Origin: a virus | Lineage: Duplodnaviria; Heunggongvirae; Uroviricota; Caudoviricetes | Reading direction: 5' to 3' (one strand) | DNA: 11,931 nucleotides | Virus record (IMG/VR): IMGVR_UViG_2529292834_000013 | Shown here: positions 1-11,931 of the stretch, in pieces | Position numbering within the stretch: the first letter of the stretch is position 1 | Layout of the letters: each line of letters opens with the position of its first letter | Made by a program: the position numbers and the translations under genes | Notes under the pieces: model-generated | What the model was told of the DNA's origin: nothing | What the model saw: only the letters and a program-made list of their open reading frames with translations | Databases searched by the model: none

Positions 1-892
<892 letters not shown>

Positions 893-906
893 CTTATTGA
901 TTTAAA

Positions 907-952
907 TGGTGCCGATAATAGGAGTCGAACCTACGACCTTCGCATTACGAAT
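907..952 (-). other. 3' 46 nt of a tRNA-Thr(CGU) gene (thrW-like), including anticodon loop, T-arm and CCA end; att-site remnant, not a functional tRNA
   Basis: Reverse complement of 907-952 reads TTCGTAATGCGAAGGTCGTAGGTTCGACTCCTATTATCGGCACCA: anticodon CGT in a loop, T-stem GTAGG/CCTAT around TTCGACT, acceptor 3' strand and CCA. Sequence beyond nt 952 does not continue as D-arm or acceptor 5' strand. Confidence 0.65.
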
Positions 953-1031
953 TATAAGAATCCGCTTCTAATTCAAAGCATTACCCCATCAACACTGCGC
1001 TCACACGTCCCACCACATCAAAACATGTAAA

Positions 1032-1071
1032 GCCTTGCAAGCCATTGCGAGGCTTTATGTGTCTCAGTTTT
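1032..1071. terminator. Candidate hairpin with T-rich flanks on both strands (possible bidirectional terminator)
   Basis: GCCTTGCAA (1032-1040), loop GCCA, TTGCGAGGC (1045-1053): 9-bp stem with one G-U pair, followed by TTTATGTGTCTCAGTTTTGT; on the other strand the stem is followed by TTTACATGTTTT. Weak. Confidence 0.25.
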
Positions 1072-1335
1072 GTCCCACCTTTTATTACGACTTGCATAGC
1101 CAATGAAGATAAACGTGACGACAAACGGCGCAGCAATCTTCCTTTCTTTCACACTTTCCCAACCCAGCATGTATACTTTTCTGCCATAACTAAAGTGAAT
1201 GCCTGTTATGAGCAACAAACAGGCATTAGCGCCGCTAGCATATTAGCTACCATTCGACTGCCACACTTAAGATTGATTTCTTAAGTATAACCCGGTTTCT
1301 AATACTACTTATATATTCAGCTCTGAGATTCATTT

Positions 1336-4300
1336 TTATCTCGTAAAGCTAGTTTTATGACTTCCTGTTAGCTGACTGTCTTCATAATAAAATGCTCCAC
1401 TAAACTCCTGTCGACCATAATGATGACTTGATATGAGTGAGCCCCCTATAACGCCCTTTTCACCTAATAATGTCCAAACGATTTCAAAACCATTGTCCCT
1501 TAACATTGTTAAAAATGGTTCTTTTTTAACAAGTAGATGCGGCTTTGAAGCATATACAGCTTCAGCTGCAAAGCAAACCATAGTTCCATTTTCATCATTG
1601 AAGCTACCCTCTACTTCCCCACTTTTTAATCCCATCTTTTCAAAGATTAAGTTACTAGGCTTCAAAAAATTCAAAGTTTCTATTTTTGATTTGTCGAACT
1701 CCTCTTCCCACAAATAATTAATCGAAGTGACACTAACATCAGCTATCTTAGCTCCAGACTCCCGGTCTGTTACCGAAGTCCAGTCAGATCCACCATAATA
1801 ATCTGATTTAAAAGACTTAAATGCTTCGGACCAATAGTACTCCCTATTAAATAATTGGTATCTATCAGTACATTCCGGCATCCACCTGCCCATAAAGTCT
1901 TGAGCTATTGCCCAACATCTAAAATTTTCAAATTCTTCAACTTTAACGATATAACTTCTGATCTGATACCAAACCTCTTTTCGTGGGTGCCCCCAATCAT
2001 CGTTTCCAATAATTTTTGGTTCTTTCCATGATGGATGACTTTCTAATACTATCCATTCATCACCATTATCATCTTTAACTTCAATAAAAGCATATGAATT
2101 AGTTATAGTAGTAGAACTTTTAACCCAGTCTTCATTAGAGCAAGTCCAATCAAACACTTCATCATTAAGCCACCACATTTCTTTATTGCTTATTTTTTTC
2201 GTTCCAGTTTCTTTAAGTAAGATAGTGGGATCTATATCTCTTACGTAAGGCTCCCATGGCCCTTGGTATGGATTTTCCTTTCGTTCGTCACCATAACCTT
2301 CAAAACGAGTAAAATTATCGGCTAGCCTTGCCATGTATTCATAATAAGCAATCCATTGGGATTTTTTACCAATCCGTTCTTGGAATGCCTCTCTACGTCC
2401 ACGTCCAGTTCCTATTTGTTGGTCAAAATTACCATGCTTCTCCGGATCCCAACCAAGCTCTATAACACGATTGAATATAAATTGTTGAGCTAGTCGAAGA
2501 TCAAAGTGTTTATCAGTTTCCAGCAGATTATTATTATGATCCAGGTATGGCTCTATTTCATTTTCAAACTCACTTAACAGATCGTATGACAATGAATTCT
2601 TAAATAATTTCTTGCTCGCCTTTATTTCTTCCTGTGCTTTTCTACCGACCACACGACCAAATTTAATTCCTTCGCATTTATCATCATAAATGAAAGGATC
2701 TGTGGCATCATACAAGTCTTTTTGTTGATCAGTTAGTTTACATTTGAAAGTTTTAAAAACTTGCTTACGGTCAACAGGGGTTTCATTAAACTTGCAACCA
2801 GACCAATCAGAATGATTATAATTTGTTCCAATAGTATATCGTGAAAAGTCACCATCTTCCATAATAGAGCTCCAGAGTTCCCGATAAGGTTCTTTATCAT
2901 AAAGGGACTCTAGTTCCTCTTTTGAAGGAATCTTGTCAGGCCAAATGCTGTTGTAGGGTGGTCTAGTCTTGGATAATTCAATGCTTTCAAGTTCCAATCC
3001 AAGATGATTAGCAAATTCAATAATCTCTCTAGCATAATCTCTAAGTAATATATTTGGATACACATACTTAGAACAAAATACCTTTTGGTAAACAGTTTCG
3101 GCTAAATATTTTAGTTCTTTAATATTATCAGTTCGCAATGTACAGCCTAATGCAACTGCAAATATTCTTTCCCAAACGTAAGGATCATTTACACCATAAA
3201 ACTTATCAATTATTTTTCTCAATACAGGAATTCTTGGCTCGAGTAAACTCACTAAAGCCTTAGTTGAGCAATCTCGAAGTTCTCGGTTACTAGAAGTTAA
3301 AAACCAGCATAAACTAGTTGCAACTAGCTCGATTGACTCATCCGAAACAAAGCTTTTATCTGTTCTGGCCCATGCCCAATCGATTAGATGCCTAAATGCT
3401 GAGTCTTCACTATATTTATATTTAAGTTCTGTAGTCCAAAACGAATCTCGATTTGCCAAAGAATAATCTTTTAGCCAATCATGCAAGAAATTAGCATTAA
3501 AGGGATGGCCAACTAAACCTGAAATAGAGATCACTGCCTCGAGGAAATGATCAAAACTATCTTTAAATTTAAAAACATGTTCATTGATGAAAGGTCTAAT
3601 TTTTTCGAAATAAATAGCCTTAATATCGCGCCATATCAAGCTATCAATAAAGGCTTCTAGTAATTTAAGATTATTGCTGAACTCCGGCAGAAATTCATAA
3701 AGCTCTTTTTCATACCTTTCTGGCAATTGAATAGACAACGCCTCTACTATTCCCGATTTTATATAAAAATCACATTCATCATGAAAATATTTTTTCAGAC
3801 GACCATCAGGCTTAAATTCACTTTCGATATTTTCAACATCATTTAATAAAAAATTAACAGTTAAATGATCATCAAACCTTTCAAAAGCCACATAAACTAC
3901 TTCCTCAGTAGAATTATCATCATTTCTCACTATGCCTTTAGTCAATAATCCTTCGTCAATCAAGGCGCTGAGGAAGGTTTTATCAGCAACATAATCATTA
4001 ACTACAGATTGAACCACTGAGTGAGCATCTTTAAGTGAAATACTATTACGACCAATCTCTAATTTGAATTTTATGATTTCATTGAGAGCATCTTTAACAA
4101 GAGGAAAACTGGGATCGAATGCATATTTTTTTGGCGATGCTAATGATTTATTTACCCCTTCAACTAAAAAGTTAAAAATATTTGAAATCCCATTAAATCC
4201 AACAGGCACTTTGGTTAAACCATTTTTCTTAATGCCTTCACACAATAACTTAAGAAATAGAGGATTTTTAAACTCTGGATTAAGGTTAGGAGATGAAGGC

Positions 4301-5790
4301 CTCTCAATATTGTAATAATCATAAAATAGACTAACCGCTTCCAACTCAACGTTCTGGAATCCAATATGTTCATGAATTTCAAAATTATTTCGCACAACAT
4401 TCTCATGTGAAATTGTTACATTTCTATATGTTGTTCTGACTGACATTATCAGACCAAGCCATTCAAAGCATCTGATTTCATCGACAAAACTGTTAATATT
4501 GTCATTCCAGAATTTATTTCCATTACCTTCATTAATAGCATCAATAAAAACTAAGACTCTTTTTCCTGTTTTTTTGCCATATAAATTCAGTTTTTCTAGG
4601 AATTCACGAGAAGTGATTTTAAGCTGTAATCTCTTGAAGATTTGTGACCATGGAGATTCATCTGAAGTAAGTTGTTGCCCTAGTATGAGTAGTGAAGGAT
4701 ACCCAGAAGCAATTCGATTTTTAATCACATCAGCCAGTAAATGAGACTTACCAATTCCTGCTTTTCCTTCGAGAAGTAAGAATGGGTTGTTAGCCAACTT
4801 CACTGTTGTTGAATTAATGAATATACGTAATTCATTGCACGCATAGTCAAATTCCCGAAGCATTCGCAGAGTAGATGAATACTTATCACTGTAATGCTTG
4901 GTTTCACCTACTTGCTCTGACTTTTCTCGGAGTTCCCACAATATTGATACCGCTCCGCCAATAGCTGTCTGGCAGCTAGAAACATAGTTATTAAATTTAT
5001 TTATAGGGATTTCATCTAATTTAGAAAAATTAATCTCCTGATATATATCAGAAATTTCTTTTAAGGACTGGTTTATTTCAAATAATTCTGAGGAAATTAC
5101 ATCGCAACTATGTAATTTCTTTCCAGCGACCAGAAAGCTATCTATATGCGAATAAAATATTTTAGAAAAATCATTAGTTCTACCGAGGCCATCAAATATC
5201 TCTGCTATTTCTAGCTTTACGTTGAGTTCGGGTGTGTATCGACCTCCCAAGTCAGCTATTGCTTGACTATTTTTTTCATTTAACCAATCATCACTTAAGT
5301 GAAAAGTTAGTTTCTCATCTATAGACCGTAAAATAAGTTTGACTTGAATGAGCTCTTCATTAATATCGAATATTTTTTCTTTATACGTTTCTTCGATATG
5401 TAGCTTTTTTAACTTCGAACAATTATTGATTTTTAATGATAACATCCCATAAAAAAGGCTGAGTTGTTGTTGAGTTGGGGGAGTGACGCTTGGATATTCT
5501 TTGAACTTGTCTAATAACATCTCTTTGTCAGGGAACTCTTTAAAAAGGATGTACTCATTCAACATCTCAAACAATGGTTTAGAATGATAAAATGGAATTG
5601 CTCCACTTTCTACTGGATATGTTTCTTCAAACTCAATTGCCGTCTCTTCAATTAGTTGATATAATCTATCCACATATTTTTCTGTGGGGAATAATGCTTT
5701 CTTAATCCAACTATATCCTTCTTGAGAAATGAATTGATCAATAAGTTTAGTTGCTACATAAGTTGCCACTGTAATTGATATGGGTTCCAT
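1336..5790 (-). CDS. Large (1484 aa) STAND-class P-loop NTPase with unassigned ~330-aa N-terminal domain and ~1000-aa C-terminal region; candidate Avs/bNACHT-like antiviral sensor
   Basis: Single uninterrupted 4455-nt ORF. Walker A LLLEGKAGIGKSHLL (about aa 340-355), Walker B KRVLVFIDAINEG (about aa 410-422, D-[GA]-x-[DN]-E form), and a downstream hhhTxR-like LIMSVRTT (about aa 447-454). Shine-Dalgarno GGGAGAAG sits 6 nt upstream of the ATG. Visibly more AT-rich than flanking prophage DNA (not computed). Confidence 0.85.
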   Translation of the reverse strand: MEPISITVATYVATKLIDQFISQEGYSWIKKALFPTEKYVDRLYQLIEETAIEFEETYPVESGAIPFYHSKPLFEMLNEYILFKEFPDKEMLLDKFKEYPSVTPPTQQQLSLFYGMLSLKINNCSKLKKLHIEETYKEKIFDINEELIQVKLILRSIDEKLTFHLSDDWLNEKNSQAIADLGGRYTPELNVKLEIAEIFDGLGRTNDFSKIFYSHIDSFLVAGKKLHSCDVISSELFEINQSLKEISDIYQEINFSKLDEIPINKFNNYVSSCQTAIGGAVSILWELREKSEQVGETKHYSDKYSSTLRMLREFDYACNELRIFINSTTVKLANNPFLLLEGKAGIGKSHLLADVIKNRIASGYPSLLILGQQLTSDESPWSQIFKRLQLKITSREFLEKLNLYGKKTGKRVLVFIDAINEGNGNKFWNDNINSFVDEIRCFEWLGLIMSVRTTYRNVTISHENVVRNNFEIHEHIGFQNVELEAVSLFYDYYNIERPSSPNLNPEFKNPLFLKLLCEGIKKNGLTKVPVGFNGISNIFNFLVEGVNKSLASPKKYAFDPSFPLVKDALNEIIKFKLEIGRNSISLKDAHSVVQSVVNDYVADKTFLSALIDEGLLTKGIVRNDDNSTEEVVYVAFERFDDHLTVNFLLNDVENIESEFKPDGRLKKYFHDECDFYIKSGIVEALSIQLPERYEKELYEFLPEFSNNLKLLEAFIDSLIWRDIKAIYFEKIRPFINEHVFKFKDSFDHFLEAVISISGLVGHPFNANFLHDWLKDYSLANRDSFWTTELKYKYSEDSAFRHLIDWAWARTDKSFVSDESIELVATSLCWFLTSSNRELRDCSTKALVSLLEPRIPVLRKIIDKFYGVNDPYVWERIFAVALGCTLRTDNIKELKYLAETVYQKVFCSKYVYPNILLRDYAREIIEFANHLGLELESIELSKTRPPYNSIWPDKIPSKEELESLYDKEPYRELWSSIMEDGDFSRYTIGTNYNHSDWSGCKFNETPVDRKQVFKTFKCKLTDQQKDLYDATDPFIYDDKCEGIKFGRVVGRKAQEEIKASKKLFKNSLSYDLLSEFENEIEPYLDHNNNLLETDKHFDLRLAQQFIFNRVIELGWDPEKHGNFDQQIGTGRGRREAFQERIGKKSQWIAYYEYMARLADNFTRFEGYGDERKENPYQGPWEPYVRDIDPTILLKETGTKKISNKEMWWLNDEVFDWTCSNEDWVKSSTTITNSYAFIEVKDDNGDEWIVLESHPSWKEPKIIGNDDWGHPRKEVWYQIRSYIVKVEEFENFRCWAIAQDFMGRWMPECTDRYQLFNREYYWSEAFKSFKSDYYGGSDWTSVTDRESGAKIADVSVTSINYLWEEEFDKSKIETLNFLKPSNLIFEKMGLKSGEVEGSFNDENGTMVCFAAEAVYASKPHLLVKKEPFLTMLRDNGFEIVWTLLGEKGVIGGSLISSHHYGRQEFSGAFYYEDSQLTGSHKTSFTR

Positions 5791-5796
5791 GATTAG

Positions 5797-5804
5797 CTTC
5801 TCCC
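5797..5804 (-). promoter_or_regulatory. Ribosome-binding site of the large NTPase gene
   Basis: Minus-strand GGGAGAAG with a 6-nt spacer before the ATG at 5790-5788. Confidence 0.5.
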
Positions 5805-6312
5805 AACAATTAAATTTTTACCAAGCGTTTATGCTTTCCAATAATTATTACATCTCACCGTAAAACATATTTATATGGTTTTAAACCTATCTGTAAATCT
5901 TGACACCTTGGCAAGAACCTAATCCTACATTTTAATATCAATCTATATAATATCGCCAGCGTCATAATAATCGGGCTTGTCATAGTTAAGTATTCGCCTC
6001 CGATATCCCAATGAGATAAGTAAGTCATAAGTGTTATAAATGAAAAGGTTACATTTTTCAAAGAGTTATTATGATGGAATATTATTCAAAACGCAATGTA
6101 GCTGAAACGAGTCTGAGTTTAACATCCGCTCCTAGTACATAGTAGTCCTAGGGACAGTGGCGTAAAGTCATAGATGGCCGGTGGGAGGTGATGGAAATCC
6201 TCTCATGCAAAAAATACATAAAATCGATAACGGCTGGAAATCATTCAATACTCGCACTATCGAAAGTTCACCAGCCAACCGCGCACAATCTTGCATACGA
6301 CATGCTACGGTT

Positions 6313-6867
6313 TCATTTATCTCCGACCGGAAACTTCTTATACAGTGTCGATATACCAACATCATAGATGATCGCCACCTTCTGGCGAGGAACGCCTGAT
6401 GCAATTAATCGCCCGGCCTGCGCCCATTGTTCTGGTGTAAGTTTGGGACGACGTCCCCCAATTCGTCCCTGTGCGCGAGCAGCTTCCAGTCCAGCTTTTG
6501 TTCGTTCAACAATCAGTTCTCGTTCCATTTCAGCCAGGGCACCCATCACATGAAAGAAAAAACGCCCCATCGGTGTGCTGGTATCAATAGCATCCGTCAG
6601 GCTGCGAAAATTAACGCCACGTTCGCGCAACTCCTCAACCAGAATGACCAGATGCCGCATACTACGCCCCAGCCGATCCAGTTTCCAGACCACCAGAGTG
6701 TCACCTGCCGATAATGTCCTGAGCAGTTTTTTCAGTCCCGGTCTTTCGGACTTCGTACCGCTTATCTTGTCTTCAAAAATCAGTTCACATCCTACACAGT
6801 TCAACGCATTACGTTGTAGATCGGTGTTCTGGTCATTTGTTGATACGCGAACATAGCCAATAAGCAT
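6313..6867 (-). CDS. pin: Serine recombinase, DNA invertase of the Pin/Gin/Hin/Cin family (184 aa, apparently intact)
   Basis: Starts MLIGYVRVSTNDQNTDLQRNAL (catalytic Ser in VRVSTNDQ), has DTLVVWKLDRLGRSM and MGRFFFHVMGALAEMERELI, and ends with the HTH ...VAIIYDVGISTLYKKFPVGDK. Very close to e14 Pin / Mu Gin as I recall them. The ORF-track N-terminal extension (MASFLLLPGGST) is rejected in favour of the canonical MLIGY start at 6867. Confidence 0.9.
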   Translation of the reverse strand: MLIGYVRVSTNDQNTDLQRNALNCVGCELIFEDKISGTKSERPGLKKLLRTLSAGDTLVVWKLDRLGRSMRHLVILVEELRERGVNFRSLTDAIDTSTPMGRFFFHVMGALAEMERELIVERTKAGLEAARAQGRIGGRRPKLTPEQWAQAGRLIASGVPRQKVAIIYDVGISTLYKKFPVGDK

Positions 6868-6893
6868 GGTAGATCCCCCAGGTAAAAGCAGGA

Positions 6894-7391
6894 ATGATGC
6901 CATTTGCTCGTTATTTCTGCATTTTCATAAACCTTGGTTTGGGAGAAGGTGCTCCAGCTATTGGCGTTCCGTTCTTCTGGCCGTCCGCTGCAATGCCAAA
7001 TACTGTAATCGACAGCTGGTCCAGTATGGTGTTTTTGAAGTTCAACGGCGCGAAATTCTCTGCCACTGATTATCCTGTGCTGGCGAAAGTGTTTCCTTCG
7101 CTGGTATTACCTGAAGCCCGCGGTGATTTCATTCGTATCTGGGATGACGGGCGAGGTGCAGACGGTGGTCGCGAATTATTAAGCTGGCAGGCAGCTACAA
7201 ACTTTTCTCAGTTTGCCGGGAATATAGGCGAAGGGGCGGGACACGCAATTAACTTTCATGATGGCATCGCCGGAAATCAGCCAGGATTTTCACGATTTAA
7301 TTTCACCAGTAACTCTGTGGGTGATGGTGTGAATTTTGTTGCTGTCAGACCGCGAAATATTGCATTTAACTTTCTGGTGAGGGCTAAATAA
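6894..7391 (+). CDS. Phage tail-fibre protein, C-terminal variable (receptor-binding) domain, variant A; lacks a constant N-terminal shaft
   Basis: ORF contains GVPFFWPS...YPVLAKVFPSLVLPEARGDFIRIWDDGRGADGGR, the motif set of Mu S / e14 Stf-type fibre C-termini. Its stop overlaps the downstream tfa start (TAATG at 7389-7393). The first ~19 codons (MMPFARYFCIFIN...) lie inside the inverted repeat; the true translational start is uncertain. Confidence 0.65.
   Translation: MMPFARYFCIFINLGLGEGAPAIGVPFFWPSAAMPNTVIDSWSSMVFLKFNGAKFSATDYPVLAKVFPSLVLPEARGDFIRIWDDGRGADGGRELLSWQAATNFSQFAGNIGEGAGHAINFHDGIAGNQPGFSRFNFTSNSVGDGVNFVAVRPRNIAFNFLVRAK
6922..6947. other. gix/hix/pix-like 26-bp invertase crossover site (left)
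   Basis: TTTTCATAAACC-TT-GGTTTGGGAGAA: two 12-bp inverted half-sites around a 2-bp core, matching the TTnnnnnAAACC-NN-GGTTTnnnnnAA pattern of Gin/Hin/Pin sites. Confidence 0.6.
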
Positions 7392-7984
7392 TGAAACCTG
7401 TTTTTGATGAAAATGGGCTGGCTACAGTGCCGGGCGATATGCGTTGTTTTTATTATGATGCTGAAACATCTGAGTATACGGGCTGGTCTGATGAATATAT
7501 TAATACTGGCGTAAGTATGCCCGCCTGTTCCACTGGTATTGACCCTGGCGAAAACATTCCGGGAAGAGTGGCAGTATTTACAGGTAAGGGATGGCGCCAT
7601 GAAGAAGACCATCGCAATGAGACTGTTTACTTAATCGAAAATGGCGCAGCTGTTACAGTGGATTATATCGGTGCCATCAAAGACGGTTATGTCACGATTT
7701 CACCGTTAACGCCATACGATAAATGGGATGGTGAGAAATGGGTGACAGACACTGAGGCACAACACAGTGCCGCAGTAGACGCGGCAGAAGCACAGCGCCA
7801 GTCACTGATTGATGCAGCAATGGCTTCCATTAGTCTGATTCAGCTGAAATTACAGGCCGGACGGAAACTGACTCAGGCAGAAACAACCCGACTTAACGCC
7901 GTGCTGGATTACATTGACGCGGTGACGGCAACAGATACCAGCACCGCGCCGGATATCATCTGGCCTGAACTGCCGGAGGCGTAG
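7391..7984 (+). CDS. Tail-fibre assembly protein (Tfa/U-like), variant A
   Basis: 197 aa, translationally coupled to the fibre domain upstream; C-terminal DTSTAPDIIWPELP motif shared with Tfa chaperones. Confidence 0.8.
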   Translation: MKPVFDENGLATVPGDMRCFYYDAETSEYTGWSDEYINTGVSMPACSTGIDPGENIPGRVAVFTGKGWRHEEDHRNETVYLIENGAAVTVDYIGAIKDGYVTISPLTPYDKWDGEKWVTDTEAQHSAAVDAAEAQRQSLIDAAMASISLIQLKLQAGRKLTQAETTRLNAVLDYIDAVTATDTSTAPDIIWPELPEA

Positions 7985-8384
7985 GCCATTCAATATCGGG
8001 TGCTGTTGACGTATCAACACGCATCAGCAGCACACGGTATTTCTTCCATTGGGTGAGAGTTGTAGCTTCTTCATCAGTTGCGATATCAGCATCAACAGCA
8101 TCCTGACGCCAGGATATTTCACTGTCAGCTTTTTCCCGTAATTGGGATTTTTTAACTTCAGCAATAGCTATTAATTCCTTTTTGGTCGGCTGAGGAATAT
8201 CTATCAGTGCTGGTTTTCCATTCAGTGTTCCAATCTGTTTTCCTGGTGGAATATCCATAAATAACTTCTTATGTTCTTCCTCACTGACTATTACACCATC
8301 ATCAGGCCACAGACCTGATGCCTCAAATTTTTCTTTCTCCGATATGGGGAAAAAGCCATTTGCTTTAGCGCTCCATACGTACAT
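7956..8384 (-). CDS. Tail-fibre assembly protein (Tfa-like), variant B
   Basis: 142 aa; N-terminus MYVWSAKANGFFP and C-terminus WKKYRVLLMRVDTSTAPDIEWP are typical of e14/lambdoid Tfa proteins. Convergent with variant A, with 29-bp 3' overlap. Confidence 0.8.
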   Translation of the reverse strand: MYVWSAKANGFFPISEKEKFEASGLWPDDGVIVSEEEHKKLFMDIPPGKQIGTLNGKPALIDIPQPTKKELIAIAEVKKSQLREKADSEISWRQDAVDADIATDEEATTLTQWKKYRVLLMRVDTSTAPDIEWPTPPAVQAR

Positions 8385-8385
8385 A

Positions 8386-8721
8386 TCAATACCCCACCGC
8401 TATAATGTCCACATTAAATCCCCCGGGACCTGCCTGCCAGATGCTGGCCCCTGTTAATGATTTTGTTTGATGAACAACCGCCACATTTGCTGGCGATTGT
8501 GTTTCAGTTGTTACAGTACCGATATCATTCCAGTTAATTGAGATGGAATAGTTCGTTGTTGTAAACGACCGGGGGAAAGTTATGTGTCTTACATTGGTGC
8601 CGACAGGAAATCCAAGATAAACACGCTGAATTATCATTCCTCCAGGTAACATAACCCAGTTAGCACCTTCTCCAAAACCAACATTTATGAAAATGCAGAA
8701 ATAACGAGCAAATGGCATCAT
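8386..8721 (-). CDS. Phage tail-fibre protein, alternative C-terminal variable domain, variant B; lacks a constant N-terminal shaft
   Basis: Begins with the same repeat-encoded peptide MMPFARYFCIFINVGFGEGA as variant A, then diverges completely; sits directly upstream of and coupled to tfa variant B. Identity rests on position and architecture, not a recognised motif. Confidence 0.55.
   Translation of the reverse strand: MMPFARYFCIFINVGFGEGANWVMLPGGMIIQRVYLGFPVGTNVRHITFPRSFTTTNYSISINWNDIGTVTTETQSPANVAVVHQTKSLTGASIWQAGPGGFNVDIIAVGY
8668..8693. other. gix/hix/pix-like invertase crossover site (right), one half-site degenerate
   Basis: TTCTCCAAAACC-AA-CATTTATGAAAA on the + strand: the left half fits the consensus; the other half reads AAATG where AAACC is expected. 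Confidence 0.5.
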
Positions 8722-8747
8722 TCCTGCTTTTACCTGGGGGATCTACC

Positions 8748-9266
8748 ATGCTTATTGGCTATGTTCGCGTATCAACAAATGACCAGAACACCGATCTACA
8801 ACGTAATGCGTTGAACTGTGCAGGATGCGAGCTGATTTTTGAAGACAAGATAAGCGGTACAAAGTCCGAAAGGCTGGGACTGAAAAAACTGCTCAGGACA
8901 TTATCGGCAGGTGACACTCTGGTTGTCTGGAAGCTGGATCGGCTGGGGCGTAGTATGCGGCATCTGGTCATTCTGGTTGAGGAGTTGCGCGAACGTGGCG
9001 TTAATTTTCGCAGCCTGACGGATGCTATTGATACCAGCACGCCGATGGGGCGTTTTTTCTTTCATGTGATGGGTGCCCTGGCTGAAATGGAACGAGAACT
9101 GATTGTTGAACGAACAAAAGCTGGACTGGAAGCTGCTCGCGCACAGGGACGAATTGGTGGACGTCGTCCCAAACTTACACCAGAACAATGGGCACAAGCC
9201 GGACGATTAATTGCATCAGGAGTTCCTCGCCAGAAGGTGGCGATCATTTATGATGTTGGCGTATAG
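8748..9266 (+). CDS. pin: Second copy of the Pin-type DNA invertase, inverted relative to the first; frameshifted near the 3' end so the HTH recognition helix is missing (172 aa; probably defective or a pseudogene)
   Basis: About 98% identical to the left copy through ...QKVAIIYDVG, then V-stop instead of ISTLYKKFPVGDK. Substitutions P->L (KSERLGLKK) and V->A (NCAGCE). SD-like GGGGGA about 8 nt upstream of ATG 8748. Confidence 0.8.
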   Translation: MLIGYVRVSTNDQNTDLQRNALNCAGCELIFEDKISGTKSERLGLKKLLRTLSAGDTLVVWKLDRLGRSMRHLVILVEELRERGVNFRSLTDAIDTSTPMGRFFFHVMGALAEMERELIVERTKAGLEAARAQGRIGGRRPKLTPEQWAQAGRLIASGVPRQKVAIIYDVGV

Positions 9267-9359
9267 TCTTTGTATAAGAAGTTTCCAGTCGGAGATAAAT
9301 GAAACCGTAGCACGTCGTATGCAAGATCGTGCTGCGGTTTATGCTTATCACTTAAAGAC

Positions 9360-10229
<870 letters not shown>

Positions 10230-10310
10230 CTAAGTCTTTGAATTTACATAGTACAAAAAAGATACTTTTTCCTCATAATGTGAATTAATTTTATGTTTCG
10301 TTTTATGATT

Positions 10311-10376
10311 GGACCGGTCTCGAAAACCGGAGTAGGGGCAACTCTACCGGGGGTTCAAATCCCCCTCTCTCCGCCA
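10311..10376 (+). other. 3' 66 nt of a tRNA-Ser(CGA) gene (serU-like), anticodon arm to CCA; att-site remnant, not a functional tRNA
   Basis: GGACCGGTCTCGAAAACCGGAGTAGGGGCAACTCTACCGGGGGTTCAAATCCCCCTCTCTCCGCCA: anticodon stem CCGGT/ACCGG with loop CTCGAAA (anticodon CGA), long variable arm, T-arm GGGGG-TTCAAAT-CCCCC, acceptor 3' strand and CCA. Upstream sequence does not provide the acceptor 5' strand or D-arm. Confidence 0.65.
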
Positions 10377-10951
10377 CTTTATCAATGACTTATCTCCCGA
10401 CTTCCCGCCTTGCTTTTCCTAAACAGAACAATCGTAGAATATTCTTGAAGGGTTAGATCGTCACTGTTTTCTGTTCGATACTGTGACATTCAGCACTTGA
10501 TTCGCTATGGATCTGACAGGAAGGTTTCGAGCGAAAATCTGCAGTTATTCAGTCGTTTTCTTATCGGTCACCATTATTCTTTTAGACATTGATCCTACAA
10601 AGCTGCCGCAAAGTTGGTGGTGGGAACTGAAGTTGCGTAGAGAAGGGGTCAATACCCGGAGGCAAACATGGGCTGGCAAAAGTGTAGCGGTATTAGGCGA
10701 AGCTATTTAGCCTAGTTATATTTTATGAAAACTTGATATCATATAAGTGTCTTACTTATTGGCTGTAAATAAGTTTTTCCTAAGGAATTGTTTCTTGAGT
10801 ATCATTTGTAACTGTAACGGAATTTATAATCCTTTGCTTTATTGTTACGGTATTTTTTATCACACCCTATTTTTTATGTGGTTTTTTATACTGAAGTTTG
10901 GCAAAGTGAACTTTATATGCATATACTTCATCCTAGTTTCAGTTAAATTGG

Positions 10952-11704
10952 GTGGATGATATGGCAACTACATGTTCAGTTATATTGATTTTGGAGTCCT
11001 TTGATGTTTATTTAGGAAAAGAGATTGTGTTTCTGGAGAGAGGTTCATCTGTACTTGTCGACTCTAGCTCTAGAGATTTTTTCCTGACATATCCTGAAAG
11101 AGTGATAGTGGCGGATTTTGGCGCTGAGTTTATTAGTCGCTATTTGAAAGCTAATAACTTAAGGGATATTTCTGATTGTAGGGAATATCCATCTTATTTA
11201 AAAATAAACTTTGCTGACTTCAGTTTAATTAAAGGATTAATTAGTTGGGCTAATCACTGTGCTGAATACATAGAAATTTTTGATGAGTCTATTGCTTTTA
11301 CATGTCTCTCTGCATTTTCTTCTGAAAAACAATTTGGAGTATTTCTGTTTGGATGTTTGAAAAGCACAGGGGCTAAAGTTAAAACGATTATTCATACGGA
11401 TTTATCTGCACCATGGCGTCTTAAGGATATATCATCAAGATTATATCTCAGCGAAAGTTTACTAAAGAGGAAATTGAAAGAAGAGGGGGTATCATTCAGT
11501 AAGATCATACTTGATGAGAGGATGCAAATGGCTGAATATTTACTCAGCACTCGTTGTTATCCTATTAGTAAAGTAGCTAAGGTCTGTGGTTATGCCAGTG
11601 TCTCATACTTTACTTATGTATTTAGACGTTATTTTGGTGTTTCTCCAAGTCAATACTCTCAGAGGAGTTCAGAAAGTAAAATTCTTACTCACCAGGGAAT
11701 CTGA
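10952..11704 (+). CDS. AraC/XylS-family transcriptional regulator (YdeO/AppY/EnvY-like)
   Basis: C-terminal double HTH: PWRLKDISSRLYLSESLLKRKLKEEGVSFSKIILDERMQMAEYLL...VAKVCGYASVSYFTYVFRRYFGVSPSQY. AT-rich. The true start may be the second ATG at 10961 (better spacing from GGTGG at 10946-10950). Confidence 0.8.
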   Translation: MDDMATTCSVILILESFDVYLGKEIVFLERGSSVLVDSSSRDFFLTYPERVIVADFGAEFISRYLKANNLRDISDCREYPSYLKINFADFSLIKGLISWANHCAEYIEIFDESIAFTCLSAFSSEKQFGVFLFGCLKSTGAKVKTIIHTDLSAPWRLKDISSRLYLSESLLKRKLKEEGVSFSKIILDERMQMAEYLLSTRCYPISKVAKVCGYASVSYFTYVFRRYFGVSPSQYSQRSSESKILTHQGI

Positions 11705-11708
11705 TCAT

Positions 11709-11931
11709 TGTTCTTGCCCCCTTATTTCCAGACAGGGGGTGTATCTTAAGTTAACGTTACCCGCTGACGTCGATATTCTCGCAGAGAGCGATAACCCAAC
11801 GCACTGTGCGGATGGTTTTCATTGTAATGTTCGATCGCCACTGCAAGATTATGCAATGCCGTTCTTACATTCGGTTTCGGCATGAACGCGATGTAGTCTT
11901 CCTTCATCGTTTTCACGAACCTTTCTGCCAT
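11709..11931. mobile_element. End of an IS2-group (IS3-family) insertion sequence (partial; continues beyond the window)
   Basis: Terminal sequence TGTTCTTGCCCCCTTATTTCCAGAC resembles the IS2 terminus as I recall it (TGGATTTGCCCCTATATTTCCAGAC), followed by the transposase 3' end. Exact terminus is approximate. Confidence 0.55.
11746..11931 (-). CDS. IS3-family (IS2-like) transposase OrfB, C-terminal 61 codons; partial, upstream part outside the window
   Basis: Translation ...[55 protein letters not shown] carries the conserved [10 protein letters not shown] motif of IS3-family transposase C-termini. Confidence 0.75.

Follow-up and report, generated by a model that had tools for sequence, protein, structure and literature searches.

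The window analyzed here, an 11,931-nt stretch of DNA from a Caudoviricetes record (IMG/VR IMGVR_UViG_2529292834_000013), contains an intact open reading frame on the minus strand (1336-5790) that begins with ATG and encodes 1484 amino acids with zero internal stops. Sequence comparison identifies this gene as avs2, an allele of E. coli Avs2 (EcAvs2), which is a characterized single-protein anti-phage sensor. The gene and its surroundings comprise the following features:

838..6310, no strand assigned: cassette common to other E. coli, consisting of the thrW att repeat, a small unannotated spacer, and avs2 with its upstream region (BLAST)
907..952, minus strand: att remnant, the last 46 nt of tRNA-Thr(CGU) thrW (46/46 identity to K-12 thrW)
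1336..5790, minus strand: avs2 coding sequence, EcAvs2 allele, 1484 aa plus stop (comparison with NF041813, PDLC02164, RefSeq and 9O4E)
5800..5804, minus strand: Shine-Dalgarno sequence GGGAG, 9 nt 5' of the avs2 ATG (direct sequence reading)

By BLAST, the cassette (838-6310) is 98.9% identical to NZ_CP032426, and NZ_CP068591 also matches. In both of these genomes the cassette occupies the final cargo position in a lambdoid prophage, beside yagP'/pao, and the placement of avs2 in the window is rearranged relative to the common arrangement. Rfam returned only a weak tmRNA-like T-arm match in the att region, and the thrW identity was drawn instead from direct alignment with K-12; a complete tRNA was not found in the window. 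The flank that matches phages HK542, HK446 and mEpX2 is annotated there as an attP similar to thrW, and thrW is also the att site of CP4-6. Prophage DNA at 6283-9332 encodes Pin invertases, tail-fiber assembly genes and a gp53-like tail-fiber end, and a truncated integrase is found at 107-892. A second known defense gene, PD-T4-3, lies near avs2. The initial annotation had placed the gene between an att remnant and a prophage remnant in a defense-island context, and all three elements are borne out, by the thrW identity, by the invertase, tail-fiber and integrase genes, and by the position of the cassette at a prophage edge with PD-T4-3 nearby. Carriage of avs2 on a sequenced phage was considered and rejected, the gene being absent from the phage records in the collection searched.

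The GC content of avs2 is 0.343, versus 0.46 for the flanking DNA on both sides, in agreement with the earlier description of the gene as AT-richer than its neighbors. The non-coding gap upstream of avs2 spans 522 bp (5791-6312; GC 0.37), of which approximately 350-400 bp are AT-rich, and the Shine-Dalgarno sequence and ~400-bp AT-rich leader reported previously were both recovered. A scan for an avs2 promoter or terminator identified none above shuffled expectation, and a candidate hairpin ~110 nt 3' of the stop codon (~1197-1226) was discarded because its stability was no greater than that of shuffled sequences (z = -0.84). Within the conserved cassette, the other open reading frames that share the strand of avs2 have neither a family match nor a copy of the avs2 N-terminal motif; the absence of such a partner in the cassette fits the earlier view of avs2 as a monocistronic, single-gene unit.

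Assignment to Avs2 is supported by curated family models. The NCBIfam Avs2 equivalog model NF041813, which has a trusted cut-off of 1000 bits, scores 1680.8 bits over aa 178-1476 and is covered from profile position 1 to 1317 of 1317. In PADLOC, a check proposed along with the initial annotation, six Avs2 models match: PDLC02164 (1747 bits, aa 22-1483) and five others. The RefSeq entry for the identical gene is avs2 (WP_001394806.1), and the gene is carried by 88 of 5426 complete E. coli genomes, with an avs2 annotation in every match listed. Finally, the window protein equals in length the protein in PDB 9O4E, a 2.3 Å cryo-EM structure of EcAvs2 with the PhiV-1 large terminase (Evans et al., Nat Commun 2026, PMC13601566), and differs from it at 13 of 1484 residues (99.1% identity); the same 13 substitutions distinguish it from WP_063118745.1. 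Through its citations, PMC13601566 credits Gao et al. 2020/2022 with the first report of EcAvs2, under the name AVAST type 2. The family matched over the full length is a defense family, and the refuting condition named in the initial annotation, full-length homology to a characterized non-defense family, does not apply.

The domains and motifs of the protein, all encoded on the minus strand, are listed from the N-terminus:

5302..5790, minus strand: N-terminal effector domain, all-helical, aa 1-~163 (approximate boundary)
5725..5790, minus strand: 'MEPIS' N-terminal hydrophobic helix, aa 1-22 (MEPISITVATYVATKLIDQFIS; alignment conservation, helix prediction)
4801..5301, minus strand: helical extension linking effector and NTPase, aa ~164-330 (approximate limits; Avs2 HMMs cover from aa 163-178)
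4744..4767, minus strand: Walker A/P-loop GKAGIGKS, aa 342-349, containing K348 (motif position; weak Pfam STAND matches centre here)
4528..4557, minus strand: Walker B VLVFIDAINE, aa 412-421 (motif position)
4429..4452, minus strand: LIMSVRTT, aa 447-454, putative hhhTxR-like motif as labeled in the initial annotation (position confirmed)
2851..4353, minus strand: rest of the STAND module and TPR-like helical sensor region, aa ~480-980 (approximate limits; Avs2 HMM coverage, domain description in PMC13601566)
1339..2850, minus strand: C-terminal sensor part, aa 981-1484, Trp-rich, with the residues contacting terminase and the bridging ATP (contact residues present)

All three NTPase motifs were located as claimed initially, and ~340 aa precede the P-loop and ~1000 aa follow the motifs, close to the ~330 and ~1000 aa given before. 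The Pfam families nSTAND6, NACHT and NB-ARC match the P-loop only weakly, below their gathering scores. Walker A and Walker B are both intact and the NTPase region is identical to the ATP-bound NTPase in 9O4E; the STAND class of Avs2 (NBD-HD1-WHD) rests on the structure paper (PMC13601566). All eight published sensor-interface residues are kept (D981, R1130, R1132, W1266, E1362, E1364, E1444 and E1462), and aa 950-1484 differ from 9O4E by a single substitution, S1144Y. The last ~450 aa had been described as W/D/E-rich, which holds for Trp (3.8%, versus 0.9% in aa 1-330 and 1.8% in aa 331-1034), whereas D/E is only slightly raised (17.1%, versus 15.8% and 14.6%). HMM coverage and motif positions together place an N-terminal effector, a central NTPase and a C-terminal repeat sensor in one polypeptide, and with the Avs2 HMMs and 9O4E they show that the earlier assignment to tripartite, single-gene anti-phage STAND proteins of the Avs kind was correct.

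The mechanism of EcAvs2 has been described in PMC13601566. A large pocket, built by its TPR region together with the beta-rich C-terminal sensor, accommodates the ATPase domain of the phage large terminase, with the helical extension adjoining the bound terminase and a bridging ATP aiding the interaction; terminases from very diverse tailed phages are bound, and Ksap1 and possibly T4 vs.8 act as non-terminase triggers. Binding allows the STAND NTPase, whose ATPase contains bound ATP in 9O4E, to form a flat C4 tetramer as seen by cryo-EM, and oligomerization with the T4 terminase was observed by SEC. Defense is abolished by K348A. Activation is toxic to the cell and stops phage spread by abortive infection, and in heterologous E. 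coli the EcAvs2 gene is functional by itself (PMC13601566).

We therefore consider it very probable (roughly 0.9) that the window gene is an EcAvs2 allele whose single protein product serves as a pattern-recognition receptor, that it is prophage cargo lying toward the att end of an element integrated at thrW, and that it acts by the EcAvs2 mechanism, presumably with a membrane-attacking effector step. The large terminase would be caught by the TPR and C-terminal sensor through the bridging ATP, and the ATP-loaded STAND core would then tetramerize, with Walker A K348 required for defense, steps that are experimental for the 99.1%-identical EcAvs2. Tetramerization would presumably gather four N-terminal effector domains (aa 1-~163), thought to be non-enzymatic helical modules, and the exposed MEPIS hydrophobic helix could then be released to attack the inner membrane, an effector step that would resemble those of Bab/Bell, HeLo, MLKL and plant CC-NLR domains.

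Several properties of the effector domain bear on this last step. The MEPIS motif is kept at the extreme N-terminus across 140 aligned sequences (the query and 139 homologues), and aa 6-22 are predicted to form a poorly packed helix whose pLDDT of 45-58 marks the least confident packing in the model. Conserved positions are nearly all hydrophobic, and a catalytic-looking polar set is absent. Twelve unrelated partner families carry the domain as an N-terminal module, and eight of these families comprise at least two members; among the partners are PIN-TPR-GreABC proteins resembling Agp, which itself pairs with Bab. According to Ibarlosa et al. (bioRxiv 10.1101/2024.11.07.622273), the MEPIS motif is common to Bab/Bell/Hell domains, Bab causes membrane alteration, and N-terminal (MEPIS) mutations in Avast2 impair T4 defense. 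The effector has a hydrophobic helix at its extreme N-terminus, as Bell/Hell/HeLo-like domains do; for equating this helix with the Bab/Bell motif we rely on Ibarlosa et al. rather than on our own alignment. Comparison with solved or curated Bell/Hell/HeLo-like members detected no whole-domain sequence or fold similarity, a fold search with the effector gave no match to pore-forming helical domains, and a profile built from the effector alignment matched only 9O4E and coiled-coil noise among PDB sequences.

An alternative end to the same pathway is that Avs2 acts away from the membrane, the clustered effectors either recruiting or activating a host factor as non-enzymatic adaptors, or seeding an amyloid-like or higher-order assembly with a separate executioner. 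The missing fold match to pore-forming helical domains is compatible with this, the motif family was first described in amyloid-signaling systems, and PMC13601566 leaves 'interacting partners' open and suggests affinity purification and mass spectrometry. Nevertheless, tblastn with aa 1-30 and aa 1-60 against the six frames of the window recovered only avs2 itself (next best E = 0.45), and the small open reading frames flanking avs2 have no family matches; on the same tblastn result, an amyloid-signaling (BASS) partner gene at the locus was rejected. Because the effector caps many unrelated sensors, a self-contained executioner fits better than a strain-specific partner, and EcAvs2 is also active when only its own gene is introduced into heterologous E. 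coli, so we regard this alternative as rather unlikely. The view that the protein is an orphan, undescribed STAND defense protein with novel N- and C-terminal domains can be set aside almost entirely. Pfam searches of the whole protein and of aa 1-180, 1-330 and 1035-1484 yielded only sub-threshold P-loop matches and a chance Erf4 match, and by Pfam alone, with nothing for the terminal regions, the protein would indeed pass for unassigned in a general-purpose domain library; this view is nonetheless refuted by the full-length match of curated Avs2 HMMs and by the solved structure of a nearly identical protein, and it is at odds with the published mechanism and the uniform avs2 annotation among the listed matches.

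It is also conceivable that the window allele has decayed or changed in function, a recombinant patch over the 5' end of the gene and the upstream region having disabled expression or the effector. Relative to 9O4E the substitutions are, with the window residue first, S27G, W28C, T36Q, E37K, K38R, K71E, Y80H, L82F, M91I, V102I, G115E, Y727D and S1144Y, and 11 of the 13 fall in the effector (aa 27-115). At the nucleotide level, 50 of the 59 differences from the reference cassette lie at 5447-6310, comprising codons 21-115 and the whole upstream region; this segment diverges by ~5.8%, whereas the remainder of avs2 has only 2 differences in ~4100 nt. The effector changes belong to a recombinant patch whose extent includes the upstream region as well. 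Despite this concentration, the reading frame, start codon and Shine-Dalgarno sequence are kept, at least seven complete genomes among the matches listed have an identical or near-identical copy of the gene (8216-8222 bits, 100.0%), several of the substituted positions also vary in natural homologues, where W28, K71, Y80 and G115 recur, and the effector positions with the highest conservation (L43, F67, Y68, L77, P105 and F113) are unchanged, making loss or alteration of function improbable.

As an EcAvs2 allele, the window protein shares with EcAvs2 the effector, helical extension, STAND core, TPR and C-terminal sensor, the length of 1484 aa, the contact residues and K348, and differs in its 13 substitutions and rearranged genomic placement. 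KpAvs2 of Klebsiella pneumoniae (Béchon et al., Nat Commun 2024, PMC11564622) has the Avs2-family sensor and STAND core and is triggered by terminase and Ksap1 (PMC13601566), but its effector is a DNA-degrading nuclease of the Mrr type and its gene belongs to an operon with two accessory genes (PMC11564622), whereas the window protein has a non-nuclease MEPIS helical effector and accessory genes are absent. SeAvs3 and EcAvs4, for which PMC13601566 cites Gao et al. 2022, likewise proceed from target binding to an ATP-bound tetramer and N-terminal effector clustering, and Avs3 shares its C-terminal sensor with Avs2 and binds the same terminase surface (PMC13601566). Both nevertheless have nuclease effectors and a different TPR region, the SeAvs3 tetramer is elongated rather than flat, and Avs4 senses the portal protein (PMC13601566). 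With Bab/Agp and Bell/Hell/HeLo (Ibarlosa et al. 2025; bioRxiv 10.1101/2024.11.07.622273) the likeness lies in the ~15-22-aa N-terminal hydrophobic MEPIS helix and in the fusion of the Avs2 effector domain to Agp-like PIN-TPR-GreABC proteins. The Avs2 effector is larger, however (~160 aa versus ~80-100 aa for Babybell and Bell), shows no detected whole-domain similarity, has no BASS partner motif in its locus, and is fused directly to an NLR-like protein instead of signaling in trans.

A more tentative proposal, which we think somewhat less likely to be true than false, is that the ~160-aa effector may represent a distinct, structurally unclassified family of non-enzymatic cell-death domains sharing only the N-terminal helix with Bell/HeLo. 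On NLR tetramerization it might assemble into a structure that inserts into the membrane, much as the CC-NLR resistosome funnel does in plants but in a bacterium and joined directly to a phage-protein sensor, and the recombinant patch could then reflect exchange or diversification of the module. The first part of this proposal is already in the literature, so that what is new here is limited to the observation on the allele and the fold search that found no match.

Publications already cover the gene, its family, trigger, structure and defense phenotype, and avs2 is the name that annotation pipelines assign, so that the initial annotation was right about the class of the protein and wrong about its novelty: it is neither an orphan nor undescribed, and of its supposedly unassigned terminal domains the C-terminal one is the TPR and terminase sensor (PMC13601566), while for the N-terminal effector the statement stands as regards function. 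The locus has little discovery value, having already been described as EcAvs2, and serves as a calibration case in which a reading from sequence alone found an Avs-type STAND sensor and its prophage-edge context, and generic domain knowledge, like Pfam, missed Avs2. The biology that remains is the way in which the MEPIS effector at the N-terminus brings about cell death, a question the field has already flagged and to which the window adds only a natural variant of the MEPIS effector domain.

The long minus-strand ORF of the window is avs2, encoding the already characterised E. coli defence protein EcAvs2 with 13 substitutions. RefSeq labels the exact ORF "avs2, AVAST type 2 anti-phage system protein Avs2" (WP_001394806.1), a label that we checked independently with curated HMMs from NCBIfam and PADLOC. 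The NCBIfam equivalog NF041813 (Avs2) scored 1680.8 bits (cut-off, 1000), with its complete profile (1-1317) aligned to aa 178-1476, and six PADLOC Avs2 models matched the protein, the top one at 1747 bits over aa 22-1483. The single entry returned by a PDB sequence search was 9O4E ("AVAST type 2 anti-phage system protein Avs2"), the structure of EcAvs2 bound to the PhiV-1 large terminase (Evans et al., Nat Commun 2026, PMC13601566), which aligned end to end over 1484 aa. The 13 differences from 9O4E (S27G, W28C, T36Q, E37K, K38R, K71E, Y80H, L82F, M91I, V102I, G115E, Y727D and S1144Y) are the same ones that separate the window protein from WP_063118745.1 (NZ_CP032426), indicating that 9O4E was solved on the WP_063118745.1 allele. 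Thus, the initial annotation correctly recognized an Avs-type sensor from sequence, but its proposal of an orphan, undescribed gene is contradicted by RefSeq, NF041813, PADLOC and 9O4E alike. The protein looked unassigned by eye because Pfam yields only sub-threshold P-loop matches (nSTAND6, NACHT and NB-ARC) and no match in the N- or C-terminal regions. The gene is carried, as a single copy each, by 88 of 5426 complete E. coli genomes, and all copies among those listed bear the avs2 annotation. The features discussed here are as follows.

1336-5790, minus strand: avs2 ORF, ATG start, 1484 aa, uninterrupted
aa 342-349 of the window protein: GKAGIGKS, read in the translated ORF
aa 412-421 of the window protein: VLVFIDAINE, read in the translated ORF
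aa 447-454 of the window protein: LIMSVRTT, read in the translated ORF
907-952, minus strand: att remnant matching the final 46 nt of thrW (the CP4-6 att site) at every position

The ORF and all three motifs are thus as initially described, and the gene is indeed markedly AT-richer than its surroundings (34.3% GC versus ~46% in the flanking DNA on both sides) and has its own Shine-Dalgarno sequence (GGGAG, 9 nt 5' of the ATG), with 522 bp separating its start from the next gene upstream. The last ~450 aa, described as W/D/E-rich, are enriched in Trp (3.8%, versus 0.9% in aa 1-330 and 1.8% in aa 331-1034), while the excess of D/E is only slight.

The window comes from an E. coli chromosome and shares 99.9% identity with NZ_LR883050 and 17 further complete genomes; the unit in common with other E. 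coli is a cassette spanning 838-6310 (the thrW att repeat, a small spacer, avs2 and its upstream region). A truncated integrase adjoins the att remnant, and the matching flank is annotated as attP in phages HK542, HK446 and mEpX2. In NZ_CP032426 and NZ_CP068591 the cassette forms the final cargo of a lambdoid prophage, with the tail-fibre genes on one side and attR-yagP'-paoD on the other, bearing out the proposed setting between an att remnant and a prophage remnant; no avs2 carrier was found among the phage records in the collection. Compared with other E. coli, avs2 and the att repeat are inverted here relative to paoABCD, with the truncated integrase and IS66 in place of yagP', which suggests a large inversion or tandem-prophage rearrangement, possibly by way of the duplicated pin repeats. 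Between the att repeat and avs2, a perfect-looking hairpin with an 18-bp stem (ACATGTAAAGCCTTGCAAG…, 1023-1062) lies inside a 50-aa "hypothetical" RefSeq ORF and is conserved within the cassette.

Of 59 differences from the NZ_CP032426 cassette, 50 are concentrated in 5447-6310, comprising the first 345 nt of avs2 together with the entire upstream region (~5.8% divergence, versus 2 differences in total over the ~4100 nt of the rest of avs2). This distribution marks 5447-6310 as a recombination patch, by which the promoter region was exchanged along with part of the effector, with a breakpoint near codon 115, within the effector domain.

Beyond the cassette, a 671-nt inverted repeat (96% complementary; 6283-6953 and 8662-9332) carries a Pin/Gin-type serine invertase gene in each arm (6313-6903, minus strand; 8712-9266, plus strand) and encloses 1708 nt that encode a gp53-like tail-fibre end and two tail-fibre assembly genes in convergent orientation. 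The arrangement looks like a host-range segment capable of inversion, its invertase duplicated so that each side has a copy, and may be a scar left when two tandem prophages recombined. Within it, directly 5' of a tail-fibre assembly gene, the ORF at 6894-7391 (plus strand) is labelled "integrase, partial" in RefSeq and matches no integrase family in Pfam; a C-terminal cassette of a tail fibre is the likelier identity, and the label may be wrong. At 9360-10184 (minus strand), a 274-aa LEM-3-like GIY-YIG protein strongly matches the known anti-phage gene PD-T4-3 over its full length (PADLOC PDLC04031, E = 2.7e-140), so that two defence genes flank the prophage tail-fibre segment, one per side. 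An AraC-family regulator (10952-11704, plus strand) follows in AT-rich DNA (GC ~0.37).

EcAvs2 protects against diverse tailed phages, and whole-proteome co-expression screens of PhiV-1 and ZL19 identified the large terminase as its only trigger, recognized through the ATPase domain; further triggers are Ksap1 of Dhillonvirus and possibly T4 vs.8 (PMC13601566). Purified EcAvs2 oligomerises only with terminase present, and in the 2.3 Å map it forms a flat C4 tetramer with a 1:1 terminase:protomer ratio, in which the helical extension, the TPR domain and a beta-rich "C-terminal sensor" form the terminase pocket and R1132, D981 and E1364 contact a bridging ATP; the Walker A mutation K348A abolishes defence (PMC13601566). 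Since the eight interface residues named in that study (D981, R1130, R1132, W1266, E1362, E1364, E1444 and E1462) and K348 are all kept in the window protein, this mechanism of sensing and assembly should, with high confidence, transfer to the window allele.

HMMs of other Avs2 members begin to align only at aa 163-178, indicating that aa 1-~163 constitute an exchangeable effector. The effector of most Avs2 proteins, such as KpAvs2, is an Mrr nuclease (PMC11564622), whereas that of EcAvs2 was described as uncharacterised, non-enzymatic-looking and invisible in the map (PMC13601566). When 1.84 billion cluster representatives were searched exhaustively with this domain (phmmer), 217 proteins were found (E <= 0.001), and the domain is N-terminal in all matches listed. 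The remainders of 92 long matches fall into 12 unrelated groups, eight with more than one member; the largest (30 members) is PIN-TPR-GreABC and lacks a Walker A motif, and others are Avs2-like, nSTAND3, NB-ARC-TPR and NACHT-like. A profile search of PDB sequences with the effector found nothing besides 9O4E. AlphaFold2 gave all-helical models (mean pLDDT of the better one 76.6, ~90 for residues 40-130), with the N-terminal helix (aa 6-22) poorly placed. An amyloid-type two-gene relay is not supported, because the window holds no second copy of the N-terminal motif and the small ORFs flanking avs2 have no family matches.

The conserved positions of the effector family are nearly all hydrophobic, and its N-terminal pattern (M-[ED]-P-[IV]-[TS]-[IL]…YVAxK…DQFI…EGYG) corresponds to the motif that Ibarlosa et al. 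named "MEPIS" (bioRxiv 10.1101/2024.11.07.622273; later Nat Microbiol 2025, per reference 23 of PMC13601566). MEPIS is common to the membrane-targeting domains of Bab, Bell and Hell and to "Avast2", bNACHT02, bNACHT11 and bNACHT23, and its mutation reduces Avast2 defence against T4 (bioRxiv 10.1101/2024.11.07.622273). Our best inference, drawn from the motif, the hydrophobic conservation and the published mutagenesis rather than from a fold match, is that the Avs2 tetramer would cluster four effectors, whose N-terminal helix would then be released and damage the membrane.

What the first reader, a model, noticed from the sequence alone, without database searches (positions are those of the whole stretch)
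6277..9339. Invertible tail-fibre cassette bracketed by two inverted copies of the invertase gene
In Mu (gin), P1 (cin), e14 (pin) and Salmonella (hin) there is one invertase gene and the invertible segment is bounded on its other side by the constant part of the fibre gene. Here each end of the 1.7-kb cassette (fibre domain A, tfa A, tfa B, fibre domain B) abuts a crossover site followed by an outward-reading invertase gene, forming a ~675-bp inverted repeat around the cassette. No constant fibre shaft exists at either end, so inversion cannot build a full fibre gene. The arms are diverged (substitutions plus a frameshift), so this is not simply one sequence read twice.
Basis: seen in the sequence. 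Interest (0 to 1): 0.75.

Follow-up and report, generated by a model that had tools for sequence, protein, structure and literature searches.

The report
Orphan invertible cassette, two invertase genes
In a lineage of diarrhoeal E. coli, the defence-gene-carrying ends of two prophages are joined head to head across one 1.7-kb tail-fibre-tip cassette, which still flips precisely between two back-to-back invertase genes although no fibre gene is left to use it; it is an evolutionary curiosity, not a new mechanism.

Summary
Arms 6277-6953 and 8662-9339 are a 677-bp inverted repeat, about 96% identical. Each arm holds a pinE-type serine invertase gene reading outward and a 26-bp crossover site. 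Between the arms lie two fibre-tip domains and two tfa genes. There is no constant fibre part.

It is not an artefact. Eighteen complete E. coli genomes, from ETEC-like strains including O6:H16, carry it at one locus. Eleven have the window's orientation, six are flipped, and one is garbled. In every flipped genome examined, the exchange maps to a 7-bp interval containing the central TT. Arms and cassette are otherwise identical. This is conservative Pin-type inversion that has recurred at least two or three times.

One detail is wrong: there is no frameshift. Substitutions create an in-frame TAG that removes the right Pin's recognition helix. The left Pin is intact.

The arms are not a local duplication. 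The left flank (Avs2) and the right flank (PD-T4-3 GIY-YIG, AraC) match the invertase ends of two single-invertase, e14-like prophages found intact elsewhere. The arms are being homogenised by gene conversion.

The cassette most likely has no function and is a seam between two retained defence genes. A StfE2-like anti-phage role is not excluded.

The parts
6277..6953 (.). Left arm of the inverted repeat: 3' flank of pin, the pin gene, its upstream region and the crossover site
6313..6867 (-). Left invertase gene, intact, 184 aa; 175 of 184 residues match K-12 PinE. The protein is WP_000905042.1.
   Evidence: Pfam Resolvase E 1e-51 plus a full HTH_7. Best solved relative is Gin, 3UJ3, E 3.5e-93. 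Identity to PinE.
6922..6947 (+). Left crossover site (pix), 12+2+12 bp, core TT at 6934-6935
   Evidence: It aligns with the e14 pinE-proximal site.
6783..6846 (-). Candidate Fis-bound recombinational enhancer in the 5' part of left pin (GTATCAACAAATGAC ... GTGTAGGATGTGAAC)
   Evidence: Consensus scan. The region is 96% identical to the K-12 pinE 5' region. Its function is inferred, not shown.
6894..7391 (+). ORF of 165 aa: a 19-aa leader (MMPFARYFCIFINLGLGEG) read out of the pin upstream region, then fibre tip A (StfE-like). The constant part is missing.
7391..7984 (+). Tail fibre assembly gene tfaA (197 aa)
   Evidence: Caudo_TAP, E 1.4e-27
7956..8384 (-). Tail fibre assembly gene tfaB (142 aa)
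   Evidence: Caudo_TAP, E 6.6e-33
8386..8721 (-). ORF of 111 aa: leader MMPFARYFCIFINVGFGEG, then fibre tip B (Gp53-like C domain). Same build as e14 StfE2.
   Evidence: Gp53-like_C, E 3.9e-6
8668..8693 (-). Right crossover site (pix), core AA at 8680-8681 on the plus strand
8662..9339 (.). Right arm of the inverted repeat
8748..9266 (+). Right invertase gene, cut to 172 aa by an in-frame TAG at 9264-9266. It lacks the last 12 residues (STLYKKFPVGDK), which form the HTH recognition helix. The protein is WP_000904963.1.
   Evidence: The HTH_7 match stops at profile position 34 of 45
8732..8811 (.). Gene-conversion patch specific to this window: nine positions of the right arm carry the left-arm bases. 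All other genomes examined keep the divergent bases.
1336..5790 (-). Avs2 (AVAST type 2) defence gene, the cargo downstream of the left invertase gene
   Evidence: PADLOC Avs2, E 0, 1747 bits; RefSeq annotation
9360..10133 (-). PD-T4-3 (LEM-3-like GIY-YIG) defence gene, the cargo downstream of the right invertase gene
   Evidence: PADLOC PD-T4-3, E 2.4e-140; Pfam LEM-3_GIY-YIG
10952..11704 (+). AraC-family regulator, part of the same cargo block as PD-T4-3 in single-invertase prophages
241..892 (+). 3' fragment of a tyrosine integrase gene, cut at 241 by IS100 (1-240)
   Evidence: Phage_integrase, E 1.6e-34; IS100 end

Best explanation
The locus is the remnant of two e14-like (Mu-type tail) prophages, joined head to head at their invertase ends across a single invertible fibre-tip cassette. 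One end carries Avs2 downstream of its invertase gene. The other carries PD-T4-3 and an AraC regulator. All structural genes, including both constant fibre parts, are gone.

The cassette still inverts by the ordinary Pin/Gin/Hin mechanism. The steps below follow from established knowledge of this family and were not tested here:
1. Invertase dimers bind the two 26-bp sites.
2. A Fis-bound enhancer in the 5' part of the invertase gene assembles the synapse.
3. Both sites are cut at the central TT.
4. One half rotates 180 degrees and the ends are religated.

The intact left Pin is the likely enzyme. The right Pin has lost its DNA-recognition helix. Inversion changes nothing of consequence: it swaps two near-identical 19-codon leaders between tips A and B. 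The cassette and its invertase genes are therefore most likely neutral passengers, kept because they sit between two selected defence genes. Gene conversion is slowly making the two 677-bp arms more alike.

Shown: the structure, the orientation polymorphism, the exchange point, the colinearity of the flanks, and the conversion patch.
Inferred: which enzyme acts, the role of Fis, how the fusion arose, and the lack of function.
For: Structure.

Not an artefact: 18 of 5426 complete E. coli genomes, from several laboratories, hold at least 80% of the locus at one chromosomal site. The truncated Pin allele is listed in 256 blocks of the assembly collection.

Active, site-specific inversion:
- Eleven genomes have the window's orientation and six are flipped.
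- All flipped genomes carry the junctions 'Avs2-side outer half + TT + B-side inner half' and 'GIY-side outer half + TT + A-side inner half'. Unflipped genomes carry the reciprocal pair.
- Markers 6932/6933 stay with the flank and marker 6941 moves with the cassette. The exchange therefore lies in 6934-6940, around the core TT.
- When each genome is split at the core, the left arm, cassette and right arm of E1433, 2014EL-1346-6 and FDAARGOS_1077 have zero differences from E54.
- Orientation cuts across sublineages. The 6795T allele is in 254D-1 (flipped) and in FORC_031 and 360D-1 (unflipped). Avs2 allele WP_000433377 is in B2C (unflipped) and in three flipped strains.

Enzyme: the left Pin is full length and shares 175 of 184 residues with PinE. 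These genomes hold no other megablast-detectable pin copy.

Origin:
- Window 692-6949 is colinear with a prophage ordered int'-avs2-pin-cassette-fibre-ymfQ-baseplate (L006).
- Window 6929-11931 is colinear, at 97.6-97.8%, with prophages ordered baseplate-ymfQ-fibre-cassette-pin-GIY-YIG-AraC (L003, L007).
- The two homologies overlap only in the left crossover site.

Conversion: a 9-SNP patch is present in this window. The right arm is only 91-92% identical to the pins of L003 and L007, while both of its flanks are 99.3-99.5% identical to those prophages. Its centre carries the left-arm haplotype.

Cargo: PADLOC identifies Avs2 and PD-T4-3. e14 has mcrA in the same position.
Against: - No experiment or read-level data from a single culture was available. 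Flipping is inferred from comparing assemblies.
- The pin alleles are mosaic. A pin gene 3 nt different from the left arm sits next to GIY-YIG in strain TK3896. The arms therefore cannot be assigned cleanly to either parental type, and the route of the fusion cannot be reconstructed. It could be Pin-mediated at a crossover site, RecA-mediated within the cassette, or an inversion, deletion or phage-genome integration.
- The reciprocal product (fibre - cassette - fibre) was not sought.
- 'No function' is an argument from parsimony. Both leader-fused ORFs are intact in most genomes, which fits either recent origin or selection.
- The Fis sites were located only by a loose consensus, and their resemblance to the hin enhancer rests on my memory of its sequence.
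Confidence: 0.78

Rival explanations
1. Exapted defence module. The two leader-fused fibre tips are expressed from the invertase-proximal regions and act like e14 StfE2, coating or masking receptors to block phage adsorption. The tip with the Gp53-like domain is the main candidate. Avs2, the cassette and PD-T4-3 would then form a three-part defence islet, and inversion would swap which tip lies behind which promoter.
For: Kirigo et al. 2025 (PMC12529663) report that inversion of the e14 P segment creates StfE2. StfE2 is the 18-aa stfE leader fused to a gp53-like C domain, and it blocks T2 adsorption. ORF 8386-8721 has the same build and a leader matching 16 of 20 residues. The locus lies between two bona fide defence genes. 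Both ORFs are intact in the window and in most genomes.
Against: Beyond the leader there is no detectable similarity between tip B and the e14 StfP tip. No promoter-like site precedes either leader ORF, and the number of promoter-like hits equals the shuffled expectation. Here both orientations encode essentially the same two proteins, so inversion would not act as a switch. Some assemblies carry 1-nt deletions in the cassette, though these may be sequencing errors. Hitch-hiking between two selected genes explains retention without any function.
Confidence: 0.1
2. The cassette is flipped by general homologous recombination between the 677-bp arms, not by the invertase.
For: The arms are long and about 96% identical, enough for RecA. 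Gene conversion between them has demonstrably occurred.
Against: In every flipped genome checked, all arm markers from 6932 outward stay with their flank and only the inner half-site marker 6941 moves. This covers 6 complete genomes and 3 unscaffolded draft assemblies. The exchange therefore lies in a 7-bp interval that contains the core. A crossover placed at random in 677 bp would fall there about 1% of the time per event, and at least 2-3 independent events are required.
Confidence: 0.04
3. Local inverted duplication of one invertase gene within a single prophage, for example by template switching, which replaced the constant fibre part.
For: The arms end exactly where the sequence downstream of the invertase gene stops being shared. 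The two proteins differ at only 5 of 184 aligned positions, counting the stop codon.
Against: The sequence immediately outside each arm is colinear over kilobases with the invertase-distal cargo of two different single-invertase prophages. A duplication would not bring in 5.6 kb of Avs2 context that is found joined to a pin gene in the same way elsewhere. In the genomes without the window's conversion patch, the arms differ at 36-40 positions.
Confidence: 0.05
4. Assembly artefact: a collapsed or chimerised invertible region.
For: Invertible regions do confuse assemblers. E1620 has a garbled cassette with tip A at both ends and 54 gaps. Two drafts that looked rearranged (L102, L103) turned out to be N-gapped scaffolds.
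Against: The same structure, base for base, is in 17 other complete genomes from different laboratories and platforms, and in unscaffolded short-read contigs of 28-34 kb. The arms carry fixed, flank-linked differences.
Confidence: 0.02

Closest known systems
Invertible P segment and pinE of the cryptic prophage e14 (E. coli K-12)
   Same: The invertase shares 175 of 184 residues with PinE. The crossover site and the 5' part of the invertase gene are about 96% identical. The cassette has the same plan of tip, tfa, tfa', tip'. The silent tip starts with the same short leader, MPFACYFFIFINVGLGEG. A defence gene follows the invertase gene: mcrA in e14, Avs2 or PD-T4-3 here.
   Different: e14 has one invertase gene. 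Its other crossover site lies inside stfP, whose roughly 100-aa constant part receives either tip. Here that side is occupied by a second, inverted invertase gene, so neither orientation makes a fibre. Tips A and B differ in sequence from StfE and StfP.
G segment/Gin of phage Mu and C segment/Cin of phage P1
   Same: Same enzyme family; Gin is the best solved relative, E 3.5e-93. From my own knowledge, not tested here: they share the 26-bp sites with a 2-bp core, an enhancer within the invertase gene and a host-range switch. P1 also has long (about 0.6 kb) inverted repeats around its segment.
   Different: In Mu and P1 the repeats consist of fibre-gene sequence and there is one invertase gene. 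No phage record among 50,697 and no plasmid among 72,556 holds at least 80% of the double structure.
Hin plus Fin in Salmonella, and PinQ/PinR/PinE acting on e14
   Same: More than one invertase gene in a genome can serve one invertible segment (PMC12529663, which cites Kutsukake 2006).
   Different: Those invertase genes are unlinked and lie in different prophages. Here the two genes are the two borders of the segment, and one of them is probably dead.
Multiple-inversion systems (Min of p15B and similar)
   Same: Fibre-tip cassettes shuffled by a Din-family invertase.
   Different: Those systems have more than two crossover sites. The window has exactly two. A possible multi-site region flanked by two diverged invertase genes was seen in a draft genome of Trabulsiella odontotermitis (L029), but it is unreliable.

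Membership tests
Din-family (Gin/Hin/Cin/Pin) DNA inversion system | Small serine recombinase with an N-terminal catalytic domain and a C-terminal HTH, close to known invertases | tested here: met
   Left copy: Resolvase, E 1e-51, plus a full HTH_7. Gin 3UJ3, E 3.5e-93. 175 of 184 residues match PinE. The right copy lacks the last 12 residues.
Din-family (Gin/Hin/Cin/Pin) DNA inversion system | Two 26-bp crossover sites in inverted orientation with identical central dinucleotides | tested here: met
   Sites at 6922-6947 and 8668-8693, core TT / AA. There are exactly two matches in the window. They align with the e14 site.
Din-family (Gin/Hin/Cin/Pin) DNA inversion system | Conservative, reciprocal exchange at the central dinucleotide | tested here: met
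   Flipped and unflipped genomes differ only by the swap at the core. The exchange is bracketed to 6934-6940, and there are zero other differences in three strains.
Din-family (Gin/Hin/Cin/Pin) DNA inversion system | Fis-dependent enhancer within the 5' part of the invertase gene | tested here: inconclusive
   Two Fis-like 15-mers lie 49 nt apart at the position expected from hin. The hin comparison is from memory. The region is 96% identical to K-12 pinE. Binding is not testable here.
Din-family (Gin/Hin/Cin/Pin) DNA inversion system | The segment carries two alternative fibre C-termini with their assembly genes, in opposite orientations | tested here: met
   Tips A and B and two Caudo_TAP genes
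Phage host-range switch of the Mu G / P1 C / e14 P type | A constant fibre N-terminal part abuts one crossover site, so inversion changes the expressed fibre | tested here: not met
   Only 18-19 leader codons precede each site. Intact relatives have a constant part of about 100 aa.
Phage host-range switch of the Mu G / P1 C / e14 P type | A single invertase gene outside one end of the segment | tested here: not met
   Two outward-reading copies
Recombinase-activated adsorption block (PinQ/StfE2; Kirigo et al. 2025) | An ORF made of the invertase-proximal leader fused to a gp53-like C domain | tested here: met
   ORF 8386-8721: the leader matches 16 of 20 residues of StfE2 and carries a Gp53-like_C domain
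Recombinase-activated adsorption block (PinQ/StfE2; Kirigo et al. 2025) | The ORF exists only in one orientation, so inversion acts as the switch | tested here: not met
   Both orientations encode leader+A and leader+B. The leaders differ at 2 residues.
Recombinase-activated adsorption block (PinQ/StfE2; Kirigo et al. 2025) | The protein is made and blocks phage adsorption | not testable with these tools
   No expression or phenotype data. No promoter-like site upstream.
Multiple-inversion system / shufflon | More than two crossover sites giving several arrangements | tested here: not met
   Two sites only. Only two arrangements were seen among the genomes.

The most novel reading that the evidence does not exclude
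The fibre-less, double-invertase cassette is not debris. It is a domesticated part of a three-gene defence islet (Avs2 | cassette | PD-T4-3). Its leader-fused receptor-binding tips are expressed and interfere with phage adsorption, as reported for e14 StfE2. The head-to-head arrangement makes that protein available in both orientations. A related, more modest novelty is that the fusion itself was catalysed by the invertase between crossover sites of two different prophages. That would make DNA invertases agents of prophage chimerisation and defence-island assembly.
Probability: 0.1. Interest if true: 0.65.

Novelty: new variant of a known kind. Interest (0 to 1): 0.33.

Why it matters
The locus is a clean natural record of how prophages decay. 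The structural genes are lost, the defence cargo at the invertase end is kept, and two such ends can be joined across the invertible cassette.

It also shows that a Pin-type switch can keep flipping with base-pair precision long after it has lost its purpose. Long inverted repeats that contain the recombinase gene itself are homogenised by gene conversion.

In practice, this locus will confuse assemblers and annotation. RefSeq calls tip A an 'integrase', and one complete genome has a garbled cassette.

If the StfE2-type reading were right, it would extend a recently proposed defence principle to a new architecture. The evidence for that reading is weak.

Tried and rejected
1. Two assemblies that seemed to show further rearrangements were rejected. 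In L102 the avs2-integrase block appeared inverted against right pin. In L103 the cassette appeared transposed into avs2. Both contain runs of N exactly at the odd junctions, so they are scaffolds.

2. The promoter/terminator scan gave no promoter-like site for the leader ORFs or for pin, and the total number of hits equalled the shuffled expectation. It was uninformative.

3. A strict Fis consensus found only one site per arm. The pair was recognised only with a loose pattern plus my memory of the hin enhancer. I kept this as inconclusive.

4. A scan of one genome per species with the Pin protein returned 79 loci, 50 of them with at least 4 kb upstream. Only one showed a second outward invertase gene: L029 from Trabulsiella. 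That draft has ambiguous bases at the crossover sites and the locus is cut by the flank limit, so I do not count it as a second example.

5. I tried to assign the left arm to the Avs2-type prophage and the right arm to the GIY-YIG-type prophage. This failed. The left-arm allele occurs next to GIY-YIG in TK3896 with only 3 differences, and the right arm is nearer to the Avs2-linked allele of L006. Only the flanks can be assigned.

6. Literature searches for two invertase genes flanking a segment found nothing relevant.

7. I did not look for the reciprocal product (fibre - cassette - fibre) elsewhere in the ETEC genomes, because the tools list only one place per record.

Full report
OBSERVATION

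The window contains one outstanding repeat. It is an inverted repeat with arms 6283-6953 and 8662-9332, 671 nt long, 96% complementary and 1708 nt apart. A gapped alignment extends the arms to 6277-6953 and 8662-9339. They differ by 27 substitutions and one 1-nt indel at the outer edge. The next longest repeat in the window is 33 nt, so this is not chance.

Each arm holds a 555-nt serine-recombinase gene reading away from the centre. The left gene is 6313-6867 on the minus strand. It encodes 184 aa with a Resolvase domain and a complete HTH_7 domain. The right gene is 8748-9266 on the plus strand. It encodes 172 aa, and its HTH_7 match stops at profile position 34 of 45.

Between the arms lie four ORFs:
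- fibre tip A, 6894-7391, plus strand
- tfaA, 7391-7984, plus strand
- tfaB, 7956-8384, minus strand
- fibre tip B, 8386-8721, minus strand, with a Gp53-like_C domain

The right copy has no frameshift. A cluster of substitutions at 9260-9270 turns GTATCG... into GTATAG, which gives an in-frame TAG at 9264-9266. The frame continues unchanged after the stop. The truncation removes STLYKKFPVGDK. By homology with Hin and Gin, and from my own knowledge, this is the recognition helix of the DNA-binding domain.

CROSSOVER SITES AND FAMILY

Just inside each arm is a 26-bp site of the Din-family type:
- left, 6922-6947: TTTTCATAAACC|TT|GGTTTGGGAGAA
- right, 8668-8693, reverse complement: TTTTCATAAATG|TT|GGTTTTGGAGAA

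These are the only two such sites in the window. The sites and the first 170 nt of both invertase genes align at about 96% with the pinE-proximal site and the pinE gene of the K-12 cryptic prophage e14. The left protein shares 175 of 184 residues with PinE. Its best solved relative is Mu Gin, 3UJ3, E 3.5e-93.

Two Fis-like 15-mers lie 49 nt apart in the 5' coding region of each copy. This is where the hin enhancer lies according to my memory of its sequence. I treat this only as consistent with the family, not as a test.

NO CONSTANT FIBRE PART

In intact relatives the fibre gene encodes 248 aa. Its constant part of about 100 aa ends ...ALENLGLGEG exactly at the crossover site and is followed by tip A (L007). 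In the window both tips are preceded only by a 19-codon leader, MMPFARYFCIFIN(L/V)G(L/F)GEG. This leader is simply the reading frame running out of the invertase upstream region. It is the same leader that starts the silent stfE pseudogene of e14. Inversion therefore cannot build a fibre.

THE STRUCTURE IS REAL, AND IT FLIPS

A megablast of 5900-9700 against 5426 complete E. coli genomes found 18 that hold at least 80% of the locus. All have it at the same chromosomal site, between a thrW-side prophage remnant and yagP'-paoDCBA-yagU. All are ETEC-like strains from several laboratories, including O6:H16 strains, TW10598, B2C and FORC_031.

Eleven match the query end to end. Six match only over 6277-9339 and on the opposite strand relative to their flanks, at 97.9% identity. 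That is the figure expected if the cassette is flipped and each arm is aligned to the other arm.

The three arm differences near the site give a fine map:
- Markers 6932/6933 (CC on the Avs2 side, TG on the GIY-YIG side) stay with their flank.
- Marker 6941 (G next to tip A, T next to tip B) moves with the cassette.

All six flipped complete genomes and three unscaffolded draft contigs carry exactly the two recombinant junctions. All unflipped genomes carry the parental pair. The exchange therefore lies in 6934-6940, around the central TT.

I then cut each genome at the core and compared the parts. The left arm, the reverse-complemented cassette and the right arm of E1433, 2014EL-1346-6 and FDAARGOS_1077 have no difference at all from E54. 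The 1-nt deletions in TW10598, B2C and E8 look like sequencing errors.

Orientation does not follow sublineages:
- The 6795T allele of left pin is in 254D-1 (flipped) and in FORC_031 and 360D-1 (unflipped).
- Avs2 allele WP_000433377 is in B2C (unflipped) and in three flipped strains.

At least two or three independent inversions are needed, all at the same 7-bp interval. A RecA crossover placed at random in a 677-bp arm would fall there about 1% of the time per event. This is conservative site-specific inversion.

These genomes hold no other megablast-detectable pin copy. The intact left Pin is therefore the likely enzyme. Distant invertases are not excluded. Kirigo et al. report that PinQ and PinR invert the e14 segment, with 38% identity between PinE and PinQ (PMC12529663).

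ORIGIN

The two arms are not a duplication made in place. To the left, window 692-6949 is colinear with strain UID2309220003 at 95.1%. Its order is yagU - int' - avs2 - pin - cassette - fibre - ymfQ - baseplate. To the right, window 6929-11931 is colinear at 97.6-97.8% with Z1323HEC0423 and NADC1036. Their order is head - sheath - tube - tape measure - baseplate - ymfQ - fibre - tfa - tfa' - tip' - pinE - GIY-YIG - AraC - IS3 fragment. The two homologies overlap only in the left crossover site.

Both parental types are e14-like prophages with Mu-type tails, one invertase gene, and a defence gene downstream of it. PADLOC identifies the 1484-aa protein as Avs2 (E 0) and the GIY-YIG protein as PD-T4-3 (E 2.4e-140). 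e14 has mcrA in this position.

In the ETEC genomes the early region of a prophage, from the integrase to a truncated rusA, is still present to the left. It is followed by IS66, an integrase fragment, avs2 and left pin. All late genes are gone.

The simplest reading is that two invertase ends were joined across one cassette and the rest was deleted. The joining could have been Pin-mediated recombination between crossover sites of two co-resident or incoming elements. It could also have been RecA-mediated recombination within homologous cassettes. I cannot choose between these routes, and I did not search for a reciprocal fibre - cassette - fibre product.

The arms themselves cannot be assigned to a parent:
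- A pin gene with only 3 differences from the left arm lies next to GIY-YIG in TK3896.
- The right arm is closest to the Avs2-linked allele of UID2309220003.

CONCERTED EVOLUTION OF THE ARMS

The right arm is only 91-92% identical to the pin genes of L003 and L007. Yet the sequences immediately on both sides of it are 99.3-99.5% identical to those prophages. Its central part carries the left-arm haplotype. The window itself has a further tract. Nine positions at 8732-8811 carry the left-arm bases, whereas all 17 other genomes and all drafts examined keep the divergent bases. The 96% identity is therefore partly secondary, produced by gene conversion between the inverted arms.

WHAT IT DOES

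Inversion exchanges two leaders that differ at two residues, so it has no obvious output. The most economical view is a neutral, still-active switch retained as the seam between two selected defence genes.

The alternative worth stating comes from Kirigo et al. 2025 (PMC12529663). In e14, inversion creates StfE2, which is the stfE leader fused to a gp53-like C domain, and StfE2 blocks T2 adsorption. ORF 8386-8721 has exactly this build and sits in a defence context.

Four points count against this reading:
- Only the leader is similar to StfE2.
- No promoter-like site is seen upstream.
- Both orientations encode the same proteins, so there is no switch.
- Retention needs no function.

I give it about 10%.

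HOW UNUSUAL IT IS

None of 50,697 phage records and none of 72,556 plasmids holds at least 80% of the structure. Among 50 species-representative Pin loci with enough upstream sequence, only one showed a second outward invertase gene. It is a Trabulsiella draft with ambiguous bases at its crossover sites. Full-text searches found no description of an invertible segment bordered by two invertase genes.

The mechanism is entirely that of a known family. Two defining features of the phage host-range switch are tested and not met: a constant fibre part and a single invertase gene. I therefore class the locus as a new variant of a known kind, of modest interest.

ARTEFACTS ENCOUNTERED

- E1620 has IS100 in right pin (target 9072-9076). 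Its cassette consensus is garbled, with tip A at both ends and 54 gaps. This is probably a polished mixture of both orientations.
- L102 and L103 looked like further rearrangements but are N-gapped scaffolds.
- L103 nevertheless contains both GIY-side junction types, which hints at mixed orientations within one culture.

Noticed in passing
window 1-240 and 241-892: The first 240 bases are the 3' end of IS100 (IstB C-terminus). They are 100% identical to the IS100 copy that interrupts right pin in strain E1620. This IS100 truncates a tyrosine-integrase gene at 241. The complete ETEC genomes lack this insertion; their integrase runs 134 nt further and then meets IS66. The window's genome is therefore a distinct member of the lineage.
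   Followed up: partly
window 1336-5790, 9360-10133; L009 7347-8180; L097 6315-6962: The position immediately downstream of the pin gene in e14-like prophages behaves as a cargo site for defence genes. It holds mcrA in e14, Avs2 in one prophage type, PD-T4-3 (GIY-YIG) plus an AraC regulator in another, and an unannotated 215-aa ORF in JNEC-KY180. Homology between the types ends about 10-35 nt after the pin stop codon.
   Followed up: partly
window 8732-8811: A 9-SNP tract of the right arm is converted to the left-arm sequence. Only this window's genome has it. Unconverted markers bound it at the right-arm positions that pair with 6794 and 6932/6933 (about 8821 and 8682/8683).
   Followed up: yes
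L015 (E1620) 2523-4101 and 4530-6433: IS100 is inserted in right pin with a 5-bp target duplication (window 9072-9076). The cassette consensus has tip A at both ends and many indels. It looks like a long-read consensus of a culture with mixed orientations.
   Followed up: partly
L103 (GCA_033843605.1) 5700-5830 and 620-2588: This scaffolded draft contains both GIY-side junction types. It also has an Avs2-side junction in which the G marker (6941) is linked to tip B. That is not expected from exchange at the core. It may be an assembly chimera or a rare exchange outside the core.
   Followed up: partly
L029 (Trabulsiella odontotermitis NZ_JNGH01000101.1) 2-5540: A second invertase copy reads outward 4.6 kb from the first, with arms about 82% identical over 425 nt. 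The region between them has several short inverted repeats, duplicated fibre tips and a P2 gpH-like constant part. Ambiguous bases sit at the repeat borders. This may be an independent double-invertase, multi-site region.
   Followed up: partly
window 6948-7391 (L001 10031-10492; L003 8717-9463): RefSeq/PGAP names fibre tip A, and the full 248-aa fibre in intact prophages, 'integrase'. The protein has no integrase domain: Pfam finds nothing, and it aligns with e14 StfE. This is a propagated mis-annotation.
   Followed up: yes
L005 (strain I4) 10014-11202: In a wastewater isolate, the same avs2-pin junction (99% identical) is cut within pin by IS26. A resistance region follows it (floR, tet(A), ISCR2). 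The invertase end with Avs2 therefore also survives in other rearranged contexts.
   Followed up: no

Follow-up and report, generated by a model that had tools for sequence, protein, structure and literature searches.

The tail-fibre host-range switches of the phages Mu (the G segment with its invertase Gin) and P1 (the C segment with Cin) comprise a serine invertase gene beside a segment bearing 26-bp crossover sites of the hix/gix/cix/pix type, with alternative fibre C-termini, each accompanied by an assembly gene, being fused across the site to a constant N-terminus. Both phages possess the constant part along with the late promoter, so that inversion alters the virion. P1 additionally possesses long inverted repeats of about 0.6 kb, which consist of fibre coding sequence rather than duplicates of the invertase. 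In Gin and Cin a Fis-dependent recombinational enhancer is located in cis, in the 5' part of the invertase gene.

The cryptic prophage e14 of Escherichia coli K-12 (stfP-tfaP-tfaE-stfE-pinE-mcrA) is the system whose gene order and geometry match those of the locus studied here, which lies in an 11,931-nucleotide stretch of Caudoviricetes DNA (the window; IMG/VR record IMGVR_UViG_2529292834_000013). The two share opposed fibre tips each with a Tfa chaperone, a 29-nt overlap of the tfa 3' ends, near-identical pix sites (TTTTCATAAACGTTGGTTTGGGAGAA in K-12), a 184-aa PinE, a defence gene downstream of pin and a pin-proximal tip whose frame extends unbroken upstream to the same ATGATG pair (stfE, MPFACYFFIFINVGLGEG...). 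Whereas e14 of K-12 retains a 95-aa constant part in stfP and combines a single pin with a short inverted repeat, the window lacks any constant part and has a second, inverted pin with Avs2 cargo and a 671-nt repeat. The P2-like Escherichia phage 500465-2 (NC_049343) carries a comparable cassette. Its 501-aa fibre terminates in one of the window's tips (tip A, at 98.6% identity), with LGLGEGA forming the junction; downstream come tfa, tfa', a silent tip, whose ORF likewise begins MMPVSCYLCIFLNVGLGE, and the invertase. Unlike the window, this phage is complete and has been isolated, and it has a long shaft and just one invertase. Accordingly, the locus belongs to the e14 type of segment, its two alternative fibre tips each having a dedicated Tfa downstream, and represents a curious variation on a well-known fibre-switch system rather than a new one. 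We consider it probable that an e14-family prophage left this region behind, namely its invertible tail-fibre segment (P segment), as an orphaned but still inverting remnant between the defence genes Avs2 and PD-T4-3.

Architecture of the segment and its shared peptide

The segment is bounded by an inverted repeat of 671 nt per arm (left, 6283..6953; right, 8662..9332), with 96% complementarity and 27 mismatches between the arms. The left arm spans the pin 3' flank, the whole pin gene, its 5' leader, the crossover site pixL and 6 nt of fibre sequence, and the right arm is its complement; each arm therefore holds a copy of pinE including its 5' region. The copy on the Avs2 side (6313..6867, minus strand) is intact and encodes a 184-aa serine invertase, the length of K-12 PinE, with a Resolvase domain (Pfam, E 1.2e-51) and a complete HTH_7, in agreement with the PGAP annotation of an identical locus. 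In the copy on the PD-T4-3 side (pinE', 8748..9266, plus strand; 172 aa), a TAG at 9264-9266 ends the gene 12 codons early and HTH_7 is matched only at positions 1-34 of its 45-position profile (Pfam); it is annotated at 519 nt in all genomes with the double-pin layout, as against 555 nt in L003, an intact prophage relative. Downstream of the left pin lies Avs2 (AVAST type 2; 1336..5790, minus strand; PADLOC Avs2, E 0), and downstream of the right one PD-T4-3, a LEM-3-like GIY-YIG gene (9360..10184, minus strand; PADLOC PD-T4-3, E 2.7e-140, and Pfam). An Rfam search of the window returned no family match.

Between the arms, two tip-chaperone modules converge. Tip A (6930..7391, plus strand) is a collar-type C-terminal receptor-binding module, to which PHROG tail-fibre profiles align by their C-terminal ends only and which shares 95-99% identity with the C-termini of gp22 of phage 500465-2 and gp25 of mEp043. 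Tip B (8386..8685, minus strand) is a gp53-like C-terminal module (Pfam Gp53-like_C), with its ORF extending upstream through the pin leader to 8721; it lacks a match among 50,697 isolated phage records, and the prophage L007 encodes a full-length 241-aa fibre bearing it. Both have diverged from the K-12 tips, A being 43.5% identical to StfE (BLASTP) and B akin to the StfP tip at the Pfam level only. The chaperone genes tfaA (7391..7984, plus strand; Pfam Caudo_TAP E 1.4e-27; phrog_105) and tfaB (7956..8384, minus strand; Caudo_TAP E 6.6e-33) have convergent 3' ends overlapping by 29 nt. The translational coupling of each tip to its Tfa, suggested in a preliminary description of this DNA, is confirmed for A by a stop codon (TAA, 7389-7391) sharing a base with the tfaA ATG (7391-7393) as TAATG, and for B by the single nucleotide separating its TGA (8388-8386) from the tfaB ATG (8384-8382). 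All four ORFs of the segment are intact. Annotated frameshifts in TW10598, B2C, E1739 and E8 were rejected as signs of decay, since all are 1-nt deletions in homopolymer runs and thus look like sequencing error. The segment is identical across the double-pin clade bar one SNP, which makes this clade too young for measuring selection.

The fibre ORFs at 6894-7391 (plus strand; 165 aa, N-terminus MMPFARYFCIFINLGLGEGA) and 8386-8721 (minus strand; 111 aa, N-terminus MMPFARYFCIFINVGFGEGA) share the opening MMPFARYFCIFIN(L/V)G(L/F)GEGA. The same preliminary description had noted this opening, its coding within the inverted repeat and the divergence that follows, and these points were borne out: BLASTP aligns only the first 26 residues, the remainder being unrelated, and both starts lie within the arms, whose inner ends encode the peptide. 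The common start is a product of the long repeat and not a chance match. The further claim that the peptide is antisense to the invertase 5' leader holds for one part of it, MMPFARYFCIFI, but not for NLGLGEGA, which is real fibre sequence coded by pix. The MMPF ATG at 6894 is 27 nt from the opposite-strand pin ATG at 6867, placing it within the pin 5' leader, and the codons for MMPFARYFCIFI (6894..6929, plus strand; mirror copy 8686-8721, minus strand) are read-through into the antisense of that leader, not fibre sequence. Homology to full-length fibres begins at N13, about position 6930. Comparison with those fibres shows that, within the shared peptide, only NLGLGEGA is genuine fibre sequence, acting as a pix-encoded hinge. 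Thus, the anatomy had been read correctly, while the two-part nature of the peptide and the replacement of the constant part by a second pin had been missed.

The leader itself is not a conserved coding module. The annotated start of the K-12 stfE pseudogene (b1157) is the second ATG of the same ATGATG pair, and 25 distinct PinE-type leaders have ATGCCA at a constant offset. Of 21 related leaders, 12 have an open frame between this ATG and pix, 8 have stops in it and 1 is out of frame, with no conservation of the intervening residues; the frame is unbroken in leaders of the E. coli/Shigella type and in that of phage 500465-2 and often closed by stops in other genera. The E. coli-type leader is hydrophobic (mean Kyte-Doolittle hydropathy 0.96), and some open leaders, such as MPRRGRM and MPPERNN, are hydrophilic. 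We considered a signal-peptide reading and rejected it, as the peptide is unconserved and a T-rich antisense strand yields hydrophobic codons by default.

Full-length relatives and the chimeric origin of the locus

The window is a chimera with its joint at pix. In L003, an intact relative, the gene order goes from tail and baseplate genes through ymfQ, a 248-aa fibre, tfaA, tfaB', tip B' and pin to PD-T4-3 and AraC, with the fibre running from a 95-aa constant part through NLGLGEGA into tip A. L003 is 97.8% identical to the window over 6929-11931, and PD-T4-3 occupies the same position in both. The end of another prophage, L089, reads fibre, segment, pin and Avs2 and is 95.7% identical to window positions 838-6953; in WS0115A the pin-Avs2 cargo closes an apparently complete prophage tail region. 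The L003 and L089 homology blocks join within 6929-6953, that is, at pix. The left boundary of the segment is thus a second pin copy that came with its Avs2 cargo and was joined at the 26-bp pix site. The fusion itself was presumably a Pin-mediated exchange between non-partner pix sites.

The constant fibre part is present in L003, L007, L089 and K-12. That the window has no constant shaft, as had been claimed from its sequence, is upheld by tblastn with four different constant N-termini from relatives, which found no such module in it (best E 0.48); all tail genes are missing from it as well. Among the relatives, tips A and B are found on four unrelated constant parts, always with the joint exactly at (Y/N)LG(L/F)GEG(A/S), a hinge that connects tips to unrelated shafts in e14-like, P2-like and lambdoid phages. 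The search for fibre genes ending in these domains, recommended in the preliminary description, therefore recovered full-length examples in which the constant part gives way to the variable one exactly at the crossover site; the absence of such genes, which it had named as counting against its reading, did not materialize. PGAP mislabels both a fibre fragment and one full-length fibre gene as 'integrase', a recurring annotation error.

In the intact relatives the constant N-terminal part of the fibre gene enters the segment via pixL, and Pin flips the segment so as to fuse this part either to tip A with TfaA or to tip B with TfaB. The unfused tip then adjoins pin, and its frame happens to extend without a stop as far as an ATG on the strand antisense to the pin leader. 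In the window, the rightmost part of another e14-family element, comprising pin and then Avs2, has taken the place of the constant part and of every tail gene, in inverted orientation and with pix as the joint. As a consequence, both tips have become pin-proximal and gained the accidental leader MMPFARYFCIFI, and the inverted repeat has grown from about 26 bp to 671 bp, a length that it reaches only because the second pin gene took the place of the constant fibre part.

The sharing of tips also bears on the proposal that the orphan tips are kept as a recombination reservoir, from which an incoming phage or a resident prophage whose LGLGEG/pix hinge is compatible could take them up and so alter its host range. 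In line with it, tip A ends the fibres of three unrelated phage types (P2-like 500465-2, lambdoid mEp043/mEp213 and e14-like) at 95-99% identity and always through the same hinge, and the window itself arose by exchange at pix between two elements. However, the gain would go to the phages and not the host, and hence the proposal accounts for mosaicism but not for retention; moreover, no specific exchange involving the window locus was seen, and tip B is unmatched among the isolated phages. We therefore regard a reservoir role as quite unlikely as the reason for retention and plausible only as a side effect.

The double-pin layout occurs in 18 of 5426 genomes, at a single locus, and no other such layout was found within 3.5 kb in 80 Pin loci of other species. 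A contig of Trabulsiella odontotermitis has two divergent pins 4.65 kb apart, in an assembly containing Ns and duplicated pieces. Interpreting the order of int fragment, Avs2 and pin as a circular-phage (attP) arrangement was unsupported, the pCE-O153H30-A integrase being without DNA homology except for 44 nt at its end.

Inversion at pix in natural genomes

The crossover sites pixL (6922..6947, plus strand; TTTTCATAAACC-TT-GGTTTGGGAGAA, with the central TT at 6934-6935) and pixR (8668..8693, minus-strand reading; TTTTCATAAATG-TT-GGTTTTGGAGAA) encode F-I-N-L-G-L-G-E of fibre A and F-I-N-V-G-F-G-E of fibre B, respectively. They are inverted 26-bp sites, both with a central TT and near-identical to those of K-12 e14, and they agree with the wider hix/gix/cix consensus. 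Among 17 intact complete double-pin loci of ETEC, 6 are flipped and 11 unflipped, and each of three flank haplotypes contains both orientations. In 10 double-pin genomes, without exception, the outer bases of the half-sites (CC or TG) remain on the flank side and the inner one (G or T) moves with its tip, placing every crossover within 6934-6940, a 7-bp interval at the pix centre with reciprocal hybrid sites. The segment thus still inverts, by site-specific exchange at the centre of pix. Catalysis is probably due to Pin from the intact left copy, or to a different Pin-family enzyme supplied in trans, together with Fis and a putative enhancer.

RecA-dependent homologous recombination between the 671-nt arms, or assembly error, might have been expected to produce both orientations, given that the arms are long and 96% identical and that a 9-SNP patch at 8732-8811 of the window has been converted to left-arm sequence, from which it follows that the arms do interact by homology. 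Against this origin, all six flipped genomes exchange in the same 7-bp interval holding the pix central TT and none in the long identical pin tracts; three independent events within about 8 of 671 nt have a probability near 2e-6 under uniform crossovers, and the flipped genomes were assembled to completion in different projects. We accordingly consider it extremely unlikely. With its invertase, paired crossover sites, inversion and opposed tip-chaperone modules, the locus belongs with the Gin/Hin/Cin/Pin-type fibre segments. It departs from them in one respect: they adjoin a promoter-driven constant N-terminus that is fused in turn to either module, and tblastn detected no constant module in the window.

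Expression of the orphan tips and implications

Over-production of K-12 StfE2, which combines the pin-leader start of stfE with a gp53-like tip, blocks T2 adsorption, and cells with e14 in the inverted state are T2-resistant (Kirigo et al., Nucleic Acids Res 2025, PMC12529663); this suggests that the pin-proximal ORF may be natively expressed in E. coli, although no native promoter, transcript or translation of stfE2 is shown in that study. Fibre B is built in the same way, with MMPFARYFCIFINVGFGEGA leading via the pix hinge to Gp53-like_C. By analogy, the window's tips and chaperones could be translated from the pin-leader ATG as domesticated receptor-binding proteins that mask surface receptors, in which case the double-pin layout would encode the leader fused to the gp53-like tip B, an StfE2-type form, whichever way the segment faces, and would add a third defence module to the flanking Avs2 and PD-T4-3. 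The ORFs are all intact and chaperone-coupled, defence genes lie on both sides, and the leader of fibre B is 80% identical to that of StfE2 over 20 aa; the hydrophobic E. coli-type leader would also fit, but any T-rich antisense strand should give a hydrophobic peptide. The resemblance is one of build and not of tip sequence: BLASTP aligns the 20-aa leader alone, with tip B showing no similarity to the K-12 tip, whose gp53-like family assignment is that stated in PMC12529663. Furthermore, a consensus-only sigma-70 promoter scan of 6200-9400 returned 3 sites against 5.1 expected by chance, none of them reading into the MMPF ORFs, and the Shine-Dalgarno motifs are poorly spaced (AGGA at 0 or 3 nt from the start codons). 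A stable hairpin with a U-rich tail, a likely terminator, lies between PD-T4-3 and fibre B (9302-9340, minus strand; z -3.7) and argues against read-through from the former into the latter. Taken with the stops and hydrophilic variants among related leaders and the single origin found for the double-pin layout, this makes stand-alone function, for which StfE2 is a precedent, possible but unlikely.

K-12 encodes StfE2 in one orientation only of its segment, whereas the window's counterpart ORF is present in both. It is conceivable, if decidedly improbable, that the double-pin layout is a fixed-ON version of the e14 StfE2 defence, in which the second pin leader would give both tips and their chaperones a stand-alone start. 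Were this so, the island would have a receptor-masking module between Avs2 and PD-T4-3, and Pin flipping would merely exchange the leader or promoter context of each cassette. Of the three fates that the preliminary description had offered for the domains (stand-alone proteins, recombination reservoir or remnants), that of remnants is the best fit. For the orphaned remnant that we favour, the two tip ORFs are probably not expressed at useful levels, as judged from their sequence context, in which case flipping would alter only residues 14 and 16 of two orphan ORFs.

As the finding is explained by textbook Pin/Gin-type fibre switches and the K-12 stfE annotation, it opens no new question. It nevertheless provides a natural case of site-specific inversion outliving the deletion of its output, a switch with nothing to switch, and documents pix exchange between two different prophages as a route to chimeric islands. 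If the adsorption-blocker claim for pin-proximal tips holds, the locus would be a natural test case for it, because leader-fused forms of both tips are encoded in either orientation, between two defence genes.

Organization of the double-pin locus and its single-pin relatives

The locus is framed by an inverted repeat with arms of 671 nt (6283-6953 and 8662-9332) that are 96% complementary, with 27 mismatches. Each arm consists largely of a pinE-type gene for a serine invertase: the left copy (left pin; 6313-6867, minus strand) encodes 184 aa with a Resolvase domain and a complete HTH_7, and the shortened right copy (pin'; 8748-9266, plus strand) encodes 172 aa, ending at a TAG 12 codons early, within the HTH. 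The inner ends of both arms contain the starts of the fibre ORFs, namely fibre A (6894-7391, plus strand, 165 aa) and fibre B (8386-8721, minus strand, 111 aa), which begin with MMPFARYFCIFINLGLGEGA and MMPFARYFCIFINVGFGEGA, respectively, in the ORF table; BLASTP similarity between them is confined to the first ~26 residues, the remainder being unrelated. Both are tightly coupled to their own Caudo_TAP chaperone gene, fibre A to tfaA via TAATG (7389-7393) and fibre B to tfaB via TGA-N-ATG (8388-8382). At their convergent 3' ends tfaA and tfaB share 29 nt (7956-7984), as do tfaP and tfaE in K-12, and a perfect palindrome, TGTTGA-CGTA-TCAACA, lies just past the tfaA stop codon (8004-8019). None of the four types of constant fibre N-terminus known from relatives was found in the window. 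The preliminary description of two shaftless fibre domains, each with a common repeat-encoded start and a coupled Tfa gene, was thus correct, as the ORFs, the repeat arms, the tfa coupling and the absent constant part all bear out.

The 3.3-kb locus is present in 18 of 5426 complete E. coli genomes, always at one chromosomal site adjoining paoBCD; many of these genomes are of diarrhoeal stool origin or belong to known ETEC strains. The single-pin prophage of Z1323HEC0423 (L003), 97.8% identical to 6929-11931, has the order tape-measure, baseplate, ymfQ, 248-aa fibre, tfaA, tfaB', tip B', pin, GIY-YIG gene and AraC gene. Its fibre runs from a 95-aa constant part (MHRIDTKTAQ...KTALE) through NLGLGEGA into tip A. 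A matching plan, stfP-tfaP-tfaE-stfE-pinE-mcrA, is seen in the K-12 cryptic prophage e14, where the annotated stfE pseudogene begins at the second ATG in a matching ATGATG pair (MPFACYFFIFINVGLGEG...). The window therefore holds an e14-type P segment, the invertible fibre-tip cassette, and such single-pin relatives show the ancestral state. In several genomes PGAP labels the tip A fragment (L001, another double-pin strain, 7831-8292) and the full-length 248-aa fibre (L003, 6717-7463) as “integrase”, a misannotation by which automated surveys could be led astray. Beyond E. coli, Trabulsiella odontotermitis NZ_JNGH01000101.1 (L019, L022; ~156.5-162.2 kb) has two divergent pins 4.65 kb apart, with several fibre tips and tfa genes from a P2-like prophage enclosed between them; the arrangement may represent another double-invertase layout, but the contig has Ns and duplicated pieces.

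Fusion of two prophage ends and their defence cargo

Over 838-6953 the window matches, at 95.7% identity, the right end of a second e14-family prophage (WS0115A, L089); that prophage occupies the same pao site and ends in fibre, segment, pin and Avs2. Homology to this left parent extends to 6953 and homology to the right parent starts at 6929, which places their joint within pix, the 26-bp crossover site; the window is accordingly made of two prophage right ends fused head to head across a single invertible segment. The joint shares the crossover site only, from which we infer that the fusion may have arisen by Pin-catalyzed exchange between non-partner pix sites, the candidate routes being a deletion between two neighbouring elements or the capture of a circle. 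The fusion deleted the constant part of the fibre and lengthened the repeat to 671 nt. PADLOC identifies Avs2 on the left (1336-5790) and the GIY-YIG protein PD-T4-3 on the right (9360-10184), and each fused end supplied its own defence cargo. The gene slot just downstream of pin holds mcrA in K-12, Avs2 in WS0115A, and PD-T4-3 with AraC in Z1323HEC0423; in e14-family prophages it seems to be a variable site for defence cargo.

The succession of pin and Avs2 also occurs on a 44.8-kb circular lambdoid replicon deposited as a “plasmid” (pCE-O153H30-A, L088; NZ_CP172337.1, 44,831 bp). There, gam, bet, exo, xis and int adjoin Avs2, pinE and a fibre gene, and the replicon resembles a lambdoid phage genome, either excised or episomal, rather than a plasmid. 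In the window, a C-terminal fragment of a tyrosine integrase (341-892) adjoins the Avs2 module, and the 44 nt at 889-932 are 100% identical to the end of the otherwise non-homologous integrase gene of pCE-O153H30-A (L088 4347-4390); this stretch may be an att core. Insertion sequences are eroding the island: in one of the 18 genomes, from an ETEC strain (NZ_CM180509.1, hit H18), the double-pin locus is split by an IS100-family element, and in strain I4 (L090) the Avs2-side pin is cut by IS26, next to the floR resistance region.

Inversion of the segment

Eleven of the 18 genomes align end-to-end with the window, six align only over 6277-9339 with their flanks swapped, and one carries the IS100-family insertion. 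In the flipped genomes each pin keeps its own flank, the 519-nt copy lying by PD-T4-3 and the 555-nt copy by Avs2. Near pix the arms differ at 6932/6933, in the outer half-site, and at 6941, in the inner half-site; in all ten loci examined the outer bases remain attached to the flank while the inner base follows the tip, generating reciprocal hybrid sites, and hence every exchange fell within 6934-6940, around the central TT. Three flank haplotypes can be told apart by the protein alleles of Avs2 and the left pin, and each includes both orientations, implying at least three inversion events. This pattern is the signature of site-specific recombination, as opposed to homologous recombination along the 671-nt arms. 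The arms also seem to interact through homology: nine SNPs at 8732-8811 are in the left-arm state in the window, unlike in other double-pin strains (e.g. L001), and look like a gene-conversion patch over the pin' leader and the first ~60 coding nucleotides. The sole effect of flipping on the fibre proteins is an L/V swap at residue 14, residue 16 moving with the tip.

At its end (9252-9266) pin' reads ...DVGV-TAG, as against ...DVGISTLYKKFPVGDK in the intact copy, a cluster of substitutions producing a stop ahead of the HTH recognition helix. The 519-nt allele is found in all double-pin genomes, and the pin of the intact Z1323HEC0423 prophage is 555 nt long; flipping is probably driven by the intact left pin or by an invertase acting in trans. 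Many draft contigs (L013, L015, L016, L018, L026, L027, L030, L035, L036 and others) break at pix, 60-130 nt ahead of the pin start, which fits assemblies split by mixed orientations in the sequenced cultures.

The shared opening peptide and the fate of the fibre tips

The peptide shared by fibres A and B is composed of two parts, a pix-encoded hinge and antisense read-through of the pin leader. The crossover sites pixL (TTTTCATAAACC-TT-GGTTTGGGAGAA; 6922-6947) and pixR (8668-8693), each of 26 bp, encode F-I-N-(L/V)-G-(L/F)-G-E, and MMPFARYFCIFI is the product of reading from pix onward, antisense to the pin 5' leader; the K-12 stfE annotation already shows this shared start. Full-length fibres are homologous to the window only from within the crossover site onward, and what precedes it in them is a constant part, not MMPFARYFC. 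Tip A is found on three unrelated shafts, always joined at the pix-encoded hinge: the e14-type 95-aa N-terminus, a 501-aa fibre of the P2-like phage 500465-2 (...LLAYLGLGEGA/PAIGV) and a 310-aa side fibre of the lambdoid mEp043 (...ARTNLGLGEGS/PAIGV). Tip B is carried by a fourth shaft in prophage L007 (...ILTYLGFGEGA/NWVML), and matches of both tips to PHROG fibre profiles are confined to the C-terminal ends of the profiles. The comparison with full-length fibres proposed in the preliminary description hence gives a clean answer, as the tips meet unrelated shafts at the crossover site: the constant-to-variable junction falls on it.

That description had further offered that the domains may be stand-alone proteins, a reservoir for recombination or remnants, and its interpretation proves correct in part. 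Retention of the tips as a reservoir, as a selected function, is very unlikely; the mosaic distribution of tip A does attest to exchange of tips. The segment is identical across the double-pin clade save for one SNP and homopolymer errors, leaving too little variation to gauge selection. Translation as stand-alone proteins from the leader start, the main rival reading, draws on K-12, where P-segment inversion creates StfE2, the stfE start joined to the gp53-like StfP tip, whose over-production blocks T2 adsorption, cells locked in the inverted state being T2-resistant (Kirigo et al., Nucleic Acids Res 2025, PMC12529663). Fibre B has a comparable build, leader plus Gp53-like_C, and in the double-pin layout a leader plus gp53-like tip ORF exists in both orientations. 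However, tip B has no BLASTP similarity to the K-12 tip, and that study documents neither a native promoter nor transcription or translation of stfE2; we regard this reading as unlikely.

The leader itself, the codons preceding NLGLGEGA, was surveyed in 80 Pin loci collected from other Enterobacterales. Twenty-five distinct PinE-type leaders keep ATGCCA at a constant distance from the start of pin; between this ATG and pix the frame is open in 12, interrupted by one or two stops in eight and out of frame in one. Residues from “MP” to the pix-encoded “CIFxN” are unconserved (FARYF, FAGRTV, RRGRM, NSGRTV, SEWKL, PERNN), and the conserved letters match DNA elements, namely the outer half-site of pix and, on the pin strand, a TGGCAT motif that we infer to be part of the pin -10 region. 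Such a pattern would be expected of non-coding DNA constrained for other reasons. In the window, AGGA is spaced 0 or 3 nt from the two ATGs, and a consensus scan of 6200-9400 found no sigma-70-like promoter reading into fibre A or B. At 9302-9340 on the minus strand, a stable hairpin (z -3.7) ending in a U-rich tail, probably a bidirectional terminator, separates PD-T4-3 from the co-directional fibre B and also sits between the convergent pin' and PD-T4-3; it spans the outer boundary of the inverted repeat and has a weaker mirror at about 6275-6312.

The remnant option is the one among those offered that is best supported: the locus would be an orphaned prophage remnant, still inverting, whose fibre ORFs are predicted to be without a route to expression. 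It is a new structural version, with two invertase genes and no constant part, of a well-known system.

Follow-up and report, generated by a model that had tools for sequence, protein, structure and literature searches.

An e14-type Pin cassette between two invertase genes: unequal crossover sites that probably still work, at a probable prophage fusion

The window, a viral stretch of 11,931 nucleotides, carries two inverted crossover sites around a 1.7-kb tail-fibre segment. We give a probability of roughly 0.8 to the reading that these are working sites of an e14-type Pin system (Din-family serine invertase), that the inequality of their external halves is harmless to orientation, and that the pin/segment/pin arrangement stems from a prophage fusion. 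The right site would be the pin-proximal site of the resident prophage with one extra base change, and in the left site the inner half-site of the segment would be joined to a pin-proximal half-site from a second, related prophage. Bound to both sites, Pin dimers would cleave the central AA/TT and exchange the inner halves, so that the segment would still invert. The features of the locus are listed in Table 1.

Table 1. Features of the double-pin locus in window coordinates.
Feature	Position	Strand	Remarks
Donor prophage right-end spacer, copy of the thrW 3' end, integrase 3' end	838..1078	.	inverted relative to thrW
Avs2 (AVAST type 2) defence gene	1336..5790	-	RefSeq annotation; no match in Pfam
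Left arm of 671-bp inverted repeat	6283..6953	.	pin_D, upstream region and site; 96% complementary, 27 differences
pin_D	6313..6867	-	intact 184-aa serine DNA invertase; Pfam Resolvase and full HTH_7
Leader (MMPFARYFCIFIN..) fused to tail-fibre C-terminal variant Sv	6894..7391	+	StfE-like; 84/153 residues identical to e14 StfE
Left crossover site	6922..6947	.	TTTTCATAAACC TT GGTTTGGGAGAA; central dinucleotide 6934-6935
Tail-fibre assembly gene paired with Sv	7391..7984	+	Pfam Caudo_TAP, 1.4e-27
Tail-fibre assembly gene paired with Sv'	7956..8384	-	Pfam Caudo_TAP, 6.6e-33
Same arm-encoded leader fused to Sv'	8386..8721	-	Pfam Gp53-like_C; analogous to e14 StfE2
Right arm of 671-bp inverted repeat	8662..9332	.	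site, upstream region and pin_R
Right crossover site	8668..8693	.	TTCTCCAAAACC AA CATTTATGAAAA; central dinucleotide 8680-8681
Gene-conversion patch	8732..8811	.	nine right-arm positions with left-arm sequence; this strain only
pin_R	8748..9266	+	resident invertase, premature stop at 172 aa; HTH_7 positions 1-34 of 45
LEM-3-like GIY-YIG nuclease gene	9360..10184	-	cargo downstream of pin_R, as in intact resident-prophage relatives

A relaxed Din-site pattern (TTYTCNNAAANNWWNNTTTNNGARAA, at most one mismatch) matches the window twice, at 6922-6947 and 8668-8693, against 0.01 matches expected from shuffled sequences. Both 26-bp sites fit the dix consensus (PMC3241671), lie in inverted orientation and have matching cores (TT and AA); they form the inner ends of a 671-bp inverted repeat built from two pin genes, one intact and one truncated. 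The outer half of the left site (6922-6933) belongs to the pin_D arm and its inner half (6936-6947) to the segment. In total, the sites differ at three positions: one in the inner halves (6941 G vs 8674 T) and two in the outer halves, where CC at 6932-6933 faces TG (the complement of CA at 8682-8683) on the side near the invertase. Half-site positions 6-4 are AAA in all four halves, and positions 3-2 are CC, CC, CC, and TG. The sequence-only reading had thus described an unequal pair of Gin/Hin/Pin-type sites correctly, in sequence and coordinates, including AAATG in place of AAACC.

Its further description of the right site as degenerate does not hold. The pin-proximal site of K-12 e14, listed as pixR (PMC3241671, Table 3), is TTCTCCCAAACC AA CGTTTATGAAAA, and the right site departs from it by a G-to-A change at 8683 and at the variable position 7. 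Its outer half (8682-8693) is that of pixR apart from the change at 8683, which is synonymous in the reading frame crossing the site. The right site is a native e14-type pixR with one G-to-A change, not degenerate by the standard of the family. Comparison with characterised sites upholds the inequality but not an off-norm right site, each site standing one base away from the e14 pin-proximal norm, AAACG. Likewise, the idea of a hybrid site left by past recombination was right in that a foreign junction was created at one site, but that site is the left, consensus-looking one.

The dinucleotide next to the core is not invariant among natural sites. In 122 pin-proximal sites from 120 viral contigs it is CG in 113, AT in 4, CA in 3 and GG in 2; CG is found in the single-pin relatives of pin_D, and CA also turns up in three further lineages, of which one (L095) has an intact pin. 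Our literature search found no direct mutational data for positions 2-3 with Hin or Pin, and the profile of Gin was used instead. At half-site positions 3-2, the Gin catalytic domain accepts only CC, CG, GG and TG (PMC3616721), a profile recorded with symmetric substitutions and a hyperactive Gin-zinc-finger fusion, hence for Gin and not Pin. The base-contacting residues of Gin (I120, T123, L127, I136, and G137) correspond to V, T, L, I and G in pin_D. Compared with this profile, positions 3-2 and 6-4 of the window sites appear compatible with the catalytic domain, and CC, CG and TG would all lie inside the range that the enzyme family tolerates. The TG half-site may slow switching several-fold, in both directions, and the difference between AAACC and AAATG would do no more than this. 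The variant half-site lies outside the segment, is found whichever way the segment points, and can therefore favour neither orientation.

Natural isolates bear on the same point. The locus occurs in 18 near-identical complete ETEC genomes, of which 11 are collinear with the window (E1648, E1654, E1739 and E2386 called from BLAST alone), six have the segment inverted and one is rearranged; E1620, which has a shortened, chimeric segment, IS100 in pin_R and a gap-ridden assembly, was excluded from the orientation count. In all six inverted genomes the outer halves remain with their own pin gene and the inner-half marker relocates, so that the half-sites are exchanged. An in-silico flip of the segment about the centre of the sites leaves the 11 aligned sequences without a single difference at the arm and site markers. 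The strand exchange of the six genomes maps to 6934-6940 / 8675-8681, 7 bp that hold the central dinucleotide, and these natural alleles thereby display the exchange at the central dinucleotide with reciprocal half-site re-assortment that is characteristic of the Din family.

Each SNP-defined subgroup (3612C, 6795T, and the rest) holds both orientations, and strains E54 and E8 share an island in opposite orientation. At least three flips must therefore have taken place; the count draws on two structural markers and two shared SNPs, at a locus with hardly any variation. Judged from these related strains, the segment between the sites appears still to flip cleanly. The asymmetry had been proposed to bias or lock the orientation of the cassette, and the presence of both orientations with clean crossover had been named beforehand as the outcome that would speak against this. 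That outcome is seen in near-identical natural isolates (11 vs 6), and the variant half-site is external.

Flipping of the segment is probably the work of pin_D. Its product shares an identity of 94.6% with e14 PinE and of 76.8% with Gin, matches Pfam Resolvase (1.5e-51) and HTH_7 (positions 1-43 of 45), and aligns without gaps over residues 1-181 to the Gin structures 3uj3/4m6f; it has both the catalytic Ser9 domain and the C-terminal HTH of Din-family invertases. Because pin_R is truncated at residue 172, ending in ..DVGV* versus ..DVGISTLYKKFPVGDK, it lacks the HTH recognition helix and is probably inactive. All 13 relatives whose pin_R is uninterrupted are annotated with the same allele (WP_000904963.1). 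Pin homologues elsewhere in the genome might also act on the sites. In Din-family systems the 5' part of the invertase gene contains a recombinational enhancer bound by Fis. Over the first 250 nt, pin_D is 93.6% and pin_R 96% identical in nucleotides to e14 pinE.

Outward of the sites, the arms are identical over 137 bp (6795-6931 / 8684-8820). The 13 related genomes show nine further arm differences at 8732-8811, and the perfect identity beside the sites stems from a recent gene conversion between the two pin copies, found in the window strain only, whose tract spans 80-137 bp and ends short of the site. In light of these nine extra differences, the apparent concentration of divergence at the crossover, to which attention had been drawn, is peculiar to this strain. 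The clustering is also statistically unremarkable, with a Poisson P of ∼0.09 for three differences within the 26-bp site, given 27 over the whole 671 bp.

The segment holds two alternative tail-fibre C-termini, each with an assembly gene (Caudo_TAP twice, Gp53-like_C once), as in a host-range switch. No constant N-terminal tail-fibre part lies outside it, whereas intact relatives have one. As the second pin gene occupies the place of the constant part, the cassette is not a working host-range switch, and since both leader fusions, of 111 and 165 aa, are encoded in either orientation, nothing is turned on or off. RefSeq treats the reading frame of the Sv fusion as a pseudogene missing its N terminus. 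Our scan of 6600-9000 for promoters and terminators gave one promoter-like match, fewer than shuffled sequences gave, and is uninformative on expression of the leader reading frames.

The flanks differ in their cargo; in the ETEC genomes, the cassette is located between Avs2 and the GIY-YIG nuclease gene. Intact relatives of the resident prophage have the order baseplate, constant tail-fibre part, site, segment, site, pin, GIY-YIG, AraC, and their homology to the window gives out inside the left site, at window 6929 (query position 1130). Avs2 is the cargo downstream of pin_D in the right end of the donor prophage; in strain 26561, it lies at a prophage right end beside the attachment core, in opposite orientation relative to pao. 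In the window, the attachment core (906-952) is a 47-nt copy of the thrW 3' end, reversed relative to thrW, and the region around it is one arm of a 241-bp inverted repeat whose other arm lies just past the right end of the window.

The best account of the pin/segment/pin structure is that two tandem thrW prophages became fused head to head through their right ends. We infer that the fusion was brought about by an inversion with an end-point at the invertible cassette or within it, and that the remainder was later deleted. IS66 was considered as the cause of the prophage-body deletion and rejected, as FDAARGOS_1077 has the RusA'/integrase junction without IS66. A segment bracketed by two invertase genes is unusual, and a non-exhaustive literature search for such cassettes found nothing relevant. 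The second double-pin locus that we came across (L015) shows 100% arm identity for 1010 nt or more, up to where the sequence ends; it may be an assembly artefact and is therefore not counted as an independent example.

Three other accounts of the present-day locus were weighed. That the diverged half-site cripples the right site, leaving a cassette that is biased, locked in one orientation or a dead relic, could draw on the truncation of pin_R, on the conservation of the G at position 3 from the core in hix, gix, cix, pix, mix, and bix sites (PMC3241671), and on the rejection of 12 of 16 dinucleotides at positions 3-2 by Gin (PMC3616721). TG, however, is among the four that Gin accepts, an intact pin_D is adjacent, and a half-site present in both states can cause no bias. 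Locking is already contradicted by the opposite orientation in 6 of 18 genomes, with exact half-site exchange in at least three independent events, a proportion equal to the 33% reported for the canonical e14 segment in 562 E. coli genomes (PMC12529663). We regard a crippled site as very unlikely. The orientation differences could instead reflect RecA-dependent homologous recombination between the 671-bp pin repeats, which at 95-96% identity are good substrates and do contain a conversion tract. Yet none of the arm markers, 6932-6933 / 8682-8683 included, has left its flank in any of the six inverted genomes; the sole marker to change sides lies 6-7 bp inside the centre. The crossover is thus confined to the 7 bp mapped above, ∼1% of the repeat; homologous exchange would have had a mere 12-19 bp of homology on the inner side and would have had to recur there in at least three events, which makes it highly improbable. 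Least credible of all is an assembly artefact from reads of mixed orientation. Assemblies do break off or go astray at invertible segments: a contig of the same locus in IMG/VR (L085) ends exactly at the centre of the right site, the segment of E1620 looks chimeric, and the arms of L015 are identical. Here, by contrast, the arms differ at 27-36 positions, their flanks are Avs2 and GIY-YIG, the two pin alleles differ with one truncated, and 17 complete genomes from different laboratories and platforms have the same structure.

How the fusion came about is less firmly settled. It has a substantial, though not the larger, chance of having arisen by homologous recombination between the 1.7-kb segments of the tandem prophages in opposite flip states, rather than by Pin acting on non-allelic sites, in which case the left site would be native to the donor in its entirety and not a hybrid. 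The segments of related prophages are 96-97% identical, the final architecture is the same, and this route is as workable as a Pin-mediated fusion. Both origin models predict the homology break at 6929, and nothing speaks directly against the homologous route; as later flips re-assort the inner halves, the original junction is no longer readable.

The closest known system is Pin with the P-segment of the cryptic prophage e14 of E. coli K-12 (pixL, pixR, pinE, stfP/tfaP/tfaE/stfE), whose invertase is the one 94.6% identical to pin_D. Shared with it are 26-bp sites with the same inner half and AA core (the right site being pixR plus one base change), a segment of two convergent pairs of tail-fibre C-terminus and assembly gene, a pin-side leader reading frame (MPFA.YF.IFIN) that crosses the site, and both orientations in nature. 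In contrast to e14, the window lacks the constant tail-fibre part and the outer half of pixL and has a second, inverted pin with its pin-proximal half-site instead; its resident pin is truncated, its variable parts have no more than 34-55% identity with the e14 ones, and its cargo is Avs2 and a GIY-YIG nuclease versus mcrA. The ungapped resemblance to Gin of phage Mu extends to the arm that reads positions 3-2, where four of five residues are identical in pin_D and the fifth is changed from I to V, and CC and TG of the window and CG of e14 are all in the set tolerated by Gin; gix, however, has a GA core and symmetric GG/CC beside it. hixR of the Salmonella Hin system is a natural, fully functional site that combines a strongly off-consensus half (TTTTCCTTTTGG) with a consensus half (PMC3241671, Table 3) and so provides a precedent that unequal half-sites need not disable a Din site, although its deviation is far larger and it controls a promoter switch, not tail-fibre ends.

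Recombinase-activated phage inhibition by PinQ and StfE2 (Kirigo et al. 2025, PMC12529663) likewise involves an e14-type segment in a cryptic prophage, a leader-plus-variable chimera on the pin side, invertases that act in trans, and recombinase genes that adjoin defence genes. K-12 StfE2 is made only after inversion and blocks adsorption of phage T2 (PMC12529663), whereas the window encodes both leader fusions in either orientation. It is conceivable, if doubtful, that the double-pin cassette is a constitutive form of such a defence, with StfE-like and StfE2-like proteins always encoded whichever way the segment lies; if so, the double-pin arrangement would be more than debris.

As originally posed, the finding of a degenerate site matters very little; the differences next to the core of the Pin sites would fall inside the tolerance of the enzyme, and an inequality of external half-sites has no power to bias an inversion switch. 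Comparing orientations across closely related genomes can serve as a stand-in for an inversion assay. The locus appears to be a clear natural case of a rearrangement that joined two prophage right ends at an invertible cassette, and the resulting switch would still flip though it changes nothing any more.

A 671-bp inverted repeat with 96% complementary arms encloses the ∼1.7-kb invertible segment, and its inner ends are the two crossover sites (see table). Each arm carries a pin-type serine invertase gene directed away from the segment. The intact left gene, pin_D, shows 94.6% identity to PinE of the cryptic K-12 prophage e14 and 76.8% to Gin. The truncated right gene, pin_R, carries a P43L change and a premature stop (..YDVGV*); every one of the 13 relatives whose gene is uninterrupted has this same allele annotated, and IS100 splits the copy in strain E1620. 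The segment holds two convergent pairs, each consisting of a tail-fibre C-terminal variant (Sv or Sv′) and its own assembly gene, and a constant tail-fibre part is absent. A second double-pin cassette, from another pin lineage (88% amino acid identity), lies on contig L015 (IMGVR_UViG_2695420821_000010; 4216-5225 / 6934-7943). Its spacing is 1708 nt, as in the window, and its arms are 100% identical and reach the sequence end; it reflects either a recent duplication of independent origin or an artefact of assembly.

Features of the double-invertase locus (window coordinates unless stated otherwise)
Feature	Position	Strand	Remarks
IS100 3′ end	1-240		100% match to E1620 copy
241-bp repeat	838-1078		integrase 3′ end, thrW-derived attachment core, spacer
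thrW 3′-end copy	906-952		47 nt, inverted relative to thrW of the same chromosome
Avs2	1336-5790		AVAST type 2
Inverted-repeat arms	6283-6953 / 8662-9332
pin_D	6313-6867	(-)	intact, 184 aa; neighbour Avs2
Leader ORFs	6894-6935 and 8680-8721		antisense to pin upstream regions, crossing the site
Left site	6922-6947		TTTTCATAAACC TT GGTTTGGGAGAA
Right site	8668-8693		TTCTCCAAAACC AA CATTTATGAAAA
Converted patch	8732-8811		right arm bears left-arm sequence
pin_R	8748-9266	(+)	stop after residue 172, without HTH recognition helix; neighbours GIY-YIG nuclease and AraC regulator genes
GIY-YIG nuclease gene	9360-10184		LEM-3-like
241-bp repeat, second copy	L001 12269-12507		just beyond the right end of the window

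A relaxed Din-site pattern matches the 11.9-kb window twice, exactly at the two sites (0.01 matches expected from shuffles). The sequence-only reading described these accurately as an unequal pair: three half-sites end core-ward in AAACC, against AAATG in the one adjoining the right invertase. One further difference separates the inner halves, on the segment side (6941 G vs 8674 T). In the arm-started leader frame that crosses the site, the right-hand change is synonymous (AAC to AAT, Asn), and the other inter-arm difference is a Val/Leu change. The same reading had placed arm divergence mainly at the crossover region, which does not hold for other strains: their arms differ at scattered positions, with no exceptional divergence at the site. 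Over 11.7 kb, 13 positions separate the window from strain E54, and nine of them fall within the right-arm patch. All 13 further genomes whose sequence was read over this patch lack it. Gene conversion over a tract of 80-137 bp, ending before the site was reached, produced the patch.

The locus was found in 18 complete ETEC genomes, of which 11 are collinear with the window (four by BLAST only), six carry the segment inverted, and one (E1620) is rearranged. Inversion in the six is relative to unchanged flanks, with Avs2 on one side and GIY-YIG plus pao on the other. In all six, the site adjoining pin_D reads TTTTCATAAACC TT GGTTTTGGAGAA and that adjoining pin_R reads TTCTCCCAAACC AA CATTTATGAAAA; the outer halves, on the pin-arm side, are fixed and the inner halves are exchanged. 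After in-silico flipping at the site centers, arm and site markers showed no differences across 11 aligned sequences. Therefore, exchange occurred within 6934-6940 / 8675-8681, central dinucleotide included. Homologous recombination between the arms would not hit these few nucleotides time after time. The locus is otherwise near-invariant, and every subgroup holds both orientations: 3612C (inverted, 2014EL, FDAARGOS_1077, and TW10598; collinear, B2C), 6795T (254D-1; 360D-1 and FORC_031), and genomes sharing a 13.5-kb island at thrW (E8; E54). To give this distribution, the segment must have flipped independently no fewer than three times. The canonical e14 segment, by comparison, is reportedly inverted in 33% of 562 E. 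coli genomes (PMC12529663).

The proposal that site asymmetry biases or locks the cassette is thus contradicted by the 11:6 distribution with clean half-site exchange. Moreover, neither orientation can be favored, because the variant half-site is external in both states. In E1620 (L143 6123-8130), the two segment ends share Sv-type sequence and one inner half-site variant, the segment is ∼190 bp short, IS100 lies within pin_R, and the assembly has 70 gap openings there. Either the rearrangement is genuine, or reads of opposite orientation were assembled into a chimera; the latter would suggest a mixed culture. A viral-database contig of the same locus, L085 (IMGVR_UViG_2537561933_000009), ends exactly at the right-site center (window 8681), an assembly break of the kind expected when reads hold both orientations.

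The window sites are of the known Pin/pix type. The K-12 e14 pin-proximal site is TTCTCCCAAACC AA CGTTTATGAAAA and its partner inside stfP is TTCTCCCAAACC AA GGTTTTCGAGAG (pixR and pixL, respectively; PMC3241671 Table 3), so that departure from GG next to the core is already present in the prototype. Among the matches listed, 122 pin-proximal sites on 120 viral contigs have core-adjacent CG in 113 cases, AT in four, CA in three, and GG in two. CG also occurs in the closest single-pin relatives of pin_D, and CA in at least three other lineages, one with an intact invertase. Either window site is therefore one base off the family norm (CG to GG on the left, CG to CA on the right). At half-site positions 3-2, the Gin catalytic domain, profiled as a hyperactive zinc-finger fusion of Gin rather than Pin, tolerates solely CC, CG, GG, and TG (Gaj et al., PMC3616721); three of the four window half-sites carry CC, the fourth carries TG, and e14 carries CG. 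The five Gin residues contacting these positions are kept in pin_D save for I120V, and hixR, with a far more deviant half-site, is functional (PMC3241671). Given the external geometry, the tolerance of Gin, the kept contacts, and the hixR precedent, the inequality appears harmless, although the TG half-site may moderately affect the rate of Pin inversion.

The double-invertase layout is unusual, a variant that arose by rearrangement; a targeted, non-exhaustive literature search found no description of it. Intact resident-type prophages at thrW run from baseplate through constant tail-fibre part, site, segment, site, pin, GIY-YIG, AraC, and spacer to the attachment core. Strain 26561 carries Avs2 at the right end of a different prophage, oppositely oriented to the window relative to pao and followed by the same spacer and core beside pao; the tail fibre preceding this Avs2 is non-invertible. 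These orders, the inverted thrW core, and a second, direct spacer-core copy just right of the window indicate two prophage right ends, from which we infer a head-to-head fusion at the cassette. Exactly the observed arrangement would result from one inversion ending in non-allelic pix sites of two tandem prophages, and likewise from one ending inside their homologous segments; the prophage bodies would have been deleted after the fusion. Homology with the resident type stops within the left site. Thus, the suggestion that past recombination left a hybrid site survives in modified form: a foreign junction exists, but at the left site, not the right.

The two 241-bp repeats (94% identical, inverted) bracket the block that extends from Avs2 to an IS fragment on the right-hand side of the AraC gene. 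This entire 11.2-kb block is inverted in FDAARGOS_1077 (L134) compared with its close relative 2014EL-1346-6 (L005), so that the locus harbors two nested inversion systems. Avs2 directly follows one pin gene and the GIY-YIG gene the other; each sits in the variable cargo slot of thrW prophages between invertase and attachment site. The IS100 remnant meets a truncated integrase gene at nucleotide 241, where E54 has IS66; the same junction thus holds two different insertion sequences, by strain. The IS100 junction places the window strain outside the 18 complete genomes.

Both arms encode the leader MMPFARYFCIFIN.., which matches the StfE start of e14 and is kept at the start of both StfE and StfE2. 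Therefore, leader-Sv (165 amino acids) and leader-Sv′ (111 amino acids) are encoded in either orientation, and the sole difference between the states is the leader form, INLG or INVG, on each protein. The switch still turns, but with no effect detectable in sequence any more. In K-12 e14, by contrast, the StfE2 chimera is made only after inversion, and StfE2 blocks T2 adsorption (PMC12529663). Because of this activity, one may speculate that the leader-Sv and leader-Sv′ proteins could act as a constitutive defence beside Avs2.

Follow-up and report, generated by a model that had tools for sequence, protein, structure and literature searches.

Two copies of a pin-type DNA invertase gene flank a single invertible segment in a prophage remnant of Escherichia coli, and one of them ends prematurely, before the helix that recognises DNA. 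The questions raised by this locus are how the shorter copy was damaged, how the element came to hold two invertase genes, and whether the truncated product is a decaying duplicate or still takes part in inversion. The window analysed here is the whole stretch of 11,931 nucleotides, a piece of E. coli chromosome adjoining the pao (yagTSRQ) operon and carrying a degraded prophage. The ORF list and the RefSeq annotation of the related locus L001 place in it an integrase fragment (341-892, plus strand), the AVAST type 2 gene avs2 (1336-5790, minus strand; 1484 aa), a LEM-3-like GIY-YIG gene (9360-10184, minus strand) and an AraC-family regulator (10952-11704, plus strand), to the right of which lies an IS3-family fragment. 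The two invertase genes are the left pin (6313-6867, minus strand), full length with 184 aa from its MLIGY start and an intact C-terminus, ISTLYKKFPVGDK (WP_000905042.1), and the right pin (8748-9266, plus strand), in which ORF and translation give 172 codons followed by TAG and which RefSeq names pinE (WP_000904963.1). Each belongs to one arm of a 671-nt inverted repeat (left arm 6283-6953, right arm 8662-9332; 96% complementary) composed of a pin gene, its upstream region and a crossover site. The invertible segment, V, spans positions 6936-8679 between the two crossover (pix) cores, as delimited by ORFs, RefSeq annotation and the occurrence of both orientations in relatives; its ORFs are two tail-fibre C-terminal fragments (6894-7391, plus strand; 8386-8721, minus strand) and two tail-fibre assembly (tfa) genes (7391-7984, plus strand; 7956-8384, minus strand). 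The constant part of the tail fibre is absent on both sides of the segment.

Positions 5800-10300 of the window are matched in 11 complete genomes at 99.7-99.8% identity, and none of 5426 complete genomes is identical to the window. Its first 240 nucleotides have no match in L001 and its relatives, where (L001 1201-1440) an IS66-family element abuts the integrase fragment, so the window comes from a carrier strain lacking the junction between the IS66-family element and the integrase. A stretch of 241 nt at the 3' end of the integrase fragment (838-1078) recurs inverted, at about 94% identity, some 140 nt past the right end of the window (positions 9321-9559 in L007-L016), and may be the remnant of an attachment-site or integrase duplication. 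The cargo behind the two pins differs, avs2 following the left and the LEM-3-like GIY-YIG gene the right, both of them defence-type; downstream of pin in the relatives L004 and L006, the corresponding site is occupied by an mcrA fragment, or by a DNA methyltransferase together with a restriction endonuclease. A hotspot for cargo appears to lie between pin and the attachment site. In several genomes RefSeq calls the tail-fibre gene or fragment adjoining pix an 'integrase' (L001 8131-8592; L002 5717-6463), probably through an annotation transfer error.

The left and right pin genes align without a gap over their entire length, with no insertion or deletion between them, which rules out the frameshift to which a sequence-only reading of this DNA had attributed the truncation. 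At the critical stretch the left copy reads GGT ATA TCG ACA CTG and the right copy GGC GTA TAG TCT TTG, six substitutions within 11 nt, one of which (C>A at gene nucleotide 518) converts the TCG codon of Ser173, present in the left copy and in the closest intact alleles, into a premature amber TAG (9264-9266, plus strand). The right product ends at Val172 (...IIYDVGV; RQKVAIIYDVGV, then TAG) at the point where the left copy continues into its C-terminus. Translation through the stop recovers an untranslated in-frame remnant, SLYKKFPVGDK followed by TGA (9267-9302, plus strand), which is what remains of the recognition helix and the C-terminus; because the old frame is intact behind the TAG, the lesion is a nonsense substitution. 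The central observation of the sequence-only reading, that the right invertase lacks its HTH recognition helix, is borne out by this stop and by a correspondingly shortened profile match, even though the cause is a different one. The two copies are also less alike than it had supposed when it took them to be identical through ...DVG, since V25A and P43L distinguish the right protein from the left ahead of the stop and the genes differ at 22 nucleotides overall.

The history of these differences can be read against the closest intact allele, WP_000904983.1, which e14-family prophages in L004, L005 and L006 carry as their only pin. This allele reads GGC GTA TCG ACT TTG at the critical stretch, so that four of the six clustered differences between the arms are ordinary allelic differences. 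The stop is derived, TCG having become TAG with respect both to this allele and to the left copy. Only three positions are private to the truncated allele, and all three alter the protein: nucleotide 128 (P43L), nucleotide 518 (Ser173 to amber) and nucleotide 520, the last being a T174S change (ACT>TCT) in the remnant, two nucleotides past the nonsense change and private with respect to L004, L005 and L006. A statistical test for relaxed selection would need more than three private changes, and since the clone is young, the lack of more decay or of repair says little.

The sequence-only reading had wished to see a homopolymer or assembly error excluded, and public genomes provide the answer. 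A 131-nt stretch spanning the stop is 100% identical in 18 of the 5426 complete genomes, all 18 from E. coli and with the allele at one and the same locus, and 233 public contigs (NCBI, ENA and Logan) carry the exact 172-aa protein, which refutes a sequencing error; the lesion is, moreover, a base substitution and not a homopolymer indel. The probability that the stop is a sequencing or assembly artefact and the true gene full length is accordingly negligible. The 18 carriers come from several countries and laboratories, several of them being named ETEC isolates; L1_E925, TW10598, B2C, FORC_031 and O6:H16 2014EL-1346-6 are examples. Among the contexts listed for the 172-aa protein, all ten have the GIY-YIG gene, the AraC-family regulator and pao as neighbours, with Avs2 close by, and a single homologue of 134 (P0122) ends at the amber position. 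The truncated allele is real and clonal, and is confined to one clone and its two-pin locus. An intact paralogue is present in every one of the 18 carrier genomes, which at megablast-level similarity contain pin sequences at these two places only, with a third in E1620 alone. RefSeq annotates the truncated product as pinE, a 'site-specific DNA recombinase', and sets no pseudogene flag in L001 and L003, an omission that inflates counts of active invertases in carrier genomes.

What the truncation removes is well delimited. The Pfam HTH_7 profile is matched over positions 1-43 of 45 in the left copy and over only 1-34 of 45 in the right, so that the complete three-helix HTH_7 with its recognition helix is present in the former and absent from the latter. 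Alignment to the Hin DNA-binding-domain chain 1HCR (query residues 142-182 to chain residues 5-45) places Pin Ser173 at Hin Ser174, which we take to be the first residue of HTH helix 3 in the Hin-hix structures. Helix 3 of Hin makes base-specific contacts in the major groove, as seen in structures 1HCR and 1IJW. The 172-aa product retains the catalytic domain, the dimerisation helix (E-helix), the minor-groove arm GRRPK and helices 1 and 2, helix 1 being the Fis-contact surface in Hin (PMC3798978). The activity of Gin chimeras needs both the catalytic domain and a functional DNA-binding domain (PMC3510496). By analogy with the Hin and Gin structures, the 172-aa product would be unable to recognise pix half-sites by itself.

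The state of the catalytic domain is less clear-cut. The Resolvase domain (PF00239) is detected in both copies (E = 1.2e-51 in the left and 2.4e-50 in the right, at right-copy residues 3-135), and Arg7, Ser9 and Arg42 are present in both. The private P43L change (CTG codon at 8874-8876, plus strand), however, adjoins Arg42, which is invariant among the aligned homologues, and affects a position occupied by Pro in 129 of the 131. Arg42 aligns with R45 of the gamma-delta and Tn3 resolvases, and in Tn3 the mutants R45A and R45K no longer carry out resolution in vivo, their cleavage being slowed 45- to 300-fold (PMC2794168). The claim of the sequence-only reading that the catalytic domain is intact is thereby made doubtful; judged from the protein sequence, the domain is not clearly intact. 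The 5' part of the gene, in which invertases of this family contain a Fis-dependent recombinational enhancer, is homologous in the two copies by the ungapped alignment, although the Fis consensus is too degenerate for a site scan to settle the matter. As regards expression, the right pin retains its start codon and upstream region, which in the window are identical to those of the intact copy, so that the truncated polypeptide is probably made. A promoter and terminator scan of positions 6200-9450 returned no usable promoter upstream of either pin, promoter-like sites being fewer there than in shuffled sequences.

The element carrying this gene has nevertheless continued to invert. As in DNA invertase systems, inverted 26-bp sites with a 2-bp core flank the segment next to the pin genes: the right pix, TTCTCCAAAACC AA CATTTATGAAAA, lies at 8668-8693 (plus strand; core AA at 8680-8681) and the left pix, TTCTCCCAAACC AA GGTTTATGAAAA, at 6922-6947 (minus strand; core AA at 6934-6935), and their sequence matches the inverted repeat of the e14 P segment, CCTTCTCCCAAACCAA (quoted in PMC12529663). 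Among the 18 complete genomes, 12 have the orientation of the window and six the opposite one, and draft genomes also show both. What distinguishes the two sites is an inner base (C or A) and the pair immediately outside the core (GG or CA), and at every examined locus with an intact two-pin structure the inner base moves with the segment end while the outer pair stays with its pin, which confines the point of exchange to the 7-nt AAACCAA that holds the core AA. Comparison of the genomes thus indicates that inversion is site-specific recombination at the pix core. RecA-type inversion through the 671-nt arms was considered as the main route and rejected, given that the arm polymorphisms stay with their flanks and exchange occurs within 7 nt; among the two-pin loci examined, no chimeric pin was found.

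The timing of these inversions bears directly on the truncated gene. The three private mutations are common to all carriers, and the stop therefore arose before the carriers diverged. V25I in the left pin is found both in 254D-1, which is flipped, and in 360D-1 and FORC_031, which are not, and genomes lacking V25I also occur in both orientations; by parsimony, this implies at least two flips after the stop arose, so that any inhibition exerted by the truncated copy is partial at most. Given that megablast finds only two pin places per genome, E1620 excepted, the left copy is the likely enzyme behind flipping, though a more distant invertase acting in trans could contribute.

For the element itself, flipping is predicted from the sequence to have almost no coding consequence. 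Reading into either end of the segment starts from short, nearly identical leaders (MMPFARYFCIFINLGLGEGA, MMPFARYFCIFINVGFGEGA) whose coding sequence lies opposite the upstream region of each pin, and the tail-fibre fragments at 6894-7391 (plus strand) and 8386-8721 (minus strand) begin with the leader MMPFARYFCIFIN... and run through pix into the segment, like stfE of e14. An inversion-made chimera, StfE2, has been reported to block adsorption of phage T2 (PMC12529663, 2025). Two relatives show other rearrangements. In L012 (GCA_033843605.1; 520-2588 and 5731-5927) avs2 contains, at window position 3811/3821 and accompanied by a duplication of 11 nt, a whole copy of the V segment that includes the two pix sites and, at either end, about 45 nt from the 5' part of pin, and about 100 nt of V are left between the two pins; this is either a secondary rearrangement disrupting avs2 or an assembly artefact. 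In the draft L011 (GCA_000517245.1; 1-5914) the block from int to avs2 (window 241-5811) stands in reverse orientation, separated by about 130 nt from 210 nt of V-segment sequence that adjoin the truncated pin, an arrangement that suggests a larger inversion with one end inside a tail-fibre fragment.

The two arms have also exchanged sequence in another manner. A gene-conversion tract private to the window extends over positions 8732-8811 (plus strand; at most 8684-8820), or 80-137 nt, within which the right copy has the bases of the left at nine positions, located in the upstream region and in gene nucleotides 18-64; the bases specific to the right copy are kept there in all related genomes examined, namely L001, L003, L020-L022 and the draft loci. 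This tract indicates that the arms also interact by homologous, non-crossover exchange. Such conversion could in principle remove the amber codon from the right copy, or carry it over into the left.

The origin of the two-pin arrangement is best explained, on the basis of comparative sequence data, as the result of two e14-family phages having fused at the invertible region, with deletion afterwards. A single full-length pin adjoins the same GIY-YIG gene in the intact prophages L002 and L019, the latter located beside pao, and both have the order tail genes - YmfQ - tail fibre - pix - V - pix - pin - GIY-YIG. The pin protein of L019 is identical to that of the left copy, and the intact prophage of strain TK3896 carries this protein as its single pin. 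Homology of the window to the single-pin prophage L002 starts at about position 6929, inside the left pix, and the contents of the window's left half, namely int, avs2, pin and V, come in the order known from the circular 44.8-kb phage-like element pCE-O153H30-A (L017), where int, avs2 and pin adjoin one another across the region in which attachment is expected. We propose that the ancestor was an e14-family prophage beside pao, ending in tail fibre - pix - V - pix - pin - GIY-YIG, and that in one E. coli clone a second, related phage joined this resident by recombination, either invertase-mediated or homologous, in or at the invertible stretch. The int - Avs2 - pin end of the second phage would have replaced the left part of the resident at the pix site, and most of both phage genomes would then have been deleted, leaving pin - pix - V - pix - pin. 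Under this scheme the truncated copy would be the resident prophage's own gene, and the intact copy would have arrived with avs2.

Taken with this origin, the state of the right copy makes it probable, with good but not complete confidence on our part, that the right pin is a decaying, redundant paralogue in a fused and degraded prophage. In a setting where an intact pin lies in cis and a tail fibre to switch is missing, the right copy has gathered P43L, the amber codon and T174S. The sequence-only reading had left two options for the truncated protein, inert or dominant-negative, and the former fits the evidence best, considering the three private protein-altering changes, the confinement to one locus and the insertion of an IS100 element inside the truncated pin of strain E1620 (L023, 4256-6733). 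In that strain the adjoining tail-fibre and tfa genes are annotated as frameshifted, which together with IS100 shows the right side of the element decaying further. Dimers of serine recombinases form through the catalytic domain, and under the dominant-negative option truncated and intact Pin would pair, by way of this domain and the E-helix, into heterodimers that, with one DNA-binding domain, bind pix poorly and lower the inversion rate. Such a role is physically conceivable, as the dimer interface and probably the same expression signals are kept: residues 1-172 retain the whole Resolvase domain with two residue differences from the intact copy, and the shared upstream region makes co-expression plausible. 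It is not supported by the pattern of decay, in which P43L strikes a near-invariant position and the allele, restricted to one clone, has been broken by IS100 in E1620 with no sign of need; the genomes that underwent at least two site-specific flips all carry the stop, and a DNA-binding domain without its third helix would be unlikely to fold, such products often being degraded. We consider damping of this kind improbable. The compound proposal that the 172-aa Pin has been kept as a natural poison subunit tuning down flipping, and that the cassette was made by invertase-mediated pix recombination of two phages, appears more doubtful still; if true, it would mean that DNA invertases can fuse prophages.

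Decay of a redundant paralogue must also be weighed against readings in which the right gene still yields a working enzyme. Read-through or suppression of the amber codon could supply some full-length protein, bearing P43L, T174S and an inserted residue at position 173, and the frame behind the TAG is indeed intact for all 11 remaining codons; basal read-through of TAG in E. coli is low, nothing points to a suppressor tRNA, and we regard this route as highly unlikely. The truncated protein could alternatively remain an active invertase, either binding through its GRRPK arm and helices 1 and 2 or being recruited by an intact subunit. The retention of the minor-groove arm and of the helix that contacts Fis in Hin, together with the presence of Ser9 and Arg7, speaks for this possibility, but the helix that bears the base-specific contacts in Hin is missing, Gin-derived chimeras depend on a functional DNA-binding domain, and P43L sits beside the residue whose Tn3 equivalent, when mutated, leaves the enzyme inactive in vivo, all of which makes residual activity very unlikely.

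Several features of the locus are shared with known inversion systems. The Resolvase catalytic domain of both window copies is common to Pin of e14, Gin of Mu, Cin of P1 and Hin, the invertases of tail-fibre or flagellin segments, and the left copy matches the Gin structure 3UJ3 with E = 3.5e-93 over 181 residues. Two tail-fibre C-termini and two tfa genes make up the invertible DNA, a content shared with the segments of e14, Mu and P1. Classical systems, however, have one invertase gene beyond one end of the segment and the constant part of the tail fibre beyond the other, whereas the window has an invertase gene at both ends, one of them cut before helix 3, and no constant part. Damaged invertase paralogues are likewise known from cryptic prophages, pinH of E. 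coli K-12 being a decayed invertase pseudogene of this kind, and in public data the pin alleles P0011 and P0082 have frameshifted C-termini that leave HTH_7 unmatched, while P0071 carries an internal deletion and occurs on 68 contigs. The right copy resembles them in that a premature end deprives a pin paralogue of its C-terminal DNA-binding part within a defective prophage; unlike these other decayed genes, it lies in cis with an intact, 96%-identical copy in the other arm of the same element, and the two copies of the window still exchange sequence.

A further parallel is offered by PinQ, PinR and PinE, which are all intact, are encoded by different cryptic prophages and act on the P segment of e14, whose crossover repeat is the one present here (PMC12529663). 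In both cases redundant invertases are found with a P-type segment in defective prophages beside defence genes, and StfE-type short ORFs run from the pin side into the segment in the PinE system as in the window. In contrast to the PinQ, PinR and PinE set, the second copy of the window belongs to the same element and is truncated. Seen against these systems, the right pin is best read as a case of ordinary, well-explained pseudogenisation in a mildly unusual two-invertase arrangement, and a clear example of a redundant invertase gene decaying once a second copy arrives, with little weight for biology at large. Its distinctive value is that of a natural experiment, in which 96%-identical inverted invertase genes flank a segment and crossover at a 7-nt core and conversion over 80-137 nt are both legible from polymorphisms.
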